Assembly: GCA_951406725.2 (NCBI GenBank)
Contig: OX597818.1
Location: 18,476,001 to 18,540,000 of the forward strand
DNA length: 64,000 bases
Source: Octopus vulgaris
Taxonomy: Eukaryota
Direction: 5' to 3'
The notes under the pieces are model-generated. The model did not search any database. It saw nothing but the letters and a program-made list of their open reading frames with translations, and was not told where the DNA came from. The stretch's first letter is position 1. Each line of letters begins with the position of its first letter. This document shows positions 1-64,000 of the stretch, one piece after another. The position numbers and the translations under genes were made by a program.

Positions 1-1565
1 ATGGTAGTGATCCCGACGCTCTAACCAATGAACCATATTCCTAAGCATTTTCCCCGGCATGCTAATTAGTCTGCCAACGGAAATATTACAGTGATGAATT
101 TGTTTCCTTTCCATCTTGAAATGTTACAATACTTTCTTCCCGGCTTAATGTTTGTCTTTAGGAGAAAGGGCTGTAAGTTATTCTTGATTGAGAATATTTC
201 CCGAAAACTTGCACTTTTGTGTCAATTCTATTAAAGTCACCCAAAGACAAGGTAGTAGTGTGAATGATGGACGTGAACACATTTCACAAGGAACCTCATT
301 CTGATGCTCTACCGACTCCGCCAACTCATTGCGCATGATTGACTGGTAAATTATTTTATCGATCTGAAAATTTTTATAGGCTACCTTGACCTCGCTGGGA
401 TCAGAACTCCGGGAGCAGAAGGCCAGAACAAATAACGGCATTCCATCACCCAGGACTGGTTCTTTAACTTCATCGATTTCGGATGTACGTATACAATAGA
501 AAGTTGATTCACTTCTTCAGAATTTGAACTCAGAGTGTAGGGAAACGGAGTAATTACCGTAAGGTATTTTCTCCCATGTTCTAGCTACTTTGCCTGGGAA
601 CTACTGCTATAAAGATTAACCTAAACTAGCGACCTTGACTGATGACATATCTCTTACTTATTCTGGCACAAAGCCGGTTATCTTGAAAGGGAAGGGCAAG
701 TCAATCAGACGCACCACTGTTCTCAACTTATTTTATTGATACTAAAAGGATGAAAGAGAAAGTAGACTTCGGTGACATTCAAAGAGCCGGAAAAAATATC
801 ACTAAATATTTTATCCGGCGAAGTAATGTTTCTACCTGTTCGCCATCTTAATAACAGTTCTTGCTGATTCGAGTACAAGGTCAGCAGTTTTTGTTAGAGA
901 AGCAAGTCGATTACATCGATCCAGTACTTGACTGGTACTTCAACGGAATTTGAACTCAAAATATATTGAATCAGATATTTTCTCCGATACGCTATCGATT
1001 CTGCCATCTCTCTGCCTTATTGGTTAAGGTAATATCCTTTTCTTAATGCTTAGCGGTATTTCGTCTGTCTTTATGTTCTGAGTTCAAATTCCGTTGAGGT
1101 CGTCTTTGACTTTCATCCTTTCGGGGTCGATAAATAAAGTACCAGCTGCGTCCTGGGCTCGATCTAATCGACTGGCCCCCTTCCCCAAAAATTTCGGGTA
1201 TTGTGCCTTGATTAGAAAAGAATATCCTTTGTTGACTTCGCTTTTCATCCTTTCGTAGTCTATCAAATAAGTACCAGTCGAGCACTGGGGTCGGTGTAAT
1301 CGACTTAATCTAAACTTGTTGACCTTGTGCCAAACTTTAAAATCAATATTCTATTCCTATTATGACAAAAGGCCTGCAATTTTAAATTGTGAGGAAATCG
1401 ATGACATCGAACCCAGTGCTCAAATGGTACTTAAATTATCGACTTCAAAAGGATGGAATGCAAAGTCGACCTCGGAATGCAAAGTCGAACTCAGAACATA
1501 AAGTCAGAAGAAATACCGCAAAAATTTTTTCCGACGCGGTATCAATTCTGCCAGCTCAGCACCTT
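1..1565. mobile_element. Cluster of ~6 degenerate tRNA-derived SINE copies (mostly minus strand; one plus-strand copy ~1045-1345)
   Basis: Recurrent variants of GGAATTTGAACTCAGAA, GGATGAAAGGCAAAGTCGAC and CTGGTACTT, matching the intact copy at 18938-19174. Confidence 0.8.
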
Positions 1566-1925
1566 ATTGGCATTTAGTGTTGCATTCTACCATTCTTCAC
1601 TCACCTCACCAATGTGGCATAATTGTATGGAGATTTACTGAATACGTTCGCCGTAGCTTAAAAAACTACAACGTCCAATATAGCATTTAATTCTTCCAGA
1701 TTAAACAAAATTTGATGCCTTTCATTATTCTGGATTAAATAAAAATAGTAACCACTTGTACTATATAAAACTCTAATCGACTCTGCGCCTGTCCGCAAAA
1801 TATTGTGGCCGTCTGCACGATTTAAAAATCAATAAGGAATAAAAATCTTTAAACATGGAGATGTTTACTCTGAATACAGGTATATATGCACGAACAAAAG
1901 AAGACGTGCTCATACAAAAATGAGT

Positions 1926-1931
<6 letters not shown>

Positions 1932-2000
<69 letters not shown>

Positions 2001-2020
2001 CAGACAGAGAGACAGAGAGA
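1932..2020. repeat. (AG)n microsatellite
   Basis: Direct reading. Confidence 0.95.
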
Positions 2021-2164
2021 GGGAAAATAAAAGGCTTCTAACGGTGCGATGTTGAATATGGTGGGAATTGATTTCATTCAGTGAAACAGACAAGTTTCGA
2101 GGAACCCGCCGCTTAGCGATAAGACTCCGTCGGGACTATTAGGAGACGAGAAATGTATCTGTTT

Positions 2165-2167
2165 GTG

Positions 2168-2231
<64 letters not shown>
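2165..2231. repeat. (TA)n(TG)n microsatellite
   Basis: Direct reading. Confidence 0.95.
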
Positions 2232-2234
<3 letters not shown>

Positions 2235-2532
2235 AAGTGCGTGAGCATCGCTCTTTCCTTCTCTCTCTGTCTCGTATATCTATGCATGTATATATGCACA
2301 GACGTATTCGTATACGCACCTGCAGTAACGCACGCACACACACACATACATACAGGCATACATATATTTGTGTGTATGTGTGTGTATATATACATGTATA
2401 TATTATATACATATATATGTGTGTGTATATATATATATATTCATACACACATATACGTATGAATATTTGTACATGAACATTTCTACATGACTACACGCAC
2501 ACGCGGACGCTTTCTCACAAAAACATATTCAA

Positions 2533-2576
<44 letters not shown>

Positions 2577-3509
2577 TCTTTGTGTTCTTGTATATATGTT
2601 TTCGTGTTATGTTATGTGCGTGTGTGATGTATACGAATGGGTATGCTCACGTGTTCCGGTGTTATTTACTGGAAACTATCATAAGATCTATTAAACAATA
2701 AACCACTTATTGAACAAATATTTTCCATGAAACATCTGGTGATAATAAGTGGCAGTGGTGACCTATTAGATTTAGCAAACAGCTGGAGTAGTTCTCTCTC
2801 TCTCTCTCGCACGCACGCACACACACACACACACATACACAAACACACACGCACACATGCACGCACACACGCGCGCATGCACGCACGCACACGCACGCAT
2901 GCACACGCACATACACACACAAATAAACCCTTGAGTGTTAATAAGAGGAAGAACGGGAATGCTCAGCACTGACTTTTCAAATGAATTCTTTTATAATTTA
3001 TTGAACGCTGACAGTTTGAAAATTGTTTTTATCAGTTTCTCGCGTACGGTCACCGGACGATCATGAAAAACTGGAACATATAATTCGTATATAATAACTA
3101 TACAATGAGAATGTCTGCTACTCGTAGGCAGTCCTCTTGTTACTGGTACCTTTGAGAAACTGAATTACACGTATATTCTCAATGTTTCGGCAAAATGTAA
3201 AAACACCATATGTTGACCCGAAGTATTCCTTACAATTTAAAAAATGTAAAAATAATATTTTATTTAGTGTTTTTCCATTTCACCCCTTGTATATGGTAGA
3301 TCCGTAAGATGAGGTGATTCCTGCAATGTCATTATGATCCCAATTGCCAGGACCTTCAGCCAGCCTTATTTTCATTAAAATATAAATAAATGCAGCATGC
3401 CTTATGTTTCATTAATGTTTGCATCGCATTTTCTTTTGTTACCAATATTATATTGTCTGTTATGGTTTTTATTGAACTGTGAGAGCGAGCGAGTCGGAAA
3501 ACTGCGTTG

Positions 3510-4039
3510 TACGAGGGCCGACTGAAAAGTTCATAGGCTGACGAAGATACCCTAACGGAATGTGACCAAATGAGGTTTATTTTTCAATAGCATTGGCTAT
3601 TTGATTTATAGTCAGTTGCCTGTCCTCCATCTGCATGTGGTGAACACAATCAGTGTTTTTCTTTGTAGTGGAGGTTGTAGGACGTCATGACCTAGGGTCA
3701 TCTTCAAGACTCTCTTTTCTCCTCCTAAATTCAGCTCCTCACTTTTGCCCTGGATAACCATCCTCTTATGTAGCAAGCATGTCAGCATGAGTGTCTTTGG
3801 GAACTAAACTATTTTCCAGCAAGTACTTGATAACACCGCGATGCCACATTTTGTCAGTTTTCAAGAGAAGTCGCTATTAGTTACATTTGAAGTCATCCTT
3901 GAACAGTCTGATGTCAGTTTACCTGGAAGGAAACAATGCAGCAATTCATAAGAACATTGGAAATTAATGCATGTAAGATTCCACAGCTCTAGCATCATCC
4001 TTCATAGTCAGCCTATGAACTTTTCAGCTCACTTTCGTG
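3510..4039. mobile_element. Internally deleted mariner-type DNA transposon (MITE-like)
   Basis: Imperfect TIRs TACGAGGGCCGACTGAAAAGTTCATAGGCTGAC and GTCAGCCTATGAACTTTTCAGCTCACTTTCGTG; no intact ORF. Confidence 0.8.
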
Positions 4040-4449
4040 ATAGTTCTTCCGCGTGTATGCATTCTGAATTCAAATCGCGTCGATGTTGTCTTTAACGTTC
4101 ACTCTTTCGAGCCCAAAAGAATAAAGTACCAGTCACGCACTGATGTCAATGTAATGGAGAAAACCCTTCCCTCAAGACTTTGTGCCTAATTTAGAAACTG
4201 AAATTTGTCTCTGGTGAAAGTCGGTTTCAAAGTTATTTTCATGACGGTGTTTTCAGTTTTAGCTCCACTGGTTTCATTTACAAAATATTTTCCTCGGATC
4301 CGAACACCTAAATTTCTTCAAATATCATCATATATTGCAATGTCTAGTAATAAACAACGGTTATTGATGATAATAGAAATTATTATAGCAGCCAAAACAA
4401 TACATGTACAATACAATAATTTATTTATATATTTATTAATTTACTAATT

Positions 4450-4450
4450 C

Positions 4451-4531
<81 letters not shown>
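4450..4531. repeat. (ATCT)n microsatellite
   Basis: Direct reading. Confidence 0.95.
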
Positions 4532-4532
<1 letters not shown>

Positions 4533-6521
4533 TTATTCATTCATTCATTGATTTATTAACACATTCATGTATGTATCTATCTGCTTTCCCATTTATTTTT
4601 CAGTTTATTGATGGTGATAGCGATGGTAATAAAAATATGAGCACCAAATTATGAGCTTCATTTCTCAATTTTATAAGTCATTCATTTATTTATATTTATA
4701 ATTTAATGCTTCAAAAATTGTTACAAGACTATGATGATGATGATGATGATGAAGGCAATTACTAATGATTTATTAGTCACTGACCACAAAAGCATACCGT
4801 ATTCGTAGGTAGAACATTAAAAATTAAATTAAAAATTAAAGAGGATGCTTATGTTTGAGGCGGGACAAACCTGTTATACCTGAAAGAGATTTATGCAATA
4901 AATAAGAGGTGAGGTTCTAAAATTTATGGGAAAATATCATACACATAATTACACAGAAGTAATAAATGAATATAATAAAACATCCTTATTGAAACGGTAT
5001 AAATAATTCAAAATTTCATTTGCGTTGATCAGGACACTCCACTGCCCTAAGTTCATATTCTCTTTATACAATGTCTGCAATTGTTCAACACATTAACGCT
5101 GAATGTTACGTAGTGAATTCTTTGTTCAGGGTCGGAAAATAAGTTCACATTTTGCGGTTGATTGACTTGTGAACGAAATACACTCAGCTTTATTATGCTT
5201 TATTATGTCTAGTCCCATCACATCCCCCGCTCAGTATTTCGTTTGCGTAGAGCTGTGAATTTAATTTTATTTAGGGAAATAATGGATTTCTACTCAGGGA
5301 AAACGGCTCTACTGTACAGAATATGCACTCAACCGCATCGAAGAGGGAATTTCCTCCATCGCGATATTTTACCGTTTTTATTTTCGTTATTTTAGGAAAA
5401 ATCTACCATTCTTTTTCAACCTCCGTTTGGTACCCATCCTTGTAAGTGAATGGCAAAGAATCACTATGAGGTGATAGGGACTTTCTGGTGATTTAAGTTG
5501 CATTGTCGCTGCTTTGTTGTAAGTTTCTCTCGTTGTATCAGCCAATCGATTAGGGAAAGAGCGGGCAATTTTTTACAGCAAATCTAGAGCTTCCCAAAGT
5601 GCCGACTTACACCACGCTGCAACTACTATAATTTTCTCTGCTTTGTTTTTTACGTTTTAGTTTTGTCCGTTCAAACATACTTTAAATGACTTTTACTCCT
5701 ACTTGAGCAGCAGCTTATTCTGAAAGCCTTCCTCACAGCACTCACTACAAGGCTTCGCAGAGAGCGGGGGAAGACTTTTTCACTACGACTCTCGAGTTTC
5801 CCATGGTGCCGACTTATTTCATGCTGCTGCCATAACATCAGCAACCACTGAGATTTGCTTCGGTTGCTTCAGTGTTTTTTTCTTCTACTTCTCATTTTTC
5901 TCCTTTCAAACATCTTTTAGACTTTTACTTCCGAATGTATAGCAGCTGGGCTTCCTAACCAATACTTTGTCTGAAAACCTTTCTCTCAGCATCCACTGCA
6001 TGGCTTCAGTTTGGTCTTCATTTTCATAAGGGGATGGATTAATATTGCAGTGAAGGTTGTTTTTCGCAATGATGGTTTATGTACTGTTCTCCATACTTTT
6101 GTTGAAAAAGTACGTGTATTTGTTGCTGCTTTTGTCGTTGTTGTTTTTGTTCTTATGAAAGGAATTGCATATTATGCTTCATGTTTTTGCTGGATTCTTA
6201 TTATATTTTCAATTACCATATCTTGTATCTTTGTGTGTCCATTAATATTTATTTTAGAATTTGTTTTTTTTCTCTTGTTTGGGAACTGTGATATTTTATT
6301 CAATGTAATTTCTGCTGGAGGCGGTTCACATAGAGCGTGATATTATTATTAACTTGGAGTTATAATGGTAAATGGAATTTGTTGCTGATACGACCTAGAC
6401 TTCCAAAAAATGTTCAGTAAATATCCCTATGTAAAGACCAATGTGAAAATTATTTCTTTCAGTCACGCTCGAAGAAAATTTAGAAATCTGGGAGTAAATA
6501 TTAAGCACATCTGAACAAGAA

Positions 6522-6638
<117 letters not shown>

Positions 6639-6639
6639 C

Positions 6640-7280
6640 ATATTTTCTTTATTGACCACAAGGGTCGCACACAAAAGCAAAGGGCGATACAACACAAAGG
6701 ACAGTGGTGATGTATATATAGTGCGTGTAAAGAGTAAAAAGGTCTATAAAAATTAACAATAAATAATCGAACACTAAAATTCCTCAAAAGCGAGGAAGCT
6801 CCACCCAGGGACAGCCAAGGACCCCACTCCTGGATACTCCGAATGCCAACGATACCCCATCCTTCCCTTCTCCATTCTCTCTGGTCTATAGGTGCATGCT
6901 CAGAGTAGGGCCATTTACATGGGCCATCCTCGCCACATTTACCCACCTTTCAACAAACTGACATGGGTGCAGCACTTCCCACTCCACCCTCACTTTCTTT
7001 TCAAGTGGAACTCTAAAACGTCGATGAGACCCTGGCCGAAGTGGAAGGTGACTGTCTTAAGTTCTTTAAACCTAGTCCATCACATTACCTCTTTTGTCAC
7101 ATCCACTAACCAGAGGAAAACTGCCTGCTCTTTCCTACCATAAGAAAGTGACTCGGAACCGTCCTATATGCGACAATAAGTGTTCGACAAAGCTCCACAA
7201 GTCAGCAAAGCCTGGACACTGGACGAGTGCATGCAGAACGGTTTCATCGCCCTGCTCACATCTCGGACAGGTCCGTCTGA
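6640..7280 (-). mobile_element. 5'-truncated Tx1/L1-clade LINE (ORF2 C-terminus and 3' UTR)
   Basis: Manual minus-strand translation gives TCPRCEQGDETVLHALVQCPGFADLWSFVEHLL (C-terminal CCHC knuckle of L1/Tx1 ORF2), then ..FHLKRKVRVE..FVERWVNVARMA; AATAAA next to the microsatellite tail. Confidence 0.8.
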
Positions 7281-7289
7281 AAGTACGTC

Positions 7290-7684
7290 AGTACCTGTAG
7301 AGCTCCAAAGTTGATGGACGCTTGATTTTGAAGTTCCTATCTCAGTACTCTTTAGCCACACAAGTTTTCTTGAACTCTTGCAATTTCTAGTATCCTCTCT
7401 TGCTTTATGTGTTTCTTCGACGTCCAAGGTCTTCCAGAATATTTCATGTGGACCGTCAACACAATTCCATCTGATTCGAAATTATCTCTAATTCAAGCGA
7501 TGATAAGTCGCATTGGTGGATCTGTTTTAAACTCTCTTCTGATCTGTTTTTGTACCGGCTACGTTTTCAAGCTTCCAGTAACACTTTAGAAACAAATTTC
7601 GTTTGTTCAAAACTTAGTCTGAGACAGTTTTCTAATGATTTAAATCTGAAAAGAAACGAAAATTGAGTGATCGGTTGTTAAATA

Positions 7685-7739
<55 letters not shown>

Positions 7740-7750
7740 GACACTCTGTA
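7290..7750 (-). mobile_element. Tc1/mariner transposase N-terminal remnant with left TIR
   Basis: Minus-strand FESDGIVLTVHMKYSGRPWTS (GRPR-like motif); terminus TA|CAGAGTGTCCAAA resembles the TIR at 27558. Confidence 0.6.
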
Positions 7751-8166
7751 TATATATAAAAGTAAACACAAAAAGCATTTAAGAATTGGAAATTCTAAAG
7801 CCGAAATAACGAATGTGACACTATAAGGCTAGATATACTTCAAGAATTACAAACAGTAGATCTTACTAAAGATCGCCGAACGTGCCATCCAAAGATAGAA
7901 TTCAACGATAAAACAGCAATAACAATAAATAGATGCAAGCTTGGCCATCACAGGCTTAATTAAAGTTTCAAGCATTGATAGTAATGCGTTGGATTCAATA
8001 ATATACGCAGTAACCTCTCCTGCTACAAAAGATTGCGGGTATTCTTTCAGATCCACTGAAATAGGAATATGAAAATCCAAATGAACAAATTATAAAACAG
8101 ATACAGATGAAGATGTCTATCTTCTCACTCCTTTATGAAACCAATAAGATATAACAAATAAAAAAC

Positions 8167-8244
<78 letters not shown>

Positions 8245-8251
8245 TGGATTG

Positions 8252-8282
<31 letters not shown>

Positions 8283-8399
8283 AAGAGAGAGAGAGAGATA
8301 GAGAGAGATAGAAAGAAAGAGAGATCCTACTGAAATGTAACATGACAAAACAATCAAGAAACAGAAAGAAGTACTAAAAATCAAAGCGTATCAAAAACA

Positions 8400-9230
8400 G
8401 GCGATCCTTTTTTATCGCAAAATGGTGGTGGGTTTCAGAAATGGTTCTTTCAAAAACAAAAACAAAAAACAGTTTGGTTTCAACCGCCAATGATTTTTTT
8501 TAAAAAATGTGATAAAACTAAGAGTGTATTCAATGGCGCGCGATCAACAAGAGAAATATAAAAAAAATAAATTAGTGGGAGGAGTATAAGCGGTAAAGGA
8601 ATCATGTCGGACAATGTTTGTTAAAAACAACAAACAATCCGAAGTATCGTGATGATTTGTAACATCAGAAGAAACAATCTAGATATTGAAAACAAAAGCG
8701 GAAAACGAAAAACTGGAAGTCAACATGAGATGATAAAATTTTAAACTTGTAGATGATGAGAATTTAAACTTCTGGTTAAAAATGCATGAAGTACCAGAAG
8801 AGACTTTTAACGAGATATTAACGCTACCGGAGAAAACATCTGACTGACTCACTTAGGGGAAAACCCATCATAATAATTAGAACCCGAGACAACTACTGAC
8901 CCAGGAAAGGCTTCCTACAACTTAATGAATTCGTTAACTACAATCATATTATAGAGAGAAGAGAAATATTTTGAAAGAGGAAAAAACCTGTTTCCAGAAA
9001 GGCCACATAAATACTGCAAAGACTCATGCAGATGTAATGATAAATTAATGGTCAACAAAGATATAATCGATGAATGCAAAAGGAGACAGATAGAACTGAG
9101 CATGGCAAAAATTGAGTACCAGAAGGCTTTTGAGGGTATTCGGTAAAGTGGATCCTAAACAAATTGTCATTTGTAAAGAAGCGCCAGTAAGGGGCAAGTG
9201 CATTGAACATGTCTAGACTATAAGGTGAAC
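8400..9230 (+). mobile_element. Degenerate non-LTR retrotransposon RT fragment, R4/Dong-like
   Basis: DKLMVNKDIIDECKRRQIELSMAKIEYQKAF resembles the R4/Dong RT segment DQLLIDKAILxDCKRRxxNLSMAWIDYKKAYD; many stops and frameshifts. Confidence 0.6.
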
Positions 9231-9447
9231 AATTTTGGCAGAGATATCATACATACATGCTGCATATGTGTTGTACGTATTTATGTATACATACGTATGC
9301 ACACATTCTCACACACATATACATATATATTTATATAATTACACACACACACACACACACATTTACACACATACACTCTTATTTATGCACATACTCACAT
9401 TACTTTTTGGATTACTGGTTTGTTATGTAATCGGTATATTACCCGTG

Positions 9448-9972
9448 GTGGAGGCGCAATGGCCCAGTGGTTAGGGCAGCGGACTCGCGGTCGTAGGATC
9501 GCGATTTCGATTCCCAGACCGGGCATTGTGAGTGTTTATTGAGCGAAAACACCTACAGCTCCACGAGGCTTCGGCAGGGGGTGGTGGTGAACCCTGCTGT
9601 ACTCTTTCACCACACCTTTCTCTCACTCTTTTTTCCTGTTTCTGTTGTACCTGTATTTCAAAGAGCCATCTTTGTCCCACTCTGTGTCACGCTGAATCTC
9701 CTCGAGAACTACGTTAAGGGTACACGTGTCTGTGGAGTGCTCAGCCACTTGCACGTTAATAAATGAGCTGCGACGTCACTGGTGCCCAGCTGTATCGGCC
9801 TTTGCCTTTCTCTTGGATAACATCGGTGGCGTGAGAGGGGAGGCCGGTATGCGTAGGCGACTGCGGGTCTTCCATAAACAACCTTGCCCAGACTTGTGCC
9901 TCGGAGGGTAACTTTCTAGGTGCAATTCCATGGTCATTCATGACCGAAGGAGGTCACAATCACAATCACACA
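9448..9972 (+). mobile_element. tRNA-derived SINE (resembles Octopus OR-type) with a swapped 3' segment; 12-bp TSD
   Basis: A box TGGCCCAGTGG, B box TTTCGATTCC; TSD ATATTACCCGTG (9436-9447) / ATATTACTCGTG (9973-9984); (CACAAT)n tail. Confidence 0.9.
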
Positions 9973-9989
9973 ATATTACTCGTGAGATT

Positions 9990-10800
9990 ATTAAAAATAC
10001 TAAGGTTTTTCCAGAAGAAATATATACCCTTATATGACAGGTTAAACTTATGTATTCAGTAGATATCTTTGAGAGTTATTGTCCCTAAGTTCACTATATC
10101 ATCGCTGGAAAAATGACTTCATATTACACACGAAATATGTATTTCCATTATTGATATGACAACCAATTTTGAAACGATAACTTGAAATACAGTTTATATC
10201 GGAAATCCTATTACGTTTTTAAACTGTTCTACAGATATTTTGCATGTTTATTCTTAATTCGTCCAGGCAGGCTCGAACACCAGATACGTACGCTGTAGTG
10301 TACGTTATGAGAGAATAACTTCTTTCACGACAACAATATGTTCATAAAACACTCGGCTTATTAGCGCACTGGATTCTAGGAGACTGGTGTATTTACAAGT
10401 TGATCTTGTCAGCCAGAATCACCCAGACCAGTAAATTTTGCGTTCGAAGCTGCCTGTACGTATTAAGAATAAGTCCTTGTTTTTAACCGGTCACTTCAAA
10501 GCAAAGTTTGATTTGTTTGGCTTGCAATATGTTTATGCAACCATTTAAACATGCACATCTCGATATAAGTATAAATTATTGTTACCTCAAGCTTCCAGAG
10601 CAAATAACGTTTATGCATGATTCGGAAAATTGCATATAGTATTGCATGATATTATAATAACGCTCATGAGATTGATTTTCGATGAAACAGTTACAAATCA
10701 ATGCAATAACAGAACTTTGTTCTCTCCATTTTCCTTGGTTATAAAACTCGGAGAATATTTGTGAATTTTCAGGCATGTGTTTGATATAACAAACAATCTC
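9990..10800 (+). mobile_element. Highly decayed Penelope-like RT/GIY-YIG remnant
   Basis: LKYSLYRKS near 10181-10207 resembles PLE RT C-terminal TSVYRKPT; the rest is fragmentary. Confidence 0.35.
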
Positions 10801-10869
10801 CAGATTATTATCTGCCGGAAAACCTGGACACGTAAATGTACGTAACAGCGTTTAACATCCAAAAGACAT

Positions 10870-10966
<97 letters not shown>

Positions 10967-10978
10967 AGAGAGAGAGAG

Positions 10979-11045
<67 letters not shown>

Positions 11046-11048
<3 letters not shown>

Positions 11049-12193
11049 GGTCATTCCATAAATAATGCGGTTTTTTATACTTATATTTTTCAAAATCAAG
11101 ACAAAGTTCATTTTTTAAATCTAAAATATTCTCTTTCATTTTCTACAATGTTATCTATCTGCCATGACGAAAAATACTCCTCCAGTACTTTTATCACCTC
11201 GTCTACAGAATTCATATTTTTTTCGCCCAAACGATTTTGAACACTGCAGAATAAATGATAATCAGACGGGACAGTGTCTGGTGAATATGGCTGGTGGGGC
11301 ATCGTTTCTCATTCAAATGCTCCAGCCTTTGAAATGTCATCCTCGCTGTATGAGGCCGAGCATTATCCTGATGGAAGAACACTTTGGTCTTGAAACCAAA
11401 GACGGTCGTTTTTCTTCTAGCGCTGACTTAAGCTGCTCATGCTGTTCGCAGTTATGTGGGTGAAGACCTTTTTAGCCTGGGGTGCCGGTGTTTCTCCTTC
11501 CCCTACCCACTGTCTTCGGTGCTTGATATTTTTATAGAGAACCCATTTCTCTTCATCAGTCACTATTCGGTCCTAAAAAGATTCATTTGTGAGACGTGGC
11601 AGCAAAGAAGAGCACACATTGATCTCTGCACGCGATTAGTCTCGGAAAGTTTGTGAGGAACCCATTGGCCAAATTTGCTGACTTTATCGATGGCATGCAA
11701 ATGTCGATGAATGGCTGAATGACAAAACCCAAGCTTCTCTGATAGTTTTTCAACAGTTACGATGGGATTTTGTTCCATCAGCGTTTGCAGGACGTCATCG
11801 TCGAGCTCTACAGATCTTTCAGGACAAGACTCGTCTTCTTGACTGTAGTTTACGGCTCGAAATTTCTGGAACCACCGTTGACATTGCCTTACGCTTATTG
11901 TCCGATCCCCATATACTGCATTAATGTTCCTTGCACTTTCCGTTGCATTGTTACCTCTATTGAACACATAAAGTAAAATATGCTGCATATGCTCCTTTGT
12001 CACTTCCATGATAATTTTGAAAGAATAACTGTTAAAATCGAACTGAAATCTTCAAAAGTTGCACTAAGAATAAGGACAAGGTAAAATTACTACCTGCGTT
12101 TGTAGCAAAATCATGTAGTTAGTTTATTCCGTCCTCCTCAGGCTTTTAGTTCATGCAATTGAAAAAAACTGCATTATTTATGGGATGACCTAA
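11046..12193 (-). mobile_element. Full-length, inactivated mariner (DD34D-type) transposon
   Basis: TIRs AGGTCATTCCATAAATAATGCGGTTTT / AAAACTGCATTATTTATGGGATGACCT; ORF 11563..12009 has HTH and WVPHKL; ORF 11108..11302 has PYSPDTVPSDYHLF; frameshifted. Confidence 0.95.
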
Positions 12194-12875
12194 CATACAC
12201 ACACACACACATATATAAATATATATACACACACACGGACACAAACACATGCGCGCGCACACACACACACATACATAAAACACCCTCCTCGTATTATACT
12301 GTTTCAAGTTCTAACACTCACGGAGCCGGTTCCTCTGTTTCAATGTTGTATAATTGACCGAGATCACAACACTCTCCGTGAATGGTATGTCAATACGTTG
12401 CAGTGCAACTCATTTCCAGCTGAGTGGACGGGTTCATGGTGAACACAACGAACCCACTATAATATAATATATTGATAAGTTTGGAAAGAGACATAATTAA
12501 TAATGCCTTTATTCACACTTAGCTGTTGTTTGGCCATGTTTCATTTCTTTTACTATTTCCAAGGTGTTGATGTTTTCTTATATATTTGAAATATCTTGCC
12601 TTGCATTAATCCATATGTAACCTTTTCACGAGTATATATTTTTAAATTTTTAATGTTTAGTATTTATTGATTTTTACTGATGTTACATATTTGTAGTAAA
12701 CATGTAAGCTAATGATGTTAGTATTTTTTAACTTTGCTTCCTTGTTATTTCTAAATCTAACATGCAGTTTGTGTTTGAAAAATAGAAAACTGTTCCTTAC
12801 CACAGATACAACCGTTATCTTCTGGTGATCTGATGTGTTAGCTTTGTTTATTTGCATTCATTTGTGAATATACAA

Positions 12876-12985
12876 GTGTATTCTATACTGATGAGCATAC
12901 ACATTAATGTAAAGCTGTGCTTCAAATTTTTGCGTACTGAAAATAATACTAATTGAACAATTTTACGAAACGGCAGTAGTTACAC
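12876..12985 (+). ncRNA. Degenerate hammerhead-like motif with long stem II
   Basis: CTGATGA (12888-12894) ... GAAAC-GGCA-GTA (12967-12978); stem I and stem II pairing are poor. Confidence 0.35.
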
Positions 12986-13115
12986 GAAAGTCATGTGGAA
13001 AGTTCAAATAATTTTCATCTCTTACACCAGGATTTGAGGTTTGTATGTATATAGTATGTATATAACACATACACACAAATACATACATACATACATACAT
13101 ACATACATACATACA

Positions 13116-13146
<31 letters not shown>

Positions 13147-13227
13147 GTATATAACACATACACACAAATACATACATAGATTCATACATACATACATATG
13201 TAAATGTCTGAGTGAGTCTGTGCGTGT

Positions 13228-13514
13228 GAAGGCGCGTGGTTTAGCGGTTAAGGTGTTCGACTCATGATCTTAAGGTCGGGAGTTCGTTTCTCCAGACACT
13301 TTATTTCATGTTGCACCAGCCCACTAAGCTGGCAAAAACGAGTAGTACATGTATTTCAAAGAGCCAGCCTAGTCACGCTGAATTTCCCTGAAGACTACGT
13401 GAAATGTACGCATGTTTGTGGAGTACTCAGCCACTGGCTCGTTAATTTCACGAGCCGACTGTTCCGTTAATCGGATCAACTGGAATCCTCGTTGTCGTAA
13501 GCGACGGAGTACCA
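13228..13514 (+). mobile_element. tRNA-derived SINE related to the 49748 copy
   Basis: Head GAAGGCGCGTGGTTTAGCGGTTAAGG; body GTGGAGTACTCAGCCACT; tail CGACGGAGT. Confidence 0.85.
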
Positions 13515-13777
13515 GATGAAGTCGAATAAGTGTATATTGAAATACATATAGCGTTTGAAATATATATTGTTCACTCGTCACGTATTATTTATATTGATTA
13601 GCATTACCATTGAGAAAAAGGGGAAAATTAATTTGATAATCAGAATTTATGACCATTGAGCATTAGAAGACGCACAATCACGTTTCGAGCATAAAAACTA
13701 AACGGAACGATTCGAGGTTATGCCGAATAATTTAGAGCAAATATTGAATAATTTTGAAAGTAAACCATATGGCAATT

Positions 13778-14097
13778 GGTACTTCGTCGGTTGCGACGAC
13801 AAGGGTTCCAGTTGATCTGATACACGGAACAGCTTGCTCGTGAAATTAACGTGAAAGTGGCTGAGAACTCCACTGACACGTGTGCCCTTAACGTAGTTAA
13901 CGGGGAGATTCAGAGAGACACAGAATGGGACAAGGCCGACCCTTTGAATTACAGGTAAAACTCGTTTTTGCCAGCTGAGTGGACTGGAGCAACTTGAAAT
14001 AAAATTCTTGCTCAAGGACTCAACATGCTCCCGAGAATCAAAGTCACGACCTTACGATCGTAAACCTATTACCCTAACCACTAAGACACGCGCCTTC
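13778..14097 (-). mobile_element. tRNA-derived SINE, same family, inverted relative to the 13228 copy
   Basis: Reverse complement shows the same head, body and tail. Confidence 0.85.
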
Positions 14098-14636
14098 ACA
14101 GTAAATCATACAAAGTGGAACAAATTAAACAAATTCAAATGGTATGTACCGTTTAATGTCGATATTTCAAACTTCTACTTGTGTGTGCTTATGTGCATTT
14201 ATCTGTGAATATATGCCTAAATGTCTGAATATGAATAAATGTGTTTGTGTGCGCTTGCGTGTCAGTGTGTGCGTTGGTGTATTTGTATGATTTGGTGTTT
14301 GTTGGCGTACATGTTTTACATAAAAATTCATTTTTTTTGCAACATAAATATTGAAGACACCAAAAGTGAAGCGGAAAAAAACTTCAAATTCTATTGTTAC
14401 GACATAATCACTTGTGACGTAATGACAAGTATATATTTACGTATATATATCGTGTTAGTGTGCGTGTGTTTGTATTCGTGTGCATATGATATTTTCTATC
14501 ATCCTACGGTCGTTCACTTTCTTTTGTTTCCTTTCTCCCTTCTTCAAAGAGTTAAATGTTACTCACTATCGAAAGTACATATAGAAGTACGCTTAGCGTA
14601 CTAAACAAACATTCATACACACACACACATACACAC

Positions 14637-14673
<37 letters not shown>

Positions 14674-15501
14674 TACACACACACACATGTATACATATAT
14701 AAATGTATGTATGTATGTCGTGACGTCCTGTGTCCACATATGCCTATATATATAAGTATAGATGTAAGTATCTACATATACGTATGTATATATGCATGTA
14801 TATTATTTATATTATTATATGATTGAACGACACGCATCCTCTTCCAAGTAAGTTTTATCTTAATAATTCGGATGCGCACTCTATTCTATCTTTACTCTTT
14901 CGTTTTTTCTCTATTCCTTTCTGTTATTCCTCTACTTCCCTTTTCCCCTCCTTTTTTTCTCACTTATCCTATCTCCAATTTGTTCCTCTCCCTTTCACAG
15001 TTCTCTGTCTGTCACTCTCTCTCCCTCACTCTACCTCCCTTGCTCACGTGGCTCCGACATGACCACCGGTCATCTTTCTTTCTTCTCCTAACTTGTCTTT
15101 CTTTGTTTCTCTCCGTTGTAGCTGGATCAAAGAAGACGTGTTCTTGTCTGTCTCCTTTCCAAGCTTGATTAATGCATTCGCTACCACAACCTCGTTTAGG
15201 CTTAGCAGCCCTTCCTGTTTGTTTTCACCAATTTTGACCCTCAGCAAAATCCCAAATTTTATTTAATTAACTTCGCGGGAACAACTGTTTTATCCAAAGT
15301 ATATCTCATATCTTATTGTAAAATACTCGAAATGCGAGAGTAGAAAAACAGCCAACAACTTATGAAGGGTCGTTCTTTATGATGTCTGTCTTGTTTTCTA
15401 TTTGTGTTTTTCTTTGTTCTAAAAAATAGTTCATATTCCATGTACTCATACTTCGTATTATTTGTTGTACACGTTTCGTAACATCCTGTGCCCACATATG
15501 C

Positions 15502-15566
<65 letters not shown>

Positions 15567-15605
15567 GTAACTACGTACATATAAGTATTTATATATGCAT
15601 ATATG

Positions 15606-15639
<34 letters not shown>

Positions 15640-15649
15640 CTTCTATTTC

Positions 15650-16020
15650 TTTGAGTCATTTGACTGCGGCCATGCTGGAGCATCGCCTTGAAGTGCTTTT
15701 GTCGAACAATTTGACCTCAGGGTTTATTTCCGAAGTCCTAGTACTTATTCTACCGGTCTCTTAGCCAAACCACTAAGCTACGGGACGTAAGCACACGAAC
15801 ACCGTTTGTCGATCAATGATGGGGGAAAACACAGACACAAACACACATACACCCACACACACACACGACGGGCGTCTTTCAGTTTCCATCCACCAAATCT
15901 ACTAACAAGCCTTTCGTAGGCCCGAGTCTATAGTAGAAGAAACTTGCCCAAGGTGGTATGCTGAGGGACTAAATCCAGAACCATGTGGTTGGGAAGCAAC
16001 CTTCTTACCACACACCCACA
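15650..16020 (-). mobile_element. tRNA-derived SINE with internal microsatellite (head GTGTGGTAAGAAG..GCTTCCCAACCACATGG; tail CCAGCATGGCCGCAGTCAAATGACT)
   Basis: Same family as 29025, 31886/35845 and 44870; head has A/B-box-like motifs and CCTTGGGCAAG. Confidence 0.85.
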
Positions 16021-16035
16021 CCATATATATATGTG

Positions 16036-16096
<61 letters not shown>

Positions 16097-16123
16097 TAGG
16101 TAGCTAAGTAGATGTAGGTATAT

Positions 16124-16156
<33 letters not shown>

Positions 16157-17261
16157 CCGTTCTGAATAAATATTTATTGAAGACACAGCCCTGGATATAA
16201 CCCAGGACCGTGACCTCTCATCGTAGAAATCAGGCCCAAAGCTTGAAGCAGAATGGATTCCTCTGTTATAGGATCACAATAGTCAAGTGTTGTTCTTAAA
16301 CTAGGCGGCGGGTTAGTCTACCATTCAAATTGGCCAAGGCGATATTTGAACTCGGAATTCAAAGAGGCGGAACAAATATTGTAATGCTTCTCCACCAACG
16401 TTCTAATGATAACGGCAGTTCACTGCTTTTAATTTCCCTGACCTCTGAATGATAAAAAGTAAGTTTGGTCTTGCTGAGATTTGAAATCAGAATGTAAGGT
16501 GTCAGAAAGAATAACACATGATATTACACAAGGTGTTCTAACGACTCCGCCAGAATTCCGCTCATTGCTCTCTAAGTCTCAAAATTTGGACGCGTCACAA
16601 CAATCTAACGGACGACTCGTCAAACTCTAGAAGGTGAAGACCGCTGCTACTTAAATCAGCGAGCCAACGGAGAAACCTCTACGCGGTTCCTCACCCACAT
16701 AGCAGCTAAATCTTTCTCATACCTTACCTGCGCACCACACTAGATAATGTAGTGTTCTGTACCCAAGGAAAAAGATAGGGTATTGAGGTTGGAAATAATT
16801 TTGATATTTGGTTCCCTCAAGTAAAGAATACCTGGAGCTAATCAAGGACAAGAACAAAGAACTATAATTCAGTGTATGCTTACAACAAATGTTAATGTAT
16901 CTTACTGACTTAGCAGCGAATCCAGGGATGAAAAAAAAAACGCTACCCATAGAGGAGCAAATGAACTGTCGATCTCTCGACCATTGACTGGCAATCCGCC
17001 AATCTATCTATTATTGCATACACCTGCTCATATCTTTATCTCCCATAATATATTTTCCGTTTGTGTATTCCTATGAAACACCCCACTGTTTTATCTGTGG
17101 CGAATTTCAACACTAAGCAGATTTTCTCACACAATAATATTTTACGAAAATAATCCTTCTTCTTACAGTACGCACAAAACACACACACGCACATACATAC
17201 ATACATACATACATACATACATACATACATACATGCATGCATGCATACATACATACATACA

Positions 17262-17295
<34 letters not shown>

Positions 17296-17908
17296 CATAC
17301 ATACATATACACGCGCGATCACAGAGACATATGCCCACACAGCGTAGGTTTCGTTTCTCATTTTCGCATTTTAAAAACATACACAAACATACACACACAC
17401 GCGCGCACGCACACACATGCTTGCGTATACCAACCCACACATACCTATATATTTCATTCACCTGCTTTATTTTTTTGTATTTTACTCTTTCACTTTCTGT
17501 CATTCATTCCATGTCGCCATTCTCTGCTATCTCGTGTCTTGCACTAGCTCTTTATATCTCCTTTATTTGAGAGTTTATTTGTCCGCCTACCTCCTCCTAC
17601 TCCTCCTCCTCGCCCCCTCCCCCTACCTGCTCCCTTCTTCCTCTCCTCTCTCCTGTCCCCCCCTCTTCGCTTAATTCAGTATGTGTGCATGTGCATATTA
17701 AAGAGAGAGAGAGAGAAATGGAAATATTTATAGATATATGGCTTATTTAAACGAAATAATCCATACATTCTACATCTTTTGAGTCCAGCTCCTCGTTCAT
17801 CGACAAAAGTCAACATTTAAATGTAATACATACACACACATGTATTACATTTAAATGTTGACTTTTCTATCTCTCTCTCTTTTTCTCAATCAATCGATCA
17901 ATCAATCA

Positions 17909-17994
<86 letters not shown>

Positions 17995-18099
17995 TTATCT
18001 ACCTATCTGTGTACCTATTTATATATTTATATCCACATATACACCTGCAGAACTTCACTGCTTTATGGACACTTCACTTTAGGAAGATTCCTCGCGTAT

Positions 18100-18900
18100 G
18101 TAAATTGTAAAGTATGAATACTAATTTGGGGATTTCAGTTTGTAATTTCGCTTTTATGAAAACTCGGATAAATTTACTAATTTAGATTCTACTCGTTCTT
18201 CTTAACCAAAACATTCAGTGTTTTAGATAGTAACTCTTCTACAGTCTGTAATCATACAATATATACCCCCGCTTCAGTCTCTCACCCTTTCGTAGTCTTT
18301 TTAGATTCATAGGATTACCACAGTTTCTTTCTCCTCACGTAACAGTTCGTTCTTGGTGTTACTAGATTTACTTCATATTTGTTTCGAAAGAAACCAATAT
18401 GTGAAACTCAAGTTGGGGTGAAAAGGAACCGTAAAAGCCTTAAATTGAATATTAAAATTGATGTTTTAAAAACGCTTGGAGCATGAGAAAAAATGAGTTA
18501 CAATATCAAATCATTAAATGTTATGTCGGTTACGGTGGAGAAATATGTGAAAATAGACAGGAAATTAAACAGAGTGCTCAATAAACTACTCTGCTGACTG
18601 CTCGGATTTAATTTTTTCATTAATCCAAAGTAATAGGACGCTTAAAGCGGAATGGCTCTTGAGCTTATGGATCGTCGATAAGCCTCGATATAATATGCAG
18701 ATAAGCATAATGGTACATTTTTTTAAAACCGAAAGTTTGTGTGACGATTTGCAGAATAAAGGAGGTGAAACCTCTAATGCACAACGCTTTCTTGCTAGTA
18801 AATTTAATAATCCTTTTCCGACCTACTGGTAATCGATATCATGAAAATTAAAAATTATCTAAATTCTTATGTTTAACAGATAAATCTAGTTATCCGTATA
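18100..18900 (-). mobile_element. Decayed Penelope-like RT remnant
   Basis: Minus-strand LYRGLSTIHK followed by a frameshifted RPI (~18630-18695) resembles the PLE motif LYGLPKIHK..PLRPI. Confidence 0.4.
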
Positions 18901-18937
18901 GGTCTCACAAAATATTAAAAAAGCTTAAATAATAATA

Positions 18938-19174
18938 CCTATTTCTTTACTACCCACAAGGGGCTAAACACAAAGAGGACAAACAAGGACAGACAAACGG
19001 ATTAAGTTGATTATATCGACCCCAGTGCGTAACTGGTACTTATTTAATCGACCCCGAAAGATGAAAGGCAAAGTCGATCTCAGCGGAATTTGAACTCAGA
19101 ACGTAGTGGCAGACGAAATACCGCTAGGCATTTCGCCCGGCGTGCTAACGTTTTTGCCAGCTCGCAGCCTTAGA
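18938..19174 (-). mobile_element. Intact tRNA-derived SINE with 13-bp TSD
   Basis: B box GAGTTCAAATTCC on minus strand; TSD TTAAATAATAATA at 18925-18937 and 19175-19187. Confidence 0.92.
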
Positions 19175-19223
19175 TTAAATAATAATATTATTAAAACTGT
19201 TAGGTAATGATCTGATCAAAATA

Positions 19224-19730
19224 TATGGGGTCTGTTGCTAATGAAACAGAGTTAAAGTACGAAGAGTGAAGCTGTTTGGCATAATTTGATCTTGAACTCT
19301 GTTGCACATGCAAACAGAATTCTGTTTTCGCTCATTTCCGTTGTTTACAGTTGTGCTTGGAATTAAAGTGTGTCGGTTGTATTTGTCTCAAAAATAACAA
19401 CGGGTTTTACCTGCGCAGGATCTCCTTGATTGTATCGAGAAAGAAGAAAATTTGAAAACGCTCATATCTGGTGAGGAATCGTGAGACTATGGCTACGACC
19501 CCGAAACCAAGGCAAAAATCATATCCCAATGGAAAGGAAGAAGATTTCAAGACATCGAAGAAATCTAAGAGACTTCGAGGAGGCAGCTGCTCGCTGTCCT
19601 CCCAAAAGAGTTCCAGAAATACTGCCATCAATGGAAACGATGTTGGATAAAGTGTGTGAGATAAGTTTGAAGGAAATTAAAATCCGGATTGATATCTGTT
19701 GTAGTTTTCTTATTATAGATCAAACCTTGT
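19224..19730 (+). mobile_element. Internally deleted mariner remnant
   Basis: GEES*DYGYDPETKA..SQWK fused to KGRRFQDIEEI..FQKYCHQWKRCWIKCV (mariner first-D region joined to the C-terminus). Confidence 0.7.
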
Positions 19731-19799
19731 AATGACTTGTAATGATATTAATACCGAGGTTAAAGTCGTGACTTGAAAAATACGCTTTGCTAACAAGGT

Positions 19800-22770
19800 A
19801 GAATAACTTGCTAAACGAGTTTTACACCACGGTTAAGGACCAAGCGTTGATTTCAAAATTGACCTTAGGTATTCAGTAATTAAATCGGATAAAACAAGTC
19901 AGACTAATTTGTTGAAAGATTACTAGGAAGATTAATTATAAAGTTAAGAAATTGTGAAATTTACATAGTTATCGAAAAGCTAAAAACATTAGACAATCAT
20001 ATATCTAAATTTAGATTTTAGGTACTGGATATAATTAACTTTTATAACACATTCACTTAATATTAATGGGAATAAAACAAAACGATATTACTATATAGAT
20101 AAGATTGACCTAGAGATATTCCTACATGCCAGGGAAACTTAGACCTCCGATAAATACTCTGGACTTGTGAAAAAGATCTGACACTGTAGGCAGCTGTAAT
20201 GTACAGGTCATTCGTCTGTCGGCCCAAATATACAGAACATTCTGAAAGGAATATTCAAATGCAATTTTGGGGCGACGGCGAAGCCCTACTTACTTATGCA
20301 AAGAGCAGTACATTAGATGAATCTAGAAGGTAACTTAGTACTTTCAACTAAGTAAGATTGAAATCAATATAAAACACTAGCAGTAAGACGCGCATGCGTA
20401 ATGTGATGAAGGCGAAAGATTGGGATAGGGCAAGTGTTGAGGCCAATTAAAGAATTGCTCTCAATTGGTTGGTCAGTGAGCTTTGAATAACTTGAGGAGT
20501 TAAAGAATGTGGAAGGGAACAAAGGAGTAGTAGTGTAAGGGATGGATAGAGTTGTTGCCATCTTAGAAGAAAAAGGAAAAGAGAGAGATGGAGAGAGGAC
20601 GTAAGAGAGAGAGAATATTGTTTGAAGGAAATACATAGTAAAGCTTGTCAAAGTAGTTTTTAAGGCAAGAAGAGAGAGAAAGGGAGGGGGAGGGAGAGAA
20701 AGAGGGGAGAGAGAGGGTATCAAGAAGAAATCGTTATCGAAATACATAAATATATAGGGAAATCAATAGGTATCTAATAATCTCTACTCTCGGTACAAGG
20801 CCCAATTAAGAAGAATCTAATAATGAGCTGTTTTTAAGTTAGTGGTAATTATAATTGCCATCGTCATGATCCTCACCTTCCCCTTTTCCAGCTTCCCCTT
20901 CTCCAGCTGCCCCTCCTTATCATCTTGATCGTCATCATCATCCAATTGAGGATAATGAACCATTAGATTGAGAATAGCTATAAAATTTAAAATCAAGTGA
21001 AACTAGATTAATGAAAAAAGTTTAATGTATGAAAAATTAATCATAAACTCTTAAATACGGAATGATATTAAAGTCAATTTCCATTGATATTAAAATTAAG
21101 GAAAATGGTTTAAAAGTCATATTCAAATTAAATCTCTATTTAATAAAATTGAACCAATAAAAGATTTAAAGGGTTGAGAAATTAATACACTGAAGCAGAC
21201 TTATAAATTTTAATCTAAATTTAAAACGTTTAATTATATTTTAACGTATTTTGTTTAGTGATAAACGGAGAATAAAAATGGAAACCGAAATTCCATGTTA
21301 AAAAAAAACTGATTTTAATTAACAAATATTATAAAGACTATTATTCAGCTAATGAACAATGCGTAACATATGACATAACTCTGTTTTAATATTGATGAAG
21401 TGATTGAAGTCATGTATATAAGAGCGTGATAGGATAAAGATGATAGAAATAAAAGCGAAGCAAACGATTAATACATTATAAAATTAATAAACGTAACATA
21501 AACAGAATGAAATGTAATTTGCACTAAAACTTTTTATTAAGGATTTTTTAAGGTATGTGACCTACTGTTAAACAGAAAAGTATAGTGTGTGCGAGGGTAA
21601 TGGTAGTAATTTCAACAATAAACTTCGCCAATATTAAAAGCTATAAATTGTATGCTGTAAAATAGTGCAACGCCTAGTGGTTTTACAACGACATGAGAAA
21701 AATAGAAGCATGGAGGATGGAACGAGGTGGCGGATAAACATAGAATAGTTAAAGAATAATAACTACCTTATAAAAGGAAATATTTAATTAAAATTGGTGC
21801 ATAATAAAGAGTATACTAACTGTTCATTATTAGTATGAGTAATTAATAGCTTTAAAATGTTTTTACGTCTTAGAACATGCAGTACATGTATGGCAGATAA
21901 CATTTAGACTGGTCCGATTCAGAAGGAGAATTCTGGAAAAGAAGGCTTTCTGTGTTTTATACATTGCATAGTTTCTTATTACTTTTGTATTACCGATGGC
22001 TTCTCGTATGTAGAAGAATGTATTACCCATATTAATAATGTATTACCCATGGATTCTCGTATGTACATTGATCTATAGGGATTCCTAAAGATGTTGGTGT
22101 GGGAGTAATAACTTTGCCTGAAACGTCTCAATGCCTTACCAGTATAAATCTTCTGTGTATAATTTGTCTACACAGCGCAGTGAGAAACAATGTCTTTAGT
22201 TAAACATTGTTAGAATGCAAGGCATGAGCCAGAGTCGCGGCAGTGACGTTGCTTGCTAGAGCAGTGTTTTTATTGTTTGTTTAGTTTAGATATGATGGAG
22301 TTGATAATGTTATGGTCAACATTTGCGCTAGTTGAGCACAATAAAGCTTTTGGTAAAATTGGTAGTGTCTTTGCTGATTGGAAAAGAGTTAAGGATTGAG
22401 ACGAATAGTTTTTGGAGTTGCTACTGCTGAGTTGAAGGGTGTGATATACTAGATAATATGTGTACCTCTATTGTAATTTGAGATTCTATATATGTTAACT
22501 TGTTCTTAAAATCAGTTCTAGATTGGCTACTATTATACATTTGGGAAGAGTTCTTAAAGAATTGTTCATTGTATGAGAACCTGATGGATATGTTATAACT
22601 AAGCATCTTATGAAGTTCTAAGAATTGTTTGAGAGTAAGCAGATATAATATAGGGATTCCTTGGGTTGTGGAATGGGTGCTTTTAGATCTACAGTATATA
22701 GATGTTAGCACGGATAACGATGGCGGGTAAGGGTGGTGTCAGCAGTGAAATGCAATCCAAGTTTCTTGAA
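19800..22770 (-). mobile_element. Putative heavily decayed, near full-length Penelope-like element
   Basis: Scattered minus-strand remnants in PLE order: LFLTALCRQIIHR (~22150-22200), LAKFIVEI (~21610-21635), CSVYLGRQT (GIY-YIG-like, ~20215-20242). Confidence 0.4.
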
Positions 22771-23930
22771 GAAGTTTTTCTTTAACTTTTTCCGTTCTTT
22801 TGGTTTGCATTTGTATAGAGTATATTGTCCCAGTGTCTTCTAACGATGCCTGTAAAAGTAAATTCTAAGGTGGTTTTGCGGATACAGGCCGATAATGTAG
22901 ATCACCGAACCGCTAGTCATCAAAGCGCTAGAATGTTCTACATGTACAGGTAACTTATATTATTCTCCAGGCACAGCAACATCTACTGCGACGAATCTAA
23001 TTGGACAAATGACTATTGCAATACTTCTTCGATGTCAGCATGACTTACCAAAGGTCAACGACCTCATTATTCTAATAATGTAACACCACATTAGGATTCA
23101 CTTCACAGCCATTAGTGAAGGATTATATCTAGATGGTGGACTATTGACTCTCAGCTTCAACGTTTTAATCTCTTAATCCTTTAAATCTTTCAGTCGTTTA
23201 GTATCATTATTAAGAAATAATCATTCTTGATTTAATTTGTATAATATGACCTTTAAATTGTTCTTCCCTGAACTTTAATAACATTGGAGTGATTCTTAAG
23301 TGTTTATTAGTATTAATATGTTATGCTTTTCTCTTCGGAGCATTTTTCATAAAATTCAAATTATATAGCTATTATCAATTTAATGGTTCAGTATTCTTCA
23401 ACGATGTTGGCAAGTATAATTGCTACTAACTTAATAACACTTCATTCTTTTGCTCTTATAGCTATTGATTTATTTACTTCCATTTTCTTAATTATTTATC
23501 TATCAATTTATTTATTTATTTGTTTGTCTATTTATTTTAGTTACATTTCATTCCCCCTCTTCATACGTCTCACTTTTCTTAAAATCTCATCTAATTCAAT
23601 GACAATAAAAACGTTTTACTCTCTATTTCATCCAGAGAGTACTCTCCTCTATCTGACCTTTTCTATTGGGCAGCCAACTACATTCCTTCCGTCTGTGATA
23701 ATTTCTGCGTATGCATTATTATTATGGCCGGGTTCCAACCCAGGCCAATTTTGGCTTTCACTAGTCGACCAGATTTAACATGTTGATGTTTGTGTATATG
23801 AAGCTATGTATGTATGTATGTATGTATGTATGTATGTATGTATGTATGTATGTATGTATGTATGTATGTATGTATGTGTGTCTGTGTATATGTAAGTATG
23901 TATGTGTGTCTGTGTATATGTATGTATATA

Positions 23931-25164
23931 TCAGGTTGATGCAAAGGTAAAGGACGATGTTTTAGAAAACTATTTTAGATGGTATTTTTTAAAAATTGTA
24001 CCTCTTGCAATGTTTTAAGTATGTCACAATGAGTAATTTATACATTTTTCTTTGAGATTCAAATTGTATTGGCCATATCCTTCTTCTATATTCGCACTCC
24101 CATGTTCGTCCCATCTAAACATGTCTTACTCTATGAGTTTCATAACGATGTCAATGCAAGTACAGCAGCAAAGTCTCTTCTGAGAGTTCATGGGGATGAT
24201 GTAGTGAGTGAAAGAAGTTGCAGGAGATGGTTTTCTCGCTTCAGAAGTGGGATTTGAGGTTGAAAGAAGAACCAAAAGAAGGTCGTTCAAAACAATTTGA
24301 TACCGAAGAGTTGGAAGCTGTTGTCACCGAAAATCCAACCGCTACTTGTAGAGAACTTGGGGAATAGTTTAACGTAGCCCATAAAACTGTTTTACACCTA
24401 CTGAAAAGGATCGGAAAGGTATCAGTGGTTGGAAAAGGGGTCCCGTAAGAACTGTCTCCAGAGAATCTGCAGCAGTGTGTTCTTGTCAGTCATTGCTTTC
24501 ACGACACCTTAGGGAACCGTTTTTAGGAAGGCGTGTTGCAGGTGATGAGAAATGGATCTTTTACCATAAACACCGCGTTACCATAACGTTAAACACCGAG
24601 GAGGAAAACCTGTTCAATAATCACGAAGAGGACTTCATCGAAGGAAGATCATGTTGAGCATATGGTGGGATATTGAAGAAATTTTGCATTACGAACAGTT
24701 AGACAACAAACAATTATTGCTAATCTCTATTGTGATCAACTTCAGTGTTTGAAAGCTCTTTTCAACAGAAAGCGACCCTGCTTACCCAGAAAGGGTGTCA
24801 TCTATCATAATAATGTTCCTCCTCACACAACTCGACTGACCAACGATCTCTTGAAAGAGCTTGCTTGGGAAATATTGCTTCATTCTCCATATTCTCCAAA
24901 GCTTGCTCCTTCTGATTATCACTTGTTTGGGGGATTACAGAACCATTTGAATGGTCTTAGATTGACATCAAGACAAGAGTTTGAAAATGAGTTCGATTAA
25001 TATTTCGCATCAAACTTAAAGAATTTTACAAGCGTGACATTTATAAGCTTGTTGACAGATGGAATGACATTCTAAAAAGCAATAGAAATTATGTTAACGA
25101 ATCATGGGCTTTTTCATTTTTAATAGAGACCTCAAAATCGGCCATTACCTTTACACCTACCTGA
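23931..25164 (+). mobile_element. Full-length, inactivated mariner transposon
   Basis: TIRs TCAGGTTGATGCAAAGGTAAAGGACGAT / ATCGGCCATTACCTTTACACCTACCTGA; KHVLLYEF..RRWFSRFRSG, GDEKWIFY, HSPYSPKLAPSDYHLF across ORFs 24069, 24475, 24749. Confidence 0.95.
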
Positions 25165-25756
25165 TGTATGTATGTATGTATGTATGTATGTATGTATGTA
25201 TGTATGTATGTATGTATGTATGTATGTATGTATGAATGTATGTATGCATGTATGTATGTTATGTGTGTGTGTGTGCGTGTGTGTGTGTGTGTGTGTGTAT
25301 GTATAAAATTTATTTAATTTCAATCTTTGCGCTACTTGTAATTAGTAATCTAATACAACTTGTCGCATAGTCGGGTCGTCAGCAACTACGTCGAAAAACC
25401 TACATAGCCTGCACATCCTGCTTGACGAAAAAAAAACCCATCTGACAAAGGACAGATGATCTCACTAGAAACAACGGCTATTAAACAGCTGGAAGTGAGA
25501 CACCTCTAATCTTTGTTTGGACATCTCTCTAGGAAAAGGAAATTCCGAAATGACAACCACTTCATTGCGAGACCGGAGGCCTTCCTCTCACTTGTATCTG
25601 GACTATATTGTAAGTGAGAGTCAAAACATGTTTTGCAAGCTGTTATTGATTTGAAATTTCCTCATGGGCATTGCTGACAGCTATAGTCTATAACATTTAG
25701 GATAAGATAATTTGTCAGTGATGGTCATACTTGCCTACAAGTTGACAGTTACCACA

Positions 25757-26104
<348 letters not shown>

Positions 26105-26197
26105 ATCAGGTTAATAAAAAATTTAGAAATTTTTTACTACCAGTAGCCTAGAGTGTAGAGAAATTGGTCAATAGACTATATATTATTCATATAAATA

Positions 26198-26665
26198 CAG
26201 TGTACTTTTAAGCACATAAGAGGTAACCTAGCACGCTAGAAGAAATAACCAAAATCCAAACCACTATTAGGGATAAATTTCGAAGGGAATGAAAAATATA
26301 AACATTTACCATCTATGTCCTGGACCATGGTTTCTAGCTCTATATCAGCAAATAAAATGATTTGGCAGGCGGAGCTTTCATCAACAGGTACGCCAAGATT
26401 AAACATATAAATACGAGGCAATCCAGCATGTGACCCGTGCTTATATATTATAATTTTTCAGGTTTCTGTCGGCCGAGGAAAGCTCCGCCTGGCAAAGTAT
26501 TTTATTTGCTAATAGAGAGCTAGAAGCCATGGTCCAGGAGATAGATGGTAAATGTTTTAATTTTTCAGTCCCTTCAAAATTTATCCATAATAGTGGTTTG
26601 GATTTCGGCTATTCCTTCTAGCGTGCTAGGTTTCCTAAGATGGTTACCCTTTGCTTAAATGTACA

Positions 26666-26668
<3 letters not shown>
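26198..26668. mobile_element. Foldback/MITE element with ~190-bp TIRs
   Basis: TA|CAGTGTAC ... GTACACTG|TA; arms ~26198-26385 and ~26473-26668 are reverse complements (e.g. CCTAGCACGCTAGAAG / CTTCTAGCGTGCTAGG, GGCGGAGCTTTC / GAAAGCTCCGCC). Confidence 0.88.
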
Positions 26669-26708
<40 letters not shown>

Positions 26709-26945
26709 TAGCTTTGCGGAAACCATGGTATGCTTTGTTTTCTGACTTTCTAATCATCTCATAATAATGACTTTTATTACTACCTCAGTCCATCTAAATG
26801 TATATATCTGTTGGTACCTTTCATAGAAAGCCTTTTTTTTTAATTTACAATGGCCATTTTCGTTGATTTTTCATATCTTACCCTTACATTTCAACGTGTA
26901 TTTTGTATTTTGTATTTTATATTTTCTATTTATAACATATTTCTA

Positions 26946-27005
<60 letters not shown>

Positions 27006-27021
27006 GTATATATATGAATAA

Positions 27022-27070
<49 letters not shown>

Positions 27071-27525
27071 GTGTGCTGTTCCGTGATGGTAAGAACAACA
27101 ACAGGTAAGAGATTCGTATTATCTAATAAACACAATATTAATTCGATGAGCTGCTAATAGTTTCAGGAGATGCAAAACAGCTCGGACAACATTTTATGTC
27201 ACGTCTGGTGCCTTCATGCATACTTCGAGCTCTGTCCACATGGCATAACAAGCTAAAACAGGACGATGGGATGAAAGAAAATGCGAGAAAAAGTGAGAAG
27301 GAAGTAGATATAAAATATGGAAGGTTGAAAACACCGGAAAATGAAAGCAGAAAGAAAGCAGAAAGAAAAAAGAAACTGGGGGACATGACTATTTACCCCC
27401 TTTTTTCTTTGTTTTATTTTTCTGTTTTCCTTAAAGGCGGTGTTCCAGCATGGCCACAGTCAAATGACTGAAACAAGTAAATGAGTAAATGAGTAAAAGT
27501 ATATAGAAATGAATTTACACAAATA

Positions 27526-27557
<32 letters not shown>

Positions 27558-28105
27558 CAGGGTGTCCCCAAAAAATGTATACACACCTTAAATAATTGTA
27601 AATTTGGGGTTTATTATAATTCGAATAATTTTCAACATGTAAAAGAATTTACAAATATCATTCTATTGTCTTGTTATCGCATGTTCTCAAACTGATGTTC
27701 GTTCTGCTCCAGACACTGCTGACAACGCGAAGCGATGGAATGGCACACATCATGGAACAATTCCCTTGGGATATTCGTACATTCATGTTCAATGGTTGCC
27801 CTCAATTGAACGACTGTTGCAGGTTTCTGTGCGTAGACTTTGTCCTTTAGGTATCCCCATAAAAAGAAGTCTAGTGGTGTGAGGTCTGGTGAACGTGGAG
27901 GGTATTCGACAAAATCTCTCCGTCCAATCCACCTGTTTGGCAAGATCCCATCAAGAAAGGATCTAACATCGCGATGGTAGTGTGGAGGTGCCCCATCTTG
28001 CTGGAAATAAAACTCTTCCTGTTCAAAGTCCTCCCTAATGCTTGGCATGACAGACTGTTGCAGCAAGTTCAAGTAAACAGGACTAGTCACAGTAGCGTCA
28101 AAAAA
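27558..28105 (-). mobile_element. Tc1/mariner DD41D (rosa-type) transposon, 3' half with TIR
   Basis: ORF 27674..28090: [29 protein letters not shown], with 41 residues between 2nd and 3rd D; TIR TA|CAGGGTGTCCCCAAAA; 5' part lost at a SINE fragment near 28112. Confidence 0.9.
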
Positions 28106-28617
28106 GAAAGATCCAAGACCGGGCGTTGTGTGTGTTTATTGAGCGAAAACACCTAAAGCTCCACGAGACTCCGCAACTTTCTCTCACTCTTTCTTCTGTT
28201 GGCCTGCTCGTTTAGCCAGCAGGGTGGCGTCATTTGAAGGCTAAAACAATGCGAAACGCATTGTGACCAGCGACGTGTAGCAACATCTGATATCCTGGTC
28301 GGCCACGTGATCACGTGATATATATATAAAAACATATATGTGTGTGTATATATGTGATTGTGAGCGTAGATGTTTGCAGGTGCGAGTATATGGGTGATGC
28401 GGGTACATGTGTGGCAGTTGTGTCTATGATATGTCGTAACAATTGTGTTTCCATTCTTCCAAGTGTCAGACTAACAAATTTTGATCGTCAACCAACTCCG
28501 TCTAGTTTCTTTGTTTTTGTTTTCTGCCATCACTGTGTGTGTGTGTATAGACATGCACATATATACATATATGATCATATATATATATGTATATATAAAT
28601 ATATATATATATATATA

Positions 28618-28973
28618 CAGGGTGTATAAGGTATTTGAGGACATACCTATTTTGGGTCACTGCTGCAATTTTTGCTAACTCTGTATAATCTTTGTTTCAG
28701 AAAATAATAATGGCCGACACTCACCTCACTCAAGAAATGAAGAGGTTTGTTGCTGTTATTGTGGTTATAAATGCTGAGCATAGCGATTTAGTAATATCTC
28801 GACTTTCAAAAGTTGTCAGATCTTTTGTCTACAGAGTTTGGAAGGAACTAGAGACTGAAGATGGAATCGTATGACTTGTATAAAAGCATAAAGAGCATTC
28901 TAAACGATCTGAAATCATCAGAACTCCTGAATTTACCAAGTAAGTTCAATAGACAACTGATTACAATCCCAGA

Positions 28974-28974
<1 letters not shown>
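28618..28974 (+). mobile_element. Tc1/mariner (maT-like) 5' remnant
   Basis: TA|CAGGGTGT terminus; MKRFVAVIVVINAEHSDLVISRLSKVVRSFVYRVWKEL resembles a paired-type HTH. Confidence 0.6.
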
Positions 28975-29008
<34 letters not shown>

Positions 29009-29024
29009 TATGCGCGCGCGCATG

Positions 29025-29230
29025 TGTGTAGTAGGAAGCTTGCTTCCCAACCACTTGACAAACGGTGCTGGCGTCTTTACGTCCCCGTAACGTGGAGGTT
29101 CGGCAAAAGGGATTTAAAGAGGAAGTACTAGGCTTAAAAAATAATTCATGGGGTCGATTTGTTCGACTAAAACCCTTCAAGATGTTGCTCCAGCATAACC
29201 GCAGTCAAATGTCTGAAACAATTAAAATAA
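29025..29230 (+). mobile_element. Deleted copy of the 15650-type SINE
   Basis: GAAGCTTGCTTCCCAACCAC fused to TTGACAAACGG..TTTACGTCCCCGTAAC..CCAGCATAACCGCAGTCAAATG. Confidence 0.8.
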
Positions 29231-29322
29231 TAAAAAATTGGTCTTTCAAAATGTGACCTCGTGTGTACCGTTGACGATTTTTTCCCTCTGTCTTCCCTTT
29301 TCTGGATCTTTCCTTCTTCTAT

Positions 29323-29357
29323 GTTTCCGACGAAGAGCTCCGCTCGAAACGTTAAAC
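29323..29357 (+). ncRNA. Minimal type-I hammerhead ribozyme motif (core variant CCGACGA)
   Basis: GTTT-CCGACGA-A-GAGC-TCC-GCTC-GAAAC-GTT-AAAC: stem I GTTT/AAAC, stem II GAGC/GCTC, palindromic ACGT stem III. Confidence 0.7.
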
Positions 29358-29453
29358 CCTCCTTCTTTCCTTCTTTCCTGAGCGTCCAATAACACTATAT
29401 TTGTTCCACGTCCTCGCGTTGTTGTGTTTTTTTTTGTGCCTTCTTGTTTGGAT

Positions 29454-29529
<76 letters not shown>

Positions 29530-29647
29530 AGCACACATACGCATCTATATACATATATATATATATATATAAATACATACACACACACATACGCATCTAT
29601 ATACATATATATATATACACATACGCACATATATGTATGTGTGTGTG

Positions 29648-29688
<41 letters not shown>

Positions 29689-30154
29689 TATAAGTTTACG
29701 CTTATTTCTTTGCATGGATGTAATAATTTAAATTTATCTTTTTCTGTTTATTTATTTCACATAGATATTGGTCATAGCGTAAACTAATTGGTTTACATTA
29801 CGTATACTAATTGTAAGCTAATTAGTTGCAGGCACTTTCAGTGAATAAAACCCTTGATTAGACTATTAAGGTATTTTTGTGGATTTCATAGGAGTCTATT
29901 TACTTACACAGAATGCTGCGCACTACCATTCGTCTGTCTGTCCGTCTGTCTATCTATCTATCTATCTGTCTTTCTGCCTGTCTGTCTGTTTATCTGCTTG
30001 CTTGTCTGCCTTCCTGCCTGCCTGCATGTCTGTCTGTCTGCGTGCCTGTCTGTTTGCTTGTTTGTCTGAATATGTCTGACTCTGTCTATGTATGTATGTA
30101 TGTATGTATGTATGTATGTATGTATGTATGCATGTATCTATCTATCTACCTATA

Positions 30155-30205
<51 letters not shown>

Positions 30206-30288
30206 GTATCTATCTGTCTGTCTGTCTGTCTGTCTGCTTATCTATACATGTATACATATGATACATGCATATACCGATATGTACATAA

Positions 30289-30367
<79 letters not shown>

Positions 30368-31065
30368 GAAAGAGATTCACTGCGGCACACACGTAGAAAG
30401 TATCTCCTCTTATCAACCCTGGAGCGATTTGTCAAAAAAGAAAAAGAAAAAAAAACAGAACTAAGATGATGGAGATTATATGATCTTGTTTGAATTTATC
30501 ATCCTGTATGGAAATGATGTCGGTATGGGAGAAACAAGACTCACTTACACCAACATCCATGTTCTACAGACTCACAAATACGTATGCACAATCACAACAA
30601 CATAGAATGGTAAAGGCATACATACATACATACATGCGTGCGTACGTACACAAACGGCGTCATGTTAATAGGCGAGATCATAAACATGTACAGAGTGGGA
30701 AAAAAATCAAGACGATATCCTGAAATAGAACAATTTTAAGAATCTACTGAAGAGACCAGCTTATTCTAGTCTCCGTGGCGTCAAAAGTTATTACGTCATG
30801 AGAATAGAATAAATGACAATCTGAAGAGGGACTAGGTGACGTCGGGTTCTATGTGGACTGATATGATAAGTAGAAGAAAAGCGTGGTTTTGTGTGTGTGT
30901 AACTGTGTATATATATGGGTGCATGTATGTGTGTGTGTGTGTACGTGTGTGTGTTTGTGTACGTGTGTGTGTGTGTGGTAAACGAAATAAAGAGACAGGA
31001 AAATGTCACACAAATATGTAACAATTTTGGTTAGGTATAAGAATCCCGGTAACAAAACTAAGATA

Positions 31066-31631
31066 TTGGGTTGTCCGGAAAGTTCGTGCTGATTTATAGT
31101 AGCATACCTTTCGACTTATTTTAGAACATGGTTGAGTCCACAAAATAGGATTTGACTACACCTCCATTTAGAGCGCAGTTTAAGCTATCGTTTCGTAGAA
31201 GAAGGTTTATGTTCCTACAACCTGTGTTAATTCTGAAACCCTTTAAAATGGAAGATAAGAAAGCTCATTTTCGGCACTTGATGATTTGGGAACCAGACAA
31301 AAATTGCTGCAGCTGGGCTGGGATGTGTTACCACACCCTGCATATTCACCAGATATTTCTCCTTCGGATTTCCACTTATTCAGGTATCTGTAGAATATTC
31401 TTAATGGTAAAAATTTCAATTCCTTGGATGACGTAAAAATATACCTTGATGAATTCTTTACCATGAAACCACCTCAATTCTGGGAAGAGGGTATTTTCAT
31501 GGTAAATGAAAGATGGAGACGCATTGTGCAACAAAACGGTTCATATTTGGTTGATTAAAGATGTAATGGCAAGTATTTATTGAACGTTTTCTTTCCTTTA
31601 AAAATCGACACGAACTTTCCGGACAACCCAA
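31066..31631 (+). mobile_element. Internally deleted mariner (MITE-like) with TA TSDs
   Basis: TIRs TTGGGTTGTCCGGAAAGTTCGTG / CACGAACTTTCCGGACAACCCAA flanked by TA; [12 protein letters not shown] fused to [28 protein letters not shown]. Confidence 0.95.
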
Positions 31632-31885
31632 TATTACCGTGTATTACGCCTCTTCAAATATGTTTTAGAACATATTTGACCTGTACGAAGACCACGGAAA
31701 AACTCTCTCGCTTTACTCAAGAGGTATTGAATGATATCAACAGTCATTTCATATTCAGTACCCCTCATGCACTGCTCTCGGCAGAAAAGTACATGGGGAC
31801 TAGCGTCATGCATGATCAGTTCATCTTATGCTGCTGATTTACCATAACGACATACATGTTTCCGAAGTCACCTCAGACGCTAGAA

Positions 31886-32032
31886 TGGCTGTGTGGTCAG
31901 AAGTTTGATTCCCAACCACATGGTTCCGGGGTAGGTTCCACTGCGTGGCACCTTGGGCAAGTGTCTTCTACTACTCTAGCAGCTTTAATCTATGCAGAGG
32001 ATTTGGTAGAAAGAAACTGAAAGAGGCCCGTC
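31886..32032 (+). mobile_element. Head of 15650-type SINE (tail at 35845-36026)
   Basis: TGGCTGTGTGG..CCCAACCACATGGTTCC..CCTTGGGCAAGTGTCTTCTAC..GAAACTGAAAGAGGCCCGTC. Confidence 0.88.
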
Positions 32033-32072
<40 letters not shown>

Positions 32073-32086
32073 CTTACACTTTTGAT

Positions 32087-32301
32087 CCATAGATATGCGG
32101 AGAAAATCCCTGGAGAAGGACATCATGTTCGGAATGGTCAGTCGCAAGAGAGGAAGAGGCCGACCTAGAACCCGCTGACTTGACACCATCAACAGTGATA
32201 ACGGAATGGACATAGCCAATCTGAAAGAAGCTGTCCAGGATAGAACTGACTGGAGGACACTGATTCATCGAGTAACCGAGAGTCGACTTCGACTGGGCGG
32301 A
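32087..32301 (+). mobile_element. 3' fragment of RTE-clade LINE
   Basis: RRKSLEKDIMFGMVSRKRGRGRPRTR*LDTI..LKEAVQDRTDWRTLIHRVTESRLRL is a typical RTE/BovB C-terminus. Confidence 0.85.
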
Positions 32302-32320
32302 TATATATATATATATATGT

Positions 32321-35300
32321 ATAACTTAGAATAACTTAGAAAGGTTTTGGCCAGTATTGGCCCAGGCCATGTCTAACTTAATAGCACCACCTGGCGAAGT
32401 ATTTCAATTCAGGATTTGGGCACCAAGGCCCATTCGAGCAGAGAGTTATTGTTTGCGGAGACATATCCGGGTGTGGGTGGTTTGTCCGGGACTGTTTGAA
32501 GGAATTTGTCCAAAGACTTCTTGAATTTTGTGTGGTCAGTTTCTTTTTTGACGTGTGCTGGTGTAATGTTGAAGAGAGCGGGTCCAATTGAGGTGAAATA
32601 GTTGTGCCGTATTGTCGTTATGTGATGCGATTTAGATTTTTGTTGTGGGCGGATGGCACGTGGTCCAAGCCTTGGATGTATTTTGAAGGTGATGCCAACA
32701 TCATTCGGACAGTGCTGATGGAATATTTTCCACATCATACAGATAATGTAGCGTTCACGGCGTCGTTGGAGTGAATACAGTTTCAGCTTCTCTAGTCTAC
32801 CCCAGTAGTCAAGGTCTGACATGCCATCTATCTTTTTTGTGATTGACCTTTGGGGAGCTTCAATTCTCATAATATTTTGTTTTGTGTTGGCAGACCACAG
32901 TGGACAGCAGTATTCAAGGTGGGGTCGGGCAAAAGTGGAGAAGAGAAGGATAATAGTGTGGGAATCTCTCGACTGGAAGGTTCTGAGAATCCAGGAACAC
33001 ATTCTGCGGGCCATGTCAACTTTGCTGCTTATATGTGTAGCCCAGCTTATGTTGTTGTCCACTGTTACTCCCAAGTCTCTGATGTTGTTGGATGCCATGA
33101 GAATTTCTCCAGAAGGAAGAGAGTATGGGAGTTTCAGAGCGTCCTCCCTTCCAAAGTGGATCAGTTCGAATTTGTCTTTATTTAGCAACATGTTATTCTT
33201 TTCCACCCATTGGACAACAGCCAGTAGGTCTGACTGAAGGCTTATTCGGTCATCCACGCCATTGATGACCTTCTGGAGCTTGGAATCATCAGCGAAGGTT
33301 CTGATGTTACTGTGTTTGATGGTGTCAGTAATATCATTTATGTAGATGATGAAGAGAAGTGGGCCCAACACAGTGCCTTGTGGGACACCACTGCTGACTT
33401 TGGCTGGGCTGGATTTGACTCCTTCGACTACAACATGTTGGGTTCTGTTAGACAGGAAGCACTTGATCCACTGCAGCAGCTTTCCAGTGACACCAATATT
33501 GGACAGCTTTCTCAGAAGGATCTTATGATCAACCCTGTCAAAGGCCTTGCTGAAATCAAGGTAGATGACATCAGTGTTGGAACCCTCTCCCAAGGCTCTC
33601 AAAATGTCATCAAAATGATGCAGTAGCTGCGTCAGGCAATCTCTCCCATTACGGAATCCATGCTGGTTGGAGTTCAGCATATTATGACTCTCAAGGAAGT
33701 GAGTCATACGCGATCTCAGCACTCTCTCAAATACCTTAATGATATGAGAGGTGAGTGAGATTGGACGGTAATTCACGGCAAGCGATTTGTTTCCTTTTTG
33801 AAAACTGGGACAACAGACTGGGATAGAAGGTCTTCTGGTATATATCCAGCATCCAGTGAGTTCCGCCACAGATTGGCTAGAGGGGGTGCAAGTTGGTTTT
33901 GACACATCTTCAAGACACAAGCAGGGAACCTATCGGGACCTACTGCTGAATTATGCTTCATTTCCTTTATTGCTGCTAAGACATCAGGAGCGCCAAAGGT
34001 TATGTTCGATAAAGTGTATTGCGGAGTAACATCACTGATACAGCCCAGATCAGTCATATCAGGATTGCTGAAAACAGAGCAATATTGTTTTTGCAATATC
34101 TCTCCCATGGTTTTGGCATTGTCTTGAAGAGTACCATTTTCATCAATCAGAGGGCCAACAGTAGAACCAGTGACTCTGTGTTTTTTTTTGCAAATGAAAA
34201 GAACACTTTGGGATTGAGTTTGATCTTCTCAATGGCCCAGGCCTCTTCAGCTCTTCGCTGACTATTGATGATAGACATCATGTTGTTTTGGAGTTTATGT
34301 TTTTTAATCTCTAGCGACGAGATGGCAGTCAGGTTGGTGTGTTGCTGTTGACAGTATTTCAGCTTGTTGATTTTTTTGTTAATTCTTTTAATTTTCCTGA
34401 TGAGAGATTTTCTATTTCTAGGGATTCGACACTTAGATTTGTTTGCAGATTTTAATGGGGTGTGTTTTGCACATATGTTCGTAATGGTGTCTACAAATGA
34501 CTGCCAGGACTTTTTGATGTTAGTTGGTGTGTATGTGTGCGTGAAGGACCAATCGACTTGTGCAAGATCATTATTGATCGCTTCCCAGTTTGCATTGTGG
34601 AAATCCATAGTGTCAAATGGATGAACAGGAGGGATGACATTTGTTTTGCATTTTGGCCAGTGAAATCTCAGATCACAGAGAACCATGTCATGATCGGAGA
34701 GAAGGGTTTTCTCCACTGCAATATTGTGGATAGTATAAGTGTGATTGCTGAAAATTAAGTCTAAGACGTTTTTATGACATCTCGTTGGTTCGAGTACCAG
34801 TTGGGACAGGAAGAAATCATCCATGAAGTCAAGAAGCGATTCCACTGCCTCCCTGTCAGGGGTTGAGAGAGAAGAACCTGGCGGCAGACTGTTTGTAGAC
34901 CAGTCAACCCCGGGAAGGTTGAAATCTCCCATCATTAAAATGTTGTCAGGTTGACACTGCTGAATGAAACACTTTATGTTGTTGAGGAATTCCTTGAAGC
35001 ATGGTAGGGGCGGTTGGGGTGGTCTGTAGAGCCCAACTACTGTTAAGTTGTTGGTTTGACTGAATACAGCGACTGCTTCGCAGTATCCATTGGAAAATAT
35101 GTTCATGGCTTCTGTTGAGAATGAATCATGAACATAAATGGCAGTCCCACCCTTTCTTATGCCAGCACGATCAGCACGAATGGTTTTGAAATTTTTAACT
35201 TTCACCTCGGCTTCCAAGTGAAGGTTACTAAGATTGGTTTCAGTGAGGACGAAGAAAGGGATGTGGTTTGGATGGGCCTCGACCCAGTCCTCCAGGAATC

Positions 35301-35630
35301 TTCCATTTATGTGTATTGGTGGAAGGGCTGATGCCTTGGGCATTAAGCAAAAATGTTGAGGCGAGAGTGGATGGTTTTAATTGTTTTGGTGATTTGTTTA
35401 TTTGATTGCTTTTTAATGGCATGTGCAGTGGGGTAATAGTGGTGGATGGTGGTGGGTGATAGCTCGGATGTTTTTTTCCAGTTCTTTTGCTAGATTCATT
35501 ATAGCTAAAAAAGAGGAAGAAGAGGTTTCCTGTCTCGGGAACTGTAGGTGACTGTGGTTGTGGTTATATTTATATGAGTGGTTATTTCTATATGAGTCGT
35601 AGTTTTTTTTTTTGCTTTTATTTTTATTTA
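32321..35630 (-). mobile_element. CR1-type LINE, 5'-truncated in ORF1, complete but frameshifted ORF2
   Basis: APE endonuclease plus RT; 3' tandem tail (TCTAAGTTAT)2; flanked by (TA)n on both sides. Confidence 0.92.
32409..35422 (-). pseudogene. LINE ORF2 (APE endonuclease + reverse transcriptase) broken by three frameshifts
   Basis: LLNAQG (35240..35422); TET, GGTAIYV, GDFNLP, LDLIF, SDH (34147..35343); GPDRFP (33773..34108); YRPISLTS, YLDFSKAFDRV, SGVPQGTVLGP, FADDSKL (32409..33920). Confidence 0.92.
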
Positions 35631-35649
35631 TAATATATATATATATATA

Positions 35650-35781
<132 letters not shown>

Positions 35782-35844
35782 TACATATATGTATATGTGT
35801 GTATTTGTGCCCCTGTTTGCCCCCCCCCCTTACACACACACACA

Positions 35845-36026
35845 CCGCTTGAAAACTGGTGTTAGTGTATTTACGTCCCCATGACCAAGCGTTTCAGCGC
35901 AAAACACCGATAGAATAAGTACCAGGCTTAAACAAAAAGTGGAGTTGAATGGTTCGACTAAAAACTCTTCAAGGCGGTATCCAAACATGGTGGCAGTATA
36001 ATGACTGAATCAAGTAAACGGTAAAA
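35845..36026 (+). mobile_element. Tail of 15650-type SINE
   Basis: CCGCTTGAAAACTGG..TTTACGTCCCC..CCGATAGAATAAGTACCAGGC..TTCGACTAA..AATGACTGAA. Confidence 0.85.
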
Positions 36027-36556
36027 GGTTCTCTCTCTTATAGTACTCTGTGCTAATAATTGTCAAGAAGATAGAAATGCGTTTACCTTTCTGCCGAAGG
36101 AAGTCGCATTGAAATGACTATTGGTGTTTTTCAATACCTATTACTTAAAGCAATAAAGGTTGTCCACAGTCATTTACTAGTGAATACGATCTTTCTACAG
36201 GTCAAATATGTCTCAGATATATTCGAACTGATCTATATGTTTGTTCGCATCACTGCTTTCGTGCAACTATTACAACATACACATTTTAGTGAAATAGCAT
36301 AAATACTGGTTACTTTTTTTTTTATCAGAATGGAACAACTCTATCTCTGAACCTTTGAAGAGTTTCCTAGACTGATGGGAGAGAGTTAGGAATGTATCCC
36401 CAAATCGAAGATCTGGTAAACTCTTGTTACCAAGTAGACTTTGCTAATGGTTGCCAAAGACAAAGTTGTATTCTTAAACTAGGTGACCAATACAGTAGGT
36501 ATATCATAATTTGATCTCAGAATGCAAAGGAGTAGAACAGAAATTCTTCTCACTTG

Positions 36557-37476
36557 TTGACCTGCCTAAACTAGCATTTATTTTTATCGACTTTGGAAGT
36601 GAAGAAGGTACAGTTTAATTCGGAGGGATTTGAACTCAGAACGCAAGACACTAGAATATGTTCCGCAAGTAATTTCGTCCAATCCTCTAACAACTCTGCT
36701 AATTTGCCTAATGCTTTAACTACCCAGCTAATTCTCCCACTTAATTAAACAAATGAGTCGCTTTATAAATGGTAATGCATGACTTGCATTCAATTACAAA
36801 TGAATTTATACAACGGCATTACAACGTATGAGAAATGCAATACTAATCATGTTTGATGGCTACGACGTCAAAATATCATGGATTAAGATGCAGTTTGTTT
36901 GATGGCTACCACATCAACATTTTATGATTTGAGGTGTGGTCTATTTGATAGCAACGACGTCAAAATTTTATTAATTGATATGAGGTCTGCTTGATGGCTG
37001 AGACATCGAAATTTTCTGTATTGAGGTCTGGTCTGTTTAATGGTCTCTTTGAAGGAAACAAATTACAGTAATAAATTGTGGGGAAAATATCACAGAAAAA
37101 GGGTATAAGAAATGTTCTGTCAAATGGTTTGTTTTTTGCTGGATTTTTTTAGTGAATTTATTTATAATCAATCGTGATTAGTATTGCTTTTCCCATACAT
37201 TGTAATGTCGTTATATAAATTCAATTGCAATTAAGTACAAGTCATGCATTACCATTTATTAAGTGACCCATAAATGATATTTGTTTAATTAAGTGGGGGA
37301 ATTAGCAGGGTTGTTAAAGCATTGGGCAAATTAGCAGAGTCGTTAGAGCATTGGACGAAATTACTTGCGGAATATATTCGAGTGACTTGCGTTCTGAATT
37401 CAAAACACTCCAAATTAAACTGTAGCCTCTTCACTTCCAGAGTCGATAAGAATAATTACTAGTCTAGGCTGGTGAA
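36557..37476. repeat. Inverted duplication, ~300-bp arms (36557-36857 / 37167-37476)
   Basis: Arms are reverse complements, e.g. TTCCGCAAGTAATTTCGTCCAAT / ATTGGACGAAATTACTTGCGGAA and AAATGGTAATGCATGACTTG / CAAGTCATGCATTACCATTT. Confidence 0.9.
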
Positions 37477-39775
37477 ATTGCGAGATCGTCAACATTTTAT
37501 AAATTAAGATCTGGTGTGTTTTATGGCTATGATATCAAAATTTTACGAATTAAGGTCTGGTGTTTCATGGTAACGACGTCAAAATTTTGTGAATTGAGAT
37601 CTGGTTTTTTGGTGGCAATGCCGTCAAAATTATGTGAATTAAGGTCAGGTCTCTTTGATGGCTACAACATCAAAATTTTATGAATTAAGATCTGGTCTGT
37701 TTGAATGGTATGACACAAAATTTTATTATTGAGATCGGGTCTGTTTAAATGATACGACGTCAAAATTGTTTGAATTAAGACCTGGTATGTTTGAATGCTA
37801 TGGCGTCAAAGTTTTATAAATTACGTTCTGGTCTGTTTCAAGGCTACGACGTCAAAATTTTATGATTTAAAATCTGGTCTGATTGATGACTCCGACGTAA
37901 AAACTTTGTGAATTGATATCTGATCTATTTGAATAATAAGATTTGAACATTTTCTGAATGAAGATATGGTCTGTTTCAATGGTATGACACCAAAATGTTT
38001 TGTATTGAGATATGTCGGTGTTTGCATGATACAACGTCAAAATTTTATGAATTGCCATCTGGTCTGTTTGAATGATACGACGTTAAAATTTTAAGCATTG
38101 ACATCTGGTCTGTTTGAATGATACGAGGTCAAATTTTATGAATTGAGATCTACTGTTTGAATACTACAATGCCAAATCTTTATGAATTGAAATCTGGTCT
38201 GTTTAAATGCTACAACTTCAAAATTTTATGTATTAAGATCAGGTATGTTTAATAGCTACGAGGCCAAAATTTTATGAATTGAGGTCTGATCTGTTTGATG
38301 GCTGCAACGTCCAATTGTTATGAATTGAGATCAAGTCTATTCCATGGCTACGATGTCAGAATATTATGAAGTGAGAACAGGCGTCTTTGATGGATGACAT
38401 CAGAATTTTATGAATTTAGATCAGGACAGATTGAAGGCTACGGCTTCAAAATTTAATGCTTTGAGATCAGGTCTGTTTGATGGCTACGAAGTCAAAATTA
38501 TATGAATTAATATTTGGTTTGTTTGATGGTTACGACGTCAAAATTTTATGACTGTTATGATCAGGTCTGTTTGATGGCTACAAACTCAACGATTTATGAA
38601 TTTAAATCTGGTCTATTTGATGGCAACGATATCAAATGTTTATGCGTTCAGATATGGTCTGTTTGATAGCTACAACGTGAAAATTTGATGAATTGAGATC
38701 TACTCTGTTTGACGGCTACGGCTTCAAAATTTTATGAATTGAGATCAGGTCAGTTTGAAGGCTACGGTTTCAAAATTTTATGTCACGAGATCAGCTCTGC
38801 ATAATGGCTACATCACAATTATATGAATTGAGAACTGGTCTGCTGGATGGCTGTGACGTCAAAATTTTATGTATTGAGATCAGTTCCCTTTGATGGCTAC
38901 GACGTGAAAATTTCATGAATTGAGGCCTGGTCTGTTTGATGGCTACGACGACAGAATTGTATGAATTGAAATCTGATCTGTTTAATTGTTACGTCGACAA
39001 AAGTTTATAGAATAAGATCATGTGTGTGATGGATGATATAAAACTTTTATGAAATGTGATGGCTACAACGTCAAAATTGTATAAATTAATATCTAATTTG
39101 TTTCATGGCTACGACATCAAAATTTTATGAACTAAAAACCAGCTATATTTGATGTTTACGGCCTCAAAATTTTGTGAATTGAAATCTGATCTGTTTGATC
39201 ACTGCGTTGTCAGAATGTTATGAATTGACATCAGGTCTGTTTGAATGCTACGACAGCACAGTTTTATGAATTAAGAATTGGACTGCTGAATGCTACGGCG
39301 TCAAACTTTATGAAGAAGATCATGTCTGAATGATACGATGTTGAAATTTTATGCATTGAGATCAGGTCTGTTTGAATGCTAAAATTCCGAAACTTTATGA
39401 ATTGAAATCTGGTCTATTTGAATGATGCGACGTCAAAATTTTATGCCTTGAGATCAGGACAGTTTTATAGCTACGAGGCCAAAATTTTATGAATTTGAGG
39501 TCTGATCTGTTTCATGGCTACAACGTCAAATTGCTATGACTTGAGATCAAGTCTATTCGATGGCTACGACGTCAGAATATTATGAAGTGAAAACAAGCGA
39601 CTTTGATGGATGACATCAGAATTTTATGAATTGAGATTAGGCTAGATTGAAGGCTACGGCTTCAAAATTAAATGCATTGAGATTATGTCCGTTTGATTGC
39701 TACGAAGTTAAAATTTTATGAATTGAGTACATTATTTACATTTGACGGATATTTGTCTTCATCTTGTTTGCTGTT

Positions 39776-39821
39776 AACACAACGTTTCGGCTGATATACC
39801 CTTCAGCCTTCATCAGGTGTC
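39776..39821 (-). ncRNA. Minimal type-I hammerhead ribozyme
   Basis: GACAC-CUGAUGA-A-GGCUGA-AGGGUAUA-UCAGCC-GAAAC-GUU-GUGUU: intact core, stem I GACAC/GUGUU, 6-bp stem II, loopless ACGU stem III as described for PLE hammerheads. Confidence 0.88.
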
Positions 39822-39902
39822 TTGGGGAAATTTTGAACCTGAGTTCTCATTCTTAAGGTATTTTTCAATGTTATTATTATTGCTATTATTATTAGTATTA
39901 TT

Positions 39903-39977
39903 CAGGTCACTGCTTGGAATCGAACTCGGAATCTTGGGGCTAGTAGCCCACGCTCTTAACCACTACGTCATATGCCC
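39903..39977 (-). promoter_or_regulatory. tRNA-like internal Pol III promoter (A and B boxes) in the PLE 3' UTR
   Basis: Minus strand GGGCATA-TGACGTAGTGG-TTAAGAGCGTGGGCTACTAGCCCCAAGATTCC-GAGTTCGATTCC-AAGCAGTGACC. Confidence 0.8.
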
Positions 39978-40006
39978 GCGAGCAATTATGGAATGAATTT
40001 TAGGGC

Positions 40007-40351
40007 TTATAAATCTAATATTTTTCTATCCTTCCTTAATACCGGTTCCCATATACTACTCATATCTGCACTCAGTTTGCTCAGGAGATTGTTGTGTCCT
40101 GGCATATGTGCTGCTTCTTTTAGTTTTCGTATTTTCCAGTGGTATTCTCTGTCTATTATTTTAACTTCATCCCAGAGAGGGAGATGGTCTCCATTTTTCC
40201 ATACATGATCAGCTATACCCGATTTATCAATATCTCCTTGTGTCACTACTTTGCGATGTTCCTCTACCCTTATCTTGAGTGGGCGGTATGTTTCACCTTT
40301 GTATAACCTACCATAGCTGCATGGAATGGAATACACGTAGTCTTTGGTCAT
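40007..40351 (-). pseudogene. GIY-YIG endonuclease domain of Penelope-like element
   Basis: VYSIPCSYGRLYKGETYRPLKIRVEEH..SGIADH..KLKEA; upstream RT part contains stops. Confidence 0.9.
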
Positions 40352-43300
40352 ATTCTCTTCTATTGGTGGTTTTACTCGAAGGAGATATTTGCGAAGTGTT
40401 GTATTACTCTTGAATACTGTCCTGATGCCATAAAGGCCGCATATCTTTTGTATCTTTTCGGAGAGGCCTTACACATAGGGTAGGTAGACTGTAGACAATT
40501 TATTGGCCTCGTCATCTCTCTTCTTCGTAATTGGAGTGGATAGTATACTTTTGGGGTAGTTGTTGCTTAACAGATCATTATTGAGTTTGATCATTTCTTC
40601 GTGGTGTGTATCACGATCGCTACTTATATTCTTTGCACGATGTTTTAGGCACTGAGCAATCTCTCTCTTTACACTGTATGGATGGTGGAAATTGAAGTTG
40701 AGGTATCGTCAAGTGAAGGTCGGCTTGCGATATACGGATGTCCTGAATCTATACTTGGTGCTTCTTATTAATACGTCCAGGAATGCCAGCTGATTGCCTT
40801 TTTCCTTTTAAATTGTGAACTGTATGGATGGAAAAGGAAAAAGACAATCAGCTGGCATTCCTGGACGTATTACTAACAAGCACCAAGTATAGATTCAGGA
40901 CATCCGTATATCGCAAGCCGACCTTCATTGGACGATACCTTTATTATGAATTATGAATTATGAAGAAGACAGAGGATGATATGACGTCAAACTTTTATGA
41001 ATTAAGATCTGGTCTGTTCGAATGCGACGACGTTCGAATTTCAGGATTTGAGATCTGATCTGTTTGAATGCTACAACGTCCAACTTATGAATTATGATCT
41101 GACCTCTTTCATAATTGAGATCAGGCGACTTTTTTGGATGACGTCAGAATACTATGAATCGAGATCAGATTACATTGAAGTATATGGCTTCAAAATTTAA
41201 TGCATTGAGATCAGGTCTGTTTAATGGCTACGACGTCAAATTTTATGATTCGATTTCTGGTCTTTTTGATGGCTGCAACGTCAAATTTTATGAATTGAGA
41301 TCATGTCTATTCGATGGCTACCACGTCAAAATTTTATGAAGTGAGAACAGGCAAGCTTAATGGATGACGTCAGAATTTTACAAATTGAGATCAGGTTAGT
41401 TTGAAGGCTACGGCCTCAAAATGTAATGCATTGAGGTCAGGTCTGTTTGATGGCTACAATATCATAATTATGTGAATTGAAATCTGGTCTTTTTTTATGG
41501 TTACGACGTCAAAATTTTATGATTTGAGTTCAGGTCTGTTTGATGGCTACAACCTCGAGATTATTTGTTAGCTACGATGTCTGGTCTCTGTGATGGCTAC
41601 AATGTCAACATTTTATGCATTGAGATCTACTCTGTTTGATGGCTACGGCTTCAAAATTTTATGAATGGAGAGCTACTCCTTTTGATCCCTATGACGTCCA
41701 ACTTTTATGAGTTCAGATCAGTTTCGATTGATGGCTACGACGACAAAATTTTATGAATTGAGATCAGGTCAGTTTGAAGGCTACGGTCTTAAAATTTTAT
41801 GCATCGAGTTCAGGTCTCCATATTTTCTACGACGTCAAAATTATATGAATTGACATCTGGTCTGCTTGATGGCTACGACACCAAATCTTGTTGTATTGAG
41901 TGAAATTAGGTCTGTTTCATGGCTACATCGTGAAAATTTTATAAATTGTGGTCTGGTCTGTTTAATTGCTACGTCGTCTAAATTGTATGAAATAAGATCG
42001 GGTGTGTGTGATGGATGATGTCATAATTTTATGGAATGTTATGAGGTCTGCTTCATGGCTACCGCGTCAAAATGTTACGAATTGAGATCTACTGTTTGAT
42101 GGATACGACATGAAAATTTTATGAACTAAAATCGGCTATGTTTGATGTCTTCGCCGCCAAATTTTTTTAATTGAAATCTGGTATGATTAATTGCTATCAG
42201 GTCTGTTTCAATCAAAATTTCAAGAATTGATATCTGGTGTGTTTGATGACTACGACGTTAAAATTTTATGAATTACGACCTGATCTCTTTGAATGCTACG
42301 ATGTCAGAACTTTATAAATTGAGATCAGGTTTGGTTGATTGCTACGACGCCAAAATTTTATGAATTGAGACCTGGTCTGTCAAATGGCTGTGATGTCTAA
42401 ATTGATGAATGAAGATCTGGTCTGTTTGATGGCTACGACGTCAAAATTTTATGAATTGATATCGGGTCTCGTGAATGCTACGACAACATTTGAACAACTG
42501 AGATCTGCTGTGTTTGATGGCTACAACGTCAAAGCTTTATGAATTGAGATCAGGTATGTTTGATGTGTACGAAGTCAAAATTTTATGAAAGGAAATCTGG
42601 TGTGTTTGATGGCTACGACGTCAAAATTTTATGATTCAAGGTCAGGTCTATTTGAATGATACATCGTCCAAATTTTATGAGTGAGATCAACGACGCCAAA
42701 ATTTTATGAACTGAGATTGTTGAACAGGTGTCTCTGTCCAAACTCCAATTCAAACCGCTTGCATTTACACATTTCTTTTGTAATTCCCATTAGTTGACCT
42801 GAAAAAATATGGTATAAAATGTTCCTAGGCGTTGGTTATCTATAGTGTTTCGATTTTTAGCAGTGAAGATGGATAAAGTGTCATTCCACATTCTATAAAC
42901 ACAATTTCATCATAAAACCTCCCACTTGACGACGGAAAAGTTTTCAGGAGTTCTAAGTTAACTTCCAGTGTAGTTTTGTATGCGTCACCTTTTTATTTTG
43001 CTCTTCGGGAGAATTCGTATATTTGCTCACCATCGGTTATGTTTGTGTTTGCGTACAAACTTTATTAATTCATTATTGTCCTTTCGTGCAAAAAGGAAAT
43101 TCCAGGAAGTTAGTTGTTGCTGTTTCTGATAAGACTGTTGCTTTTGTTGTTGTTAAGGTTTTTTTTTTTTTGAGGTGTTAATAACTGAAGAGAAATGTAT
43201 TAGAATGAATGTAATGAGACAAAAAAACAATAATTTTAGTCGACACATAGCGATTAAATTGATTACGGATACAAGAATACAAGATTTAAAGATCTTCTGC

Positions 43301-43460
43301 ACCTATTAAACTTTCATTCAATAACTTTTATTACATACTGAAAAAGAGTCTTGTAAAAAAATTAATGAATCCTGTAACAAATAAATACAAGACGTGAACA
43401 AAACAAAAACAAAAATAACTGTTACCTATCTTCGCAGGGAGAAAGAAATATTAGCTGAAA

Positions 43461-44077
43461 TCTCTCTATATAAAACTCAACTTGTGTGTCTGTGTATGTA
43501 TCTGTGTGTGTGTCTGTGTGTTTAGCTTCCCGGCACACCTCCTCCTGGCCAACAAATCGTAGAACCACCAAAAATGGGTCATTTAAAGTTTAAGCGAATG
43601 AAAATTGAACTGCGTTATTTCTGTTCCGAAATTCATCTCGCAAGTGCAAAAATCGATAATGTGTTTGTTTAGGCCTTGTCCCATGCATTGAATAGTGAAC
43701 TTTACTCAGTAGGCTGTTTGACGTGAATTGTGTTCACCACGCGTGCAAGCATGCGTAAATTGCATGAAAAATAAAAAATCAAGATATGAAAACGAATCGC
43801 CGTAAACATTGTAGAAATTCGGCAAAGAAGTGAATTTTTGGGATGTAGCCTGGAGGGTGTTTTCGTATTAATCGTTTGGATTTTGTGAACATATACCAAT
43901 TGTTTTCATAACATTTTTAACGATTTGAATTAAATGTGACCATTTTGCGTTGAGTCAGCAGTTTGAATCACTTTAACCAAATTTTAGCAGGCCGGATTTT
44001 TGATCATCACGATACATCGCCAGCGACTCCCTGAAACTCTCCCCTGAAATCTCCGTTGAGCCGGGCAATACTGCTAG
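43461..44077 (+). mobile_element. Non-autonomous Helitron
   Basis: A|TC start, GCCGGGCAATACTGCTAG|T end, internal (TG)-rich tract; ends shared with the 51077 copy. Confidence 0.8.
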
Positions 44078-44869
44078 TAGCAGATATATTTACGGAGGAC
44101 GGACAAAGAAGATCAGATAGATTAAAAGAAAGTGAAACTAAAATATAATTGCCAATTCAATATAGCATTTTAAGGTGTTGGCAAGCAAGCCCTTACATTA
44201 TTAGTACAGAACAAATATATATAAAATAGTATCATTGGCTGAGATGCTGAAATCAAATGGTTTTTCACCAGGAGTCAAGATGAAAACCATCTCGATAGAA
44301 GGTTCTAAAAACATATGACAAAGTAGAATGGTAGGAAGGGACTTCAAAGTAAACATTTTCTGGGACAGGACGATTAGAAATAATTCTAGGAAATCAAAGC
44401 CAGAGGTTATAGTTTTTCTCTCTACTCCCCTTAAAACTACGGAAATCTAAGATAATTTGTTATCATTGAAGGTCCTCCCACTATTGATGGACCTTATATA
44501 TATATATATACATGCTTGTCGTTGTGTTACTTAGCTCGTCGGTAACACTTTCACGTGATTAGAGGAAAAGAGAGAGAAAGGAAAGAAAGATAGAGAAAGG
44601 GGGAACGAGAAGGGTCCGTGATGTGAGGTAGAGGAAATGTAATTGTAGCGCTTTCATATATATATATATATTTCGTTTGTGGGGAAAATGGAAAAATAAG
44701 AGTGAATATTTATTTTATAAATGCTGTATATTAAATCTATAAAATAGTACATAAAGTATATGAAGCGTATATATAAAGTGCATTAAGTAATCATCGTATT
44801 CTAATTTCTTTTAATTTTCAATGAGTAGCAGATGAACGACTATCTTTTCATGCAGACACAAAACAGATT

Positions 44870-45063
44870 AAAGTCCCTGGTACTTATTCTATCGTTCTCT
44901 TTTGCCGAACCATTAAGTTACGGGGACGTAAGCACACCAACATCGGTTGTCAAGCGATGGTGTCGGGACAAACACAGACACACAAGCATAGACATACATG
45001 CATACATACATATATACATACATACATACATACATACATACATACATACATACATACATACGT

Positions 45064-45130
<67 letters not shown>

Positions 45131-45242
45131 TGTATGTATGTATGTATGTATGTATATACGACGGACTTCGTTTATTTTCGGTCTATCAAATACACACACA
45201 AGGCTTTGGTTGGCCCGAGGTTATAGTAGAAGACACTTACCC
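44870..45242 (-). mobile_element. 15650-type SINE with expanded internal microsatellite
   Basis: GTACTTATTCTATCG..TAAGTTACGGGGACGTAA..(CATA)n(TA)n(TATG)n..GGCCCGAGGTTATAGTAGAAGACACTT. Confidence 0.85.
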
Positions 45243-45419
45243 GAGAGAGAGAGAGAGAGGGGGGGGATGTGTTGCTGAAAATGCACTTAAAATTCAAAAT
45301 CTCGTAAATGTTTAAAATACATTTATTTACATATATACCAGACTAGTTTCAACAATATTTTTTGTTTAGCAATGGTAAAAGTGTAAAATTATATATATAT
45401 ATATATATATAAATTCGGG

Positions 45420-46212
45420 GTGAGTACTTGATAATTATAAGCACCTGTATATACCGTTTGGTGGTGTAGGTGGTGGAGTAAATTGATCAAAATAAAATAA
45501 AAACATGATGCGAAGGATTCAGCGGTACATATGTTTCGGGCCTTTATTAGACAGATTTATAACAATGCATAATGTATGTCTGTGGCCTTCTTCAGCCGCG
45601 CACAAACAGCTTCCACAAGGACATGTGTTACATCAAAAATTCTTGGTTGGGGATGCGAATCCTCTCATTCGCGTACGACATAATGCGGCAGCAGCATAGA
45701 ATTGAAGCGTCCATCTCCTTCTTCTCTCAATGTAGAATGAGGAAAACTGGATGTTGAGGTAATGTAAATAAATAAATACATATATAGACGTGAAGATGGA
45801 GGGGCGAGAATTCGGGACCAGGGATAAAAAATGTATAAAAGGTGTAAGTATAGAAAAATATAAAAATGTAGAGCATAAAGATATAAAGAGTTATAAGGAG
45901 ATGTAAAGGGGTTATAAAGGATATAAAGAAATATAAAGAAATATAAGTAAATGTAAAGGCATAAGGTTATAAAGTAAAAATAGAAATAGAAATAAGAGTA
46001 AAAAAACATGATAAAAACATGATAAAAATGTAAAAGAATGTAAAGATAAGGGATGTATAGAGGTTACGGACCAAGCATGGTGGTCAGGAGATTGATAAAA
46101 TTTAGTTGTAGAATTGTCAGTAAATCAACAGTTTCGTCTGGGGACCTAATGTGTTGTAAATCAGAGTTGATGAGCATTTAATCTGGTTTCTTGAATTAAA
46201 TGGACTTCTAGT
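45420..46212 (-). mobile_element. Penelope-like 3' end (ORF tail plus pLTR)
   Basis: LEVHLIQETRLN resembles a GIY-YIG C-terminus; sense-strand hammerhead downstream. Confidence 0.55.
45522..45599 (-). ncRNA. Type-I hammerhead ribozyme with extended stem II
   Basis: GCGG-CUGAAGA-AGGCC(~40 nt)GGCCC-GAAAC-AUAU-GUA-CCGC: stem I GCGG/CCGC, palindromic ACAUAUGU stem III, GUA site. Confidence 0.85.
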
Positions 46213-48379
46213 ACATACATATCATCATGGATACATACACCCACATACACGCGTACATATACGCCTCCAAGCCTATAAGCATACACACGCACTCGCGTGT
46301 AAACATGTACATAAACACACACGCACCCACACGCACGCGCGTACACACACATACATACAACAGAATATCCGCATGCATACACGGACACTATACGCGTACA
46401 CACTCACATGTACATACGCGCCCATCCCTACATACACACACGTATATGCCCACGCCTCTAGGTCTAGATATAAGATATTAAAGGATGTATATAAGAACGT
46501 ATGTAAACAGTCACGTACTCATGTCTATACGTGCACGCACACACGGCTGTGTGTCCGTATGCGCGTGCACATATACACTCATATACACACACAGAGACAC
46601 ACGCGCATATGGGTATAGCTATAAGATATCGAAATATGCATGTACATATATGCGCGTGCATATGTATGTATGCGTATACACACGTACGTGGACGCTCGTA
46701 TAGTCAAAAAGTGGGTCTATAGGTAAGTAAACTCTCTATATATATATATATAGCTGGCTCGTCAGTTTGATAGACTACATGCCTCTCCAAGTTGACCATA
46801 GGAGAATTTGAACTAAAAAACCTCGAGCTAACGGAAGGTCTTTCAGTTTTAGATTCCTACAACTGCTTAGACTAAATGAGCTTCTCCTATCCTGCGGTAT
46901 CACTTTTTATCTTGCAGTATTAAATTATTTTTGAGATACAACAAACACAATACGTTGCCATTCTCAGAATACGTACAACCAATCATTTGCTTAGTTATTT
47001 GATATCGTAACTACACTTACTTATATATGTTGTTCATGCTCAGTTTAAAATGTACAAATAACATATTTTGCTCTTGTTTTATTCCAGTATAATATAATAC
47101 ACATAATATTCAAAACATGAACAAGCTTACCAACAAAACCTGTTTTTTGTTTTCAGGAAGTCAAACAATATAAAATGAGGTCTGAGGTAATAGACAGCTG
47201 CAGGAAGGATGGAGAAAATAACTCTAGAACCAAGTATGTATAAGCACTCATTTAAATGGATCCCCATCACATTCGACGATGCATTTTTGCCGTTATTTGA
47301 TCAAATGAGTTAATGCCTCTTTGAATTAGCGTGTAAGTGACTGAGTATTCCACAGACAGGTCTACATTTATAGTAATTCTTAAGTAATAACCAGCGCGAT
47401 ATAATGTGGAGCAATGCTTGAATCTTTATTGACACGAGCGACCCATCTGACAAGCTTTCATTCACTTTGTCTTTACCTAATTTTACGTAGAAAGGCATGT
47501 ACCTTTCCAAGGATGTAGTAAATAGCGTTTGAAAGCTTCAAAATTCTGCGATTGAATTCAAGACATCATGGATATGAAGTGAAAGTTTTAATCACTCGAT
47601 AAAACGACGAATAAGTTGTTCAGTCGATCTGAGTTCAAATCCTACCAAAGCTATGTTTCCCATTCAACTTTTCGGTATCAATAAATAAGGTGCCAGTCGA
47701 AGGAGGTCGATTTGCTGGAGCGTTAGAACGTAGATCAAAATACCTTGGGGTATCTTGCCCTGCGTGATATCTTAACCCACCAGTGGCCAAGTCATCAATC
47801 CCAAACAGACTGGGATGAAGCATATAGGCGAATTATACCAGACTATAAAACAGACAAGTCTCCCATCGTTCCAATGCACTCTCATATGGGTTCAGGAGCT
47901 TTGAAGATCAGGCCATGTGGAAATCGAACTTGCATGTCATTGTTAACACTTAATCAATCTCAGTAGCAAAAAATAATGAGTCTTAGAAACCCTGGAAACA
48001 TGCTTATCAACGGAGAAACGTTACCGCCGATAGCATTGTAAGTGGTCCACACAGTTCTTAGTCTCGCTACATGTTTTGTTTTGATAATCTTAAACGGAAT
48101 ACAGACACAGCTTTCTTGCATATGAGTGCCTACGGCAGATAACTTCTACGAGTGAAATTGAAATCAATAATGAAAGCCCAAAAACTACTAGATGCCGTCA
48201 TTTACATCGCTGGTGTTTTTCACATATGATATGCAAGTTTTATCTTACTACATGTTATCATGTTATCTTCCCATTACGTTGGTAGAACTATCGAAACGTT
48301 GATTTCCTGGTGGTTTCTTCGGTAACGTCTTATGATACCAATAGCATAAAGCGTGACCTGACATGCACATACATACATG

Positions 48380-48455
<76 letters not shown>

Positions 48456-49090
48456 CACACCCTGTATAATGATTCTACTACGGCAGAATATTTCATAGGA
48501 AGGAAGTGAAAGAAAGAAGTCATATGCGTGGCTGAGTAAACCAAACACACGTACTATTATAGTAAAATAATCATTATATAAAGCCAATGATATGCATTAT
48601 TCAAAAAATGGTCTGTTAAAATATTATTGTAAATGTATTCGAATTAATTAATAAATTAATGAAATTTAATTTGCACAACACAATTTTTACTGAATAATCT
48701 GGAATTTAATGTAGGTATATCTACAATGTTTTAAATTATAAACCTAGATGCAAAATGTTAAGAATATATATGAATACTTATACTTCAGTATGGGCAGAAA
48801 AAAACATTTAAATTTTATTAAACTTAAATTAAATCAACGATTTGTCGTAAAACACAAAATAATCTCCTTTGATTTCGCGGTCAATGCTTTGAAGGATAAA
48901 CAAAGCTGTCACTCAACATATGTGTACTCATATTTTGTATATTCTTCAATCAAAACCAATACTTTACTTTGGCTTCATTTAGTACATGTATATTTATTTA
49001 TATATGATTCTTTGAAAACACACTGTCTTTGTTTCAATTAATTATGAAAATAACGAAGACTTTTGTAAAATAGCGTTGTCATTATTAAAG

Positions 49091-49331
49091 CTGCTGTTTG
49101 GAACAGAACGTAAAATTTTGATGGAAGATTTCAAGATACACCACTGTAAAAAAGAAGTTTGTGTCGTAGAACTGCTGTTTGGAACAGAACGTAAAATTTT
49201 GATGGAAGATTTCAATATACACCACTAAAAAAGAAGTTTGTGTCGTAGAACTGCTGTTTGGAACAGAACGTAAAATTTTGATGGAAGATTTCAAGATATA
49301 CCACTGTAAAAAATAAGTTTGTGTCGTAGAA
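49091..49331. repeat. Three near-identical ~80-bp tandem units
   Basis: CTGCTGTTTGGAACAGAACGTAAAATTTTGATGGAAGATTTCAA.. starting at 49091, 49172 and 49251. Confidence 0.95.
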
Positions 49332-49747
49332 CAAGCGGCAGTTTCAAGCATATTAGTACCAAAATAGTTATAAATATCCATGAATATGATGATTACCATC
49401 TTCTGTTTCAGTTGTAGATCATGTGATTCTTTCGATGATTACACACGCCAATCGTTACATGATAAATTCAGTTGCAGACGGAATATATAAATGTTTGTTT
49501 GGAGGAACCAGATCTAACTCTGCTTGTTTGTAATCCTCTTATCTGGCTTCTAATAGTGCTGGGTACGTTCCTCCTTTATTTATTTATTTAATTTTTCAAA
49601 TCCAACGATGAGGTAACCAAAGCCTTGCCCCATTAAACCGCTTCTCTGAGGTTCCAGCCACAACTTGACCATGGTGTAGTTTCCGTAGAAGATACTATGG
49701 CATAAACATGATTGGCTTACACATTACATTTTACCGTATATTAGCTA

Positions 49748-50131
49748 GTGGAGGTGCAATGACCCAGTGGTTAGGGCAGCGGACTCGCGGTCGGAGGATC
49801 GCGGTTTCGATTCCCAGACCGGGCATTGTGAGTGTTTATTGAGCGAAAACACCTAAAGCTCCACGAGGCTGCGGCAGGGGGTGGTGGTAAACCCTGCTGT
49901 ACTCTTTCACCACAACTTTCTCTCGCTCTTTCTTCCTGTTTCTCTTGTACCTGTATTTCAAAGGGCCAGCCTTGTCACACTCTGTGTCACGCTGAATCTC
50001 CTCGGGAACTACGTTAAGGGTACACGTGTCTGTGGAGTGCTCAGCCACTTGCACGTTAATATCACGAGCAAGCTGTTCCGTTGATCGTATCAGCTGGGAC
50101 CCTCATCGTCGCAACCGACGGAGTGCTCCTA
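49748..50131 (+). mobile_element. Full-length tRNA-derived SINE with 10-bp TSD
   Basis: A box TGACCCAGTGG, B box GGTTTCGATTCC; TSD ATATTAGCTA at 49738-49747 and 50132-50141. Confidence 0.93.
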
Positions 50132-50424
50132 ATATTAGCTAACATTATGAAGCCTGATCGACCGTTTCACAATATTTGTATAGTTTAAGTTTCATATAAA
50201 TATGATACACTAATTTAATACTTGAGGTGAGGACCTTTACTTCTTTGACGGTTTCTATGACTGTGAAGTCTGGTCGTTCCAGAGTACGAAGAGAAACCAA
50301 TCCAGGTGATATTTAAAACTTAGTCCTCATCAATATTTTGTGAGATTTGGCAGACGGAAAATATTTCGAAACCTGGCGTACACACTCACACACACACATA
50401 CACACACATACACACACACACAAG

Positions 50425-50456
<32 letters not shown>

Positions 50457-51076
50457 CACAAGCGCACACACATAAGCGCACACATATGCACATGTATATA
50501 CTTGTATAGACGCGCGTACACACACGTGCACGCACATAGGTACACACACACATACATTACTCCTACACACGTACATGAAATTGTTTAGTTTACAAGGGTA
50601 AAGTATTCATTACACGCGGTAGAGTTTATATTTAATAGAAATCAGTTGATGTTTTCTCTCCGTTCCTACACAAAGTTTCCTTCCAAGTCAGCTTGTTCAG
50701 GCAACAATGAAGGGAAACAAACAGAGCATCAGTTCCACTGATTCTCTTAGGTGCTAAACGATCAGATGGTAGTTTGTATTTCAGTTTTAAACAAATATAT
50801 TATAGCTGCCGTTTCTATCTTCTGCAATATGAGCACTCAGAACTGGCATGTACTTATCAATGTAGTAGTCGTTATTGTTGCTGTTGTTGTTGTTGCATAG
50901 TCTTAGATCAGTTCTGATCGAGCAACTCAGAAGTGACTCACAGATCTCTTTTTCTATTTCTACCACGTAGCTGTCTAAATTTCAACGATACTGCACACTC
51001 CGATACGCAATAGCTTCAGTTGCAGTGTGACTGTGTGGAAATGTTACTCTCCCTCAAGTCAAGCTTTATACTTATA

Positions 51077-51589
51077 CTAGCAGTATCGCCCGGCGTTGCT
51101 CGGATTTGTAAGGGAAATAACTATATAAGCATTTTTAGAGAGTTACTTCCCTTATAGATGCCAATTCGGGCTTTCTTAGCCATTTCTGTTTTGGTGTCTT
51201 CAAGCCATGAAGTCGTTGTTCTAAAAGAACGCTGGTCTCCTTGACAACGCTTTACGACGTTGATTTCCTTACACTCCCTTCTCCGCAGCTTCACGAGGGA
51301 GGGAAGAAGGGGGAGAAGCAAACAGGTGCAGGTGTGACCATGGACGCCAACTCCGCCGCCATCGACACACGAAAAATTACGCATTAAAATGGAATAAAAA
51401 AATACGTTAAATTATTTTTAAAATCGTAGACTCATCGTAGACGCGCGCTAATACTCAGACGGGCTCGATATGAATCACGACTATAAGATACCCGAATTTG
51501 GTTAAACTGCACCGCAAAATGTGGGAGTAGTTAGGAATCTAAATCGAAGGGGACAGACACTCACACAACTACAGTTTTATACATATAGA
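51077..51589 (-). mobile_element. Non-autonomous Helitron
   Basis: Minus strand A|TCTATATGTATAAAAC.. to ..CCGAGCAACGCCGGGCGATACTGCTAG|T (subterminal hairpin, CTAG, A/T target). Confidence 0.88.
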
Positions 51590-51699
51590 TGTCTGTAGAT
51601 TCCAAAGGTTCTTGCAGCGAAGACGGTCAAGATGGAATCAACCACAGTGCGGCATTTGCTGTTCTTGTACCCTTATTGTTAGTGCTATGCATCCAACTA

Positions 51700-53200
51700 T
51701 TTGAGTCTACAACTAAAGCTATTGATATTGCGGCAACTTCGGTATGTATATGACACTTGCGCTTTTAGGTTGAATGAGAGAGATAGTAATTAGTTTGGCA
51801 ACCTGATTAGTAGTTAGCTAGCCAGTTTATCGTGTTGTTTCATGAATGTTTATTGCATGGATGGCTTGCAGAGATTGGAGATGAAAGTTGGGTTGATATC
51901 TGTGGCTGGTAGAATAGTGTACTTCGAGTAGGAGTTTGTTTTGTTGATGACGCCATTACATATTTCTTGTGTCAGGTTTGAGATGGGTATGGCAGTTAAA
52001 TACAGTGGTCTGAACCCGTATTGGACGCTAAGAATTGGCCTTTATAGAATATTTTGGGATATGTATAAGAAGGTTGTGAATTATATCCCTTCACCTTGGC
52101 TTCTGTGGGGATATTGTCATAAACTTTTCCACATTCCAGAGTCTGATATTTTGACAAAGATGGTACATATAGATATTGGGCATGCAGTGATTCCTCAGTA
52201 GCCTAGATATTTTAGGTGTATGTATGTGGTTTTGTCTTGATCCGCAGGCTATTGATATTTTATTTTCCTGTTGTGTTGGGATTCCTGATACAAAGCAAAA
52301 CTGTGGTCTATATGGAAGGTGCTTATTCTTCGCGTTATTCTTGCTTTTTTTTTTGTTCGAGTGGATATTGCAGGCTGATTTTCCAGCAATTCAGCTATGG
52401 TTGACTGCTTGATGTTGCAGTGACGGCGTATTATTTGATATTGTTATCCTGACATGTGGCTGTGGTGAAACCATTATTTTGTTAGTACTGGTGGTGCTGC
52501 TAATTTAATCTATATAGTGATTTACTGTATTTTTGGTTCATATTAGATACAAATGCTTGCCAGTTTTCTCATTTTCCAAGGTTTATTTATTTCTTTTTAC
52601 TTTATTTAGTTCTTTGATGCTGAATTTATTTCAGTTGTGTATGGTTTTCGGTGTATTGTAATTGATGATGTCTCTGAATTTTATGAGGTTGGTTATTTCT
52701 AGTGTGTAATTGCTGTTGTATTTTTTTATGTTGCCGTGTGAGATATATTTTTTAGAAGCGCCTATAATTATTTTCGTTGAATGTAAGTACTGCAGTGTCT
52801 ATGTCGATGATTGTAACGTTGTTGAATTATGAAAAAAACTGCTTCTGTTTCTTGGTGTAACTCGTTCTACTGTGCTTTTCTGAAGTTTGTAATATTTTAT
52901 TTTTATTTTTACCTACTTCATTGATAAACGAATGCGTTGTTGATGATAATTGGTAGGTAGTCTGATGAATATTGGAGAATTGTTTACCATGTGGCTGTGG
53001 GAGCTATATATAAGGATCGGAGGGTGAGGAATGGGTATATCTGATGTATCTGGCTTCGCGAGTTAAATGTGTGTGATAGTGTGAATTGCTGAGGATGTAA
53101 TTAATGGGAGTTTAGGTGCGATGGTGTTACAGCATCACTCTTGTTATCTGTACAATTTGGAAACCAAGAGGTGTAGAGTGCATTCAAGTGTTTCCTTGTA
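51700..53200 (-). mobile_element. Decayed retroelement remnant, probably Penelope-like
   Basis: Strong G/T strand skew; fragments such as EKTGKHLY and KNKHLPYRP resemble PLE ADKTxNxY and PxRxI motifs. Confidence 0.35.
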
Positions 53201-53485
53201 ATGTTGTTCGTAACAATGTTAAAGTACCCTAGCTGGTGTATAATCTGATGAATAGAGATCTGTGTCCGTGTGTATGTGTGTGTGGATGTGTGCGTGGATG
53301 TGTGTATATATGTGTGTGTGTATTAATGTTTGCTTTTATGTCGAGATATGATAAAGACAATTTTACTGAAAGATTACTCAATAATTCTGTAGAGTACATA
53401 TTTAGTATTCTTTTAGCAGAGCAGTTTTGACGGTGATTTTGATGTTTCGGTCAGCTTAGCCTTTGTCGGACAGTTGTTGTAACAG

Positions 53486-53516
<31 letters not shown>

Positions 53517-53520
<4 letters not shown>

Positions 53521-54751
53521 GTCATCCCATAAGTAGTGACCGGACTTCTATATTTTCAATTTGTAAATGCATTAACAGTATTTTAGAAAGTTTAATGGGG
53601 CAAGTAATATTTATATGTATTTGGACATATTTAAACTATTTAAATTTCATTTTGCCGGATAATCTCATTGAAATTTCACTAATTATGGCTCTTCAAACAT
53701 GGAAGTGCCTAAGAAGATTTGAGGTACATGATAATTTATGAGTTTAAAACAGGGAACTCTGCAGCTGAAGCGACCCGAAATATTCACTCAGCTTACAGAG
53801 AAGAGTGCCTGTATGAAAACAACTTCTAGAAGATGTGGAGATTTCAGCCTCGAATATGAGGCCCGAACAGGACGTCCAACTGAGTTTCATGACAAGCTCC
53901 TTGTGGCAAACTTGAAAAAGATCATGCAGTTTCAGTTGAAGAATTGGCAAGTAAGCTTTGTTCAAGCCATACAACTGTTCACCGTCATCGATCTTCAACG
54001 GCTTGGAAAGGTCCCAACACTCGGATAATGGGTACCTCATGATTTGTCTGAAGGCAACCGCAAATCTGGAGTGGGTATCTGGTCTTATCTTCGTCCTCGT
54101 GAACTCAACTCACCCTTTTTGGACAGATTGGTGATCGGTGATGGCAAATGAGTCTTTTTTCAAAATGTCGTAGACATTAGCCCGGTGAAGGAGAAAAGGT
54201 CCAACCACAACCGAAAAGAGTACTCCATGCGAAGAAGGTTCTTGTCTCTGTTTGGTGGGATTGCAAATGAGTCATCCACTTTGAGTTGCTACCAACTAAT
54301 GCAACAATCAATGCTCAAATCTACTGTCAGCAATTAGGGAAAAGGGCCTGCCTTAGTGAATCGAAAGAGAGTGGTGTTTCATCAGAACAATGCAAGATCC
54401 CACACTCTAAAGGATCACGTTACAGAAAATCGAGGAACTTGGTTGGGAGAAAATAACTCATCCGCCTCATTCCACAGAATTTGCTCCTTCAGGTTACCAT
54501 TTGTTCCGTAGCTTACAGAATCTTTGAATGAATTAACTCTCGAAACAACTGAGGAAGTCGAAACTGACCTTTCGGAGTTCTTCTCTTCGAAACCGAAAGA
54601 GCTTTTCACTTATGGGATTAAAAACCTTACAAGAAGATGGAAAAGATGTCATAGATAATCATGGAAACTATATTGACAATTAAGTTTCATTAACATGTAA
54701 GTAACATTTGATCACTTGTTTCTTTATTTAAAATTCAGACATTACTCGTGG
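53517..54751 (+). mobile_element. Inactivated mariner transposon with truncated right TIR
   Basis: Left TIR TCAGGTCATCCCATAAGTAGTGACC; RTGRPTEF, LQRLGKV..WVPHDL, SVWWD, VVFHQNNARSH and LAPSGYHLF remnants. Confidence 0.9.
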
Positions 54752-54787
54752 GCTCAGTAATGTCTGAATATAGTTTCTAATACAAGC

Positions 54788-55530
54788 ACCATGGAGACAC
54801 GACTACATGAACTAAAGGATACACTCATTACCAGGAACTACCCACCATCCCTAATTGATACAGGCTTTCAACGTGCTCTACAACTCAATATCCACAAACA
54901 CAGACATCCCAGATTAAGGAAGGATTTACAACCAAAAGCCCTACCATACATCTCCACACACAACCCTCTTAACAATGAAGCCTTCGACACCATCCTCCAG
55001 AACATCCCCCTACTAAAAAGTACCACAGAATGAATTTAATTCTCCAAACGCACACCATCATAAAGAGCAAAAGACAATTAAATCTATGAAAAGTCTCCTA
55101 ATACAAGCCCAAATATGCTCGACAACAACCCTGAAGCAGTCAGTAAAAAAATGCGGAAGACCAAACTGTGGCCAACCTAATTGAGGGATCAGAGTTCTCC
55201 TTCAAGCAGGGTGAACATTTTACAATGACACACAACTTCACATGTGTTTCGCAGAACCTAATATACGTATTAGCTTGCTCTGGGTGTCAAGAGCAATACA
55301 TAGGCCAAATCAAAATCAGTCTACGTCAAAGGATAGCTCTACATAGATCCCAGATCAAAATTCAGAAATAGAGAAAAATAGCATTCAACGAATAAGTCGA
55401 CATTTGCGCCATTAGTGGCTCCAGAATTTTTCCTCTCTATAAATTCGGGGACCATGCAACCTGTAATCAGCGCATTAGTAAAGAGTCATATTTTATCACA
55501 ATATATAAACCTCTTTTGAATGCGTCCACC
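54788..55530 (+). mobile_element. Penelope-like fragment (RT C-terminus + GIY-YIG)
   Basis: RLHELKDTLITRNYPPSLI..LPYISTHNP; FTCVSQNLIYVLACSGCQEQYIGQ..LRQRIALHRSQI. Confidence 0.88.
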
Positions 55531-55729
55531 ACTACTGACACTATTACAAGGGCCTTAGAACAATACCCACGCAAATATTAAAAACGATATATTCAGAACA
55601 GTCACTAACCATTAATTTATTCAGGACAATTCTAAACACTACTATTACAACCATAACAGGTCACTTTTAGGTCAGTTGATCATTTAAGACAATTCCACCA
55701 ACATTCTACTACTGTCATGCCACTCCCGC

Positions 55730-55825
55730 ATTCTTCTTCTTCTTCTTCTTCTTCTTCTTCTTCTTCTTCTTCTTCTTCTTCTCCTTCTTCTTCTTCTTCT
55801 TCTCCTCCTCCTCCTTCTCCTCTCC
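55730..55825. repeat. (TTC)n/(TCC)n microsatellite
   Basis: Direct reading; source of poly-S and poly-E pseudo-ORFs. Confidence 0.95.
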
Positions 55826-56165
55826 CTTTCTCAGCTACTACTGCTGCTTTAACCGTCAAAACCAAGAACTCCTATCAAATATTAAGACTACTACTACCTG
55901 CTACCTGCTACCTGCTACCAAGCCCTAACAAGAGTAAAAAAGAGAGACAGAGACAGACAGAAAAAAGGAAAATGTCCTTTGCATTTGAAAACTGGAAATA
56001 TTTTTAAAAAACGTTGCATTTCATTTTTCCACAATTTAATTGTATTTCATGCTGTCGCAAAGACTGCAACCGGTACTAAAATGTTCTTCAAAATAAAATT
56101 ATTTTAGCATTTTCTACTTTGTCTTATTTTCCTTATATATATATATATATATATATATAGCAGTA

Positions 56166-56196
<31 letters not shown>

Positions 56197-56698
56197 TGGA
56201 AGTGTTATCATGTACATTGTTTTGTCTTGGTATAAAAGATGGGCTACAGCAAATATTCTGCTCAATACCACAGATTTGCTTGTCAGTTGTTTGACCTTAA
56301 CCAGTTGAGCATGTCCCTTAGTGGCTGACAATATGTGCATCTCTGATCACGAGCAGAAGTAGTGGGGGAGCATCATAGCCATGTGTTGAGAGGGATTCTT
56401 TGGGGTTTGAATAATTCACCTCTGGAAACATGGGTGGTTCTTTCAACATCCTTAAACAACCCTTATTCAGGGACCGTTTGAGCGGGATGGGTTACTCAAC
56501 CTGAAGAAAATTCTAACTGGGCCCCACCTGCAAGGTCATGTGCTGTTTATCTTGATATGAGATCACCATGTCGCGCACATATGGTTGTGATGCATGTGCC
56601 TGGTGTACCTTTATCAGACGGGTAGTCATGATGGGTATATTGGGCTTCGTATATTTTACCCTAGTGTCACTTTGATGGCATGAACTGCTCTCTCACTC

Positions 56699-56757
<59 letters not shown>

Positions 56758-57280
56758 TAATAATAATAATAATGATAATAATAATAATAAATGCCCTGAT
56801 GCAGTACCAAGCAATGGCTCTCGTGGCTTCTGATCTTAACTGATTGGAAGTGTTATCATGTACATTCTTTTGTCTTGGTATAAAAGATGGGATACAGCAA
56901 ATAATCTGCTTTATACCGCAGATTTGCTTGTCAGTTGTTTGACCATAACCAGTTGACCATATCCCTTAGTGGCTGACGATATGTGCATCTCTGATCACAA
57001 GCAGAAGTAGTGGGGGAGCATCATAGCCATGTGTTGAGAGGGATTCTTTGGGGTTTCAATAACTCACCTCTGGAAATATGGGTGTTTCGTTCAACATCCT
57101 TAAACAACCCTTATTCAGGGACCCTTTGAGCGGGATGGGTTACTCGACCAGATGGAAATTCTAACTGGACCCCACCTGCAAGTTCATGCGCTGTTAATCT
57201 TGATATGAGATCACTATGTCGCGCACAGATGTTTGTGATGCATGTCCCTGGTACACCCTTATCAGACGGGTAGTTATGAG
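56197..57280 (+). mobile_element. Two head-to-tail copies of a ~550-bp non-coding element embedded in (TAA)n
   Basis: Copy 1 56197-56700, copy 2 ~56791-57280, offset 648 at TGGAAGTGTTATCATGTAC; (TAA)n at 56164-56196 and 56699-56789. Confidence 0.85.
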
Positions 57281-57442
57281 TTTCTACAAATCACATGTTT
57301 CTTAAAATAATTATAAATTCCATTCATGGAAGACCCACCTAAAATTTTCATTGCAATTTGGTAGCATTAGGTTGTAGGTGACATAATAAAATGGGAGCTT
57401 TTATAGACATACTCAAAAACGTTTATCGTAAGCGAACTTAAA

Positions 57443-57495
<53 letters not shown>

Positions 57496-58654
57496 AATAT
57501 ATATATATATACATATGTACATATGTATGTATTTATGTGTATGTGTATGTATATATGTATGTATGTATGTATATATATGCATTTGTGTGCGTATAAATTT
57601 AAGTTATAGTATATGCATTCAAGTAACCAGATAGTACTTCTTCATGTATCATTCTACAAAGCCTATAGAATATATCGAACGATACAAGAGAAACCGCTGA
57701 GAAGAGTAAAGAGTCACAAATGACAGAGAAATATTTAGATGAAAACGGATGAAATCATTTAACATTACATCGTCAATCTGAATTTCATTTAACAGTAGGA
57801 AAGCAGCGGTTTGACCTTCGCTGGGAAATCTTCAAGCAAGCAGATCCTTGGAAAATGGATGTTGTATTTGTAGGTGGTAGGCTTGTCTGGAAGTGTTTGC
57901 ATTGTGCATGGCATGGAGTGGATGTGTTTTTTCTTGGTGAGTTTGCTTCTCTTTGTAGTTTAGCTGCTTTCATCCGTCAATGAAGGTTTTCGTGGTGTAG
58001 GCGTTTGTGCATGTGCTTTTGTGTGTGCCTCTACATATGTGTATGTATGTGTGTCTTCGTGTACGTGTGTGTATGTAAATGTGTGGGTTCATGTATGTAT
58101 GTGTGTGTGAGTGTGTGTATGAGTGTATGTGTGTATGTGTGTGCGTGCGTGTATGTGTATTCTCGTTTAGGCAACAAGATATTTTTGTCAAAATGAATGT
58201 TTGCTTTTTCTTGAATGGTGACATTGCTATTAATAGGGTTGAGAGAAACATAAAAAAAAATCATAGTCGGTGAATTAACGCTTTTGTTAAAGTATTTTCC
58301 GTTTAAATGTCATTAGTATCATTAATGTTGAGTAGTTTTATTGTAACTGAATGTGAGTGTAGGTGGATATTGTGTTGCTCTCTTTGATTGAATATCAATG
58401 TTTTCAAACCATAAACACTTATACAATAAAATCTACTCCACTCACTCGTCAATGGCCCCACCAGACCTTCAAGTGAACAACAATTCAAACAGGGTTTTAA
58501 TTTAATTCCAGCATTTTTAATGAGCTGTTCAAATCAAAATTCATATACGTTATACGACTATTAACATTGTCATACGTATCATATGCATATTAACCAAAAA
58601 TTCTTTGTCGGCCTAACTGAAACACATCAGGTGTGTATACGTATGCGGGAGTGT

Positions 58655-58727
<73 letters not shown>

Positions 58728-60212
58728 CAACACAAGAAGATGCTAAAAACATATGTTAATATATTAAGATATGTTAAATGCATTATAGTATTAGTGGCTC
58801 GCTAGCAATTAAAAACCAAAGAGGAATTAATAAATAAAGGGTGCGAAATAGCACCAGCGATTGCTAAAAATAGGAGTCAAAAATTAACTATGAAAGCCAC
58901 AAAAACACTAGCCTCATTACCTTTACAGGAAGCGGGCACAGCAAACTAAAACTAGACTCACAAAAAGAGAAAGAAAAAATACACACACACACACATACAT
59001 ACTTACATACATACTTACATACATACATACATACATATATACATACATACATACATATATACAGACATCCATATATTCATACATACATACATATATTACA
59101 TATATATATAAAATACAAAATGGAACAAGAACGCAAAACATCCATACAGCTATGTGATACAAAAAGGGACAACAAAACTTCCAGATAGATGATACAAGGA
59201 AAACAAGGACGGGTCATTCGAAGCCCTCTATCCTCAGTCAAGCACCAGATTATCCTCGCAATTTCGGCTGATTATTCTTGAGATGCTCCAATCTGGCCAG
59301 CTCCAAGGAAAAACTAAGCTAAGAGCATTAGATTCCTTGGAAGACAGCAACGAATGTATACAAAAACAAGGTCAGAAAAAACGGACAAAGTTACACAAAT
59401 ACAAATACAATAATAAATACAATAAAATAATAACAGGACATAACAACAGGTGTCTTTCGACTAAGGACGGATTGAATTAAGCTGGCGCGTGTGGAAATAA
59501 AGCCTTACGGCAGAGATCATGCGTACATACGTACATATATACATACATACACACACATATACATTGATACATACATACATACATACATACATACATACAT
59601 GCATACATACATACATAAATGCATACATACATATATACATACATACATACACACATATTTACATACATACTAACAAACGCACACACAGATACACATACAC
59701 ACACACACATAGGTTTATAAAATAATTATTTGTCAGTCTTCAGACTAACATAAATGATATAAATATATCTCTGACAGATTCTGTCTTCGCTACTTTTCCA
59801 TAAGTTATCTATCAATTATCTTAAGATATATTATGTTATACAAAATACACAATGAAGATTAAAACATAAGAATGCAGACATGGTAGACCTCACAAATGCA
59901 GATAATCAGTGATGGAGTTTTAAAGAACATTTAAAAACTGCAAAAATGTACAATACTACAATTGAAACAAATAATCTATCTTTCTGTATAAAATTTGCCC
60001 TGTTTATAACTATACCATATGTTACACATATATTATATCATACCTTGATACTGTGTAGACCAAGATCCCCGTTGACAGGCTGTTGGTATTTGTAAAGTGT
60101 TAAACACTTTCGGTATGCAAATTAGGAATTCCTTCATAGAGTAACTGCTGTATTTGTTGAGTTTATAAACAGTTTAGCTGCTCGTTTCTCTGGAGAGTGT
60201 CAGAATGATGTA

Positions 60213-60262
60213 GACGCCTCTGATGAGAACCCAATAAGGTTCGAAAATCGATTAAAGTTGTT
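60213..60262 (+). ncRNA. Type-I hammerhead ribozyme motif (stem I imperfect)
   Basis: CUGAUGA-GAACC-CAAUAA-GGUUC-GAAA-AUCGAU-UA: perfect 5-bp stem II and palindromic AAUCGAUU stem III. Confidence 0.75.
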
Positions 60263-60333
60263 CATCATTTTTTTCAGTCTGCCGAGAAATGGCTAAAATT
60301 TGCCCTTTTTATAATTATACCATATATTAAACA

Positions 60334-60401
<68 letters not shown>

Positions 60402-60403
60402 AC

Positions 60404-61296
60404 TACGAAGGGGTATCCAAAAGAAAACGGAATTTTGTAATATTTTATTCACATAGGTTGCATGTTTACAATTTTTATTGATTTCAAAGCATTCTTCATT
60501 TCAAGCAGCGTATCGATCCAGATGCCTTTCCCACTATTCGAAGTAATGCTGGAGCTCTTGCGAAACGATGCTTTTCTAACGCCTCCGTCGTTTTTTTTTC
60601 TTCACGTCTTCAACATCCACAAATTCCGTAGCATCAACTTTTGTCACCTGTGATGACCTTCGAAAAAAGGTCCGGATCAACTTCCAACTGTTCTTTCAGT
60701 TCACGACACGCATTCAGTCGTGATTGCGTTTGATCTTTCGTGAATAAACTGCAACTCTTTTCATTCGCAATTCCTAGCTCAAAATTCGTTGGCAGGATCT
60801 CCAGGACACACCAGTCATCATATCAAGTTCGTGAATTGTTCGGTGACTGTCCTCCAAGATCAGTTCATAAATTTTCCTGATGTTTTCATTCGTTTGGGTG
60901 GTCAACGGTCGTCCTTAACGAGGTTGGTCTTCAAGCGGCAAGTGATCATTCTTAAAGCGTGGAAACCATTCCTAAACTTGTGCTTTGCTCATGGTGGCGC
61001 CCTTGTAAGCTGTTTGAAGCATGACAACTATTTCGGCCACCATTTTCCCCAGCAGAAAACAGAATTTCACGGCAGCATGCTTTTCCTTTGATTCAGATAT
61101 CACAAAAATCGACGAACAAGGGAGGAACACAGCAAAGCATAGACGCATCACATGCCAGGACTGCATCACTGAACGACGCCGGTCGGCAGACTGATGCCTC
61201 AGTACCGCATCAAGTGTCTTCTAGCAGCGGAAGCCTGAACTACAACGGTCTTGTCCCACGGGGAACGTTTCTGGTTACTTTTAGGTAACCCTTGTA
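60404..61296 (-). mobile_element. Internally deleted mariner transposon
   Basis: KEKHAAVKFCFLLGK..MLQTAY..MSKAQV*EWF..GRP; imperfect TIRs TACGAAGGGGTATCCAAAAG / CTTTTAGGTAACCCTTGTA. Confidence 0.85.
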
Positions 61297-61364
61297 TGTG
61301 TATATGCATTGATACATACATAGGTACATACATAAATAATACATACACACACATACATTTATGC

Positions 61365-61401
<37 letters not shown>

Positions 61402-62699
61402 AATGTAGTTGAGGTATTCTAGTATATATTTAATAATTTAAATAAACAAGTCTTATCTAGCGAAAACCCAATGTATTGTTATATAAGTTTTAATAAGGCT
61501 TCTGATAAGATTATTCTATGGATCCGCCTTCAGCTACGATGACTACTTCAATATCCGCGCAGAATTGTTCATATTCCTGCTCTAAATGGTCCTTATTTAT
61601 TTCAGGCATCACCTTGAAAATAGCAACCTTCTGTGAAATCATGGTATTATAAAAATGTCGATTGGTTTCCGTTTAAGCAACACGACACAGGATTTAAGTC
61701 TGACGAATTTGGAGGACACAAGTCGAATGTTCTATGATGGTAAACATTGTCTGACGTCCATTCTTGGATTACGTGGGATTTCTGCTATAATCCCGAGTGT
61801 TGCTGACACACGTATGGCCTTCTATTGTCTACTTCAAACATTCGGGTTTTAACAACAGTCTCCAGAACCCCAACGTATCCAATAGGCATTAATTTAAAAT
61901 CCTGTGGAAAGATGTGAGGTAGCATGATATGACTCGTTACTAACCACCCTTAAAACAATAGTGCTCACTGAAATTTAGTTTTTATCACTCTGGAGACTTC
62001 CGAAATCTCAGCATATAACCATCTTCCACTTCTCCTGTTACACTTTTGGTGTTGATTGAAGTTATTCTCATCAAAGAAGTAAAGCATGCGATGTCCGTGA
62101 TTTAACCGTGTTAAGTAACCGCTTGGTACGGATCACAGAGTTTTTGTATATTTGCTGACATGAATTGGCCTCGCCTCAGTATATAGGACTTGTATCAAAT
62201 GTCCTGGTGTACCTCAGGACTGTGGTGCTAAGAAAATAATACTATGCAGCAGACTGACATGTTAGATTCTAAGATCACTGGGAACACACACAAAAATGGA
62301 ATCATGTTGTTCTTATGACGAACATTTCTGCTTAGTCACCAAGATTACTGTTCCCAATTATGGTCGCCACAAAGTGTCAAATTATAGACAGAACCCGAGT
62401 GGACGTCACTGCATTGTATTAAAATCGCATCATGTCGACCAGGGTGAGAACCTAATATTGTTACAGGACCACCAACTTTTCAATATATTGTCAAAAGTCC
62501 TCTGAGAACAACTGTTTTATTCGCTTCCTCATCAGGAGCGATTCCAGAGTCACGGCCGTAAAGTGAGTTTAATGGCGGTGGCCTGGCATGTCCAAAACCT
62601 CTGGCTGAAACGGATAATAAAGTAATAATAGAATATGCATATCAATGATCCCATATGTCCTTCCAGGTTTGCTTTTCTCCCACAGTCTTCATTGCGCGG

Positions 62700-62878
62700 G
62701 TCATATATTGGTTTCAAGCTTTGGCACTAGGCAAGCAATTTCTAAAAAGTGGAAAATTCGATTACATGGACCTCAGTATTCAACTGGTACTTATTTTATC
62801 GACCCACAAAGGTTGACAGGCAAAGGTGACCTCGGTGGAATTTGAACTCAGAACGTGAAGACAGCCGAAATACCACTA
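62700..62878 (-). mobile_element. Degenerate 18938-type SINE
   Basis: CTGGTACTTATTTTATCGACCC..GGCAAAGGTGACCTCGGTGGAATTTGAACTCAGAACG. Confidence 0.85.
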
Positions 62879-63312
62879 TATAATTAAATTACCTTCTTAG
62901 TATCCGTGTGCATGTAGAGTTATATATTTTGGGGTGTGTGTGGATGACTCGTGAATGACCATATATGTGTACGTGAGATTATGTGCATGTATGTCATTGT
63001 TCAATTTTATTTCAAGATTTCTTGCCAATAGAGAAAGTGTCGGTTTCTAACTTAGATCTAAGGCTCCTTGTTTGAAATTTCAACATCAACAGGGAATATT
63101 TGTATATATGTATGCATGTATGTATGTATGTATGCATGTATGCATGTATGTATGTATGTATGTATGCATGCATGTATATATGTATGCATGCATGTATGTA
63201 TGTATGTATGTATGTGTTGTATGTATATTACTCTCATGCATATAGCTGCATATCTAGACATACTCAGATACACTTAAATGATAAACATCTGGAAAGATGT
63301 ACAGATATAGTG

Positions 63313-63344
<32 letters not shown>

Positions 63345-63816
63345 TGTATGTATGTATGTATGTTTGTATGTAAGTATGTATGTATGTATGTATGTATGCA
63401 TGTATGTATGTATATTTGTTTTTTGTGCATATGTCTGTACGTATTCGTGTACTCCCTCATCACAACCACCTGTTTTGTGTCTTTCTACCGCCGTCCATTT
63501 CTTTTTCTATTCCAATCCGTATTTCTTTGTCACTCCCTACATACGTCATGCATTGTCACGTCTTTTACCTTACGAGAGCATTTTTCTCTACGGTAACTGC
63601 AGTGAATTTGGTTTTTTTTTAGGAGTTGAAATATGTCTCAAACATATTTTAACTGAACTAAACTTTGCTTATGCCTAAACACAGCTTGATGTTGATATTA
63701 TGGCAATTTCCACAAACTTGGCTGTCTACTTGCCCGAATCAGTTAATGTCGTTGACTGTATTTTATTAAAAGCTATGCTTTGATAAATTCTATCCCGAGT
63801 GGCTTCTCTTAGGTAT

Positions 63817-63862
63817 TTCCCATTGATACGGGTAAAGAGCTAGAAACATCGATGTCTGGGAA
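63817..63862 (+). ncRNA. Degenerate hammerhead ribozyme (core mutated)
   Basis: TTCCCA-TTGATAC-GGGTAAAGAGCTA-GAAAC-ATCGAT-GTC-TGGGAA: perfect 6-bp stem I, palindromic ACATCGATGT stem III, GUC site; CUGANGA and stem II decayed. Confidence 0.6.
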
Positions 63863-64000
63863 CCCTGATTGATGACAACACTGGACAGATATGGGGTTTT
63901 TACACTTTTTTTACCATAAGAGAGAATTTTTCTCCACGGTAACTGCAGTGAAATTGACTTTTAGTAGCTGAATCTATGTCACAAACATATTTTAACTAAC

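What the first reader, a model, noticed from the sequence alone, without database searches (positions are those of the whole stretch)
39728..40006. Penelope 3' end carries a tRNA-derived Pol III promoter just upstream of an intact hammerhead
Seen on the minus strand after the GIY-YIG stop: a tRNA-like block with A box (TGACGTAGTGG) and B box (GAGTTCGATTCC) at 39977-39903, an (AAT)n spacer, a second B-box-like GGTTCAAAATTTCC, then a canonical minimal hammerhead (39821-39776). No run of four T occurs between promoter and ribozyme on that strand. Inference: the pLTR may be a self-contained Pol III unit whose ~200-nt transcript is 3'-processed by self-cleavage. That would be a SINE-like ribozyme module built into an autonomous PLE, reminiscent of Schistosoma SM-alpha repeats.
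Basis: partly seen in the sequence, partly recalled or inferred. Interest (0 to 1): 0.8.

Follow-up and report, generated by a model that had tools for sequence, protein, structure and literature searches.

The report
Penelope retrotransposon with captured tRNA promoter

Summary
In detail: tRNA-like head (39977-39905), (AAT)n, minimal hammerhead (39822-39776) after a Penelope GIY-YIG frame. It is not a one-off insertion: 45 of 53 ORF-selected copies carry the head. Most head-bearing copies lack the ORF and start at the head: 60 of 70 begin between -8 and +12 of tRNA position 1, roughly 10,000 copies. They show Penelope hallmarks (inverted partner, tail at one end only). The proposed 3' processing by the ribozyme is not supported: copies end about 50 or 85 nt past the cut site, and the hammerhead and 'second B box' lie inside the predicted ORF start (ATG 39850). 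Best reading: RNA starts at the head, probably by Pol III, and internal priming, as shown for the anole element (PMC11167929), copies its first 250-280 nt. The 2,655-nt family majority unit has no run of four T (p about 0.03-0.08), unlike other Penelope ORFs, so the autonomous RNA itself may be a Pol III transcript. No transcript start was observed directly; a Pol II start or a hairpin-set boundary remains open. My searches found no report of this arrangement.

The parts
40007..40831 (-). 5'-truncated end of the Penelope ORF (RT C-terminal part and GIY-YIG-type endonuclease; open frame 40468-40007; stop codon 40009-40007)
   Evidence: (93% to family majority)
40828..40940 (+). inverted fragment of the same element at the 5' junction, a Penelope-type insertion feature
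39973..39984 (-). short palindrome (5-bp arms, 2-nt loop in the family; decayed here) spanning -7 to +5, where 5' ends of copies pile up
39905..39977 (-). tRNA-derived head with A box (39970-39960) and B box (39927-39916); predicted Pol III type 2 promoter
   Evidence: promoter activity inferred
39872..39902 (-). (AAT/AAC)n spacer, variable in length, often interrupted by later insertions
39848..39850 (-). predicted start codon of the 835-aa ORF when this repeat stands upstream of an element (position +119)
   Evidence: N-terminal match to protein P0001
39826..39839 (-). second B-box-like stretch; falls on predicted codons 4-9 of the ORF
39776..39822 (-). minimal type I hammerhead motif with palindromic stem III, predicted cut between 39781 and 39780; overlaps predicted coding sequence
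   Evidence: definition from PMC4209133; cleavage untested
39728..39775 (-). 3' end of the copy at the first of two family end points (+240); the optional 34-nt tail is absent here
37487..39727 (.). 46-bp satellite array, left flank of the insertion (target, not part of the element)
41190..42689 (.). 46-bp satellite array, right flank of the insertion (target)

Best explanation
[quoted passage not shown] Shown: the anatomy, the linkage of head to ORF, the pile-up of 5' ends at the head, the two 3' end points, the Penelope-type ends of short copies. Inferred: (1) a tRNA-derived SINE-like sequence with an (AAT)n tail landed once between the ORF stop and the hammerhead; (2) Pol III starts about 2-7 nt before tRNA position 1; (3) the element's protein primes reverse transcription internally about 120 and 155 nt after the ATG, as shown in vitro for the anole element, so RNA that starts at the head and runs into the ORF start gives 250-280-nt SINE-like copies; (4) full-length copies need read-through to the next repeat, which the absence of T4 runs would allow; (5) the hammerhead does not make the ends of the copies, and cutting would remove the start codon, so it may act as an off-switch or late processing step.
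For: Head fixed in the family: 45 of 53 distinct ORF-selected copies that reach the ORF end have it; of the 43 that also reach the ribozyme part, 38 have it whole, 3 in part, 2 lost it in deletions. 5' ends: of 70 head-selected copies 60 start at -8..+12 (48 at -8..+6), 8 run into the ORF side, 2 start at -14 and -21. In 71 copies selected on the 3' end only, 30 reach +12 or further intact; 22 of these start at -7..+9. All 3 heads in 600 kb of evenly spaced genome start at -7, -7, +2. Loose ends pile up at the same place in contigs of two other organisms and RNA reads of a third. 3' ends cluster at +240..247 (36 of 71) and +269..274 (32 of 71). Tail at one end only in 32 of 33 copies that show it (50 examined); inverted partner beside 39 of 70. 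In-frame ATG at +119 gives 835 aa, whose N-terminus matches P0001 (57% over 829 columns). No T4 run in the 2,655-nt majority unit: codon shuffle mean 2.9, P(0) 0.028; first-order Markov P(0) 0.079; low-T control ORFs give P(0) 0.024, and all 24 control ORFs of 2 kb or more have at least 4 runs; two other Penelope families in G000 have 7-14 and 8-9 runs per ORF. No control has a strict A+B box before its hammerhead (0 of 18; relaxed 1 of 18). Two 5'-complete copies start at the head and run into the ORF (L191, L205).
Against: No transcript start was seen: RNA reads of a related organism cover both strands and show no pile-up of starts or ends. The start site coincides with a palindrome, and rotifer Penelope repeats also have defined 5' ends with palindromes and no reported tRNA head (PMC3846280). 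Two hairpins of similar size further down also collect some ends (6 of 71 at +125..135, 5 of 71 at +185..192). The T4 test is only borderline, rests on one family, uses a majority sequence, and 2 of 58 control ORFs (1.0 and 1.4 kb) also have none. Among 5'-complete copies whose upstream repeat includes the head start, 4 continue into an upstream ORF end (L181, L187, L188, L195) against 2 that start at the head. The described Drosophila Penelope promoter resembles the TATA-less internal promoters of LINEs (PMC2377424). Translation of an uncapped Pol III RNA is unexplained. Selecting copies by exact pattern favours young copies, and they come from the first contigs only.
Confidence: 0.55

Rival explanations
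1. The short copies are a self-propagating, Penelope-dependent SINE: solo copies are Pol III units whose RNA is copied in trans, while the autonomous element is transcribed by Pol II from upstream.
For: Short copies meet the sequence criteria of a SINE (definitions). They outnumber ORF-linked heads about 7 to 1. Four 5'-complete copies start upstream of the head. Head-start units sometimes follow unrelated body fragments in tandem (L188, L218, L220).
Against: No fixed diagnostic substitutions between 135 short and 80 ORF-linked heads over 219 sites; the largest differences are CpG sites inside or near the selection pattern; divergence is similar (4.1% vs 4.9% non-CpG). Short copies end at the priming sites and lack ORF sequence beyond them, which the anole protein needed (first 172 nt of the ORF). 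It does not explain the missing T4 runs.
Confidence: 0.2
2. The head is a passenger: the boundary is set by a Pol II start or by self-priming at the -7..+5 palindrome, and the A and B boxes are not used.
For: Palindrome exactly at the modal start; inverted partners often join there; defined palindromic repeat ends in rotifer elements; internal LINE-like promoter in Drosophila Penelope; head does not fold as a tRNA at normal thresholds.
Against: Hairpins of the same arm length elsewhere stop about a tenth of copies, the head about three quarters. About 23 of the 60 head-start copies have no adjacent inverted partner (score under 40, counted from the table). Starts sit 9-14 nt before the A box, as in SINEs (10-15 nt per PMC8969392). 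Both boxes match consensus in the family majority.
Confidence: 0.2
3. One reading: a ~200-nt Pol III transcript is cut at GUU by the hammerhead and this product is the functional or mobile RNA.
For: The core is intact in the family majority and in 61 of 108 short copies; SM-alpha precedent (PMC6765202); such an RNA could exist without being retrotransposed.
Against: Copies do not end at the cut site. Minimal hammerheads were inactive as monomers and weak as dimers (PMC4209133). No reads begin or end at the site in anole data or in the related-organism RNA laid here (standard libraries, weak test). Tandem short arrays were rare among the loci seen.
Confidence: 0.04
4. RNase P cuts a longer transcript at position 1 of the tRNA-like fold and so defines the 5' end.
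For: 6 of 70 copies start exactly at +1.
Against: 30 of 70 start at -8..-1, some without an inverted partner that could supply those bases; the acceptor stem is poorly paired.
Confidence: 0.03

Closest known systems
Penelope/Poseidon elements, e.g. Poseidon of Anolis carolinensis (PMC11167929, parts 1-2 of 4 read; PMC4209133, parts 1-2 of 4 read)
   Same: Single RT + C-terminal GIY-YIG ORF, partial tandem and inverted repeats, minimal hammerhead overlapping the ORF start, two end points defining an optional 30-40-nt tail.
   Different: A tRNA-derived A/B-box head in the repeat, a sharp pile-up of copy starts there, and no T4 run in the unit; none of this appears in the passages read or in 18 control elements.
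Schistosoma SM-alpha / Sj-alpha (seen only through a review's passages, PMC6765202, and PMC8490949 passages; originals not read)
   Same: Pol III-type promoter followed by a type I hammerhead in a short repeat.
   Different: SM-alpha is described as tandem and cleaved out of multimers; no autonomous partner carrying the same promoter is described in what I read. Here the module is part of an autonomous element, is dispersed, and is copied uncut.
TRIMp3 elements Helenus, Ajax, Cassandra (PMC10886601, passages)
   Same: Small-RNA-derived Pol III promoter captured into a terminal repeat, proposed to arise by SINE insertion.
   Different: Those are non-autonomous LTR elements; the paper states their autonomous partners must use Pol II. 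Here the head sits in the repeat of the protein-coding element.
Metazoan non-LTR retrozymes (PMC7761336 passages; bioRxiv 10.64898/2026.07.22.740005 parts 1-3 of 5)
   Same: Short hammerhead-bearing repeats related to Penelope terminal repeats and thought to use Penelope machinery.
   Different: Defined by tandem units, said to lack promoters and to give circular RNA; here units are mostly single or inverted pairs and have a promoter-like head.
tRNA-derived SINEs, including octopus OR1/OR2/OK (Ohshima and Okada 1994; seen only as a reference; tRNA-Arg origin recalled)
   Same: tRNA-derived head, under 700 bp, thousands of dispersed copies.
   Different: Partner is a Penelope element, not a LINE; ends are Penelope-type. 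OR1 is a CORE-SINE (PMC4824008 passage).

Membership tests
Penelope-like element, EN+ (Penelope/Poseidon type) | One ORF with RT and C-terminal GIY-YIG-type domain | tested here: met
   801-aa frame in the majority of 52 segments, 835 aa with the ATG; RVT_1 E 2.4e-10 on a copy; 37% over 806 columns to Anolis protein P0014
Penelope-like element, EN+ (Penelope/Poseidon type) | Partial-tandem pseudo-LTR and inverted 5' copies | tested here: met
Penelope-like element, EN+ (Penelope/Poseidon type) | Optional 30-40-nt tail at one end | tested here: met
   32 of 33 copies that show it, 50 examined
Penelope-like element, EN+ (Penelope/Poseidon type) | Placement in the Penelope/Poseidon clade by tree | not tested
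   similarity only; no tree built
Minimal type I hammerhead | CUGANGA and GAAA cores, 4-5-bp stem I, long stem II, palindromic stem III | tested here: met
   against PMC4209133
Minimal type I hammerhead | Self-cleavage as a dimer or with protein | not testable with these tools
   needs in vitro assay
SINE (SINEBase definition) | Under 1 kb, interspersed, at least 100 copies | tested here: met
   477 exact head matches; 60 of 70 short
SINE (SINEBase definition) | At least 60% identity to a tRNA over 60 nt or more | tested here: met
   50 of 76 columns to tRNA-Arg(TCT); donor isotype not settled, 6 isotypes sampled
SINE (SINEBase definition) | Transcription by Pol III | not testable with these tools
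   indirect only; RNA-seq uninformative
SINE (SINEBase definition) | Mobilised by a partner LINE | tested here: not met
   3' part is the Penelope repeat and ends are Penelope-type
SINE (SINEBase definition) | Propagates from its own copies as a separate lineage | tested here: inconclusive
   no fixed diagnostic sites in 135 vs 80 heads; sample small and pattern-biased
Non-LTR retrozyme | Two or more consecutive tandem units, each with a hammerhead | tested here: not met
   loci seen are mostly single or head-to-head; a few head-to-tail pairs; no genome-wide tandem search
SM-alpha-like repeat | Unit ends set by ribozyme cleavage | tested here: not met

The most novel reading that the evidence does not exclude
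An autonomous, protein-coding Penelope retrotransposon swapped to a captured tRNA promoter: its 2.7-kb unit RNA is made by RNA polymerase III, was purged of T4 terminators, is translated without a cap, and sheds about 10,000 SINE-like copies from its own 5' end.
Probability: 0.35. Interest if true: 0.88.

Novelty: new variant of a known kind. Interest (0 to 1): 0.7.

Why it matters
Penelope promoters are known from little more than one Drosophila element, and long protein-coding retrotransposons are assumed to need Pol II (stated for LTR partners in PMC10886601). A family whose copies start at a tRNA promoter and whose unit lacks Pol III terminators makes that assumption directly testable. It also offers a concrete route by which a Penelope element gives rise to SINE-like repeats, a link proposed for retrozymes but without a promoter. 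Practically, about 10,000 copies are likely annotated as ordinary SINEs although their ends show Penelope machinery.

Tried and rejected
Rfam at gathering and E-value thresholds and ARAGORN: no call for head or ribozyme. One-off SINE insertion: rejected. Target-site duplication around the head inside the element: none evident by eye; among 16 solo short copies checked, 2 had an 11-12-nt duplication. Separate SINE family with this head and another body: none seen; the 19 of 70 copies with a weak ribozyme match are truncated, deleted or interrupted. Second B box as a second promoter: set aside, it falls on predicted codons. Run search: no RNA holder listed; raw RNA reads of a related organism are unstranded in effect, cover the short module about 100-fold deeper than the ORF start, and show no start or end pile-ups, so they say nothing on Pol III. 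One search was aimed at the wrong strand coordinates and hit another repeat; unused. First metagenome scan found nothing. One search timed out and was redone. Earlier scan findings: none. Literature: nine searches were answered; none listed a paper on a tRNA-derived promoter in a Penelope repeat; subscription journals and Repbase entries are not covered. Lunse et al. 2017 was not held; SINEBase supplements could not be seen, and supplements of the 2026 octopus repeat annotation (PMC13282606, passages only) were not opened; both may name this repeat.

Full report
Setting. The window lies on contig C5 of G000, a 2.80-Gb assembly in 227 contigs. No call names the host; from recall the repeat and genome scale fit an octopus. 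Positions written +n or -n count from tRNA position 1 (window 39977, minus strand).

Observation. The copy is a 5'-truncated element (40831 to 39728, with an inverted fragment at 40828-40940) inserted in a 46-bp satellite. Rfam and ARAGORN do not call the head or the ribozyme. The family head aligns to a genomic tRNA-Arg(TCT) at 50 of 76 columns, the best of 30 tRNA loci from 6 isotypes. The ribozyme fits the minimal type I description in PMC4209133 (parts 1-2 read).

The family. Exact patterns for the head, the hammerhead and the 3' end occur 477, 925 and 1,888 times, with no control matches. Sixty evenly spaced 10-kb stretches held 7 loci with family pieces and 3 heads, which scales to roughly 30,000 insertions and 10,000 heads, with wide error. 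Walking upstream gave near full-length copies. The majority of 52 segments reads as one frame with RT and GIY-YIG-type domains. In tandem context the frame extends back into the terminal repeat to an ATG at +119, giving 835 aa. Its N-terminus, including the residues encoded by the hammerhead, matches protein P0001 from another organism. So the hammerhead and the 'second B box' lie in predicted coding sequence. Copies are a median 92% and at most 96% identical to the majority (106 segments), so the family looks old in this genome. ORF-end-to-head linkage also appears in contigs of two other organisms.

The head belongs to the family. Of 53 distinct copies chosen by ORF sequence that reach the ORF end, 45 have the head; of 43 that also reach the ribozyme part, 38 have it whole, 3 in part and 2 have deletions across it. 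None of 18 control Penelope elements from metagenome contigs has a strict A+B box between stop and hammerhead; one passes a relaxed pattern; the pattern finds this family.

Copies start at the head. I examined the first 70 of the 477 head matches: 60 start between -8 and +12 (48 between -8 and +6, mode -7), 8 continue into the ORF side, 2 start at -14 and -21. The pattern begins at +12, so later starts are excluded by design. In 71 matches of the 3' pattern from 70 fetched stretches (of 1,888), 30 reach +12 or further intact: 22 start at -7..+9, 2 at -14 and -26, 6 continue into the ORF; the other 41 start further down or are broken in the microsatellite. All three heads in the unbiased sample start at -7, -7 and +2. 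Loose ends pile up at the same position in two other organisms' contigs and a third's RNA reads. Calls at -7..-3 are partly ambiguous because the site is a palindrome and inverted partners supply the same bases.

Copies end past the ribozyme. Of the 70 head-selected copies 33 end at +235..250, 19 beyond +250, 3 at +197..234, 4 before +180, 10 have no ribozyme part within the fetched stretch, and 1 ends at the cut site +188, where the fetched stretch ends. The two end points lie about 120 and 155 nt after the ATG. In the anole element reverse transcription starts internally at two sites that bound the tail, one 111-118 nt into the ORF; the first 172 nt of the ORF are needed; and ribozyme cleavage is dispensable (PMC11167929, parts 1-2). 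The tail appears at one end only in 32 of 33 copies that show it, of 50 examined, and 39 of 70 have an adjacent inverted partner; both are Penelope hallmarks (PMC8557442 passages). Short and ORF-linked heads show no fixed differences and similar divergence.

Mechanism. These facts fit RNA that starts at the head, runs through the ribozyme uncut into the ORF start, and is primed internally, giving 250-280-nt copies. The start lies 9-14 nt before the A box, as for SINEs (PMC8969392 passage). Pol III use is inferred. Pol III stops at T runs (established knowledge); the 2,655-nt majority unit has none, against 2.5-3.7 expected (P 0.028 codon shuffle, 0.079 Markov, 0.024 from low-T controls). All 24 control ORFs of 2 kb or more have at least 4 runs, but 2 of 58 controls, both short, have none (22 of 80 loci had no usable ORF and were dropped). 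Two other Penelope families in G000 have 7-14 and 8-9 runs per ORF. In individual copies T4 runs occur at 0.40 per kb, none shared by more than 4 of about 65 copies, as expected from later mutation. This is suggestive, not decisive.

Against. No transcript start was observed; the RNA libraries were uninformative. The start coincides with a palindrome; rotifer elements also have palindromic repeat ends (PMC3846280 passages), and two similar hairpins further down collect about a tenth of ends each. Four 5'-complete copies begin upstream of the head against two that begin at it, so longer templates exist. The Drosophila promoter resembles LINE internal promoters (PMC2377424 passages).

Known systems and novelty. 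It is a Penelope-like element by every feature tested. The short copies work like a SINE but fail the LINE-partner criterion (PMC3531059, section 4 read) and are not retrozymes or SM-alpha repeats by unit structure. The nearest concept is TRIMp3, which covers non-autonomous LTR elements only (PMC10886601 passages). Ten paper searches listed no report of a tRNA promoter in a Penelope repeat; the 2026 octopus repeat annotation has no occurrence of 'hammerhead' or 'ribozyme' in its main text. Repbase and subscription journals were not searchable.

Verdict. Real feature, new variant of a known kind. Interest 0.7. Best explanation 0.55. The boldest reading, a Pol III-transcribed autonomous element, 0.35.

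Noticed in passing
window 37487-39727 and 41190-42689: Degenerate 46-bp satellite arrays (33, 15 and 32 units) into which the element is inserted.
   Followed up: partly
window 33773-35376, minus strand: Frames resembling the AP endonuclease and RT start of a LINE (by eye from the translation).
   Followed up: no
L406-L410 (G000 C6, C4, C9, C3): A young Penelope family with intact 884-1008-aa frames in many near-identical copies, followed by long (CA)-rich simple repeats; its repeat appears to hold a hammerhead-like motif with a changed core (CCGACGA).
   Followed up: partly
L101, L102, L108, L109, L111, L112, L114 (G000 C31): At least seven near-identical copies of a larger amplified unit on one 12-Mb contig, each holding the same truncated element.
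   Followed up: no
L177, L183, L185, L187, L188, L193, L198, L203, L204, L218, L220: Copies in which 230-650 nt of the ORF start are followed by a new 3' piece or a head-start unit, suggesting priming further into the ORF or template jumps.
   Followed up: partly
L065, L070, L076, L077, L083, L090, L241: The (AAT)n spacer is often split by later insertions of other repeats.
   Followed up: partly
window 39971-39963, minus strand (family position +7): A two-codon upstream frame (ATG, one codon, stop) lies inside the A box in the family majority, ahead of the predicted main ATG.
   Followed up: no
L116-L145: An unrelated abundant repeat (3,649 first-look candidates) hit by the mis-aimed search.
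   Followed up: no
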